From Hormiphora californensis (taxonomy: Eukaryota > Animalia > Ctenophora), in NCBI GenBank assembly GCA_020137815.1, contig CM035359.1, positions 868,001 to 932,000 of the forward strand: a stretch of DNA of 64,000 nucleotides. The letters run 5' to 3'. Below the pieces are notes generated by a model. That model searched no databases and was not told the DNA's origin. It worked only from the letters and a program-made list of their open reading frames with translations. Shown in pieces: positions 1-64,000 of the stretch. Numbering within the stretch: position 1 is the stretch's first letter; each line of letters starts with the position of its first letter. A program made the translations under genes and the position numbers.

Positions 1-133
1 TTTGAACCCCGGCAGCTCTTACTAGAGACGACAGTAATGAAATTGGAGTTACTACAGCTGTGAAAACTTGGTTATTCTCATTAAAATATTCTACTTGTTC
101 TTTTTCTTTGTAAAGTATGACCTCTGTCGCCTC

Positions 134-183
134 TTGGTATCGAAGGCACCTTCCCGGCAAGGGAGGGGTAACTTCGTTACCAA
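134..183. mobile_element. 50-bp micro TIR element with 9-bp TSD (MULE-like signature)
   Basis: Imperfect inverted ends TTGGTATCGAAG...CTTCGTTACCAA, flanked by exact tgtcgcctc (125-133, 184-192). Related hairpins occur near 8715, 22731 and 49908. Confidence 0.7.
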
Positions 184-524
184 TGTCGCCTCTGTTTATA
201 TTAGTTTGTGAAAACTGGAAATAGAATGATCTCTGAAGGCACATCAATTGTCTATCCTTTAGTTTTTTTGTGTTTGGGCATTTATGGCTCTCCATTTTTT
301 TATTGTATTTTGAGATCTATTTTAGCTGCGATGACTCGATCTCACATGTTTCATGGGAATTCTACAGTTGACAGGATAAACGTTTTGTTTCCTGTTAGAA
401 ATCATAACAAGATAAGAAATATTACATATTATTGCGTAATAATAAATCCCAAACAATATTAGCTGTCATTCGGCTATTTCAATACGGCTCTCCAATGCAA
501 TGTAGAAAGAGCTGTTCTTCAAAC

Positions 525-1876
525 TAGGAAACTCTAGGAATCTTTAGTTCCCTTTAAGGAAACTCTAGTTCCCTTTAACTGGTTTAAGGAAAACCTATAT
601 CCCTCTGCATGGAAACCTATATCCCTCTGGAAACTCTAGTTCCCTTTAACCCTTTGGAGACGATTGGGTCACAGGTGACCCAATACTTTGAACCCGTTTA
701 GCGTCTTTCTAGACCACGTTTGAAAGTTTTAAATTGTTTCCAGGGTTGAAATATACATTTTTCTACCATTTTGAGGTCGTTTTGAGCCTCTGAAGTCGTC
801 GAATTCGGAAAACAGGGCTAAAACAGTGCATTTGGTAGGCAAAATGTGTAGTTTAATGGCCATATCTCAAAATTGGTACGAGTATGCTTAAAATGGACTT
901 GGAAAATGCAAGAAAAGTGTATATTTTACTCCGGGGTAAAGTTTCAGGGTGATATTGCAAATTTTGTGCCTCTCAGAGGCCTTCAAAGTGCTGGGTCACC
1001 TGTGACCCAATCGTCCCCTAACGCTAAAACAGAAATTTGCATTTTACGAGCATTTCTAAAGGAATGGCCGCCGATAAAAGTCCAAAACGGCATTTTTTAA
1101 ACAGGTGCTAGCGACTAACCGACTCCATCATTGTTATCTCAACATCCAAGGGAGCCGATAAAAAATTTTTTGAGATCCGTGCTCCTTCAGAAAATTTTTC
1201 ATCTCGGCAAATTTTGAAATTCTAAAATCGGCTACAGATGAGATAGAGAGGTCCATAGGGTGTGCAAAATGTGCAGAACGGCCGGGTTTATATAAGTGTT
1301 ATGAAGAAACATAGGGCCTAAAATGAACGTTTTTCGAGTTATGGGGCAAAATAGCTGCGAAATCTCAATTCCTGTTTTAGCGTTAGAGGACGATTGGGTC
1401 ACAGGTGACCCAATAGAAATACAGGTGGTAGAACCAAAATTCCTTTTCCTACATTTAAGTAGGTTCAAAGTAAGTGTCTCCAGAAAGTTTTAGAGAATTC
1501 TGTCGACAGGGGGCTTATCGTCCCCAAAGGGTTAAAACCTATATCCCTCTGGAAACTCTAGTTCCAGCTCGGGAAAACCTATATCCCTCTGGAAACTCTA
1601 GTTCCCTTTAGTTTAAGGAAAACCTATATCCCTCTGGAAACTCTAGTTCCCTAGTGGGAAAAAGACACCATCCCTCTGGAAACTCTAGTTCCCTTTAAAA
1701 CCTATGTCCCTCTGGAAACTCTAGTTCCCTTTAAAACCTATGTCCCTCTGGAAACTCTAGTTCCCTTTAACTCTAGTTCCCTTTAAGGAAAACCTATCCC
1801 TCTGGAAACTCTAGTTCCCTTTAAGGAAAACCTATCCCTCTGGAAACTCTAGTTCCAGCTCGGGAAAAAGACACCA
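525..1876. repeat. ~36-bp minisatellite (ggaaactctagttccctttaaaacctatatccctct), interrupted by a piggyBac-like insertion
   Basis: Units are visible at 525-649 and 1532-1876. Confidence 0.9.
650..1531. mobile_element. piggyBac-like non-autonomous element (MITE)
   Basis: TTAA|CCCTTTGGAGACGAT ... ATCGTCCCCAAAGGG|TTAA. Neighbouring minisatellite units show the empty site with a single TTAA. Inverted subrepeats (gacgattgggtcacaggtgacccaat) lie inside. Confidence 0.85.
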
Positions 1877-1992
1877 TTGACGGATCACGGAGCTGTAACT
1901 TTACCCGGGTGTTACATTGACCATCATACTTCCACAAAATACTACTTTAACACATCGCCGCACTGTCGTTTTGAGCATGAGTCTTGATCTTC

Positions 1993-2092
1993 NNNNNNNN
2001 NNNNNNNNNNNNNNNNNNNNNNNNNNNNNNNNNNNNNNNNNNNNNNNNNNNNNNNNNNNNNNNNNNNNNNNNNNNNNNNNNNNNNNNNNNNN
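1993..2092. other. assembly gap (100 N)
   Basis: Run of N. Confidence 1.
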
Positions 2093-2552
2093 AAACAGTC
2101 GACGACAGCATGTGAAAACGAGGTCTGGCCCCGCCAGATAGTTCTACTTTAGAGAGTATAACTGAATTGGTTGTCAATGTCATGCTGTCACAGTGTCAGA
2201 GCATCTGCATTGGATTTGGCGGTGGCCTGAAGTTTGCCATGCTACGTAGTCTGTTGGGCTCTGTCTGGCGCCGCGACCCATCTGAGCGCACTGTCAAATG
2301 GGGTATGGCGCCGCCATACAGGTTGGGCTCGCGTAAGCTCACACCGGGCTTGGTGTGAGGGGATCGCCCTTTGGGCGCGCGAACATGAGGGCAGGGGCGC
2401 GACGTGCCCAAACACCGGGCCTTCGGCCTGGTATGAGACCCGATTCAGACTGGGAATTGATAAATCTAGTGTAAAATTGAAAATTCGCACACTGTGGGAC
2501 CCACACTCCACAGTCAAAAATTTCCCTAGCCCACGCCCAACAAGCCCAAGAT

Positions 2553-2836
2553 TTGGTGACATAAGCTGTAGACACCTGACGCGACCCCCACACACAGGTG
2601 TCGGCTCCGCCCCAAAAAGGGTCGTTTCTTTCAAGGGATGTTGCACGCGATTCACTGGACCGATTTGCATCCGGTTTGTCGCAAAAGACTACAAATTGGT
2701 CCTAATATAGGTACCGGATGCAAATCGGTCCACCTCCAGTGGATCGCGTGCAAGATCTCTTGAAAGACACGACCCTTTTTAGGGGGAGGAGCCGACACCT
2801 GTGTGCGGGGGTCGCGCCAGGTGTCTATGTCACCAA
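2553..2836. mobile_element. palindromic MITE with 9-bp TSD (Mutator/MULE-like)
   Basis: TTGGTGACATA...TATGTCACCAA with ~120-bp imperfect arms; gcccaagat is duplicated at 2544-2552 and 2837-2845. Confidence 0.8.
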
Positions 2837-2916
2837 GCCCAAGATGAAGCGATTTGGCCACGAAATGCCAGATTTTTGACCAAAAACGTCCGATTTAAAT
2901 TTTAAGATTTTATTGT

Positions 2917-3105
2917 TGTGTACTACGGGCACTGCCCCTGTCGCGTCCAATGACAGCATACCCTCTGCAATCTCTATGAGGCCAATATTATTTACAAATA
3001 ATATATTAAAGTGCATTTATTGTCATTTGCCCTACTGAGAGGACCACACGGGAAATAATGGACGTCGTCCGTTGGATGTTGTACTGCGTGATAATTCATG
3101 CCACG
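2917..3105 (+). repeat. ~190-bp direct duplicate of 4266-4456 (sequence just upstream of the secreted-protein gene)
   Basis: Near-identical tgtgtactacgggcactgcccc...gataattcatgccacg at both places. Confidence 0.9.
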
Positions 3106-3173
3106 CGTGCAGCAGTTGCAGTTTGACTGTATGACTGTATGACAAATGGATGTACATTGTACACTGTACTGTA

Positions 3174-3745
3174 CAGGGTGTTCATGTGGGATCTTTACAA
3201 GCGTTTGCCTTGTTCGACCCTCCCTCCCCCCTAAAATAAAATAAAAAGGTTTGAACAAAACAAACAAGCGTTGGGCTTCACCCAGAAAAAAGTTTACAAA
3301 ATTAGCTTATGAAACTTCATACTTGGACTATTCTATACCCTCATTCAAGGTTCATAGTGTTTCCGGAGCTATAATACCGGTTCAGTCACCAAGTTCCAAA
3401 TAAACTGGCTGGAAAGGCCCAATGCAAAACCAGCTCAAAACGGCAAAATTGACATTATAGAGTCTTTCCAGGCACACATCCAATCGGAAATCATCATGAA
3501 ACTTTGGAATTGACATAGAAAATGCCCAAAAAACATTCTAGCAAAGTCTCCGCACCAGCAAAAATTCCTTCTGGTGGTTTTGATGCCAAAAACACACTTC
3601 CAGGGGTATTATTATAGCTCCGAAAACACCATGAACCTTGAATGAGGGTATAGAATAGTCCAAGTATGAAGTTTCATAAGCTAATTTTGTAAACTTTTTT
3701 CTGGGTGAAGCCCAACGCTTGTAAAGATCCCACATGAACACCCTG
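3174..3745. mobile_element. Tc1/mariner-like MITE, family A (CAGGGTGTTCAT ends)
   Basis: TA|CAGGGTG...CACCCTG|TA with long TIRs; sibling at 25765-26401. Confidence 0.85.
3205..3263. mobile_element. 59-bp micro-element nested in the MITE, 8-bp TSD
   Basis: acaagcgt|TTGCCTTGTTCGA...TTGAACAAAACAA|acaagcgt. The opposite TIR arm and the sibling MITE show the empty site. Confidence 0.75.
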
Positions 3746-4514
3746 TATTTTGGCGTAGCTACGCGTAGGTGTGTGCTGACCCTAAGAGTAAGACACGCTG
3801 GGCCGGGGGGGGGGGGGTTCATGACCTTATTGCAATAATATATTGGTTGGACGCCATGCCAATAAGGGGGTGGGTACCCTAGTGGGTGGCTTACCAATAA
3901 GGATCCACCCTTATTCGTAAATACTTGACCAATTAGGGCCCATTAAAGGCATAAACATAATAAATTGGATAAACATGATAAATTGGATCAAATTCAACTT
4001 TCATCGCCCTCGATTTCAAAGTTTTCGAAAAGTTCTCAAAAAATTTCAAAATATTCCCAAAATTTTTGATTTTCAGAGGGCCAAATTTGCAAAAATTTCC
4101 CGAAATTTAGTCGATACCCCCTCATGGTCAACACCAGGTAAAAGCACCAGCTGCTCCAACCATTAACCAACCAACCCCCAAGGACGCAACCATTAAGGGG
4201 GGGGGGCTAACTGGTAATTTAAATCGGACGTTTTTGGTCATAACTCTGTAGCTGTCTTGGGCATGTGTGTACTACGGGCACTGCCCCTGTCGCGGCCAAT
4301 GACAGCATACTCTCTGCAATCTCTATGAGGCCAATATTATTTACAAATAATATATTAAAGTGCATTTATTGTCATTTGCCCTACTGAGAGGACCACACGG
4401 GAAATAATGGACGTCGTCCGTTGGATGTTGTACTGCACGTGATAATTCATGCCACGTATGATAGTTTAGTAATAAAAAGAGCTTAGAATGGGATGAATAT
4501 TAGATCGCATAAAG

Positions 4515-6147
4515 ATGAAGGTGGTATCTATTGTATTGGTTTTACTCCTTGTAAGCTCCGTGTCAGGTAAGCAACCGGTGACGCCCCTATCTGGTGTATG
4601 AGATCCAACAGACTGACAACATATCAACTGTGTTCGATTCAATTGTGCTTCAAAATCAATTTTCATTTTCACCAGGTTCGGTTAAATGGCGTAGCTACTC
4701 CAAAAGCTACATGTATGGCTACTGTAGTCGTCCGTATTCTTTTGGCAATGAGACACAGGCTAGGATCGAATGTCGTGGGAGGGAAGACTGTATGGGACTT
4801 ACCAAGTATAGTGGCCAATACACCCTGAGGAAAGGAGCTTCTATTTTGAAGAGTAATGCAGGTATACTGACGAGCCCATCCATCAACCGAAAAAAAAAGT
4901 ATACATAGGTATATTAATGTACTCAATTGAGTCATATATATGTAATATGTATATAGGGTAGCGACTGGCTATTTGAAATGGCGGCTAATTTGAAACACCC
5001 CTTCTACAGGCCAGCAGGTGCACCAGATTTGGATTTTTAGACATCAGTGGGCAAGTCAGAACTCATGCCAAGCCCACTGATGTCTAAAAATCCAAATCTG
5101 GTGCACCTGCTGGCCTGCAGTTGTTAAATCAAGGTATTCGCTATGCTCTTATGATCTTATGCTACGTACATGACATAACACAGTAGAGAGGGTGTTTCAA
5201 ATTAGCCGCCATTTCAAATAGCCAGTCGCTACCCTATGATTGAAATTAGTAGGCCGGAAAGGTTGTTATTTGAGCTACCTTTAAGCCACCGTATTCTCAC
5301 TACAAGCAGCACTGTTACACATCTTCAGCAAATGGGACCAGTCTTTAACTTCGGTCCTAGATGAGATAGAGACTTGAAATTTTTAATTCAAGTCAATGAC
5401 CCCGAGCCGGGTATACATTCCAAATTTCAAGTCAAACGGATGAAAGGTAGCCACGCTATATTATAGCCTATAGTATCTAGCCTTCTGAAACCTGGGTTTT
5501 CAGCCAAACACCCGGCCATAAAACGTATAACTACGTTTCTGGCAGCGCTTTTGGGGGGATGGCAACCTTTGCGCTTGCCAGCATAGTGATACATAATACA
5601 TATTATTATTACATAAGCTTTATATTATTTTTTATTTAGCTTTTCATTCTAGGGGAAGTGACCTGGGTTGTATCTGAAGGTACTACTGTTAATTGGCGTC
5701 GGTATGCAAATACCAACATTCCTGGCCGTGTTAGTAACAACTTTGAGTATGATAAACTGAAAGACGCTCAGAGTGTTTGTCGACGTCAACCAAACTGTAG
5801 GGGAGTAACCCTACGAAATGGCAAATACACAGGGAGGACAGGACTTGTTATTAAGGTTGGAGAGAGTGTATCAGGTAAACATTATAAACAGTCCGCCTTA
5901 ACACCCACATTTTGTCTTAGTACTCAGTTACAGCCATGTTTCTTGGACTGTCAGAGAATTGTCCGCTGACTCTATTATCATTTCTTCAGTTCTGCACGTC
6001 GAGAACTGTGGTCAGGGTTGTTTATGAGTAACTCAACAAGGTCAGAGTATAGTGGCTTGACAGTTAACTCGGGTGTAGAACAATTGTTATAATTTTGAAT
6101 ATAACAATTGTGTATTTGCAGGTGAAACGTCCTGGGTGAAACGTTAA
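4515..6147 (+). CDS. secreted 161-aa protein with two tandem ~65-aa Cys-containing domains (4 exons: 4515-4566, 4676-4861, 5653-5874, 6122-6147)
   Basis: Signal peptide MKVVSIVLVLLLVSSVSG. All introns are GT-AG phase 1 and the exons sum to 486 nt ending in TAA. The two halves align (W..Y...G...A...C.....C.G.T...G.YT.R.G...GE..WV). Confidence 0.85.
4954..5236. mobile_element. MITE with ~45-bp TIRs and an internal hairpin, in intron 2
   Basis: TAGGGTAGCGACTGGCTATTTGAAATGGCGGC...GCCGCCATTTCAAATAGCCAGTCGCTACCCTA, plus an internal ~45-bp stem at about 5007-5118. Confidence 0.8.
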
Positions 6148-7308
6148 GTCCACATACGCACAGGCAATACGGATATCCGATATGATACGCGGTGATCACT
6201 GAGAGCTGCTAGATGAGGACCATCCATGATACATCAACGGGAATGCCGGAGTATCTCTGCCTGCAGTCCATGGCGTCGCAAGACACCGATTTTATTTCCA
6301 GTTATAAAAGAATTATAGTCATAGACAGTTTTTTGAGAGATGAATGAAAATAATAATTTAGTGTAAACTGATTAAGTGCATCATTAGTGTTAAAATAAAG
6401 TTCAACGTTTAATCTGTCTCAGATACATAGTATGTACTAATACAAATGTTATGTCTATAATCTGTTTCATAGTTCTCGCCTCTCGGTTGGTACCTAATAC
6501 CACTGCGGTTTTTGGTAAATAGAGAAGCACACAAAGGGGCAAAACGGTCGTGACTGAACCTCAGGTTCAGGTCACGGCTATTCCCCGAGATTTTAGGAAA
6601 ATTTTCAGGGAACGGCCGTTTTCCCCAAATAATCACACAATAAGTTCATTTGATAAGAGAAGCACAGTTCATCCATGGCTGTGATAGGGCCGAGACAGCC
6701 CCCTGTTTTGTCGCTTTACTTCGCAACTTGGATGACGGACAACGTTCACCGTGTGATTTGCAAAGATAAAGGAACTCGTCCGGATGAGAGCTGTGTTTTG
6801 CATCGTTTTTCGCCTGACTCTGAAAATGATGAAATTGTTTAAAAAACAGTATGATTCCCGGTGCTCGCTGAATGCTATACACTAGTTAGACGGTCAATAT
6901 GGGGTTAACACACACACACTGCTCCGGGCTCCCACTGTGGCCACAGTTACACAGTGGGTGGATACTGGATAGTCACTAACATGCTTCACTATCGTATCAC
7001 AGAAACTACAAAGCTCACACTCACACTACTCACACACTGATCACACACACACACACACTGATCACACACTGATCACACTCACACTACTCACACTCACACA
7101 CTGATCACACTTCTATCTTGCATTGTGTGTATGTTCTGTCCTAGGCGACCTCACCACCGGACTATAATTGAGTCCTGGCTTAGCAAGTAACCTATATCGG
7201 ATATTTATTAGCAAATCACACCTGGATATATGACATATGAGTCTAAACTAGATTTTTCTATCAGAGTTTGAACTAATTTGCATTCTCATGATCTAGAATG
7301 GGTAGTAT

Positions 7309-7417
7309 CAGGAACCGACCGAATCAGGAAATACTGATCCCTGATTGGCTGATAACCAGTCACATGACCTAAATAACGAGTTCTGATTGGTTGTTTACTT
7401 GTGCCGGTCTGTTCCTG
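7309..7417 (+). mobile_element. 109-bp hAT-like MITE (copy 1 of 7)
   Basis: CAGGAAC...GTTCCTG ends with 8-bp TSD ggtagtat. Confidence 0.85.
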
Positions 7418-7502
7418 GGTAGTATAGTTTGAAATGGGAGCTGTTACAGTCCCATCGGCCCTCGCAAACATTCCTAAAATGAGTGGCAGCTACTGCAGCT
7501 GT

Positions 7503-10061
7503 TCAGTATAGTCCAAAGAGGCTATAAGTATACCTGTTAAAGTTGGTTGCCATGACAGTAACTCGTCTACGTAACGCTCCCCTGACGACCCGTAACCGGA
7601 ACGAGTAGATTGCCGGGTTGAGAACAGCTCCGAGGTAAAAGAAATACCAAAGAATCACCTTTAGGCGCTTCATTTCTTCACTTTCGTTACACTTAGACAA
7701 TGGGGGAAAACAGTCGTGCCTGAATCTCAGGTTCAAGCCACGGCTATTTTCCACTGAGACCTGAGATCTCAGGTTTCAGTGACGGCTACTCCCTAATAGC
7801 CACTGCTGAAACCTGAGATCTCAGGTCTCAGTGGAAAATAGTCGTCCGCGTCCACGGTGAGAGGATCGAGCAGGGTAAAATCAGACTCTAAAAAGTGTAA
7901 GTGAGTGTAATTTATATTGAAAAGTCTTTTATTATTTTCTAAAACCCACTTGATTGAATCATTTTGACTGTTTCACATGTATGTAATACCTAAGATAAAG
8001 GTAGGTAAACTGGGGTAACCAAGTAATGAGAGAGAGAAATACCACTAGCAGCTGTGTCACTGTCGCGTAGTGTGCTGCTCGTTGATCCTTCTTCTCCATT
8101 TGTATTCCTAGTAGGGATGCTGCAGCTTGGATTATTGGATCATTTCGATTCACGTGTTGGAAACAACATCATACATTGCAACTTGTTGAGTCCCAATCAA
8201 CAAGTGGCGACAATAATCTTGGATATACAAAATCTGTGATTAGCTTACCTTGTTTCCCCATGGCTGAATCTTTCCGGGAGTGCTTAAAGACGAGTCTGAC
8301 AGTCAGGGCACACGCCACACAGATAATGAAAAGACTGAGTAGTTTGAATACCAGTCCAGTTTCTATATATTTCACCATATCCGGAATATTCTGAGGGGAA
8401 CAGGAGTTATACTTATACACTGTCAGCACGGTGCCTGACCGGACCCAGCTCTTCTCACAGGATGGACCATTGTGAGCACGCGAGAAAGAGTCATCTTATA
8501 CGGACATGAATCACGTCTCCCCAAACAAAATTGTGTTGTGAAAAAGGTCCCAATAAACTTTAGAATCTAACCTTGAATTCGGGGACACATTGTCCAACAG
8601 GTTCGATGTACCTCGCTCCTTGATAGTATAGGAACAGGGGAAGACAGAAAAGGAGGCCAATAATCCATGTTACACTGCTAACCTGTGAGAAAACCCGGTA
8701 AATAATTTTATGTTGGTTACGAAGTTAACCCTCGAGCGCGCGAAGGGTTATTTTGTAACCAATAAGTATTTTGTGGCTCTATAGGTTATAGCGTACTATA
8801 ATCTCTGACATCTAACAGAGGCAAAAGTAGAACTGCATGGGTGTCAGTTCAGAAAACTAGTGGAACAACTCACAGTGCCTCCACCCCGCCCACCTCCCCC
8901 ACCCACACACACACCCACACACACAACTCACAGTGATGACTGATCGTTTGTTGACATGTCGCTGGTACTTGAAGGGGAAATAGAGGGCAAAACATCGCTC
9001 CAAGCTTATCACAACTAGAGAAAATGAGAAAGCAATTATATATTGATTTGATAAAACTATCAAACAGGATACTATCTTGCTTTGTTGAAACCAGCTCGAA
9101 CAAGGTGCCAATACTGCAGCCCATGTGAAACTACCTGTGGTTGAAAGTGAAATGCTGCTGAACACACCCAGGAACAAGGAGCTAATTCCACACCAAGACA
9201 GCCTACTTGTTTCGATTACAGTCATATTTAGGGTGTGATAACTGTCCGGCTGAAATGATATATTATCTAGGGTTTACAAAGAGAAGTGGATTATGAAACA
9301 TATTAGAAACACTTCCAAAAATTATAAATGAGAAAGAGATTATTGTTATAGGTTGAAATGTGTAGAAACATACCACCCAATTTGCATCTGGTCCACCCGG
9401 CCACCCATCCAAGAACCAAGCAAGGGACACGGGGAGAAGGTGAAGCAGCCCGAGGAGAAAGTCAGATGCGGCAAGGAAGGCAAGGAGTAGAATCGGGGGA
9501 GTGTGAAGTCCACGAGTGCTGATAATCGTCACAAGTGCTGCCATGTTGCCTGCAAAGTTTTAAATATTTTGCAAAAAGGCATAGAGTATCATAGAGATTT
9601 AGAAATCTGTAACGGACATGATAGTGACTATGTGTAGCAAGTATACATCTACGGCCATGTCCCGTTTCAGTTGCGAGGGGCAACGTGTAGCAACTAGAGC
9701 CGCGCACACAGCAACAACCTGCTCCTACATAAACTTCAGCCGGAGTAAAACTTCACTATCTCCTCCTTTTTGGTGATGCAGTTACCCTTAGGCAGCGGAT
9801 TACGGGGGCCCATACCAATCCCCCATACCAATCCCCCATACCAATCCCCCGTATATCTGCTTTGCGCAATAATGAGAGTATTCCCTACACCTATATCGAT
9901 CGGCGCGTTCCAGACAAGTAGCGCGCGCCTTCTCTCAGACAGTTTCTGAATATATATGTTCCCACAGGTCAAATAAGTTTGATAATCAATCTGGCCGAGG
10001 AATGGACAGAATAACGGGTGGAGATTCAACAAATTTCAAGCCAAAAGTTGGTTTTATCAGA

Positions 10062-10140
<79 letters not shown>

Positions 10141-11550
10141 TGCGTGTAGTTGACCGAGAGTAAGAGAATGAAACAAAGACTATTGCTTATTGTATTACTT
10201 ATTACTTTCGTAAAACCGTTTGTTTTGAAAAAGAAACTATGGAGAAGGAGCACGTACTTGGTTACGTCTAGTTACGTCTAGTTGTAACTATCCACAACAA
10301 GATAGGTCCCGGTGACTTGATACTGGATGAATCAATACGTTATGGCCAGTCCAAACAGGGATGTATGATGTCCCTTGTCCATGGCACATCAAGGGATTCT
10401 TCGATGTTGTATGCAGATCCTGCAGAAATGGGTATAACATTTAGAGAAAGAGAAATTAAGAGAAACCTTGCTTACATACACATATTTACACATAGTGGCA
10501 TATATACACATATTTGGTTGCTCACCTCGGTACGGATAGGGGAGGGGTTTACAGTATAGTTGTATTGATGTGTCGGTATTATTAACACTCCACAAGTGTA
10601 TCGAGAAACCTCGTTGCTGTGTATAAACTGAAATATCGGCTCAAGGAGTTAGTAACGTCAGTGAACATTTGACTTGGATTGGCCTGTGTAAATTGGCCCA
10701 GGGGGATGAGGAGAAGGGATCAGGAGAAGGGATCAGGAGAGGGGATCAGGAGAGGGGATGAGGAGAAGGGATCAGGAGAGGGGATCAGGAGAGGGGATCA
10801 GGAGAAGGGATCAGGAGAGGGGATCAGGAGAGGGGATGAGGAGAAGGGATGAGTTGAGGGGATCAGGAGAGGGGATCAGGAGAGGGGATCAGGAGCGGGG
10901 ATCAGGAGAGGGGATCAGGAGAAGGGATCAGGAGAGGGGATCAGGAGAAGGGATCAGGAGAGGGGATCAGGAGAGGGGATCAGGAGAGGGGATGAGGAGA
11001 AGGGATCAGGAGAGGGGATCAGGAGAGGGGATCAGGAGAGGGGATCAGGAGAGGGGATCAGGAGAGGGGATCAGGAGAAGGGATCAGGAGAGGGGATGAG
11101 GAGAGGGGATGAGGAGAAGGGATCAGGAGAGGGGATCAGGAGAGGGGATCAGGAGAGGGGATCAGGAGAGGGGATCAGGAGAGGGGATCAGGAGAAGGGA
11201 TCAGGAGAGGGGATCAGGAGAGGGGATGAGGAGAAGGGATCAGGAGAGGGGATCAGGAGAGGGGATCAGGAGAGGGGATCAGGAGGGGGTCAGGAGAGGG
11301 GATCAGGAGGGGGATCAGGAGAAGGGATCAGGAGAGGGGATCAGGAGAAGGGATGAGGAGTACTTGTAGTCTCTATACTGTGCAGTCTGCACTGCAGACT
11401 GTAACCAGGTACACAACAGACCCAATGATAACACGTTCCGTATTGTAAAACAGTACAGCGTTGGTACCTTAAATAGTTATCATATTTACAAAGGATGACA
11501 TCATAAGAAAAAGGAGCACTCAAATTGCACTGAACGGATGTTAGGTTCAT
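7503..11550 (-). CDS. multi-exon rhodopsin-like (class A) GPCR
   Basis: Exons give xN-MAAL..LAFLAASD (TM1 end/TM2, ~9375-9550), WCG..ISLERC (TM3, ~8930-9200), VTWIIGLLFCLP (TM4, ~8610-8682), TM5 (~8249-8391), LITWLPQF (TM6) and LNPAIY (TM7, stop at 7503). The putative first exon MNLTSVQCNLS...ERVIIGSVVYLV (11380-11550) is less certain, and some junction phases do not close cleanly. Confidence 0.8.
10065..10137. repeat. (GA)n microsatellite
   Basis: Pure dinucleotide run. Confidence 0.95.
10701..11360. repeat. 13-bp minisatellite (ggggatcaggaga) in the putative GPCR intron 1
   Basis: About 50 tandem units; explains the spurious RRGDQERGSGEGI ORFs. Confidence 0.95.
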
Positions 11551-11922
11551 TGTTTTGAAACACTCACTACCAACTAAAACAAATTGTCTTCATCAACTAA
11601 TTTAAAGTGTGTTGGTTGTGACACCCCTGACACCGCTGGGCGCTTCCCCTATTTGAAAACAAAAACATGGTCTGATGCGCCAGATATTGCAGTAATTTTA
11701 GGAAGAGATACGGTAAACAAACTGCCTATCAAAAACTAACTAATAGTAAAAAAATTTCTTGTTTTTGCAGTAGTCTCTGGTACAGAGTGTTCACACTTCG
11801 AGTGATTTGTATTCATCAGTTCTTTCACTCATTACTCTGACATTATAGCTGAAACCATATGTCACTGATTCTCCACTTTAAAGTAAGAGTATCATGGGAA
11901 TCTATTATTCCGTATTAGTGGG

Positions 11923-12022
11923 NNNNNNNNNNNNNNNNNNNNNNNNNNNNNNNNNNNNNNNNNNNNNNNNNNNNNNNNNNNNNNNNNNNNNNNNNNNNNN
12001 NNNNNNNNNNNNNNNNNNNNNN
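11923..12022. other. assembly gap (100 N)
   Basis: Run of N. Confidence 1.
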
Positions 12023-13989
<1,967 letters not shown>

Positions 13990-14904
13990 GAGAGAGAAGG
14001 AGAGTTTGTTACTTTAACTAAAGGGAGAGTTTGTTACTTTAACTAGAGTGAGAGGACAGAAGAAGAGAGAGGGTGATGTGAACACTTGGAACAATCTTGA
14101 AAGCATTTGAGATTTGAAGATTGTAATGATAAAGCGAGGAAGAGAAGAGAAGTTGTGAAAGAACTTTTTGGGTATTTAAACAGTAACTAGTACTAAGTGA
14201 CGTGGCTGTGTTTAGGTCTTAGGACTCTTGACTAAAAAACCCTAACAGCATTTATTTTTTTGATAATCGTTTTTGTGCGTTTGTTTGTTTTTGTTTGTCT
14301 ATTGTGTGTTTGTGTGTGTGTGTGTTTGTGTGTGTTTGTGTGTGTGTGTGTCTGTTCATGTAACTGTTTGTGTGTGTGTGTCCTTGTGAGTTTTTCTGTT
14401 TTCTGTTTTCGTTGTGTAAAAACAAAACCTGAAAAAAAGAGAAAGAGTCCATTCGTTTATAATTTTCCACAATTGTAATTTCTTTATTCGCCCCCTTTAC
14501 TTGAAATATATCAATCGTTTGGCGAGACTAAGTTGTTGAGCTGAGGTAACAAGATAACTGTTCGATTGTGTAAACGATATATATTACCGCTCCCAAATAT
14601 GTTTAGTTTTATACAATCCCATTATTATTAATCCCTGTTTGTCACACTTTCTTGAAACGATCTTGTACTTCAATTTACCCTTAATCCCACGAATAAATCG
14701 TTTCTATTTCTTTAGACCCTGATCCCTTGCAGTCAACCCTCTATTTACCGGGATCTGTGGGGGTAGGAGTTATTTGTACGGCAAATCTATGTTTGAACGG
14801 TGTATATAACTCCATGTTATATATGGATATAATAATATAAGATAATATATATATTATCTTATTAAGCCAAAAACTAATGAAATTAGTTGGCGGGAAAGGT
14901 GGCC

Positions 14905-17900
14905 CACTTACACTTTGGGGGGGGGGTTTTTCCGGGTTTTGGGGGGGGGGGGGAATTTTTTGGGGGGGAAAAAATTTTTTTAAAAAAAAAAATTTTTTTT
15001 TTTGGGGGGGTTTAAAAAAAAAAAAAAATTTTTTTTTTTAAAAAAATTTAAAAAAAAAAAAATTTTTGGGGGGGAAAAGGGGGGGTTTTTTTTTTTAAAA
15101 AAAAGGGTTAAAAAAAAAAAAAGGGGGTTTCGGGGGTTTTTTTGGGGATTTTTTCCCCTTTTTTTTTTTTGGGGGTTTTTTTTTTTTTTTTGGGGTTTTT
15201 TTTTTTTTTTTTTTGTTTTTTTTTTTTGGGGGGGTTTTTTTTTGGGGGGGGGGTTTTTTTTTTTTTAAAAAACCCAAAAAAAAAAAAACCCCTTGGTTTT
15301 TTTTTCCCCGGGGTTTTTTTTGGCCCCCAAAATTTTTTTTAAACGGGGGGGTTTTGGGGGGAAAAAAAACCCCCCAAAAAAAAAAAAAAAAATTTTTTTT
15401 AAAAAAAAATTTTTTTTAAAAAAAAATTTTTAAAATTTTTTTTTTTTTCCCCCCAATTTTTTTTTCCCCCCCCTTTTTTCCCCCCCCCGGGGGGGTATTT
15501 TGGGGGGGGGGGGGTTTTTGTTTGAATTTTAAAACCCCTTTTTTTAAAAAAAAAAAATTTTTTTAAAAAAAAAAAAATTTTAAAAAAAAACCCAAATTAA
15601 AAATTTTCTTTTAAACCCCCCTTTTTTTTAAAAAAACCCCCAAACCCCCCCCTTTTTTTGGGGGCCCCCCCTTTCTTTTTTCCCCCCCCCCTTTTTTTTT
15701 TCCCCCCGGCCCTTTCCCCTTTTTCCCCCCTTTTTCCCCCCCCTTTTTTTTTTCCCCCCCCTTTTTCCCAATTTTTTTTTTTCCCCCTTTTTTCCCCTTT
15801 TTTGTTTTTAAAAAATTTTTGGGGGCCCCTTTAAATTTTTTTTTTTTTTTTAAAATTTTTTTTGGGGGGGGAAAATTTTTTTTTTTTTTAAAAAAAATTT
15901 TTTTTTCAAAAGGAAACCTTTTTTTTTTTTTGGGGTTTTGGAAAAAAATTTTTTTAAAAAAAAAAAATTTTTTTTTAAACCCCGGGGGTTTTTAAAAATT
16001 TTCCCCCCCAAAAAAAAAAGGGGTTTTTTTTTAAAAAAATTTTTTTTTTTTTTTTTTTTGGGAAAAAAAATTTTTCCCCTTTTTTTTGGGGGAAAAAAAA
16101 AAGGGGATTTTTTATTTTTTTTGGGTTTTGAAAAAATTTTCCCCCCCGGGGGGTCCCCCCCCGGGGGGTTTGGGCAAAAATTTTTTTTCCTTTCCCCCTT
16201 TTTTTAAAAGGGGGGCCCCCCCAAAAATTTTAAAATTTTTGGGCCCCCTTTTTTTAAACTGCCGGTTCCCCAAATAAAAAAAAAAAAAAGGGGGGGGGGG
16301 TTTTTTTTTGGGTTTTTTTAAAAAAAACCCCAAAAACCCCTTTTTGTGGGGGGGGTTTTTAAAAAGGGGGGGGGTTTTTTTCCCCTTTTTTTTTTGGGCC
16401 AAAAAAGGGAAACCCCGGGGCCCTTTTTTCAATTTTTTTTTAAAATTTTCACCTTTTTTTTTTTTTTTTTTTGGGGTAGGGGGAAAAGGGGGGGTTTTTT
16501 TTCCCTTTTTTTTTTTTTTTTCCCCCTTTTGGGGTTTTTAAAAAATTTTAAACCTTTTAAATTTAAATTGGCCTTTTTTTTTTTTTTAAAAAAACCCTTT
16601 AAAAAATTTAAGGGGTTTTTTTTTTTTTTTAAAAAAAAAAAAAATTTTTTTGGGGGCCCCTTTTTTTTTCCCGGAAAAATAAAATTTTTTTTTTGGGGGG
16701 GGAAAAAAATTTTTTTTAAAAAAAAAAAAGGGGTTTTTGGAAAAAAAAAACCTTTTTAATTTTTTTGGGGGTTTTAAAAATTTTTTTAAAAATTTTTTTT
16801 TTCCCCAAAAAAATTTTTTTTTTTCCCCCCCTTTTTTTTTTAAAATTTTTCCCCCCAAAAACCCCCAAAAAACCCCCCTTTTTGGGTTTTAAAAAGGGGG
16901 GGGGGTTTTAACCCTTGGGGGCCCCCAATTTTTTTTTTTTTCCCCTTTGGGGGTTTTTTTTTTTTTAAAAAAATTTTTAAAAAAAAAAAATTTTTTAAAA
17001 AAAAATTTTGGTTTTTTTGGGCTTTGGGGGGGGGAAAAAAACCCCCCCCAAAATTTTTTTTTAAAAAAAAAAAAAAAGGGGGGTTTTTTTGGGGGGGGGG
17101 TTTTTTTTTTTTTCCCCCTTTTAAAAATTTTTTTGGGGGGGGGAAAAATTTAAAAATTTTTTTGGGAATTTTTTTTTTAAAATGTTTTTGGGGGGGGGGG
17201 GTTTTTTTTTTTTGGGGGGGGTTTTTTGGTTTTAAAAAATTTTTTCCCAAAAAAGGGGAAACCTTTTTGGTTTTTCCCCCCTTTTTTGGGGGGGGGGGGG
17301 GGTTTTTTTGGGGGGGGGGGGGGGGGGGAAAAAAAAAAGGGGGGGGGGAAAAAAAAAAGGGGGGGGAAAAAAAAAAAACCCCCCGGGGGGGGGGAAAACT
17401 TTTTTTTTTTAAAAAATTTTTTTTTTTTTTTTTAAAAAAGGTTTTGGCCCCCCCCGGGATTTTTAATAAGAACCAATTTGGGGGGGGGGTTTTTTAAAAT
17501 TTGGGGGGGGAAAATTTTATGGGGTTTAAAAAGGGGGGGTTTTCCCCAAATTTTCCCAAACCCTGACCCAAAAACCCCCAAAAAAAAAAATTTTCCCTTC
17601 CAAAAAAAATTTTTTTAAAAAAATTTTTTTTTTTTTTTTGGGGAAAAAAAAAAAACCTTTTTGGTTTTTCCCTTGGGCCCAAATTTTTTTTCCCAAAAAA
17701 AAAAAAATTTTTTTTTTTTAAAAAAAAATTTTTCCCCCCCCCAATAAAAATTTTTTTTTCCCCCCCCTTTTTAAAAATTTTTTTTAAAAAAAAAAAATTT
17801 TTTTTTTTTGGGTTTTTTAAAAATTTTTTAAAAAAACAGGGTTTTTGATTTAAATTTTAAAATTTTTTTTAAATTTTTTGGGGGGGGGAAAAACCAATTT

Positions 17901-18133
17901 TTTTTAAAAAAACCGAAAACCTTTTTTTTTTAAAAAATTTTTTTCCCCAAAAAAAAAAATTTTTTTTTGGGGGGAAAAAAAAAAAATTCCCCTGCCCTTT
18001 TTTTCGGGAAAAAAAAAACCCCTTTTTTTTTCAAATTTGGGGGGGAAACCCCAAATTTCCCCCGGGGGCCCCCAAAAAATTTTTATTCCCCCCCCCCCGG
18101 GGGTTTTTCCCCAAAAAAATTTAAAAAAAAGGG
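14905..18133. other. homopolymer-smeared low-quality block (probable sequencing/assembly artefact)
   Basis: About 3.2 kb made almost entirely of A/C/G/T runs with no repeating unit, bounded sharply by normal sequence. Confidence 0.85.
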
Positions 18134-18787
18134 ATTGTCTTAGAAGTAAATGTTCTGAATTCTGATTTGGTGGTTTGATTCAAGCATTAAGTACTGTTGA
18201 CTAGGCAACCTCGTGATTAGTTGATAAGAACCAACTGGGTGACGAGGGGTATGTTAAAACCTAGCTTGAAGGGGATAATTTGATGTGTTGATAAGACATG
18301 GGAATTCTCCCGAATTCTCTCAAAGCATGACCATTACAATGGTAATACGCAGACAAGGTAAGGTAACCATGAAGCGGCTGCTGGAAGTGGAATTTGATTG
18401 TACACTAAATGTTTAGCAGGCGAGTCAGTGAGTCTGTATAGTATGGAAAGTGAAACCTACCAATTCAAATGTTGTAACCCATGAATGTCTGTAAGAGAGT
18501 TAAGTGACAAAAATATCTGTCAAGATGTTTTAATACCCTTCAAAATATTTATCCGCCCTACCAACCCACGTACATGATAAGTTTGACTAGGGGAAGTCCC
18601 CCCCCCCTTTAAAGATATATATATTCCAACGGGTAACAAGTCCCGGATTCGCTATAAAACTGTTGTCATGTGTATTCGTTAATATATGTTACCAAATAAT
18701 AACACGTGGTCTATGATACAACCATCTGAATAAGATTGGTTCAGGTGATGGAGGTTATGTAATTAATCAATTTATTATACCCCCCAG

Positions 18788-19756
18788 AAAGAGGCCGATT
18801 AGTTCCGTGTTTAATGTGGAAAGTGATGAAGAAGATAGTGATATGGAGCAGCAGCAGCAGAAAGCCAAAACAAAGAAGGATGGGTTTAAGAATATGAAAC
18901 GTCAGGCTAAACTTGACATTCAGCGTGCCCTTGAGGTCAGATATATAATACTGATAACCCTTTGAGTCCCTTAGCATATATGCTGATCCATATTCCGGTC
19001 GGACCCCGATTTACCGGAAACCCGGTTTCCCGGAAGGATACTTTTCCACCGAGCATCCCGGTAAATCGTGGTCCAACTGAACATACACTTAGAATGCATG
19101 TATATGCACTTAGAATTTACGGTTTGGATTTCTCATTCAAAACTTAAAATTGAGTGTGTATTCTTACCCCACTGGCCACTGCTCGTAACATGTAATATGT
19201 AACATGTAACATGTATTACCCTCTTTGACAGGACGATCCAACAGTCTACCAATATGATGAGATATACGATGATATGAAGGAGGAAAAGGCACAAAAGATA
19301 ACCCTTGCCAAACAGGATAAAACGTCAAAGTATGCCAAGAATTTGCTGAGAAATGCAGCAGTGAGAAAACTACAAAATGACAGGTAACAACTTCACCACT
19401 TAGTCCACGTCAGGGACCGACCGAATCAGGAAATACTGGTCCCTGATTGGCTGATAACCAGTCACGTGACCTAAATAACGAGTTCTGATTGGTTGTTTAC
19501 TTGTTTCGGTAATAAAAAAGTCAAGTTAACCAAAAGAATGTTTCGAGCATATTCAATTCGGTGACTCTGATAACTTATCTAGATTATATCCGAGTTCATA
19601 TATATAATTTCTCCCCAGGCACTTTGAAAGGAAATGTCAGAAAGAGCTTGAGGACGAGGGGGACGAGTTCGCTGACAAGGAATCCTTTATTACGGGGTCC
19701 TACAAGAAGAAACTAGAGGTATGGAAGATGGAGAGATGTCTCTGTCTCTGTCTCTG

Positions 19757-19787
<31 letters not shown>

Positions 19788-19860
19788 TCTCTCTCTCTCT
19801 CTCCGCTCTCGTCTCAGTCGCTATCTCTCTACCTCGCTCTCTCTCTCTCTTCTCTCTCGA

Positions 19861-19891
<31 letters not shown>

Positions 19892-20311
19892 GTCTCTGTC
19901 TCTGTCTCTGTCTCTGTCTCTGTCTCTGTCTCTGTCTCTGTCTCTGTCTCTGTCTCTGTCTCGCTCTCTGTCTCTGTCTCTGTCTCTGTCTCTGTCTCTG
20001 TCTCTGTCTCTGTCTCTGTCTCTGTCTCTGTCTCTGTCTCTGTCTCTGTCTCTGTCTCTGTCTCTGTCTCTGTCTCTGTCTCTGTCTCTGTCTCTGTCTC
20101 TGTCTCTGTCTCTGTCTCTGTCTCTGTCTCTGTCTCTGTCTATGTCTCTGTCTCTCTGTCTCTGTCTCTGTCTCTGTCTCTCTCTGTCTCTCTGTCTGTC
20201 TCTCTCTCTCTCTCCTCTCCTCTCTCTCTCTCATCTCTCTCTCGTCTCTCTCTCTCTCTCGCGCTCCTCTCATCTCATCTCTCTCTCTCTCTCTCGTCAT
20301 CTCTCTCTCTC

Positions 20312-20369
<58 letters not shown>

Positions 20370-21324
20370 GCTCTCTAGCTCTCTTCTTAAAAGTCACCAA
20401 TATATCTGTTTCTTAGGAGCTTGAAATACTTGAAAAGGAGCACAAAAAGATGGAGGAGGAAGATAGACGGAATGATGTGACAAAGAAACACGATCTTACT
20501 GATTTCTATAGGTATTCTAAAAAGCTAGAATGTTCTATCACAATTGTTTCTCTCCCTATTTTTAGCTGGTTGAGGGGAGTCAAATCTATTTCCTCCCACT
20601 GGGTTAAATCTTGAACGTCTGTCCCAAAAAATAATCAATTTTATTCGCCACGATCTTCTTCAGGAATATACTCCAGCAACGAACAACGGAAATAACAGAA
20701 TCATCATCCACCGCTGCTGCAGTTCAAGAAACACCCCTTCCAACAACAGAAACCGCTGCTACATCATCAAGTGCAACAGAAACCATTAAGAAACCAAGTA
20801 CAAACAGATCGTACAGGAGGAAGCAGGCCACTGGAGAAACAGGGAGAACCACAGCTCGGCATGATTCAACGAGTGATAGCGGTCAGAGTGAGCCAGAACC
20901 TGAGATCAAACAGGAAGTGGTCGATGAAGAAGAAGAGAAACCGGCAACTGATCAGAGTGCTGTTGCTAAGGACGCAGGATTGGTTGCTAAGGACTCAGGA
21001 TTAGTTGCTACGGATTCCGTTCCCAAGGTGAAAGAAGAGCCTCTTGATCATGATGATAGAGACGATTCAGATGATAGCTCAGACAGTGAAGAAGATGACG
21101 TGAAACCCAAACAAGATAACGACATCAAGGCTGAGGAATCAGAACAGATACCAGAAACACCCCAAGCCCTACTGACAGAAGAGGAGCAGAGGGAGTACAG
21201 GATTAAACTAATTAAGGAAGCGTGTAAGAAACGGAATACTGAGGAGACGATACAAGATGCGGTGGCAAGGTATTGGAAGAGAAGAAGTGATGGACTATGT
21301 ACACCAGTTATTGCTGCCAAGTGA
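18788..21324 (+). CDS. NSRP1: nuclear speckle splicing regulatory protein 1 (CCDC55); exons 18788-18935, 19232-19383, 19619-19718, 20417-20511, 20664-21324; first exon not found
   Basis: Spliced translation RALE|DDPTVYQYDEIYDDMK...SKYAKNLL...EFADKESFITGSYKKKLE...DVTKKHDLTDFYR...KRNTEETIQDAVARYWKRR matches the family motifs, with GT-AG introns in phase. Confidence 0.92.
19411..19510 (+). mobile_element. hAT-like MITE copy (3'-truncated)
   Basis: Same internal sequence as 7309-7417. Confidence 0.8.
19737..20380. repeat. (TCTCTG)n/(CT)n microsatellite filling an NSRP1 intron
   Basis: Simple repeat; source of the SVSV/SLSL ORFs. Confidence 0.95.
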
Positions 21325-22054
21325 TTTATACAATTCGATACAACATGACGTGATATATCTATCTCAAATCATAACAAGAATTATTGCATTATGTATTCAT
21401 AATGCTGTGTTTCCCTGCCCTACCGTTTCACATGTCAGTGACATTGTCACTGCCAACAGGATCAAGGCTTGGTCATAATGTAATGTGAGATGCATACGAT
21501 CTAGCTGTCAGTATACTTCTCACATAGCTTAGAGTTAGCTAACTCCCAATCACATGACACTTGCTAACCAGCTTTTGACATTCCAACTTAACTACTTATC
21601 TAACATCTCATACTCTACTCGCAAGATGAAAATGTGTATGTAACACGCGAAATGCACGGCAGAGCATTTCATGTTTTGTTGAGTGGTGCGCGCACACACG
21701 TCCATCAAACTGTGTCAATGAGGTGTTTGATGAAGGAGTAGCTCGTCACTGTGTGCGCGGCTCTAGTTGCTACACCGTTGCCCTCGCAACGAAAGTGTGA
21801 CCAAAAAATGTCCCTCTACCGATTAGTTAGTATACGAAAATGTCGTTTTCGAATTCTAACCCTGCTATGCCTTTTTACAAAGTAAAAAGGCATCCGGGTG
21901 AATGCCTTCGGCATTCACCCGGGCAGGGAAAAAATTTAAGTTTTAATGAATGATAATCCTGGACTTTCTTTTCATGTCTCAGCTTATCTAATTCTGAAAA
22001 TATACTACAATTGCTAACAATCCCTCCCCAACCGTCTTTTAGCAGAAACCTACT

Positions 22055-23481
22055 ATGCACGGGCGTCTAAAAGTAAAAACCACGGCTGAAAAAGAGGCAG
22101 AACGAGCGAAGGAACGAGAGAAAAAGAAGGCAGTATATCTGGGAGCGATGGCTAAAATTCGACACCTTTACAACTCCGGAGATCGTTCAGAGAAGCTGTT
22201 GGTTCTTCTTGGCCAGGTTCTGGAGCGGGTACCTGAGTTTACAACTCTGTGGAACTGGAGACGGACTGTGTTGGGAGAACTACTGAAGAAGAGAGAGGAG
22301 GTCGGGATTGTAGATAAGGAGAAGGATAAACAACTTCCCTCTTCGGAGATGAAGAAAGAGGATGTGAAGGAGGACGATTGTGAGGATCAGAAGGAATGAT
22401 AATAACGAAGATGATAACGCGATAGCTGGAAAAATGGAGAAAGAACGGGTTGAGTACCTAATCGAAGGAGAGAAGAAAGAGAAAGAACGTGTTGAGCAAG
22501 CTAATCGAAGGGGAGAAGAAGTTTGTCGTGAGGTGTCTTGAGGTCAATCCCAAGGCCTATGCTCTCTGGCTACACAGGCGATGGCTTGTCTGCCTCCATC
22601 CCACAGGTGAGAGGATTGTTAGCCCTTTAATTGGGCCCTAAAGAGCTACACCCTTCATGTCAACTGTTCTATCGTTTCGGAATACAGTAATGCGATCTGA
22701 TATCAGTCGAACCCCGATTAAACGGAATAATTGGTAACGAAATTACCCTCGTAGAGGGGGGATATTGCTAATTCCCTATTATATATCGGGGGAAATCTAT
22801 CCATCCGGGGATTCCGCTAAATCGTGGTCTGGTAGTTCAGTGTATTTTGATGGTTTACTAAATTCTATTTCCAGATGAGGTGATAAAAAGGGAAATTGAT
22901 TTGTGTAATCTCTACCTGAAATTTGATGAACGCAATTTTCACTGCTGGGACTATCGCAGGTAAAAAAACAACTGTTATCCATCTAGTTTGTACTTCTATG
23001 AGCCAGGCTAATATAGACTATAGACTTGTTAGATCTGCCCTTACCACCCTCACTCTCATTATAGCTGAAGACGTGATACACAGTGATCTCGAAAGCTTGT
23101 GTCAATATTTTATGTTTTAGCTATTATCTTTCATACAGACCTCAGACTTTAAATGACACCGTTCTGTCGTGCGGCAGAGTTTGGTACGCTACAAGCTAGA
23201 GCCACACACACACACACCCTATATATATCGGGGGAAGATTATCCTGCCGTTAAATCGGGGTTCGACTGCAGTAGTAACTAACTCAATTATTCCCCTGAAT
23301 AGGTTTGTTGTTAACCTCGGTGGTATCAGTATGGTTGAGGAATTGACGACAACAACAGCGCTGATTGAACGGAACTTCTCCAATTATTCCGCGTGGCATT
23401 ATAGGAGCACCCTACTGGACACGGGCAGTGCTGATACTGTGAACAAGGAGCTGGAATGGACGCAAAACGCTTACTTCACAG
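22055..23481 (+). CDS. RABGGTA: Rab geranylgeranyltransferase alpha subunit, 5' part (exons 22055-22606, 22875-22959, 23303-23481)
   Basis: [14 protein letters not shown] start and PFTA repeats [49 protein letters not shown]. Two apparent 1-nt frameshifts near 22395 and 22497. Downstream exons not located. Confidence 0.92.
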
Positions 23482-23819
23482 GTAAAATTAAAACTTTAAT
23501 TAATTAATTAATAACATTAATTAATAACAGAAATCAGGAAGCGTAATTAATTTATATACAGCATCAAAGAAAATGAGTTGGGTTACATTTCTTTTATTTC
23601 TTGATAAAACTCCCTTTCGCGCATTATATACATATGGTCACCTTTGCTTGTCAGCACGGTGACTATCAGACATGAAACGTATCTATGAAAAGTTAGTCAA
23701 ACCTTGATTCATTTTATTCAAGAGTATTTTGCTTGGTAAACCAAGATTCCGATAAAGCAAGTTTCCAGTTAATAGTCTATACCTCAGCTCCGATCGATTT
23801 TTGCCCAACAGGGACATAA

Positions 23820-24324
23820 CACTATGTGGTCATGTCCGATAGGCTCGCGAGATCTAGTGATTTTGATAGAAAACGCGCAGTAGAGACTCAATTTTGACCT
23901 AGATCCAACCTCGTTGCGCGTTTTTACGTGTAAAACCAGCGCTGACAAGTGCTTTTTTAGCATAAATGTCGCATTTAATACATGACCGCATCGGACCGGT
24001 TGCGATGGATAGGTTGCATAGTAATCTCTAGCCCCCTAGCTTTCTTTTGATACCAAAACTTAGGTTGCGCTTTGAACAGAAGCCAGTTTTTGGGCTATAG
24101 GACGAACTTTGATGCCGTGCTGTCCTAAACCTGCCGCACTTTCAGCCAAGTTATGGGTAGCAAAATGATCTTTAGTCGATTACCTACAACTGCTACACAA
24201 TTTCCAGGGTGTTTGACAGCACACGCAAGCGTGCACGCTCCCTGAAAGCGCCTAACAAGATCGCGCAAAACCCCTCAAAACGGAGGATTCCTGTCGGACA
24301 AATGCGCGTTTTGACCACATAGTG
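23820..24324. mobile_element. Transib-like non-autonomous element
   Basis: cataa|CACTATGTGGTCA...TGACCACATAGTG|cataa: CACWATG termini with a 5-bp TSD. Confidence 0.8.
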
Positions 24325-24420
24325 CATAATTGATAATTGTATGTTTTGATGTTCTCAGCCATACATAGTTTGCGATCTGCATCTGTTTGTTCTGGCCTTT
24401 ACAATCGGCTGGTGAAGGTC

Positions 24421-24568
24421 TGACTCACACAATCACCATGGTGACGGTCTGACTCACAATCACCATGGTAACGGTCCGACTCACAATCACCATGGTGACG
24501 GTCTGACTCACAATCACCATGGTGACAGTCTGACTCACAATCACCATGGTGACAGTCTGACTCACAAT
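24421..24568. repeat. 27-bp tandem repeat (~5 copies) at the GPCR 3' end
   Basis: ctcacaatcaccatggtgacggtctga units. Confidence 0.9.
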
Positions 24569-25633
24569 CGGCTGGTGACGGTCACATCCTCGGTTCGGCG
24601 GGCACATGGCATTACCTTCCGTTTTCCAATTGCCTCGGTGATGAAATACACAATAGGGTTGACAGCTGAGAGAAAGATGGGAAGAATAACATAAAATACA
24701 GTTCCACTCCATTTGAATATACAAACTCGCGCTGAGCATGATGACCTATCTGAGTTATTATCTCCCTTTTCCCCTGAGATATTATCTCCCTTTTCTCCTT
24801 TGTTACGACCTGCTCGAGTGCTGTTTGTTGTACCTGCACTGTCGGTTATTGTTGTCCAAAGGCTGAATGTGTATGCGATAAGGAAGACAAGTGACACTGT
24901 GTGAAGAAGACTTCCCGCGTTCATTAAGAAGGATCCTGTACGTTATCCTTGTCGTGTCTCTCCCAGATTGACTTGCTGCCATTCCACCTGATTTCCTCAG
25001 ATGTGATATGGTGAGAAAGATGAAGGCCACGCCAGCAACTTGTAGTATTGACGGTATAGAGAGACTCATTAGCATTGAACCTAGCATGGCGGTTTTACTA
25101 CCTGCATCACTGCTAAATGGGTTCCAGTTAACTGCCATCACATTGTTAACTGACCACCTGATGTTACCAAGATGTACAGAATAGAAGCAGATCATGATGA
25201 GGACTTGGGTGATTGAGACACCGGAACATATGGCAAAAAAACGTTTCTTTGGTTGCATTCGTAGGGGGAACCGAAGTTGAAAGTACCGTGCCGCAAGCAT
25301 TATTGCGGTCAAAAGGTTTGGAATCAGGATTAAACTGCTTAGGATTACTGAGTAGGATCTTTGTACTGCATCTGTTTCACCCAAATCTCTAGACGGGTCA
25401 TCTTCACTTTCTGGTAATATGTACCGGAAAGCCGCGTAGATTTGAATGATACTGCTGATAAGATTTAGTAGGGCAATGAGGACGCTGGTTACTCTGTGGA
25501 CGGTGAAAGGAGCACCCAGGTGCCGGTACAGAACCAGTGGGTTAAGGATCAGCGAGATCAACCCGCACACAACCACAAATAGAAACACACCGAAATCTGG
25601 GAAGGTTGTTCCTCCGTCAGATTGAATACTCAT
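24562..25633 (-). CDS. intronless divergent class A GPCR (one apparent frameshift near 24925)
   Basis: ORF 24803-25666 carries TM1-5 (LILNPLV, LAARYFQLRFP). The overlapping frame 24562-24924 supplies TM6-7 (AVNPIVY). Removing one base at ...CTTCTTAATGAAC joins them. Confidence 0.8.
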
Positions 25634-25764
25634 CCTACAAGATGAGTGATGAATAAATCTATACATGGGAAGTGGGAATTTAGGACAAATAATTATAATT
25701 CAATTATTTAATTCAACTCACAACACACATGGCATGTATGCCCAAAGGGCAAAGACCCCTCATA

Positions 25765-26401
25765 CAGGGTGTTCATTTTGGATCTTTACAAGCGTTGGGC
25801 TTCACCCAGAAAAAAGTTGACAAGATTAGGTTATGAAACTTCATACTTGGACTATTCTATACCCTCATTCAAGGTTCCTGGGGGTTTTGGAGCTTTAGGA
25901 CCCTGGGAAGTGTGTTTTTGGCATCAAAACTACCAGAAGGAATTTTTTGCTGCTGCTGAGACTTTGCTAAAGTGGTTTTTGGGTATTTTCTATGTCAATC
26001 CTAAAGTTTCATAGAGATTGGAGGTGTTTTTCAGACTCAAAATTTCGTAAAAAGTGGCTGGAAAGACTCAATTTTAGCCGTTTTTGAGCTGTTTTCGAGC
26101 CTTTCCAGCCACTTTTATCGAAATTTTGAGTATGAAAAACACATCCAATCTCTATGAAACTTTAGGATTGACATATAGAATACCCAAAAAACATTTTAGC
26201 AAAGTCTCAGCACCAGCAAAAAATTCCTTCTGGTAGTTTTGATGCCAAAAACACACTTCCCGGGGTGCTAGAGCTCCAAAAACCCCAGGAACCTTGAATG
26301 AGGGTATAGAATGGTCCAAGTATGAAGTATCATGACCTGATCTTGTCAACTTTTTTCTGGGTGAAGGCCAACGCTTGTAAAGATCCAAAATGAACACCCT
26401 G
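25765..26401. mobile_element. Tc1/mariner-like MITE family A (near-complete palindrome)
   Basis: TA|CAGGGTGTTCAT...ATGAACACCCTG|TA; mirror ORFs 25769+ and 26152-. Confidence 0.9.
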
Positions 26402-28094
26402 TAGGACACCTCAAAGGACACCGTCATTTACCAAACTACTAGTGTATTACAACTTGTAATACACTATAGTAGTTAGGTAAATTACAAGCTCTTGTAATTT
26501 AATACAAGTGGATGAGCTACCTCACCAAGAAATGGCAGAGAGGAAACTTTATTGGGCATGAAGGTGATACGTGAAGCAAATATGAACTCTTTGTGTTGAA
26601 CTCTGTGTCTGATATATCAGATACTCAGAACACAAAGAGTGAATTGTCTTATCACAATTCATTGCTATATTCTTATTAAGCCTTCTTTTATAAAGTCTCT
26701 GGTGAGAGAATATGTCAAGAAAGACATGCCATTAATAATGCTAGCGTGAGCACAATCAAATATCGTTCTCACAGAGTCTTTATAATTATTGTATGTGTTC
26801 CATCGACTGAGATATATTCGAGTATCAAAGTCGACACTGAGTCATGACAAATTCAAATATATATATTGCAACATATATTAATTAGTCTCAATATGTCATA
26901 ATTAATAATTTATATACCAACTCTTTATTATATATCTGATATTAATATCTCAATTGCGCCTCAAGCGGTTTAAAAACCTAGTGCTCAAAAGATACCACAA
27001 AAGACTATGTACCTTCTAAAGAACGTCACCACAAAGACAATGTGTATCCAATGGATACTATCCATGCTATAAACGAACAAAAGAACGCTCAGATTTAATT
27101 GATATATATATCGAGCTAATTACCAGTACTCATTACCATTACAATATCTTACTAAAAGACTCGCTAACGAGCGCAATGGGCCGTCAGGAAGGTTTAATTG
27201 ATGTCATGTGTGACACGGATCATTACCATGACAATGAATTGCCTTTGAAACTACTTGCCCTGCTCGACCCTCTCTTTCTCCTCATCAGCCCCGACGGCGA
27301 GAGAGGTTTTTTGAAAGAATTAAGAAACTACTGCTAGACTAGGACTAGTAGGAGCGCTTAGGTCATGCACGTGCAAACTCACACGCCACCCGAAATTTAG
27401 GTTACTGTCACTCCTGCTGTCCCAACCCTGACGGGCTGGTGACACCGACCGCGGTATAGTAGTAGAGAATTTTCTGAACAATTTTGATTTTAGAGTACAT
27501 AGTAGAGGAAAAGATGCTCTAGAGACATTTTTGAAAGAGAATATTACAATTCAGAGGGTGCGCCCGAGCCTGAATGAATGCCAACAGAACGGGTTCATGT
27601 TCTGATCAGTTTAGTCTTACACGGGTCCACCCAGACTTACAAACTATCAGAACACGGACCCATCTGCGATCATATTACGGACCGGGTAAACCCACTAATT
27701 GACCGGTTATGTGTTATGTTTATGAAGGAGCACCGTTTAAATTAGTGCATTTTGTTTACAGACGTTAGCTTAACACTGAAGAGGACATTCTTATGTCGAA
27801 ACGTTTGTTATAATAGCTATTTGATTTTGAAGAACTGAATCAACGTCTTTTTTCCTGAATGCCTGATTACACGCTAACATACGCGAGACCAGTTCGGAGG
27901 TCCAACAGTGGCCCCCACTCCAAGGGTTACTGTCACTCCTTTGCATCGAATCAAAAAATGATCCTCCAGTTTTTTGTAGATCTCGACAAGATCTTTCGAA
28001 AACTTGAAAGTTATTTTTTGATTGGAGGTGAAATGAAGGAGCTTTGACAACGTGCCAAAAGGGTGTTGTGCGACTTTTGGCGCGAACTGATCTA

Positions 28095-28428
28095 CCCCCA
28101 TCAAAAGTTCGCGACGCTAATTCTTGGTTGGCGTCGCGATTAACGTCGCTAAAAAAGCTCATTAACTGCAAGATTCGCGTCGCGAACCCAGGTATTTGCG
28201 GCGTTTTCACTGCGTTTTTTCAAAAAAGCAAATTTTTCAGCATTTTATTTTTTCAAAATCAGCTGCTGAAATATGCAAATGCTGAAAAATTTGCTTTTTT
28301 TCAAAAAACGCAGTGAAAACGCCGCGAATACCTGGATTCGCGACACGATTCTTGCAGTGAATAAGCTTTTTTAGCGACGTTAATCGCGACGCCAATCAAG
28401 AATTAGCGTCGCGAACTTTTGATGGGGG
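28095..28428. mobile_element. palindromic MITE, TA flanks
   Basis: TA|CCCCCATCAAAAGTTCGCGACG...CGTCGCGAACTTTTGATGGGGG|TA with ~150-bp arms. Confidence 0.8.
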
Positions 28429-29392
28429 TAAGCGTGATCCTACTATACAATATGTATACAGAATGCACAGATTAGTATCTAGAACTAAAGCAGCTGGGGC
28501 CGGCCCATTGTTAGATCGTGACCCATTCATCAAAACAAAATAGACCAGGAAACTTTGAACTGAGAGCAGTGAGAGAGGGAGGTGGTGATTCAGACTCTAA
28601 CGCGTTTAGAACTATGCAGCTCGCTCCCAAACAATGCGAAGGATGTCCTGAGTCGTCTTTACTGTTATAATATACGTTTATGATCATATATTATAAACGC
28701 GTTAGTATGATAAGACAGCAAGGGTGAACACTATATACAAACAACAGCTGTGACTGCTGTATAATTGTAAACACCTGTATAGTGTGTAATGATCTCCAAG
28801 GCTCTCTAATATTAGTAATGTTATCTATGATACTTGGCCCAGCTCCCCCAGTATACTAACATGAAGACACGCCTAAAACCATTAGTCTTTAATTAACGAG
28901 CAAGGCCAAGGTCAATCGTTTTACTCTCCTACTGAGAGAATAATAACAATAGTTCAGTGCTAAACTATAACTATTGTGACAAGTGAAACAAGGTTTTACA
29001 AAATCTAACTAGTGCTAAACTATAACGAAGCTTTGGGAAATGTTTCACCTTGTTGCTCTCAACACACGTTATATATCAGTTTGAAAACAACAAAACAAGG
29101 AAACCCATTATATGACGGTCGACGTGTGGCAATCGGCAAGAGTTTTTGGAGGCGTCGCTATTTTAGAGAGCTCAAAAGATATTGCTGATCTAGGTGGGGG
29201 ATACGTATAACATGTGCCCACCAGTTAAATAACTTGTGGGCACACGTTATATTGCCTTGACATTCGACTGGAGACTGGATCTATATGCGGGCTAAGTGAA
29301 GAATCTCCCATCTGTATGCGTGATAATTATACCGGCGGCTGAAATGAAATATAGCTGACAGCTGTGATCCTGCTGCAGACTATTGCCTACAG

Positions 29393-29501
29393 CAGGAATC
29401 GACCGAATCAGGAAATAATGGTCCCTGATTGGCTGATAACCAGTCACGTGACCTAAATAACGAGTTCTGATTGGTTGTTTACTTGTTTCTTTCGGTTCCT
29501 G
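29393..29501 (+). mobile_element. hAT-like MITE copy
   Basis: 8-bp TSD gcctacag. Confidence 0.85.
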
Positions 29502-31981
29502 GCCTACAGACTAATGAATGTAACTGTCCACCACTAGAATTATTATTGTTGAATAATTCACAACCACTATTATAGTGACTAGGCATTATCCACTATTCAG
29601 TAAATTATGTAATATTGGAATCGGGGCAGCAGCTCCCCCCCCCTTTTCTTCTTTGTGTTTACTGTACCAGAGAAGTTGAAAGAAATATATTCAGGAGCGG
29701 GGAGGAGCAGACTGCAGAGCCCCGATCGAATTTTGAGTCATATCTATAGTATTAAAACTGGCAGAATCAGATCAAAAATAAGCAGAATTTAAGCATTTTA
29801 GTCCCAATTGTGCTGGAAAAATTCTTTCATCAGATCAGATACACATTGCAGAGAGATTTTATCTTTTGCAGACTGCAGCAGTGTGAAGGAGAGAGAGAGA
29901 GAGAGAGAGAGAGGAGGGGGAGAGGGGAGGGAGATGGAGAATATGTGTTGGTTGGCGCCAGTTGTGAGTCGTAGTGCCCGACACACAGTCTAGAGGGGGA
30001 AAGGGGAGATTATGAGAGATTCATACATACCATTGCAATGAATTGGCTCTCTCTCTCTCTCTTTTTCAGCGCGACCAGTTCAACCAATCTGCTGAAAATC
30101 GTGCTGAAAACTGACCATTTCAACCAATCTGCTGAAAATCGTGCTGAAAACTGTTGTCGGTGCATTACGCAAAACTGGAACATTCCCCAGCATATTCTGT
30201 CTCTCTGTCACACACAACCAGCACATAATATCCCCAGATATCTCTCTCTCTCACTCTTCAGTCTTTCACATTCACTGCACCACCTATATTTTCAGCAGAA
30301 TTTTCAGCACATAATATGTAGATGAAATTTTTGAATTGTAAAAATCAGCATTCTCGTTAAAAAAAATCAGCATCCTGGGAGACATTTCTTTCCAATTGGT
30401 TGGCAAATTTTGAATTTTCGAACGGGGCTGCAGAGGGGAGATTAATTTTGATCCTTGGCCAACCAGTGTAAACCTCAATCAGTAACCCTTCATACAGTCG
30501 ACCAATTGGATCACACACATACATTACATGCATGTTGTTCATGATACTAACTCCTTTATTTCTCAATCATACCTTGATAGTCACTAGAGTCCTCTCCCCT
30601 TAGATCTCACTCTTTTGTCTCCTCTCTTTCTATCTCTTTCTCTCTCCATCTCTCTCTCACTATATCTCTCTCCCTCTTTCTCTTTATATCTCTCTCTATC
30701 TCTCTCTCCCCCTCTTGCAATTCAACTAATGAGTCAGGGAACAACACCCTAGATGGTATAAAATCAATATAATATATATATATGCTGAGAGTAGTAAGAG
30801 CATACACTACACCTTTGTACATACTTGAGAGTAACGGAGAGAATTGAGTCTGAAAGGGGGCATGAAATTGCAAGTTCCCGTGACAAAGTTATTCTCAATC
30901 TATCCAAGCTGCTAATGAGGCGTCAGATACAGAAAGTGCTAATATATGTTGGCAAACTTCCAAACCTAGGAATACCCCTTTACAAAACATATTCCCCAAG
31001 TTTAGCCTTCCTGAAAACCCACGTACACATGTGACATCCATGCCAACAGGTAGTTCCTTTCTCCCTTTCCGTTTAAAATTACAGTATACTGCCCGAGGTA
31101 GTTAGAGAATGTGAGATGTGACAGGTCGACAGGAGTCATATATATTTTGGAGAACTCTCCGAGAGAGCTATGAATCTCTCTCCCTCTATGCACAGTTGGT
31201 GATGATATAATTCAGAATTAGTGCACGTATGTACACATGTACTACTGACCTCACCACCTGCTCCAAGGAGTCTTCAACCCTCTCAGCCATGCGTTCACCT
31301 TCCCCTCGTGCCTCTCTTCACTGTCTCTCTTTCTCTTCTATCACTCACTGCCTCTTCTACCACTCACTGTCTCTCTTTCTCTTCTATCTCTCTCCTTCTC
31401 TCTCCATCCTTCTCCTCTTCTCTGCCCTTATTCTTCTCTATCTCTCTCCTTCTTCTCTCACCCTCCGTCTTCTCTCTCTATTTTGTTGTCTTTATCTCCC
31501 TCCATCCTCCAGATGTCATCATTATTCTAGAAGTTCCCAGGTCCTATTAATTTAACAACCTCCATCATAATTTACTTTTCCCTCTCTCTCTCCTCTAACT
31601 TTTCCCTCCTACTTCCTTTTTCTCACCCTTTTCTCTTCCCTCTCACCCGACACTCCAGAAAGAGCAGCCGGTAGTATTCGAGACACATGTGTTAAAACTC
31701 TGTAGCAGCTGGTCAGAGTGGGGTCCGATAACCAACGGTGGAGAGGTTTTAAAACCGGGGAATGATAACAAGATAGAAGGGGAGAGTGGGAGAAGGAGTG
31801 AGAGTGGGAGAGAGTGAGAGAGCGAGAAGGGGAGTGGGATAGAGTGAAGGAGTGAGAGTGAGAGAAGGAGTGAGAGTGAAGGAGAGTGAAGGAGGGAGAG
31901 AGAGAGAGTGAAGGAGTGGGAGCGGGAGAAGAGAAAGAGAAAGATATGATAAAGAGATATGAAACAGGCTGGAAACATTAC

Positions 31982-34900
31982 CTCTTCAGGTTTAACCTCC
32001 TCGTCTCCCTCTTTCACCTCCTCTTCTTTGGCAGGTTCGGCAGCTTCCTCAGCGGCAGCAGGTTCGGCAGGTTCTCCCTCTTCAGCTGGGGCTACCTCCT
32101 TCTTCTTAGGGAACTTGATGTTGAACCTGGGGAGGGGAGTAATTAATTAGCAACTAATTAGCAATTAATAAGCAATTAATTAGTTTTAAATCGAACGGGT
32201 TGATACTTGATGAAAGTTAAAAGTGGGAGGGTTAATTTAGTAGGAGAGTCATCTGACAGATTGTAACAAGATCTTAGTTTTACAACCCTGAATGTATATG
32301 GGGGAAGGGTGGAGAAGTGACTAATTGAAGGCCAGCTCTGACAGTTCACATCTAAGTTCTAGAACACTCTAAAATCCAAAAACCAACATTTCAAAGAAAA
32401 GCCACAGCTTGGTTAATTCTTTACAGATTAATTCTTCACAGATTAGGGCAGATAAATATACGTTCTAGAACATTCAAAACAACCAAGGCGACATACACAC
32501 GAACATGTTGATTTGAGGTAAAACACCCTCATCCCTCACACTCCACCCCCCCCCCCACCCCGGCCCACATCACCACTTCTGGGTTGTTCTACTCACTTGC
32601 TCATGAAGCCCTTCTTCTTTGATGGTGTCTCACACTCCACCCCCCCCCCCTCGCTGGTCTCACATCACCCCCTCCCAGGTACTCACTTGCTCATGAAGCC
32701 CTTCTTCTTTGAGGGGTACGGTGGCAGATTCCGGCCAACTGTTTTTTTAGTCAAGTGAAATATTTTTGCTTGAAGTTTTATAAAAATTTTATTTCAAAAT
32801 AAAAATAAACATGTCCTTAAAATTATTGGCCGGAATCTGCCACGCGAGTGGCAGATCTCGGCCAAGATTCTAAAAAAACCTTGGCCAGAATCTGCCAACC
32901 ACGTGGCAGATTCCGGCCAACAAACTGAAACTTACTTATATCAAAGCGAAAACCGCTGTACCCGACTAATTTTGATACGCTGAATCACGTAAGCAACTTT
33001 TCCAATCCCCTCAGAGGTCGGGAAAGTGTCCTAATTGAGCATAATAGGGTCTAATTGACCCCACTTACAACTTTTCACCTGGAAACGATAGACGCTTATG
33101 TGAAGGCACTTTTCCGACTAATTTTGATAAGCTGAATCACGTAAGCTATTTTTCAAAGCCCCCCGAGGTCGGAAAAGTGCCCTAATTGAGCAATTAAGGC
33201 CAATTAGACCAAATTATACTTAATTAAGCCAAATTCCCGACCTCGGAGGGCTTGGAAAAGTTGCTTACGTGATTCAGCGTATCAAAATTAGTCGGAAAAG
33301 TGCCTTCACATAAGCGTCTATCGTTTCCAGGTGAAAAGTTGTAAGTGGGGTCAATTAGACCCTATTATGCTCAATTAGGACACTTTCCCGACCTCTGAGG
33401 GATTGGAAAAGTTGCTTACGTGATTCAGCGTATCAAAATTAGTCGGGTACAGCGGTTTTCGCTTTGATATAAGTAAGTTTCAGTTTGTTGGCCGGAATCT
33501 GCCACGTGGTTGGCAGATTCTGGCCAAGGTTTTTTTAGAATTTTGGCCGAGATCTGCCACTCGCGTGGCAGATTCCGGCCAATAATTTTAACGATATGTT
33601 TATTTTTATTTTGAAATAAAATTTTTATAAAACTTCAAACAAAAATATTTCACTTGATTGAAAAAACTCTTGGCCGGAATCTGCCACCGTAGAGGGGGTC
33701 TCGCACTCCACCTCCCTCCCCCTCCCCCTCCCGGCCCACATAACCACTGGGTTGTTCTACTCACTTGCTCATGAAGCCCTTCTTCTTTGAGGGAGTCTCA
33801 CACTCCACCCCCTCCCCCTCACTGGTCTCACATCACCCCCTCCCAGGTACTCACTTGCTCATGAAGCCCTTCTTCTTTGAGGGTGTCTCACACTCCACCC
33901 CCTCCCCCTCACTGGTCTCACATCACCCCCTCCCATATCACTCACTTGCTCATGAAGCCCTTCTTCTTTGAGGGAGTCTCACACTCCACCCCCTCCCCCT
34001 CACTGGTCTCACATCACCCCCTCCCAGGTACTCACTTGCTCATGAAGCCCTTCTTCTTTGAGGGGGTCTCACACTCCACCCTCTCCCCCTCACTGGTCCC
34101 ACATCACCCCCTCCCAGGTACTCACATCACCCCCTCCCAGGTACTCACTTGCTCATGAAGCCCTTCTTCTTTGAGGGAGTCTCACACTCCACCCCCTCCC
34201 CCACACTGGTCTCACATCACCCCCTCCCAGGTACTCACTTGCTCATGAAGCCCTTCTTCTTTGAGGGAGTCTCACACTCCACCCCCTCCCCCACACTGGT
34301 CTCACATCACCCCCTCCCAGGTACTCACTTGCTCATGAAGCCCTTCTTCTTTGAGGGAGTCTCACACTCCACCCCCTCCCCTCACTGGTCTCACATCACC
34401 CCCTCCCAGGTACTCACTTGCTCATGAAGCCCTTCTTTTTTATGGTGTCTCACACTCTACCCCTCCCCCTCACTGGTCTCACATCACCCCCTCCCATGGG
34501 TACTCACTTGCTCATGAAGCCCTTCTTCTTTGAGGGAGTCTCACACTCCACCCCCTCCCCCTCACTGGTCTCACATCACCCCCTCCTGGGTACTCACTTG
34601 CTCATGAAGCCCTTCTTCTTTGAGGGTGTCTCACACTCCACCCCCTCCCCCTCACTGGTCTCACATCACCCCCTCCCAGGTACTCACTTGCTCATGAAGC
34701 CCTTCTTCTTTGAGGGAGTCTCACACTCCACCCCCTCCCCCTCACTGGTCTCACATCACCCCCTCCCAGGTACTCACTTGCTCATGAAGCCCTTCTTCTT
34801 TGAGGGAGTCTCACACTCCACCCCCCCCCCCCTCGCTGGTCCCACATCACCCCCTCCCAGGTACTCACTTGCTCATGAAGCCCTTCTTCTTTGATTGTGT

Positions 34901-37900
34901 CTCACACTCCACCACCCTCCTCACTCACCCCTCAACTATGTTGGGGTGTCCACACTCACCCCCCCCCCCCCACGGTCTCACATCACACCCCCTCCCAGGT
35001 ACTCACTTGCTCATGAAGCCCTTCTTTTTGAGGGAGTCTCACACTCCACCCCGCTCCCCCCCTTCCCCTCACTCTCACGTCACACCCCCTCCCAGTCACT
35101 CACTTGCTCATGAAGCCCTTCTTCTTTGAGGGAGTCTCACACTCCACCCCCTCTCCCTCACTGGTCTCACATCACCCCCTCCCAGGTACTCACTTGCTCA
35201 TGAAGCCCTTCTTCTTTGAGGGAGTCTCACACTCCACCCCCTCCCCCTCACTGGTCCCACATCACCCCCCTCCCAGGTACTCACTTGCTCATGAAGCCCT
35301 TCTTCTTTGAGGGGGTCTCACCCTCCACCCTCTCCCCCTCACTGGTCCCACATCACCCCCTCCCAGGTACTCACATCACCCCCTCACAGGTACTCACTTG
35401 CTCATGAAGCCCTTCTTCTTTGAGGGAGTCTCACACTCCACCCCCTCCCCCTCACTGGTCTCACATCACCCCCTCCCAGGTACTCACTTGCTCATGAAGC
35501 CCTTCTTTTTTGAGGGAGTCTCACACTCCACCCCCCTCCCCTCACTGGTCCCACATCACCCCCTCCCAGGTACTCACATCACCCCCTCCCAGGTACTCAC
35601 TTGCTCATGAAGCCCTTCTTCTTTGAGGGAGTCTCACACTCCACCCCCCTCCCCTCACTGGTCTCACATCACCCCCTCACAGGTACTCACTTGCTCATGA
35701 AGCCCTTCTTCTTTGAGGGAGTCTCACACTCCACCCCCTCCCCCTCACTGGTCTCACATCACCCCCTCCCAGGTACTCACTTGCTCATGAAGCCCTTCTT
35801 CTTTGAGGGGGTCTCACACTCCACCCTCTCCCCCTCACTGGTCCCACATCACCCCCTCCCAGGTACTCACATCACCCCCTCACAGGTACTCACTTGCTCA
35901 TGAAGCCCTTCTTCTTTGATGGTGTCTCACACTCCACCCCCCTCCCCCTCCCCCTCCCGGCCCACATAACCACTGGGTTGTTCTACTCACTTGCTCATGA
36001 AGCCCTTCTTCTTTGATGGTGTCTCACACTCGGCTGGCGTGGTTGGCTCTTCCTCACCCTCCTTTCCTTCCTCAGGGGCAGCAGCTTCCTCAGCAGCAAC
36101 CTCTTCTGTCTTCTCCTCTTCAGCAGGGGCGGCTTCCTGAAGAGAACGGGGTTTAGTGGGTGAATATTATCGTGATCAGGAACCGACCGATAGAAGTAAA
36201 CAACCAATCAGAGCTGATTATTTAGGTCACGTGACTGGTTATCAGCCAATCAGGGACCAGTTTTTCCTGATTCGGTCGGTTCCTGATCGTGATGTTAAGA
36301 AACCAACAAGCAAAGCAAGATAATGCAAACATGTGAGAAAAGGTTGGAAAACAAGACTCAGCGCATTCAAACACTGTGGGTCACGTGCGTACTTCAGGAT
36401 ATAATACGTGATTATTTTCTAACCCTTCTTAGTGAGGGCCGAGCAAGGCAATGAACTAGGGGGGGGGGGGGCCGGCTGAAGTTTTTGAAGTTTTTGAAGT
36501 CAACTTCAAAAACTTCAAAGAGAAACTTAGGGTGGAAAACTTCAAAAACTTCAAAAACTTCAAAAACTCATATCTCCTAAACCGTTGGAGATAGGCCCTA
36601 TGTTGCTTCATAACTCTTATATAAACTCGAGGCCGCTGATGATTTTGGTGTCCATATTTTTTTCACTACTCCCTTAATAAAAAATTTGCATTTTGAGAAA
36701 CTGGCAAAAAGAGTGTGGCCCCAAAAAAATTTTTGAAAATTTACTTCATAATTTTTAAACACTTTCTTAGCATTTTCTAGGCAACTTTTTGAGTTACAGA
36801 ATGAAAATGAAATCTGTTTTTACAAAAAATTTAAATTTTTTACACCAAATTGTGCCATGGATTTCATGGCTAGAAATCATTGTAAATATCCTAATTTGTG
36901 GTAGAAAAAGGGCAGACAAGGAAGGATAACTTTGCCACAATATGTATTAAGCATGAAACTAACCTAAACAAGTGTAATAATAGTCACTGATAGCATAAAA
37001 AAGTAGTTTAGAGTTTTTGAAGTTTTTGAAGTTTTTGAAGTCAACTTCAAAAACTCAAAAAGTAGGGTGGAAAACTTCAAACTTCAAAAACTTCAGCCGG
37101 CCCCCCCCCCCCCCCATGAACTATAGTATGAAAAGGGAGGGTGCTTTTGGTAGTTGGTAGTGAGGGGAGCTTCAAATCAAGGATGATTAATTAATTAATT
37201 AATCTAGTGCAGTGTGTGATTAATTACATGCAAAGTAAAATCTCAGAAAGATCAAAAACAGCAAAGATAAATTTTCGGAAAGGAACGGGAAGGGGAAGAG
37301 AGAGAGAGAGAGAGCCGCGGCAGGGGGGAGTATCTTACCGACTGCGGGGTCTCATCAGCAGGTGGTGCAGTGGTAAAAGTTTGATCGACAATCGCAGTGA
37401 GCTCTTCAGCCATGCCCGATGTTACTACAGTTGATCTACGAACTTCTTCTCTCTCTTCTGCTGGAACAGCTTCCTCAATCACAATTTCAGGTTCTGAGAC
37501 CTTGATCTCCTCCTGTTTAGGAGATTCCTCATCCTGTTTAGGAGATTCCGTAACTTCCTCCTCAGCCACTGGTTCAGGATCCTTTTCAGCAATAACAACA
37601 GGTTCAATTAGCTCTGCTGGTTTTACAGATTCAATTGATGTCTCTTCGACTGGTTCCTCCTCGGTGGGTTCAATTGATTTTGGTTCCTCAACTTGTTCAG
37701 GTTCTTGTTCAATTGATTTTGGTTCCTCAACTTGTTCAGGTTCTTGTTCAATTGATTTTGATTCCTCAGCTTGTTCAGGTTCTTCAATTGATTCCGGCTC
37801 GACAGTTTCATCAGTCGTCTCATTACTAAGTTCTGCTTCGTTACTGGGTTCTGGTTCAGTACTAACTTCTACTTCGTTACTGGGTTCTGGTTCAGTACTA

Positions 37901-40011
37901 ATTTCTGGTACAACCTCTGCGACATCCACTGGAGCTTCTGGTTCTGTGGCCTCTGGTTCTGTTTCTGGTTCTGGTTCTGTGACATCTGTTTCTGCTGCTT
38001 TTGGTTCTGATACCTCTGGCTCTGCTGCAGATTCATTAGTGATCTCGAGTGAATCAATGTTGCTGCACTGTAGAGGAAAGGAAGAAGAGTATGAAAAACG
38101 TATGAAAAACGTGTGAATTGTGAATGAATTGTGATTTATATTGATTTTGTTGAACTTTTACACATTTTAGCACAAGAACATGCGCACGATATAACACACG
38201 CACACACACTTGGCAAACTCACGCACGGGACATGCTTTGGAACCAACTAGTAATCCACCAAGAGAGAGATGGTTGAATCCTAATTAGTTAATTAATCAAT
38301 TACTAACCTCAGTGGCGGGTGCTTCCTCTGCAGCGGCGGGAGCCTCCTCGACCTCAGGGGAGACTGGCTCAGTGGGCTGTGTAGAGGGGGTTGTTTAGTT
38401 TAGAAATTATACAGCTGACGTTTGTATAGTATACCAAATCAAAGTGTGATTATTTAACGGTGTGTGATAACGGTGAGATATAGGTGTGATCAGTGATAGA
38501 GTTGTGATAGAGTTGTGTTAGAGATGTGATAGAGTTCTGATAGAGTTGTGTTAGAGATGTGATAAAGGTGTGATAGAGGTGTGATAGAGGTGTGTGATCA
38601 GTGATAGCGGGGTATGATAACGGTGAGATATAGGTGTGATCAGTGATAGAGTTGTGATAGAGTTGTGTTAGAGATGTGATAGAGTTCTGATAGAGTTGTG
38701 TTAGAGATGTGATAAAGGTGTGATAGAGGTGTGATAAAGGTGTGATAGAGGTGTGATAGAGGGGTATGATCTGCAGTGATAGCGGGGTATGATCTGCAGT
38801 GATAGCGGGGTATGATCTGCAGTGATAGCGGGGTATGATCTGCAGTGATAGCGGGGTGTGATCTGCAGTTACCTCAACAGGTTCGCTCTCCTTGGGAGAG
38901 TCAGTATCCTTCTCCTCAGGTTCGCTCACTTTCTCCTCCTCACTGTCACCATTCACACCGTTAACATCATCAACAACAGGAGTGCTAATGGCAGCTGCAG
39001 CCTCTACGGGCTCTTCCTCGACCTGGGGAGAGTGGGGTTTGGGACCAAGTAAACAACCAATCAGAGCTCGTTATTTAGGTCACGTGACTGCTTATCAGCC
39101 AATCAGGGACCAGCATTTCCTGATTCGGTCGGTTCCTGGGTTTGGTGAACTTTGATCTCAATTTCCTCTCTCGGATACACATCAAATTTCTAATATTGCC
39201 AACTATCTCTCCCACATTCTCCCTCTCTCTCCCACATTCTCTCTCTCTCTTGACAGGTATTGAGGGAACCTTCCCAACGCTGGAGAGTAGCCAGAATATT
39301 ATTACATATATTGGGAGGACAATTTCGGAGGCAGAAAGTTAGAGGGAGAAATATTGAGAAATAGAGGCCAGGGGTAGAGGGGAAAGGGAGATACTAAATT
39401 GCTAGAGGGTGTGGTATCTAATAAATTTAACATTTCGTAAAATACGTGCTGACAATATAAGTGAGCGATGGACCGTGAGAAATCGATGTACCACTTCATA
39501 TAATATATATTGAGGGAGATGGACAGATAGAAACTGATGGAGAGAAACTAATAAAAACTGAGGCAGATAGCTGATAGAGAGAGAAACTGAGGGAGATAGA
39601 GACCAGTCGACGAGTCTGATTTTATAGTCATTGTATGGGAAAAAGTTATGTAATACCGCCTGCACCATACTACGTACAACCACATCCGCGATGTGGTTAT
39701 GTATTGATGACAACCCCTTGATGACCCATAACACCCTCAACCAATTAATCAATTACCTCAACCAATTAACCAATTAACTCAACCAATTAATCAATTAACT
39801 CAACCAATTAACCAATTATTTAATTACCTTGTCATCAGTGGGCTCAACGATGGGGTACTTCACATCGGTTGTAATTTATGAGGTTGTGGGGCCTGCGGGT
39901 GTGTGATCCCTTTATATTGTATTAATAGAATCAATATTGGTACTTTTTGAGCAGGGGTTTTGTGACGTCACAGGGCAGCTCAACGACTGGGGTACTTTCA
40001 ACATCGGCCAT
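31982..40011 (-). CDS. highly acidic Glu/Pro/Ala-rich disordered protein with one basic-hydrophobic MARCKS-like motif (exons ~40011-39828, 39022-38873, 38376-38308, 38067-37339, 36136-35991, 32126-31982; last exon not resolved)
   Basis: Spliced translation MADVESTPVVE..PTDDK|VEEEPVEAAAA..|PTEPVSPE..|CSNIDSLE..TPQS|EAAPAEEEK..ETPSKKKGFMSK|FNIKFPKKKEVAPAEEGE..KPEE with GT-AG introns and consistent phases. The first exon is garbled by a noisy duplication. Confidence 0.8.
32535..36030 (-). repeat. 90-bp tandem array (~25 copies) of an exon 3' end plus splice donor
   Basis: Each unit on the minus strand contains gagtgtgagacNccNtcaaagaagaagggcttcatgagcaa|GTGAGT, identical in kind to the true exon end at 35991. 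Confidence 0.95.
32717..33691. mobile_element. ~975-bp palindromic element, IS3EU-like termini
   Basis: gagggg|TACGGTGGCAGA...TCTGCCACCGTA|gagggg. A 6-bp TSD with TAY..RTA ends; other array units show the empty site. Confidence 0.75.
36177..36285 (-). mobile_element. hAT-like MITE copy
   Basis: 8-bp TSD atcgtgat. Confidence 0.85.
36459..37115. mobile_element. TIR element with poly-G/poly-C termini and 8-bp TSD
   Basis: atgaacta|G13 CCGGCTGAAGTTT...AAACTTCAGCCGG C15|atgaacta, with subterminal gaagttttt repeats. Confidence 0.8.
38460..38868. repeat. compound minisatellite starting right at a splice donor
   Basis: 23-bp gatctgcagtgatagcggggtat units followed by gtgataga-type units. Confidence 0.9.
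39042..39138 (-). mobile_element. hAT-like MITE copy (one end truncated)
   Basis: Same internal sequence. Confidence 0.8.
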
Positions 40012-40292
40012 TGTATTTAGAGGTTGCTTGGTGGTGCGGGTGTGTGATCCCTATTAATTGAAATATTAATTAGAATTCAATAATTGGAAGGGTGTAATGA
40101 ATAATTAGAAAACTTGTAATTCAGGGGCGCAGGTAATCGTGTAATTAGTGATTGGTCGGTAATGGTTTTGGATCGCGAAAAAACACCAAAGTTAAAAAGC
40201 TAGGCACTAATGCTAAATGCACTAGCCTTGAAAATGATTGGATTAGACGAAAATTGAAGGAACGATTTTAGAAAAAGAAGCAATTTGATCAG

Positions 40293-40366
<74 letters not shown>

Positions 40367-41212
40367 CAAGAAGGAAATAGTAAAAAAGAAGATTGTAATC
40401 GCACATTAAATACTGTGATGTTATTTTGGGTAAACTATTAACAGAAGCAAAAGTGACACGAGTTCAGTGCGTGATGAGAGAGAGAGAGTCAAAAAAGAGA
40501 AAAATGAAAATAGAGAAAAGTGCAAATTAAAGACAAAATCAGAGGTGAAGTTACTATGTATGAAACAGACTAAAACCTTTTTGTCTGAGAGCCAAAAAGA
40601 TTGCACAGTTGTGCCAAAGTCCCCCACCCCCGCCAAAGTTGATTATTGGGCCAGGAATTTTGAGGCTCTGCCAAAAAGCTACAAAGTACCTCTTTCGATA
40701 TTTTCGAAAATTGAATTTTGAAAGATTTGAATCGAAGAGTCGAATCTAGAACAACAATAAAGCTGCTGATTGTTGTGCTAACAGGGCTCTATTCATGGTT
40801 AAGAGTTCGCCAATGAGAGATAGATACTAGATAGAGAGAAAGAGATAGATACTAGATAGAGAGAAAGAGATAGATATATTCTGAGTCAAGAGGGAGAGCA
40901 AACTTGTGATAAACATAGACTCATCGAATAGCTAATCGGCTGTGCAGAGCGGTGTGTAAGTTGCACAGACATACGGAGAGAGATCAGAGAGGGACAAGGG
41001 AAGGAAGATATAGAGAGAAAGAGAGAGGGAGAGACAAATCAGAAAGATGCGGAGAGAGAGAGAGGGACGAAGATAGCTACATAACAGGTTAACTTCACAG
41101 AAGTACGCCTAAGAAGTAAAATCTGCAATTACCAACCACTCCTTGATACTATCAGAGCATGGGACAAAAAGATCTCGGTCAAGAAAAAGGAGAGAGAGAG
41201 AGAGCGAGTGAG

Positions 41213-41282
<70 letters not shown>

Positions 41283-41901
41283 GGAGAGAGAGAAAGAGAG
41301 AGTGGGGGGAAATGTGTGGTTGTGCACTGATTTACAGCTGCGTATTACGGAGGAAGAATGGACACATAGTAGAATCTGAGATCATTTACAAGGCAAGAGT
41401 AACTCTTTATATCTCTTTCTATCCTTTTTTCTGCTTTCTAGTTGGGCCATGGAGATAGAGCTCTAATTGCGACACAAAAAGAAGAGAAAAAGAAGATAGA
41501 TGTTGAATGTGATTGTTGAATAGTATTTTCATTCCTCAAACCTAACACAGATCTCTAGTAGCCCAATTATTTCATCTCTCTGCATTCCTTTGTACGACAA
41601 TGCTCGCGCTCCCCCCCCCCTCTCTAGCTCTCTCTCTCTCATCGTTTTCTCTCTCTCTCTCTTTCTCACGTTTAGGTGAAAACGAGGATAACTAGCGGGG
41701 AATGACCAAGAAAGTTCGAGAAAGAATTGCGGTGGGATTGCGGTACTGTTGCTCCAGCCTCCGTGAAGAAGAAAGTGACAATGAAAGAGAGAGAATGGGG
41801 AGAATGGGGAGATAGCGTGATCACGAAATGAGGAGTAAATCGTAACAATTTACGGCGCTCAGATAATATCGGCAATAACTAAATGGAGATCTGACAGAGG
41901 G

Positions 41902-41959
<58 letters not shown>

Positions 41960-43155
41960 CAAGAGAGAGAGTGAGTGGAGTAATTGGCCTGAGACTAAGA
42001 AGATATTGGAGAGAAACGAGAGATTATTTGGGGATTAAATAGATAGAGAGAGAGAGATGAGACGAAGAGAGGGAGAGAGAGATAGATAGATAGATAGAAA
42101 AAGAAGGGTAGTTACCCGAGATGGCCTCAGAGAGACATCAAGGAAACCAAATGACAGCTCTCTCTCTCTCTCTCTTGTTCTCTAATTAGAACTAAGACAC
42201 CCACACACACACAAGATGGGGTCTAATTACACTGCTAATTGGTTGAATTGGGAGTGGTGCACCATCATATAATGCCCCTAATGGCTACTCTAGAGAAAAC
42301 ACAGATACGACCGACTCATACAGCAGAGGTTCCGAGAAAGGGGGATGGAATTCCGGCCCTCGCATGAGACAAATCCCTTTTCAAGTCGTGGATAATTAGG
42401 AATATATTAATGAACAAGGTATTTGGGAGAGCCCGCAGGACGCTCAAACACAGTACCATCTGTTTGGGTTCTCAGTAGGTAATTCATCACAGACCCCCCC
42501 CCCCTCTTCGCAGATCATTAGTTGCTGAACAGAAACTTTTTAGACAAGAGCACGAGTTATTTGTTCTTCAAAATAAATTCCCCTTCCCTATCTCAAGCAA
42601 TTTTGCCAGCCAAAGTCTCGTGACAATGTGTATATATCTCTTGTTAAGAGCAACACTGTCTATACAACGCTTGGACTCAGTTGGCGTTAAACTGAAAAGA
42701 TAGGTGTAACAAGAATGGAATTCTTAAAATGTGTCTAGACAAATGACCTACTTTTCTCGTGACAACAAATGACATAACAAAGGGCGCTGAGAACCCCATT
42801 TGTGTGAACTAACAAGCAACTATACACATTTTAGAACCCCAGATGCAAGGATGGTTCTATGGTAGAATTTTCTCACAAGCAACTACCCAGACAGTAAACC
42901 TCACGAGAAAACAAGGGTAAACCACACACTCACTTTACACACACATCACCACTCTCAAGATACATACAACAGCCAATCAGAGGAGAGAGATTCAGGTCAT
43001 GTGACTTCGTTAGCCAATGAGGTGTGAGAATTGAGAAATGGTCACGTGATAATAAGTCCCTTATTAGAATTCCCGCGTAGTAGTGGCTCTGAAACAAAGC
43101 AAGAAAGAGCTTGTGTTGAGTGAAAGAGAGAAAGAGAGAGAGGGAGAGAGAGAGG

Positions 43156-43225
<70 letters not shown>

Positions 43226-43408
43226 TGTAAATTAAGTGGCACCAGAGCGATGACGGTTGTATTAGTAAATTAGGTGCTGGGCATCGAGTGTGGGGCGGGG
43301 GCACCAAAAAAAGATGGAGAGAGAAAGCAGACTGCAGGGAGAAAGCGGAGAGAGAGACAGGAGAGAGAAAAGCGGAGGAGAAGAGAGAAGAGAGAGAGGA
43401 TAGAAGCA

Positions 43409-43451
<43 letters not shown>

Positions 43452-44509
43452 GAGAGAGAAAGCGGTTGGGGGCGAATTGATCTTGATGGAGGTTCTCTCT
43501 TTGGCAATTATGCTTTATAAGGAAGCTTTCTCTCTCTTTCTCACTTTCTCTCACCCACTGTCTCGCAGCGGAAGGCCGAAGGGAGGGTAATATGATGAAC
43601 TAATTCAAGTACCCATCAATGAAGAAAGATGCTCGTGGACTAGCAAAAAAATAATCTTTACCGGAAACTTAGGCAGGACTCCAGGGAAAGATGGAGAGAA
43701 AAGAAGATGAAAATAAAAAAGATAGAGAAGATAGAGCTAAAGAGAGATAGAGGACAGACAGAGGAAAAAAGACCAATAAATTCAGCACGTGAATAATTCA
43801 TAATGATAATTGCGCTCCTCATGTGTCCGAATAAACGTGTACACTTCCTGTTCTTCCTCTAGCTTTATTATATATTCTCCTCTCTCTATCTCCCTCTCTC
43901 TCTCCCTCTCTCCCTCCCTCCCTCTATTTCGGTTTCTATACATCATTTATTGCAGGGCGGGTATTGCAAAATGAAGATCTCTTACTATAATAATAGGATA
44001 GGCCAAATGAACACATTTTTCATTCATTCAGGGCTGCAAATGGTCACTACAACAGAATGAAAGATAAGAGATAGTGAAAGCAGGTGGACTGTTTGAAAGA
44101 TATATGAATTTTGGGCTGGTGCTACTTCGTGTGAGACTTGAGAGACTAACCAGCAGAGAAATGCTTGGCTTAACATCTCTTTTAAGTAAAGATCTCTTTA
44201 CGGAAGGTTGTTATCGTGGTTATGTTTTGTAATAGTTCTAACCCCCGGCCTCCTTAACAATACATATAATATGTCGAGGGGCGCGGTGAAAGATTTTCGA
44301 GAAAGATAGACCGTAGACAACAAACATCTCTCTGTCTTTTACAACTACTTCTATCTGGGTAGATCTTAGCTACATATTTATCACAAGATCTCCACACTGC
44401 AGCTCTCTTTACAACATCTCTATACATGTAGCTAACCTAGCTGACTCGGCAGGATAGACATGTTCAACAGGACAAGGACATCTTTTAGAGAGGGAGGGAG
44501 AGAGAGGGA

Positions 44510-44580
<71 letters not shown>

Positions 44581-44611
44581 TGAGAGAGAGAGAGGGGGGA
44601 GAGAAGAGAGA

Positions 44612-44652
<41 letters not shown>

Positions 44653-46270
44653 GGAGAGATAGAGAGAGAGAGAACTTTGAAGAGGACGTTGAAGGATAAT
44701 CGCCGATAAACTCAGTCCAGATGGATAATGTTTTATGAGCGCAAGCAAGTTAGTGTGTGTATGTATTAGCCTAGAAATATAATGAGAGTGAAGGAAAGAG
44801 AAGAGAGGTAGGGAGAAAGTGAAAGAGAGGTAATAAGAGTTAGAGATGCACTTTAATAATCGAAAAGCTAGAGACTGACTGTCCAAGCAACAGCAGATCG
44901 TCGTGAAATGAGAACCAAGTCATGACCACTAAAAAAGAACCAACTTCACGTCGTGTGAAAGGTATTAGCCAGCTGATAATAAAAGGAGAAATGGAGTGAA
45001 GAATGGATAACTGGGAAGATATACAATGTGAGTTAACGAGAGAGATAGAGAGATAGAGAGATAGAGAGAGAGAGAGAGATAGAGGGAGAGAGAGAAAGAG
45101 AAAGAGGGATAGAAAGAGAGAGATAGAGAGAGAGAAGATACCGGAGGCATTAATACCCCACACGAAGAATATTGTTATATCCCACCCCAACACACACACT
45201 CACACACACCGTTCATCAAGTACTACTGCTGCACACTCACGCAAGATGCAAAAGATACCCCGAGAACCGATGTAAGAACTTTAACTACCGTGCTAACTGA
45301 AGCCGCGGGAAATTCTTAGACCAAAAGACCAAAAGTCAAAGACCAAATAGCCTAACCGAAGAAAGGTCAAACATAATTGTGAATTGAATCGTTTATTCGA
45401 CATATTACTATAGAATATGTGTAAGGGATAATTCAGAACGCCACAAACAGAGCAGCTCTCTGACTTGTGTGCGGAGGCTTGCACATACTGTAAGGACTGT
45501 CTGCCGTGCTCTATCTTTCTATCTTCTATCTATGTCTCTCGACTCTCTCTCTATCTTCTCTCTCTATCTTCTTTCTATGTCTATCTCTATCTTCTCTCTC
45601 TATCTCTCCCTCTCATATATCTGCAAATCGATCCTCTTTCTCCGTTTCGAGACAAGTGAAGATAATAGGAATGCCGAATGGTTCTCACTCCTTGCATATT
45701 ATATCCGTCTCGTCAGATTATTTCTCTCTACTTTTCTACCCCCTAGTGTGTCCCCGGCATCGGTATCGCATTGAAAGCAGATGCATGGAGAGAAAGGGAA
45801 ATGGAGGAAGAAATATGACGGACAGGTGGACAGGGAGCTGCCCCCAATTATACATGCAGATGTGTACACTCGGGGGGGGGGGGGGGAGGGAGAGATGGGT
45901 GAGAACTGAGGGAGAGAGATAGAGAGAGAGAGGGAGAGAGAGAGAGAGAGATAGATAGAGAAAAAGAGGATAGAAAAAGACAAAAGAAGGTCTTTTGTTT
46001 GACCTACCCCCCTCTCTTTGTTCCCCATTTTCTACATGGCATGGGGACGAAAGTCGGCGGGAAATCCTAATACCGCTCTGCCCCCCCCCCCCCCCCCCAG
46101 CTGGGGGTCCAAGCATCACTATACTGGGACTAACGAACATAAATCTGACAGCACCCTGTTTTTCCCAACATACCAGCACTGTTGAGTATTCAGAGAAAAG
46201 ACAGATAGTTGCGACAGAAGAAGGGGAGAGAGAGAAGAACAAATCTTTCATTCCTTCTCTCTCTCTCTCG

Positions 46271-46320
<50 letters not shown>

Positions 46321-47043
46321 ATGACGTTAACAAGATACCAAAATGGAAAATTGATTAACAAGGGCAATTAAAAAAGATGATATTTTAAACAGCCACGATC
46401 GGAAGTAGGAGTGAAGGACGAAAATACATCGGGTTAGTGTTATCAGATACACAAGAGAGAGGGAGTAATATATAGAAGAGTAAATTTACAAGTAGAAAAC
46501 TTTTTGAAATAGCTAAGAAAGGAGCCAGCATGGTACTAACAGCTGGTGATTGAGGTAAGAATGCTGGATATAGGATAAAATGAAAGCTGTCTATAATGAC
46601 AGATGGTATACGAATAGTCTCCCTCGAAATGTTAGTCACGTCACACACTACTGAAGTGCTACTTCAGATCTGCTTTTTATACGAGGGATACTGGACTCCC
46701 CCTTATCACAAGGGTGGGAGGAAGGGAAGAGATAAGATTGACGCAACTGCCTGGCTGGGAGAGGAAGAGAGAGGGGAGGATAGATGGAGAGAGAGGGAAA
46801 GAGAGGAGGGAAAGAAAAGTGAGCCGTATTACAGATAATGACGTCATATGAGAAGGGCCACTTCTTGATACGGGGCTAAGATGAAACGGCATTATGTTTC
46901 CAAAGGGGACCATGCGCCGGTACCCTTACCAAATCAGGCACAATAGTGATACGGATAATTGAATCAACTAATGAGCTGGGTTAAATTATGGAATTCTAGA
47001 AAGCACGAGTGAGACTGAGAATGAGAGAGGGGAGAGATAAAGG

Positions 47044-47102
<59 letters not shown>

Positions 47103-47517
47103 AGGGCGAGAGAGAGAGAGGAGGGAGAACCGAGAAGCATATTGGGAAGGTGTGCCTTGTTGGAACCCCATAAAAGGCTAAAAGAGAGGCCACAACCCCA
47201 GCGGGGGTTTGATGTCATGCATTAGGTATACGAGGGAGTGAGAGAGAGAGCGTTGTCAAATTAAAGTATTGGCGTGCAATGTCAATTTAGGGTGACACAC
47301 GCAACATTTGATTCAGCGCCCCGCCATTCCCACAACGCGACAACCAGACCGCAAAGTTACCTCACCAAGGACGTTTCGGAGAATTGGAAGAATTTAAATC
47401 GCGCGCGCGTTATTGGGAAAATAATATTTGCGCGTCAGATAACGGGGGCGCGCGGGATTGAAGTGATGATGGCAAGCTTTCATTGCGTGTCATCCCTCGC
47501 GCGTTACGTTTACTAAC

Positions 47518-48631
47518 CCGTGGGATCTGTGAAGCTGTATGTACCGGCTGTCGAGATGGGATATCTGAAAGGGATGGGGGAATCAGTAATAAACCTTTCA
47601 TACACTCGAACTTAAATTGATGCTAAATTATTCTCTAAGTAATCTAACGAGAATATGAGTCGAGATCGTCAGATCGCGTTGAGTGACAAGTAATGTTTTC
47701 TGACATTGACCACATGCATGTCACACACACATACAGTGTTGGTCAAATCAATTACATACAGTTGGACCCCGATTTACCGGGATCCATGATGTCTGGCTGT
47801 AGAATACCTGGTCGAGATGGGGTAGACCGTGGTCCAATACTTGGTCCAATGTGAACTAGAGATGTTGTCTGCTCCTGGAATTGAATTGATGTGATATTCA
47901 GGGCTGAGAACACATGGCTCTCAGAGATCGCGATCTGTTGGAACTTCTCCAGCAGTTCTCTGCTGGTCGTCATAGAAATCAAAAACTCCTGAAATGAACA
48001 AAGTGATTAATGTGTTGTTCGAAAGTAAGGGTGGATCAAGGCAATGTTTAATTATAATTTATGCTTGTTAAGTATCAGTTAGTTTATACGGAATCGACCG
48101 TCCCTCTTCCCCTTTGAACAAGAACATGACATGCTGAAATTCTAATGACAGTGTAAAAGTGTAGACACCCTGTTTTCTAGTGACGATGGCGATGAAAGTG
48201 GCTAGACAGGGCCGGGCCGGGATACAGTGTGTATCACCAAATAAAAAGTATTTTCGTCTCACAAACTATAAACTAGGATTCAGCTTGCTAGATTTATTCG
48301 ATTATTTTTCACTGGCTATGAATAAAAAACGTCGAGGTTACTCATGTGGGTTTGTAGGTACAGTCGGACCCCGATTTAGTGGCCCCCGATTTAGTGGCAC
48401 CCCGATTTAGTGGCAGGATTTTTTGCCCCCGATATAAGAATTTAACATTATTTGAACCCGATTTAGTGGCACCCCGATTTACTGGCAGTATTTTTTCCCC
48501 CGAGGATGATAAATCGGGGTCCGACTGTACCTTCATCGCTCCAAGATCGTGAACCTTGATCCCCGACCCTGTGTGATTTCTACTGATCTCGGTATCAGTT
48601 TCATACTGATGATCGGCCAATATGATACTGT
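47518..48631 (-). CDS. three in-phase orphan exons of an unidentified gene (48631-48531, 47988-47808, 47564-47518)
   Basis: GT-AG boundaries join without stops: xSIILADHQYE..GAMK|EFLISMTTSRELLEKFQQ..PSRP|DIPSRQPVHTASQIPR. Confidence 0.5.
48361..48527. mobile_element. Tc1/mariner(pogo)-like MITE family B (CAGTCG ends)
   Basis: TA|CAGTCGGACCCCGATTTA...TAAATCGGGGTCCGACTG|TA; partial copies near 19000, 22703, 23225 and 47758. Confidence 0.85.
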
Positions 48632-48920
48632 CTTGAATAAACATGAATTTGTAAAACCCTTTATCATAGAGAGAAAATCAAGTACTGTTAGAATTTCTCT
48701 ACATTTTCTTCCCAAAAATTCCAGTTCCTTTCCTTTCAGTTTCACAAGCATCTCTCAAAGCATAATTACATTCACACATATTGTTTTTCTCTCTCCGTGC
48801 ATCTCCCAGAACCGGCCCTCGTTTCACTCATCTTGTGAGTACAGAAGAAAAACATCCTACCAAGTACCTGCTACGAAAACACTAAAGAATAAAATGTTCG
48901 AAGTTCATATTCTAGATATA

Positions 48921-49553
48921 TTAGCGCAACCATTGGGTGCGCCTGAAATAAGGGCTTTTTGATAACCCACCCGGCTTCGCCGGGTGTTTCTTTTCGCCCC
49001 TTTCAACGTCAATAACACGGTTGCCATGGCATCTGAATTGGTGACTACGGGGACTGGCATGTTAAAATTCATTCGAAAATATCAACAAACTTCTACTGGA
49101 AGTTCCAAAAGTGTAAACAAAAGCTTTACAGCTTTGGGCACATAAAGTGTTTTATGAAGGAGCACTGTCGCGTAGAAACGCACTGAACGAACGGCCACTT
49201 CGACGTTCATCTCCAAATTATAATAGAGACTAGCGCACCCATTGGGTGCGCCTCAAGTAAGGGCTTTTCGATAACCCACCCGGCTTCGCCGGGTGGTTCT
49301 TTTTGCCCCTTTCAACGTCTAAAAAACGGTTGCCATGGCAACTGAATTGGTAACTATGGGGACTGACATGTTAAAAGTCATTCGAAAATATTAACAAACT
49401 TCCACTGGAAGTTCCAAAGTAAAGTTCCAAAGTAAAGTGTGAATGACAGCTTATACAGCTTTGGTCATATGAAGTGTTTTATGAAGGAGCACTGTCGCGT
49501 AGAAACGCACTGAACGAACGACTTCGACGTTCATCTCCAAATTATAATAGAGA
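48921..49553 (-). mobile_element. non-autonomous Helitron, head-to-tail dimer (48921-49229, 49230-49553)
   Basis: On the minus strand each unit starts TC and ends with hairpin GCGCACCCAATGGGTGCGC plus CTAG/CTAA. The junction is CTAG|TC, the insertion lies between A and T, and there is no TSD. Confidence 0.85.
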
Positions 49554-49664
49554 TGTTTTATTTATGGTAAAACATTGATTGCCGCGAAAAGGAATGAACG
49601 AAACACGTGATTGTACAATGGCTTACTACTGTGTGTTCTTCTGTGTCTGAAGTATGATTTGTTT

Positions 49665-49775
49665 TAGGAACAGACCAAAACAAGTAAACAACCAATCAGA
49701 ACTCGTTATTTAGGTCACGTGACTGGTTATCAGCCAATCATGGGGACCAGCATTTCCTGATTCGGTCGGTTTCTG
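49665..49775 (-). mobile_element. hAT-like MITE copy
   Basis: 8-bp TSD atttgttt. Confidence 0.85.
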
Positions 49776-49942
49776 ATTTGTTTGTTTGTTTGTCAGAAGT
49801 ACGAGGCAAAAATTAAATCTAATACGCACAAGCTACATAGGACAGGGGGGGCATGTGTCAAAATTGACGTATTTTATTGGGGCCCCCAATATAATAGTAA
49901 TATGTACTTGGTTACGAAGTTACCCCCTCCCTTGCCAGCGAC

Positions 49943-50276
49943 GTGTCTGACGGTGTATAAGGTCCAAATGAGGCACGGAGTTTTTCTGAATCAGCTTTTC
50001 AAGACGAATCCAACGCAACCGGAATTAGCTTTCTATCTTATCGGGAAGGTGTGGTTCATTTTTTTCATTTTTGGCCGCGCGAGCCAATCAGAGGGCTGGA
50101 TTTCGAAATTCTGGCCTCTGATTGGCTCGCACAGCAAAAATGACTAAAAATGAGTGTGAGTGAACCAAACCTTCCCGATGAGATAGAAAGCTAATTCCGG
50201 TTGCGTTGGATTCGTCTTGAAAAGCTGATTCAGAAAAACTCCGTGCCTCATTTGGACCTTATACACCGTCAGACAC
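49943..50276. mobile_element. palindromic MITE
   Basis: GTGTCTGACGGTGTATAAGG...CCTTATACACCGTCAGACAC with ~115-bp arms and an inner hairpin. Confidence 0.75.
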
Positions 50277-50362
50277 TGGCCCAGCGTGCGAAGATCGCGA
50301 GTTGAGAACATGAAACATGCTGCCAGACCAAACCCAAAGAACCGAGACAAACCCCACAAAAC

Positions 50363-50500
50363 CAACCTCCAAACCAAACAACCAGCAAACCTCCACCAAA
50401 CCTCCAAACCTCCACCAACCTCCAAACCTCCAAACCTCCAACAACCTCCAAAACTCCACCAAACCTCCAAACCTCCACCAACCTCCAAACCTCCAAACCT
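50363..50500. repeat. aaacctcc-type minisatellite
   Basis: Tandem 7-11-bp units. Confidence 0.85.
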
Positions 50501-50611
50501 AAACGCAACCTTAACCACACCTAACACCGTCAAACACTAAGAGATCCGGAACAGCGGAAAGACCGAGACCCTCCGTCCACTAAGATGGTAATAAGGGGAT
50601 GTTTCAGCTTG

Positions 50612-51541
50612 ACCGGGAAAAAATGTGTAACAAGAGTTTTCCAACGCCATTGTACTCAGAATTGACCCCTCTAACGATCCCAGCCAATGCTCAAATTGAG
50701 CAGAGGGTGCTAAGGCCTCATTTCCTGGTGGGCGTGGTACCTGTGTTTTCAACCTGAGGCCAAAACCATAAGTACCCTTAAAATAGGAGTAGAGATAAAA
50801 TTGAGGGCACTAAAGTGATCAGCGTCGTCGCATTAGTGGGGGTAGGTGCCGGAATTAAGTCTCTATCTCATCTGGTTAATTAGATAATTGGATAATTAGG
50901 TTTGCGCATAACCGTTTTTTGGCAATACGGCTATAGCCACTTAAGAATGGTTTGGAGACTTTTCATTGGTGCCATTTTGTAGCTAAAGCGAATTTATGGG
51001 GGGTCGACGTCGGACTTTTAAACTCTATCATCAACCGTTTAACCGTTATCTGGCTTTTAAGATGCTACAAATGAGCAAAATACGGTAAAAAGCCTGATTT
51101 TGAACACTGTTAAAGCCAAACAACGGCTAAACGGTTGAAGATAGAGCTTAAAAGTCCGACGTCGACCCCCCATAAATTCGCTTTGCCTACAAAATGGCAC
51201 CAATGAAAAGTCTCCAAACCATTCTTAAGTGGCTATAGCCGTATTGCCAAACCCAATTATCCAATTATCTAATTAACCAGATGAGATAGAGACTTAATTC
51301 CGGCACTTACCCCCACTCATGCGACGACGCTGATCACTTTAGTGCCCTCGATTTTATCTCTACTCCTATTTTAAGGGTACTTATGGTTTTGGCCTCAGGT
51401 TGAAAACACAGGTACCACGCCCACCCGGAAATGAGGCCTTAGCACCCTCTGCTCAATTTGAGCATTGGCTGGGATCGTTAGAGGGGTCCATTCTGAGTAC
51501 AATGGCGTTGGAAAACTCTTGTTACACATTTTTTCCCCGGT
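50612..51541. mobile_element. ~930-bp palindromic (foldback) element, superfamily unassigned
   Basis: ~440-bp inverted arms; mirror ORFs 50537- and 51400+; no clear TSD. Confidence 0.75.
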
Positions 51542-51679
51542 TTGGGCAAAAATTGTCGTTAAATCCCCTTATTAATGGTAAATGTGGACACTCGCCAGAA
51601 ACCGAGACTCAGATCGAACTCATCAGCCGTAAACCTGACACCGTTTCGGGGCTTTAATTCGGTACGGGTACACAAGGTA

Positions 51680-52225
51680 CTAAGTCAGGCGCCCCGGCAA
51701 TCTCGATAATCTGAGACCACCGTTCGATCTATACCCAGTTGCCCGGAATGAATGTGTCGACTGGGATCCCTCACTGCCTCCCCCTTTGACAGGTTTATGA
51801 CAGTAAGGGTACACCCGTCCAAACACACACTCCACTGCGAGGGCGAGTCTCAACCACTTCACTGCCTCCACTACTCCACATTCCTGTACTCCCACTCTTT
51901 CTTCGCCGAATGGAAGTAGATCCACATGGAACAGTGAGCAGCCTCTTTCCCCGTATCCTTAACCAGCTTCCTAAGACCCCTCCCTCTAAACCCAAGACGA
52001 GAAGCTGCTCTAACCAGACTATCCGCGACCTGCCCTCGAGCCCCAACCTCAGCTCTACCGCCATATTAAAACACCTCCACCCATTAGACTCACACTCCCT
52101 CTCAAGGTCCGTGTACCGTTCAATCTTGAGAGTATGGGCATCCCCTATTCTCTCTTCTGCAGGGCAAGTGAGCTCCCACCAGATCACCGTCTTTACCTCT
52201 CGCTGTTGCAGTACTTCTTTCCGGC
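51680..52225 (-). mobile_element. 5'-truncated non-LTR retrotransposon remnant (restriction-like endonuclease domain plus 3' UTR)
   Basis: KTVIWWELTCPAEERIGDAHTLKIERYTDLERECESNGWRCFNMAVE/VGARG matches the ELTxPxE...KxxKY...VEVGxRG RLE motif; frameshifted. Confidence 0.8.
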
Positions 52226-53701
52226 AGATTGAAATCATATTTAGCCATATTTGTCAATGTATACTACATGATAATACTATATCATACTATTATTAAAGCA
52301 AATAGGGAAATCCTGTGTGACGTTTTTTACCTTATATGGCATTTAGCACGTGCAGGTTTAGAGGAGGACTGTGGAGTACTATTGTAGTGGGGCAAGGGGT
52401 CGGAGCCGTTGCCAATCGCTGTTGCTACTATACTGCACGTGCACGTGCATTTGATCTTGCTTTAGTTTGTGTCACTGTTCCAGCTAATATGCTCTCTTCA
52501 ACAACTGTTGATATACGACAGCGACAATTGGAGTTATTCACGCAAGATCTCACTACACCACCATTCTCTACTTTTCCATACACCGAGAGGTTTAAATGCA
52601 GCAACACCAAAAGAAGTGCAGAGAGAACGAACAAGAGGTTAAACAGAACCGATGATCAATCTCAGAGATTAAGGCAGATGAATACTGCAAACAGACGAAA
52701 TAGTAAGTTCTTATGAAACCCGATAGCAGATTTATCAGTCGTCTGAAGATTTTGCGCGCTCATGATAACTGCTAACTGGGGGATTTAACACCCTGCTCGC
52801 TGTTTAACAGTCCCGCTCTCTTTTTCACGCATTTCTCTTCATTTGAATAACATGCGTGTAAAATTCTAAGTATTGAAAATGTGTGTAAACACACAGTTCT
52901 GTCAACAAAAGAAAGGGGAACATGTCTGCAACACGTTTCAATGTTATCTCTCTCATAAAGAGTGAAAAGAATCACATTCCATTCATTTCTCTCTCTCATT
53001 TTCTCTTTTACTGTTCACTACCTCTGACAGTGTGTATTGCCCCCAATCTTGCTCTCTCTTTCTCAAACATGTTAGGAACAGTAGACACTAAGTCTACACA
53101 CATTTTCACGGTGTCTGTTGACTAATTGCCAGCAGTCCTAGTACATGATAATACATGGACCGTGTGGTAGTGCTGCAGTTATATACACGCATTCTGCGAA
53201 TGAACTTGAGTGCTACAATCATTCATTATGACAAGTTGCAATGTGCTGATCGCTCAGTCTGGCTACCCCTATGATTCATTTGGTGCAAGATTTTGAAATT
53301 GAGCTACAAAGTTACCATGGTAACAAATGGAGGTTTGTAAGGATATAAGCGCAGCTCCATTCAGTGATCCCAGACATGATAAGAGTGTACAACAATGCTC
53401 CTATGAGACGAAATCCCTTTTTTTAACTTTCACTTATTCACTTGCTTCTTAATTCTACCATCATGATTATAATATGTAGTACATATTATGGATGACTACT
53501 TTTTATTGATTGATATAGTTGGAGCAAGGAGACAGCCGGACGATGAGAGTAACTCCCTGCAGTATGTGTGGTAAAAGCTGATATGCAATGTCTCGAATAG
53601 TCTTACTTGTCAAGTAACGAGCTTGATTCTTACTAGTCATACATGACAGTACACATGGTAGGAGGAGAATGGAGATCATATATTATTATTAGGAGAACAT
53701 A

Positions 53702-56601
53702 CAGTCGAACCCCGATTTAACGGCACCCTCGGGGGAAAGGGTTTTGTCCGTTAAACACCCCCTGTCCGGAGTACTGCTTTTTTTTCTTCTGTGTGTGTGT
53801 CGCAACACTGGAATCGTGCGCGTTCAGGGCATGTTTCAAGTTCCACGTGTCATAGCGTAGCCCCTAATTAGATTAACGAATAATTATTCACACTAGGTTC
53901 AAGCCAAAACAATTCCTAATACCGTAGATCAAACCCGGACTTGATTGGATAAACACAGGCTAGGCTATGGGCTCTTTTGTAAAAGTCGTCATGATTCTGT
54001 ACACCACAGAATCTGTCAACCTAGGCAGCTTCTCCGGCTCACTGAAAGAGTAATATCCCGAAATTCAAAAAAAGGCGAGATATGCCCTCTAGACAATTGT
54101 CTGCTGAAGAAGCTGGTGTAATTTTTTTCAAGATCCGACGTAAGACGTAGCCAGTTAGCTGTAACATTTGAAATCATGCTCATAATTCGTGTGGTGCGTC
54201 ACAGTGCTGACACATTGGATGTTTAGAGAGTACTGCTTTTTTCCGGAGTACTGCTTTTTCTCTCTCTGCCAAGAGGGCGCGTAGGGGGCTGTGTGTGGGG
54301 ACTGTGAATGTGTTGGAGTGTGGTGTATCAAGGCAGTGTGTGTGGTATTCTGATTTCTGTCTCTTACACGACTTAGTGTACCGGATATTATAAGAGTAGA
54401 CTGTTATTATACATGACACATAATGCTTCATATTCCCCTGAGCTGTCCCTACCGGCGACCCCACCCCTCATCTGCTCCATCTCTCAGCTAACCTACCCCT
54501 CATCTACTCCAACTACCAGGCACCAGCTATCCTACCCCTCATCTCCCTCATCTACTCCATCTCTCAGCTATCCTACCCCTCATCTATACTTCATCTCTCA
54601 GATATCCTACCCCTCATCTACGCCATCTCTCTGCTACCCTGCCCCTCATCTACTTGATCTCTCAGCTACCCTGCCCCTCATCTACTTGATCTCTCAGCTA
54701 CCCTACCCCTCATCTACTCGATCTCTCAGCTACCCTATCCCGTATATACTCTATCTCTCAGCTACCCTTCCCCCTCCCCATCTACTAAATCTCTCAGCTA
54801 CCCTGCCCCTCATCTCAGCAGTCAGCTACCTTACCCCTCATCTACTTCAACTCTCAGGTACCCTACCCCTCATATAATACATCTCTCAGATATCCTACCC
54901 CTCATCTATTCCATCTCTCAGCTATCCTACCCCACAGCTACCATATTCCTCAGGTACCCCAATACTCCATCCTGCTAGATAACTGTAAGATCTTATTAGA
55001 TGCTTCCCCCAGGATACCCACCAGACCAGGTTGTAAGGGTACCTGAAAGGTTCTAAGGAGTATCTACACAGTTATCTAGCAGGATGGAGTATTGGGGTAC
55101 CTGAGGAACATGGTAGCTGTGGGGCAGAATAGCTGAGAGATGGAATAGATGAGGGGTAGGATATCTGAGAGATGTATTATATGAGGGGTAGGGTACCTGA
55201 GAGTTGAAGTAGATGAGGGGTAAGGTAGCTGACTGCTGAGATGAGGGGCAGGGTAGCTGAGAGATTTAGTAGATGGGGAGGGGGAAGGGTAGCTGAGAGA
55301 TAGAGTATATACGGGATAGGGTAGCTGAAAGATCGAGTAGATGAGGGGTAGGGTAGCTGAGAGATCAAGTAGATGAGGGGCAGGGTAGCAGAGAGATGGC
55401 GTAGATGATGGCTAGGGTAGCTGAGAGATGGAGTAGATGAGGGGTAGGATACCTGAGAGATGAAGTATAGATGAGGGGTCTGGGGTAGGGTAGCTGAGAG
55501 ATGGAGTAGATGAGGGGCACTGGGAAGGGTAGCTGAGAGATAGAGTAGATAAGGGATAGGGTAGCTGAGAGATGGAGTAGATGAGGGGTAGGGACCCGAC
55601 TAGGGTATCTGAGAGATGGAGTAGATGACTGATCATGAGGGGTAGGATATCTGAGAGATGCAGTAGATGAGGGGAAGGATAGCTGAGAGATGGAGTAGAT
55701 GAGGGAGATGAGGGGTAGGATAGCTGGTGCCTGGTAGTTGGAGTAGATGAGGGGTAGGTTAGCTGAGAGATGGAGCAGATGAGGGGTGGGGTCGCCGGTA
55801 GGGACAGCTCAGGGGAATATGAAGCATTATGTGTCATGTATAATAACAGTCTACTCTTATAATATCCGGTACACTAAGTCGTGTAAGAGACAGAAATCAG
55901 AATACCACACACACTGCCTTGATACACCACACTCCAACACATTCACAGTCCCCACACACAGCCCCCTACGCGCCCTCTTGGCAGAGAGAGAAAAAGCAGT
56001 ACTCCGGAAAAAAGCAGTACTCTCTAAACACCAATGTGTCAGCACTGTGACGCACCACACGAATTATGAGCATGATTTCAAATGTTACAGCTAACTGGCT
56101 ACGTCTTACGTCGGATCTTGAAAAAAATTACACCAGCTTCTTCAGCAGACAATTGTCTAGAGGGCATATCTCGCCTTTTTTTGAATTTCGGGATATTACT
56201 CTTTCAGTGAGCCGGAGAAGCTGCCTAGGTTGACAGATTCTGTGGTGTACAGAATCATGACGACTTTTACAAAAGAGCCCATAGCCTAGCCTGTGTTTAT
56301 CCAATCAAGTCCGGGTTTGATCTACGGTATTAGGAATTGTTTGGGCTTGAACCTAGTGTGAATAATTATTCGTTAATCTAATTAGGGGCTACGCTATGAC
56401 ACGTGGAACTTGAAACATGCCCTGAACGCGCACGATTCCAGTGTTGCGACACACACACAGAAGAAAAAAAAGCAGTACTCCGGACAGGGGGTGTTAAATC
56501 GGGGTGTCCGCTAAATCGGGGTCAAATACTGTTGATTTTCTATATCGGGGGAAGATTAGGCTGCCGTTAAATCGGGGGGCCGCTAAATCGGGGTCCGACT
56601 G
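53702..56601. mobile_element. family-B MITE split by a large nested foldback element
   Basis: TA|CAGTCGAACCCCG... at 53702 and ...GGGTCCGACTG|TA at 56601. Confidence 0.85.
53756..56493. mobile_element. 2.7-kb foldback element, CAC...GTG termini, 5-bp TSD, minisatellite-bearing arms
   Basis: ttaaa|CACCCCCTGTCCGG...CCGGACAGGGGGTG|ttaaa. Arms of ~1.2-1.4 kb surround an ~80-bp spacer (~54988-55066); mirror ORFs 54180-/55786+. Confidence 0.9.
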
Positions 56602-57369
56602 TATTAGCATTAGAGAATTGTTAGCAGAATAGCAAAATTATTAGGAGATCATATAATACTTACATACGTATAAGAGAATTATTAGGATAATTATTAGGAT
56701 ATAATATTGTAGGGCTGGAAAATGCTCAGCCTACAAAACCATTTCACACAACCATTAAATATAGGTAGAGAGAAGGTTAGAATCACTTGGTGACTCGGAG
56801 GTTGCTTGACATATGTATATTATTTGGTTTGATCCGTAATTCAAAAATGAAACCTGTTTTTTGTGTTATAGAAAAGGTCTTTATTCTACTCTGTTATCTT
56901 GAATTAAAAATAAAATTCCTCCTCCCTAAATTCAGTACTTCCATATAATTATTCAAGAATTAACGATATTCCATAAAACCCCATGTAATCTCACACACCA
57001 TACAGCATTGCAAAGCATTCTTCTAGCTCTCCACGATAATGACACCTGTCACTTAAAAGACATTAAATTAGCACCGATCTGTTAGAGAGTGGAGATATAA
57101 TATCTTGATATGACTCACTGTATGATGACATCATGAAGTTACTGAAGATTACTCGTCAGGTGACTCAACAGGGAATCCTAGTGTTTTTATTTCCAGTGTT
57201 TATTTTCTGAGAGTTCAATCAGTGATCCTTCACTAATAATAATGCGGTATTTCCCTACCCTCCGGCTAATGTAATGTGAGGTCCTTCACCCCCAGCCTAA
57301 CCCTCCATTGTGATGAGAGAGATGGTCGAACAAGGCAACCACAACCCCATTCACTGGATAGTAGTATAC

Positions 57370-57478
57370 CAGGAACCGACCGAATCAGGAAATACTGGTC
57401 CCTGATTGGCTGATAACCAGTCACGTGATCTAAATAACGAGCTCTGATTGGTTGTTTACTTGTGTCGGTCGGTTCCTG
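57370..57478 (+). mobile_element. hAT-like MITE copy
   Basis: Full CAGGAACCGACC...GGTCGGTTCCTG with a degenerate 8-bp TSD. Confidence 0.85.
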
Positions 57479-58490
57479 TAATATATACCATATGCCATAT
57501 ATTTTCTTTTCATTGTTTCACATTTAATTTCACAATTCACAACGACACTGCAATTCGCGTGTAATGAATGAGGGAACAGGACTTGCAGGAGGGAGAAAGG
57601 GATGGGCAGTTAAATGATGAGTGTAGGTTTGTATGAATATTATTCTCCATACCAAATTATTATGCAGCATTCCCTATCCACCGTGTTTTACGGGTAATTA
57701 TATTCCCTTATATACGATCTTCAACTTGAAGTTCTAACCCCCCGATAACCCATTTAACCTTTATTCTGGGACTGTATATTATATTGTATATAAGAATGCC
57801 TTATTAAGGCATAAAATAACGATCAAGACAACTGACAAATGCCGACTGAAAATAATCAGATAATGTCTGGAAAACAACTAAACAATATAAGGGGAATTTG
57901 ACCTGTCGACTAGATTTAATCAGAGGAGAATTTAACATACCCCATCTCCTGAAGGAGTTGCAGCTAGGATCCTCGTAGGACCACTTGTGCGGGTAACTTT
58001 ACACAAAGCACTGGTAGACGTTCGGACATCGTCTGTCTTTACAGTAACGTAAATCACATTCTTCAAATCTAGGGGACGTAAAGCAAGGTATAAAACTAAT
58101 GAGCATCACACAACTATAATTAGATGTGATATGCTGATATATTAATTTTAGACGTGTTATTGTGTGTTTAAACTCTGCTTTGTTTAACGAGTCTCGTATC
58201 TGGATGGGTTATTGGGTTACCTCTGAAAGGTGGAGGGGACTGTTGTGGTGGTGTTGACGTATTGAGTTTAACCATACTCCATGGATGGACCGTTTTTCAT
58301 TTTCTAGTTCATTCTGGAAAGAAGAATGGCGCATGGTTAAGTGAGTTGTTGTATTAATCATGATAACACGGGGGATTACGGGGGCTCGAATAGAAAGTGT
58401 GGTGAAACGTAATGCGCAGATGAAACGTCCGGGCAGTCTATACGGGCGATCTATACAGGCGATCTATTCGGGCCCCCGCAATCCGCTGCC

Positions 58491-59094
58491 GGTGGGCGGA
58501 CTCTAGTGCTAACGGACTCTATATCTAAATCCAAGGCGGACTCTATATCTAAAAACGGACTCTTTATCTACAGTTAGATTTTGAAAAAAGTTTAGATAAA
58601 GAGTCCTCCCTGTGTAGACTTTTTAGATAAAGAGTCCGCCCTGTGTAGAATTTTTAGATATAGAGTCCTCTAGTACATTTTGGCGCCAAATCCTCCAACC
58701 CGGACTCTATGTCTAAAATCCTAACCCAACCCAAAACCTAACCCTAACCCTAACCCTAACCCTAACCCTAACCCTAACCCTAACCCTAACCTCGAACCCA
58801 AATAACGGCCCTAACACTTCTAAACTAGTATAGGGGTAGAGCAAACTCTCGTTTCCGGCCTAACGGCCGAAATCTCGAGTTCGCGGCGAAAGGCGGACTC
58901 TATATCTAATTTAGATTTATGTAGATATAGAGTCCACTTTGTTTAGACTTTTTAGATAAAGAGTCCGCCCTGTGTAGACTTTTTAGATAAAGAGTCCTCC
59001 TAGAGTTTAGACTTATTTGGACTCTTTATCTAAATCTAAATTTAGATATAGAGTCCACTGTAGACTTAGAGTGTAGCACTAGAGTCCGCACACC
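58491..59094. mobile_element. TIR element with subterminal ggactctatatctaaa repeats and internal telomeric tract
   Basis: GGTGGGCGGACTCTAGTGCTA...TAGCACTAGAGTCCGCACACC; TSD not evident. Confidence 0.65.
58737..58792. repeat. interstitial telomeric repeat (CCCTAA) x ~9
   Basis: Perfect hexamer run. Confidence 0.95.
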
Positions 59095-59312
59095 CCCGGG
59101 GGCGGGATGCCCCCATTAGGTGCTAGAAGTAGAAGTCAAAACGACCGTATCCGTAGGAAGACACCACCCATCGATTCGCACGTGTAGTATCCACCAACTC
59201 TGTCCAGTGTCCACTGTCCAGTCTTCACCAACCCCCTTTCCCACCAATCATAAAAACAACAACCCCTCCATTTTTACGTAAAAATCCCGTCCTACAACCT
59301 GTATTTAATATA

Positions 59313-60509
59313 CAGGGTGTCCCACTGTCTTTGCATCACCTGTGATTTTGGGTGATGAGTGGGTTCCATTCAAATGCCCATAACTCATCGAAAAGTAGGT
59401 CAAAACGGCTCAACCAAAAACAGTGTTGTAGAGAATTGTCAGGCGCACATTTGGGTACAAGATTGACGTTAAAAGTCTTACCAATCGTCTGATATATCGT
59501 CGTAAAGTCAAAATTACGTGTTCATGAAATCCGACCGGGGTTCACGTTTTGAAAAATTCACAAATGCAAAGTTGCTCGGATCACATTGCATCCCTCATAA
59601 GAGTTGTAGGAAATTGTCTGGCGGTCATTTTGGTACCCGGGTTTTTATCCTAGCTCAATGTTTAGAGTGTCTTAAGACTGTCAGAACTGGAATTTTCCCA
59701 AAAGTAGTCCCAGGTATCGCATTGCATTTTGCCCTGTTATGAAGCTCATATCTGCTTGAATAACATCTTAGTGCATGATAGGGTTGAGATAGACCACTTG
59801 CGTATCCTACACATTAACAGGGGCCTTGCCAAATCGTCATAACAACCCTGTCAAGTGTCTAGATGAAATTGAGACGATATGTGCTGATTATCATGCGATT
59901 ACACACGACACCGAGCCACCTAATTAGGGGTTGTGAGCCGATACCAACTAAGACTCAGCATAAAAAATCTTCATGTTCCTACAGTCATAACTCAACTTAA
60001 ACGTAGAGCTATGGAAAAACCATGGTATCAAAATGAACCTTAGACGATTCCAATGAAGCTCTTGTAAATTTCAAATAATTTTACCCATTTGTTGATGACA
60101 CGTGATCCCCTCAAAAATGCTGGTTGAATTTCGTCTTTAGACAGTCATAAGACACTCTAAACATTGAGCTAGGACAAAAACCCGGGTACCAAAATGACCG
60201 CCAGACAATTTCCCACAACTTTTATTAGGGATGCAATGTGATCCGAGCAACTTTGCATTTGTGAATTTTTCAAAACGTGAACCCCGGTCGGATTTCATAA
60301 TCATGTACTTGTGACTTTACGACGATATATCTGACGATTGGTAAGACTTGGAACATCAATCTTGTACCCAAATGTGTGCCTGACAATTCTCTACAACACT
60401 GTTTTTGGTTGAGCCGTTTTGACCTACTTTTCGATGAGTTATGGGCATTTGAATGGAACCAACTCATCACCCAAAATCACAGGTGATGCAAAGACAGTGG
60501 GACACCCTG
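59313..60509. mobile_element. Tc1/mariner-like non-autonomous element with ~370-bp TIRs
   Basis: TA|CAGGGTGTCCCACTGTC...GACAGTGGGACACCCTG|TA. Confidence 0.88.
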
Positions 60510-61199
60510 TAGTAAGATGCAAAGATTACTCTTCGTTAAATATGGTTTCTGTCTAAGAAGAAACATGCACTCGAATGTTTCCTAAACAGCGACAGAAAAG
60601 AGGTTTTACCCAAAACACGTGGGCTGGAAACTCGAGATTTCAGAAGATCAGGCCAAAAAGTTAATAATTATCAAGAAGTTTTTCGCGCGCGGTGTGGAAT
60701 TTATCTAATGCGCGGGGAATATTTGCGCGTCCAAAAACTACGTTTCTTGCCAGTACAGTGTGATATTTTTTTCCAGACAACCCCTGACTGACCCCAGTAC
60801 AAAATCTAAACAGTAAATTTTGGGAGTTTATAATTGTCGTAAATGATATATATGTATTTCCACATGCAATTCAGTGAATGACAGCTCAAATTCAAAATAA
60901 ATGTTTCAGTTTATCTCTCACTCTCTATACAACCCTTTCCCCCTCTCTCTCACTCCCCCTCTCTCTCTCTCCCCTCCCTCTCTCTTTCCTCTCACACACT
61001 CTCACTTGCACTTTGACCTTGATAGCAATACTATGACTCTCGAGTTAGACGATAGACTATACATAATATTAACAACAATTTGAAGTCTATTACATATTTC
61101 TAGAGTCTCTATTATTAACATAAATCATTTGGTCAACATATACCAGTACCAAAAAAAGCAGGTCTGTTATTATTACACACAAGGTTCAAACGCCCGGTA

Positions 61200-61657
61200 C
61201 CTCCTCAATATAATCCTCCTCGACAAATCCCAGCATCCGCTCCAGCGCATCTGTTGTGCTTATAATGGACCTAAGGGAGGGAGTTGGTGAGTATGGGGGT
61301 CAAACAAGGTCAGGAGAGAGATGGGGTTGCAGTGAGTAGGCTGTAGGGGATCAGACAAGGCCAGGAGGGAGGGGGTTGGTGAAATAGGGGGTCAAACAAG
61401 GCCAGGAGAGGGAGGTATGTAGCTGTAAAAGTCACAATCATTTTCAATAGCCTCTGCACTCATGTAGGTCTACCTCATCAGGCAATGGGCATTTGGCAAT
61501 CTTGTGTTTTATTCTTTGGTCCCTTTCTAGTCTCTTCCATATTTCTCTCTCTCTCAAAATCTCTCGTCTCTCTCGTCTCGATCGCTTCCTCTCTGTCATC
61601 TCATCTCTCAGGGCTCCTCTCTCATCTCTTACAATCGTCTCTCTCCTCTCTTTTCTC

Positions 61658-61698
<41 letters not shown>

Positions 61699-61866
61699 TC
61701 TCCCTCTCTCCGGATGTGTGGGGCAAAGCCCACCTTGAGAGTGGATATAATACTTGTTCACTGAGCACCAATACTTCGTCCGTGGTGCAAGCCCTTTCAT
61801 AACGTATCGGTAGGGCGCGGTGAGACAGAGTATAAGACAGCCGCGCGACATTGCTTGCGCGCGCAT
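61200..61866 (-). CDS. possible small exons of an unidentified minus-strand gene
   Basis: AG/GT-bounded segments at ~61201-61270, 61474-61500 and 61735-61866; phases do not join unambiguously. Confidence 0.25.
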
Positions 61867-62012
61867 CTTGCAGTGACTTGTCAAAAACTCATCAATTTGC
61901 TGATCAATCATGATCATGTTTGACCGACGGACCCGTGATGTTGTTTGCCTCGCCCCTGTTTCAGCAAAACATGATATTATTCAAACTTTCATTAATTAGT
62001 TAATCGTTTCAG

Positions 62013-63850
62013 GAAGTAGAGATAGAATATGGGGACCTAGGACAAGTAGCTCTGGGGCGACCCGGCCGATTATAGTCGAAGTGGTCTCTTTGTCTGTCCC
62101 AAATTGGCTTCTGTTGTGCCTATGCAATCTTTATACCAACAAATATTGTGCAGTGCCTACCATCAATCAACTACCATATTTTATTGTGAGTATTCCTTGC
62201 CTCTTACTAGACCCACTGTATTCTCTTTCTGATCTAACTAAACTGAAAGAAGCAAGAAAAAATTTCTGTATCTTTCTCACTCACACTCACAAACGTCACA
62301 AAGGATATCCAAACAGACATCTTACTTATGTTTCCCATTTTAAACTTGCCTAGCTAGCTGTACGTGTGCCCGGCGAGCCCGCAACCCTTAAACAACATTC
62401 ATCACTCTCTCGCTGTAATTCTCATGATCCTATACTCTTCCAGGCTTTTCCTTCTCCTGATGGATTCTACTAAATCTACTGCGTACTCTCAAGTCCCTCG
62501 CGGTATTTTCTCTCATGGCTGATTTCGCTACTTTATTCGCTTATGTAGTCGTGTTCTGGTTTGATTTCGAGCACTTCGACATATTGAGTGAGTTATAAAG
62601 TTAGCTGGTACAAGTGTTTAGTTGGCTTTTTGGAGCTATCATTAATCTTTGCCTTGATCGACCCTCCTTTAATAATAAAATAGTTTGAACAAAACAAATT
62701 AATTTTAACATCCCCATCCCCCATTATAGGAAGGGACTACGGGAGGAATCTCTTGCTAATTTACCGTTCTTCCTTGGTATCAGTATATACTGTTTTGAGG
62801 GCGCTGGAATGATTCTCTCTCTAGAAGGATCCGTTACTGGATCTCTTAGAAAATCATTCAAACAGATCTTCAGTAAAGCGTGAGTTTTAATCACACTAGC
62901 GCCTAGTAGTTTCTATTTCTGCTCTAGTCACCATTTCTCATTCCTTTATCTTAGTTAACTTCTAATACCTAAAAGGGGGGATTATTTATCATTTCTAACT
63001 GTAAATATATTCTCGTTCAGTATTCTGGTGTTAACAGCGTTATACATAACATTTGGGGTGTGCGGGTACATGTCACTTTGGTCCACACTACAGAGCAGAT
63101 AATCACACTAAACCTACCTACTGGTGTTGTTCCCAATATTGTGAGATTGTGTCTCAGTTTCAGTCTCTTCTTTACCTTCCCAGGTACAGGAATGAGTTGG
63201 TAATAATCAGCGGTGTTTGATTGCCAAGCTAGACTGTTTTACAGGCTACAGTGTCCACCACACCGCGAGCAGCCGCTGTGTTCCTAGTTTCATGTCAGGC
63301 CAAAAGACTCCCCCTAACCACTATTACTTTTCAGTTATGATGTTCCCAGTAGTTAAACTATTAGATAAGAAGTTAGCTTTGAAAGACAACAGAGTCAAAT
63401 CGGTTAGTTCCAAATATCAGAAATGCAGCCTTGCAATTACACCACCCCGTTCCCCAGGGCCCACGACTTTGCATTGATTTTTTAATGGAATGCGGTTTTT
63501 GAACTGAATTTTGTCTAACAAAGCTTCCTCTCTCCTTCAGAATTGTATGCGAGTCTGCTTGGTCCTCCTCACCTATGTAGTAATATCGGTTGTCCCTAAT
63601 TTCTCGCTCCTGATGGCATTTGTTGGGGGGACTTGTTGTACTTTACTGGGATTCATTCTTCCCGCTCTTTTCCATCTTACTATCTTTAAAGAGTGAGTTA
63701 AATGTTAACATTGGTAATGTTAATTGATATTGGCATGGTTAACATTATGATTAACTGTAATATTGTTAACACCCCCTCCCCCTTGTTCAGTTCACTGACA
63801 CAAACGGAAAAGATATGGGAAATCATTATTCTATCCATTGGGATATTAGG
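62013..63850 (+). CDS. amino-acid transporter, Aa_trans family (SLC36/AVT3/ANT1-like); internal exons ~62013-62185, 62444-62587, 62730-62879, 63021-63184, 63335-63402, 63541-63690, 63791-63850
   Basis: YGDLG...SQIGFCCAYAIFI, LRTLKSLAVFSLMADF, GISIYCFEGAGMILSLE, FGVCGYMS, IITLNLP, FTFPVMMFPV, VPNFSLLMAFVGGTCCTLLGFILP. Several 1-nt frameshifts; first and last exons not seen. Confidence 0.9.
62649..62697. mobile_element. 49-bp micro-element, same family as 3205-3263
   Basis: attaatct|TTGCCTTGATCGA...TTGAACAAAACAA|attaattt. Confidence 0.7.
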
Positions 63851-64000
63851 GTGAGTTGATGGAGAGAATCCCAATCCCCTGTCTTTAAATCCCCCCACCC
63901 ATTGTTGGATATATATGATATTATGATAGTGTGACTTCTACAGCTACATACCTCCCTCTCCTGGCCTTGTTTGACGCCCTACTCACCAATCCCTCCCTCT

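What the first reader, a model, noticed from the sequence alone, without database searches (positions are those of the whole stretch)
32535..36030. Array of ~25 copies of an exon end plus its splice donor: candidate mini-exon array or donor-competition switch
Seen: the intron that splits the only basic motif of the acidic protein is filled with a 90-bp unit. Each unit copies the last ~41 coding nt (ECETPSKKKGFMS-aa) and the donor GTGAGT. On the minus strand a typical unit parses as a 33-nt GT...CAG segment plus a 57-nt phase-2/phase-2 segment, which would add in frame N-EGEGVECETPSKKKGFMS. The commonest variants within the copied coding part are synonymous (Thr ACA/ACT/ACC, Pro CCA/CCC, Lys AAG/AAA), although a few units have indels or missense changes. 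Read-through of any donor meets AAG|TGA, a stop. Inference: either units splice as tiny exons that multiply a polybasic, phosphorylatable motif, or 25 decoy donors tune full-length versus truncated/NMD product by copy number. Against the exon model, the 33-nt segment is very short and has no pyrimidine tract.
Basis: partly seen in the sequence, partly recalled or inferred. Interest (0 to 1): 0.8.

Follow-up and report, generated by a model that had tools for sequence, protein, structure and literature searches.

The report
Exon-end echoes fill comb-jelly intron
In a comb-jelly gene the last 41 bases of one exon and its splice signal are repeated 25 times in the next intron; the one RNA assembly seen splices from the first signal, so the copies are likely untranslated members of a known repeat type, and their mostly silent differences likely come from swapping sequence with working versions of the exon.

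Summary
Observation confirmed. There are 25 tandem copies of the last 41 coding bases plus GTGAGT, and a 975-bp palindromic transposon interrupts one unit. A 9-nt microhomology at both ends explains the unit's borders. The synonymous bias is real: all 4 shared changes in the copied block are silent (p 0.0007-0.003), while the intron-derived part diverged about 30%. The mini-exon reading is weak. The unit CAG has 20-25% pyrimidines upstream and no branch motif, against 60-90% at the 5 real acceptors. Shared changes in the intron-derived 16 nt of the proposed exon are 4 missense and 1 silent. One spliced contig from another animal joins the first donor straight to the next exon, and its live exon carries ACT, the array's majority state. 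Best reading: a 'mirage'/exon-stuttering minisatellite (F7, IFI6, amphioxus, chicken) whose copies likely descend from working exon alleles. A toy model reproduces this only with fast exchange among short arrays. The scan noted the same pattern before, in this genome and in others.

The parts
35991..36136 (-). Live 146-nt coding exon of an acidic Glu/Ala/Pro-rich protein; its last 41 nt (36031-35991) are the block copied in every unit
   Evidence: Open frame. A spliced contig of run X1 covers it with 3 differences in 147 letters and joins it to exons 38308 and 32126.
35985..35990 (-). Authentic splice donor GTGAGT
   Evidence: The contig's loose end at 35989 is the downstream exon.
32535..36031 (-). 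Junction-spanning minisatellite: 25 copies of (41-nt exon end + GTGAGT + G-rich intron start), about 90 nt per unit, bounded by the 9-nt direct repeat GAGTGTGAG at 36031-36023 (exon) and 32543-32535 (intron after the last copy)
35894..35990 (-). Unit 1, original type: same intron start as unit 24 and as the tail after the last donor copy; no in-frame CAG
33765..35893 (-). Units 2-23, derived type (majority block ACT CCC; G-rich spacer, with CCAG in most units); units 10-11 (35103-34869) look noisy
   Evidence: 5 of 25 units are exactly identical and 20 are distinct.
32717..33691 (.). 975-bp palindromic element with no long ORF, inserted into the copied block of unit 24; TA..TA ends and 6-bp target duplication CCCCTC, the signature reported for IS3EU/GingerRoot
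   Evidence: Arms 293 nt, 97% complementary; ends and duplication; signature from PMC10045372 passages
32535..32637 (-). Terminal block copy (identical to the live exon end) with donor at 32596 and the original-type intron start
31982..32126 (-). Next coding exon (FNIKFPKKKE...), completing the basic/aromatic motif; real acceptor with CTAAT motifs and a C-rich tract
37339..38067 (-). 729-nt in-frame cassette exon of the same gene
   Evidence: One X1 contig joins exon 38308 to it and another skips it.
38308..38376 (-). Upstream 69-nt coding exon
   Evidence: Joints 36135-38307 and 38067-38308 with CT..AC ends
38873..39022 (-). Upstream 150-nt coding exon (predicted from frame and splice signals only)

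Best explanation
This is a minisatellite of 25 copies of an exon end plus its splice donor, likely born by a tandem duplication between two 9-nt direct repeats that flank the junction, and likely removed whole as part of the intron because the spliceosome likely takes the first donor. The copies differ from the exon mostly at silent positions, most likely because they are not independent dead copies. The live exon end is itself unit 0 of the array, so unequal exchange would repeatedly copy working exon alleles into the array and would put array copies back into the exon, where selection would remove any that change the protein. In a very variable species this would leave a mosaic of two junction types, and a recent burst would then multiply one of them. 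Shown: anatomy, microhomology, silent bias, direct junction in one other animal, and a shared ACT state between that animal's exon and the array majority. Inferred: origin by microhomology, no use of downstream donors, and the exchange history.
For: Borders: the unit starts exactly at GAGTGTGAG, which occurs in the exon 41 nt before the donor and again in the intron after the last copy. The first unit and the tail keep the original intron start while internal units are homogenised; this pattern of excluded boundary units is described for amphioxus mirages (PMC3087553 passages). Splicing: a 281-nt contig of run X1 (depth 8.35) runs exon 38308 -> whole exon 36136-35991 -> exon 32126, with unique exon sequence directly upstream of the block. 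No acceptor in the units: pyrimidines at -23..-4 are 0.20-0.25 in the 21 derived units with a CCAG, against 0.60-0.90 at the 5 real acceptors. The branch-like motifs searched were absent from the one typical unit scanned and present at the real acceptors (one of those motifs was taken from a real acceptor). Only 12.5% of 1754 YAG sites on this strand are as purine-rich. Silent bias limited to the copied block: shared variants are 4 silent and 0 missense in the block, but 1 silent and 4 missense in the intron-derived 16 nt of the would-be exon (Fisher p 0.04, classified by hand from the alignment, test). Link to live alleles: X1's exon reads ACT at 36020, the state of 15 of the 24 copies scored, and 2 of its 3 differences fall inside the 41-nt block. 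Diversity is high: X1 differs from the window by 7/105, 9 plus gaps and 15/118 in cassette-exon pieces, and a relative has about 3.2% heterozygosity (PMC8527503 passages). Toy model: with selection on unit 0 only, the ratio of non-silent to intron variation in untranslated copies fell to 0.36-0.63 and to 0.16 for short, fast-exchanging arrays, against 0.86-1.17 and 0.94 without selection.
Against: The RNA evidence is one contig from one metagenomic run. Contigs drop rare forms, and that animal's allele may not carry the array. The toy model gave no depletion for a long array under symmetric exchange (ratio about 1.0) and only 0.44-0.76 in the other regimes. The data ask for 0.23 or less (0 seen, 12.8 expected), which only one regime out of those tried reached. 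The two unit types differ by about 30% in the intron-derived part (13 of 39 columns, alignment-dependent), deep for alleles. The second X1 difference inside the block was not displayed, so identity with the majority unit is not shown. 18 of 25 units do keep a 57-nt in-frame segment behind a CAG that the original type lacks.
Confidence: 0.62

Rival explanations
1. Mini-exon ladder: derived units are spliced in as 57-nt exons, each adding one more copy of the first half of the basic motif, and are under direct protein-level selection.
For: 18 of 25 units give a 57-nt stop-free in-frame segment. All 4 shared block variants are silent (p 0.0007-0.003). Shared length changes (the 23-nt duplication and a 2-nt insertion) fall in the would-be intron. 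The CAG arose in the amplified type. The assembly has indel errors nearby (frameshift in the neighbouring gene), so singleton frameshifts may be false.
Against: Purine-rich acceptor context with no branch motif. 33-nt spacing between donor and CAG in most units. Shared variants in the exon's own first 16 nt are mostly missense, including charge reversals. Frame fit is a single 1-in-3 event inherited by all units. The only spliced contig is the direct junction.
Confidence: 0.1
2. Purely neutral minisatellite; the silent pattern is chance or run slippage (the variants extend C or A runs), partly sequencing error.
For: Only three sites carry shared variants, and three of the four changes lengthen a base run. 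Microhomology and G-richness (G4Hunter 1.96) would account for birth and growth.
Against: Restricting to neighbour-copying changes still gives p 0.003. The block changed at 2 of 41 sites and the donor hexamer at 0 of 6 while the adjacent intron-derived part changed at 13 of 39 columns. X1's live exon shares the array's ACT.
Confidence: 0.15
3. Donor-competition rheostat: copy number tunes how often a downstream donor is used, which gives a stop (AAG|TGA) and a truncated or degraded transcript.
For: Any downstream donor use meets a stop. The hexamer GTGAGT is invariant in all 26 places. In human IFI6 and CBS two pseudo-sites are used besides the real one (PMC1557585 introduction).
Against: No such product was seen. 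In F7, LMNB2 and PDGF only the first donor is used (same paper). It does not explain silent-only changes 27-30 nt upstream of the donor. Some leakage is likely, but nothing points to regulation.
Confidence: 0.08
4. Assembly expansion.
For: The window has low-quality stretches (15-18 kb), a doubled first exon and noisy units 10-11.
Against: Linked variants recur in separate units (113-nt type in 4 units), and a transposon with a clean 6-bp target duplication sits inside a unit. The exact copy number may still be off.
Confidence: 0.04

Closest known systems
Human minisatellites whose first monomer spans an exon-intron boundary: F7 IVS7 (37 bp, 5-9 copies), 6-16/IFI6 (25 pseudo-sites), CBS IVS13, LMNB2 (100 bp, 10-15 copies), PDGF intron 4 (81 bp, 16-18 copies). 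PMC1557585: abstract, introduction and passages seen
   Same: The first unit spans the junction, the donor is reiterated, unit size and copy number are similar, and the first donor is used.
   Different: Here 41 coding nt are copied (4 in F7), so a codon-level signal can be read. Read-through hits a stop at once. A transposon sits inside one unit.
Amphioxus 'mirages' (Adh3, globins BflGb6/BflGb9, troponin C, PGBD5). PMC3087553 and PMC3902484: passages seen
   Same: Tandem copies of an exon-intron boundary in a highly polymorphic marine invertebrate, with concerted evolution inside, boundary units excluded, and normal splicing reported.
   Different: This one has more copies than the globin and PGBD5 cases and lies in a ctenophore. 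The passages seen report no synonymous bias ('synonymous' has 0 occurrences in PMC3902484).
'Exon stuttering' on chicken dot chromosomes (236 introns in 115 genes). PMC12954441: passages seen
   Same: Local repeat expansion copies a lateral part of an exon with its splice site through the intron.
   Different: That study links it to dot chromosomes and shows length variation between birds. Its main text has 0 occurrences of 'synonymous' or 'purifying'; supplements were not read.
IS3EU/GingerRoot DNA transposons (for the inserted element). PMC10045372: passages seen
   Same: TA..TA termini and 6-bp target duplication.
   Different: 975 bp, almost wholly palindromic, with no long ORF, so assignment rests on the ends alone.
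MARCKS/AKAP12/GAP-43-type acidic membrane-binding proteins (for the host protein; recalled, from no call)
   Same: Very acidic Glu/Ala/Pro-rich chain with one short basic, Phe- and Ser-containing patch.
   Different: No Pfam match for any of 4 exons and no homologue found. This is a resemblance of composition only.

Membership tests
Exon-intron-boundary minisatellite (mirage / F7-type / exon stuttering) | Tandem repeat whose first monomer spans the exon-intron boundary | tested here: met
   The unit starts 41 nt inside the exon and runs into the intron.
Exon-intron-boundary minisatellite (mirage / F7-type / exon stuttering) | Splice site reiterated in the intron | tested here: met
   25 further GTGAGT donors in the same exonic context.
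Exon-intron-boundary minisatellite (mirage / F7-type / exon stuttering) | Mature mRNA uses the first donor; copies are excluded | tested here: inconclusive
   Direct junction seen in one contig of one run. Minor forms cannot be excluded, and that animal's intron is unknown.
Exon-intron-boundary minisatellite (mirage / F7-type / exon stuttering) | Internal homogenisation with boundary units left out | tested here: met
   Unit 1 and the tail are original type. 23 of the 24 later units are derived or noisy-derived; unit 24 is a mosaic.
Exon-intron-boundary minisatellite (mirage / F7-type / exon stuttering) | Length polymorphism between alleles | not testable with these tools
   No genome is held and no second genomic copy was found.
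Tandem mini-exon array | Each unit has a usable acceptor (branch point, pyrimidine tract, YAG) | tested here: not met
   Pyrimidines 0.20-0.25 against 0.60-0.90 at real acceptors; no branch-like motif in a typical unit.
Tandem mini-exon array | Frame-preserving, stop-free segment | tested here: met
   18 of 25 units.
Tandem mini-exon array | Protein-level constraint over the whole proposed exon | tested here: not met
   Silent bias in the 41 copied nt, but 4 missense and 1 silent shared variants in the other 16 nt.
Tandem mini-exon array | Inclusion in mRNA | tested here: inconclusive
   Only the direct junction was seen; contigs cannot show absence.
IS3EU/GingerRoot non-autonomous element (insert) | TA..TA termini with terminal inverted repeats and 6-bp target duplication | tested here: met
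   criterion from PMC10045372.
IS3EU/GingerRoot non-autonomous element (insert) | Related transposase or autonomous partner with the same ends | not testable with these tools
   No ORF of 110 aa or more in the element, no other copy in the window, no genome held.
MARCKS-like proteins (host) | Sequence match to the family | tested here: inconclusive
   0 Pfam families for 4 exons searched separately; the basic motif is split by this intron and could not be searched whole.

The most novel reading that the evidence does not exclude
The derived units are true 57-nt mini-exons recruited from a junction duplication, so splicing or array length sets how many basic, serine-bearing patches an acidic comb-jelly protein carries: a repeat-length dial on membrane binding. 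Short of that, the array would be a readable case of untranslated intron copies kept protein-clean only by exchange with the live exon (my estimate about 0.6, interest about 0.45).
Probability: 0.1. Interest if true: 0.8.

Novelty: new member of a known kind. Interest (0 to 1): 0.3.

Why it matters
The architecture is known, and in the best-studied cases it is harmless. What is worth keeping is the codon signal: an apparently untranslated repeat shows a protein-level selection signature. If exchange with the live exon is the cause, a synonymous bias in intronic exon copies is not evidence that they are translated, which is a trap for annotation. Such arrays would also be records of other working alleles. 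I did not find this point in print in two searches, but the scan has noted it on other DNA. The locus is also a natural test of first-donor choice in an early-branching animal.

Tried and rejected
No whole genome is held, so neither a genome-wide survey of junction arrays nor a species intron-size floor could be computed. The run search listed no holder on record as RNA. X1 was used only after it showed spliced GT..AG joints; X2 gave only a dispersed repeat and an unrelated match. No contig covered unit-specific sequence at 32656-32716, which is not evidence of absence. The joint 32124-32595 looks like use of the last donor but is the same contig as: its loose end is unique live-exon sequence, so it was rejected as downstream-donor use. 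Homologue searches for the host protein found nothing; one search used a 36-residue acidic piece without the basic motif, a weak query. Pfam gave 0 families for 4 of 4 exons. The junction motif had 0 matches in metagenome and viral contigs, and 599 candidates for the downstream exon gave no relative. No other exon of this gene has intronic echoes in the window. Toy simulations of a long array under symmetric or exon-side-biased exchange did not reproduce the silent bias. These runs were small (1-8 seeds), and the ratios are rough. The IFI6 paper was not held, so that case is cited through PMC1557585. A search for ctenophore plus MARCKS listed 2 unrelated papers. No supplements were read; those of PMC12954441 and PMC3087553 may bear on the 'not in print' claim. 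The two noisy units (10, 11) were left out of the shared-variant counts (23 of 25 used).
Full report
Organism and gene. The neighbouring genes match a Pleurobrachia bachei gene model at 77-87% amino-acid identity over most exons; the next-best hit for the exon searched was 66%. The window is therefore from a close relative in the comb jellies. The host gene lies on the minus strand. Exons 39022-38873, 38376-38308, 38067-37339, 36136-35991 and 32126-31982 join in frame without stops. The protein is about one-third glutamate, and its only net-positive windows straddle the intron in question. It has no Pfam match and no homologue was found; a likeness to MARCKS-type proteins is recalled only.

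Anatomy. The authentic donor (35990) is followed by 25 copies of the last 41 coding bases plus GTGAGT. The unit begins at GAGTGTGAG, a 9-mer present in the exon (36031-36023) and again in the intron just after the last copy (32543-32535). A duplication between these two repeats gives exactly this unit, so its borders need no functional explanation (the mechanism is inference). There are two unit types. The original intron start occurs in unit 1, unit 24 and the tail; a derived, more G-rich start occurs in the rest. Four units carry a 23-nt internal duplication with linked variants. Unit 24 holds a 975-bp palindromic element with TA..TA ends and a 6-bp target duplication, the signature given for IS3EU/GingerRoot (PMC10045372 passages). 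These features argue that the array is genomic and not an assembly expansion, although units 10-11 look noisy and the window has poor stretches.

Splicing evidence. One metagenomic run (X1; RNA by library label and by spliced joints) holds a 281-nt contig that runs from exon 38308 through the whole exon 36136-35991 into exon 32126. Unique exon sequence lies directly upstream of the block, so the first donor was used. A second contig includes the 729-nt exon that the first skips. This shows presence of the direct junction only: contigs drop rare forms, and that animal's intron is unknown.

Mini-exon test. 18 of 25 units offer a stop-free 57-nt segment behind CCAG; 4 are out of frame, 2 lack the CCAG and 1 is interrupted. 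Because the units are copies, the frame fit is one event. The 20 bases before that CAG are 20-25% pyrimidine and a typical unit has no branch-like motif, whereas the five real acceptors of this gene are 60-90% pyrimidine.

The synonymous signal. It is real. Only 20 of 123 possible single changes in the block are silent, yet all 4 shared variants are silent (p 0.0007-0.0027 by transition weight). With singletons it is 5 silent of 7-8 substitutions (p 0.002-0.018), or of 10 events with deletions (p 0.014-0.055). Unit 1 and a majority unit differ at 13 of 39 intron-derived columns plus indels, at 0 of 6 in the donor, and at 2 of 41 in the block, both silent. At the intron-derived rate 12.8 shared non-silent changes were expected and 0 were seen (23 of 25 units used). 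Run slippage does not remove it (p 0.003). The bias ends at the edge of the copied block: in the 16 intron-derived bases of the proposed exon the shared variants are 4 missense and 1 silent (Fisher p 0.04).

Explanation. The pattern follows descent from the exon, not the proposed exon's borders. X1's live exon reads ACT where the window's exon reads ACA, the state of 15 of the 24 copies scored. From the counts, a second of its three differences also lies in the block, but its letter was not shown. So array states occur in working alleles. A toy population model with selection on unit 0 alone gave no depletion of non-silent variants in a long array under symmetric exchange (ratio about 1.0) and 0.44-0.76 in other low-diversity regimes. 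It gave 0.36-0.63 with high diversity and faster exchange, and 0.16 for short fast-exchanging arrays, against about 0.8-1.2 without selection. The data need 0.23 or less. The mechanism can work, but it requires a long phase with few copies in a large, variable population and a recent burst. Near-identity of the derived units fits a burst (5 of 25 exactly alike), and high diversity fits X1's divergence and a relative's 3.2% heterozygosity (PMC8527503 passages). The 30% gap between the two intron types remains deep for alleles and is the weakest point.

Comparison. Junction-spanning minisatellites are described in human F7, IFI6, CBS, LMNB2 and PDGF, where the first donor, or the first three, are used (PMC1557585: abstract, introduction, passages). 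They are described as 'mirages' in amphioxus (PMC3087553, PMC3902484 passages) and as 'exon stuttering' in chicken (PMC12954441 passages). This locus meets the structural features; length polymorphism could not be tested. Two searches did not list a paper on synonymous bias in such copies. Earlier notes of this scan report the same bias in this genome and in two others. They are unchecked and not counted as support; two of them gave the amphioxus and chicken papers as leads.

Verdict. A real, well-formed member of a known repeat kind, most likely spliced out whole. The silent bias is genuine and most likely records exchange with working exon alleles (0.62). Translated mini-exons are not excluded (0.10). 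Interest 0.3.

Noticed in passing
window 37339-38067 (-): 729-nt acidic cassette exon, included in one X1 contig and skipped in another; X1 also differs from the window by a 36-nt deletion and an 18-nt insertion in it.
   Followed up: partly
window 31982 (-) and downstream: An X1 contig continues 109 nt past exon 32126-31982 into a further exon that is not in the window on either strand with up to 3 mismatches. The gene's end lies in a gap, in a bad stretch or more than 32 kb away, in which case the two neighbouring genes would be nested.
   Followed up: partly
window 39815-40075 (-): The likely first exon and its upstream sequence appear twice in tandem; the second copy, which holds the donor, has several small deletions. 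Probably an assembly artefact, possibly another exon echo.
   Followed up: partly
window 24410-24583 (-): A 27-bp minisatellite (6.4 copies) at the 3' end of the membrane-protein ORF 25636-24560; each unit contains ATT followed by GTGAGT, so it may be a second junction-type array. The P. bachei model has the unrepeated form.
   Followed up: partly
window 24914-24930 (-): Frameshift relative to the P. bachei model in the same ORF, likely a consensus error.
   Followed up: no
window 22046-23486 (+): Exons of a prenyltransferase alpha subunit (PF01239; a hit is named geranylgeranyl transferase type-2 alpha), convergent with the membrane-protein ORF.
   Followed up: partly
window 14980-17860: About 3 kb of stretched homopolymer runs, typical of failed base-calling; not real sequence as written.
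   Followed up: no
window 38462-38869 and 39736-39826 (-): Two other introns of the same gene begin with tandem repeats (23/11-bp and 21-bp units) a few bases after the donor, without copying the exon.
   Followed up: no
window 54458-55790: A 32-bp degenerate repeat and its flank occur as a large inverted pair.
   Followed up: no
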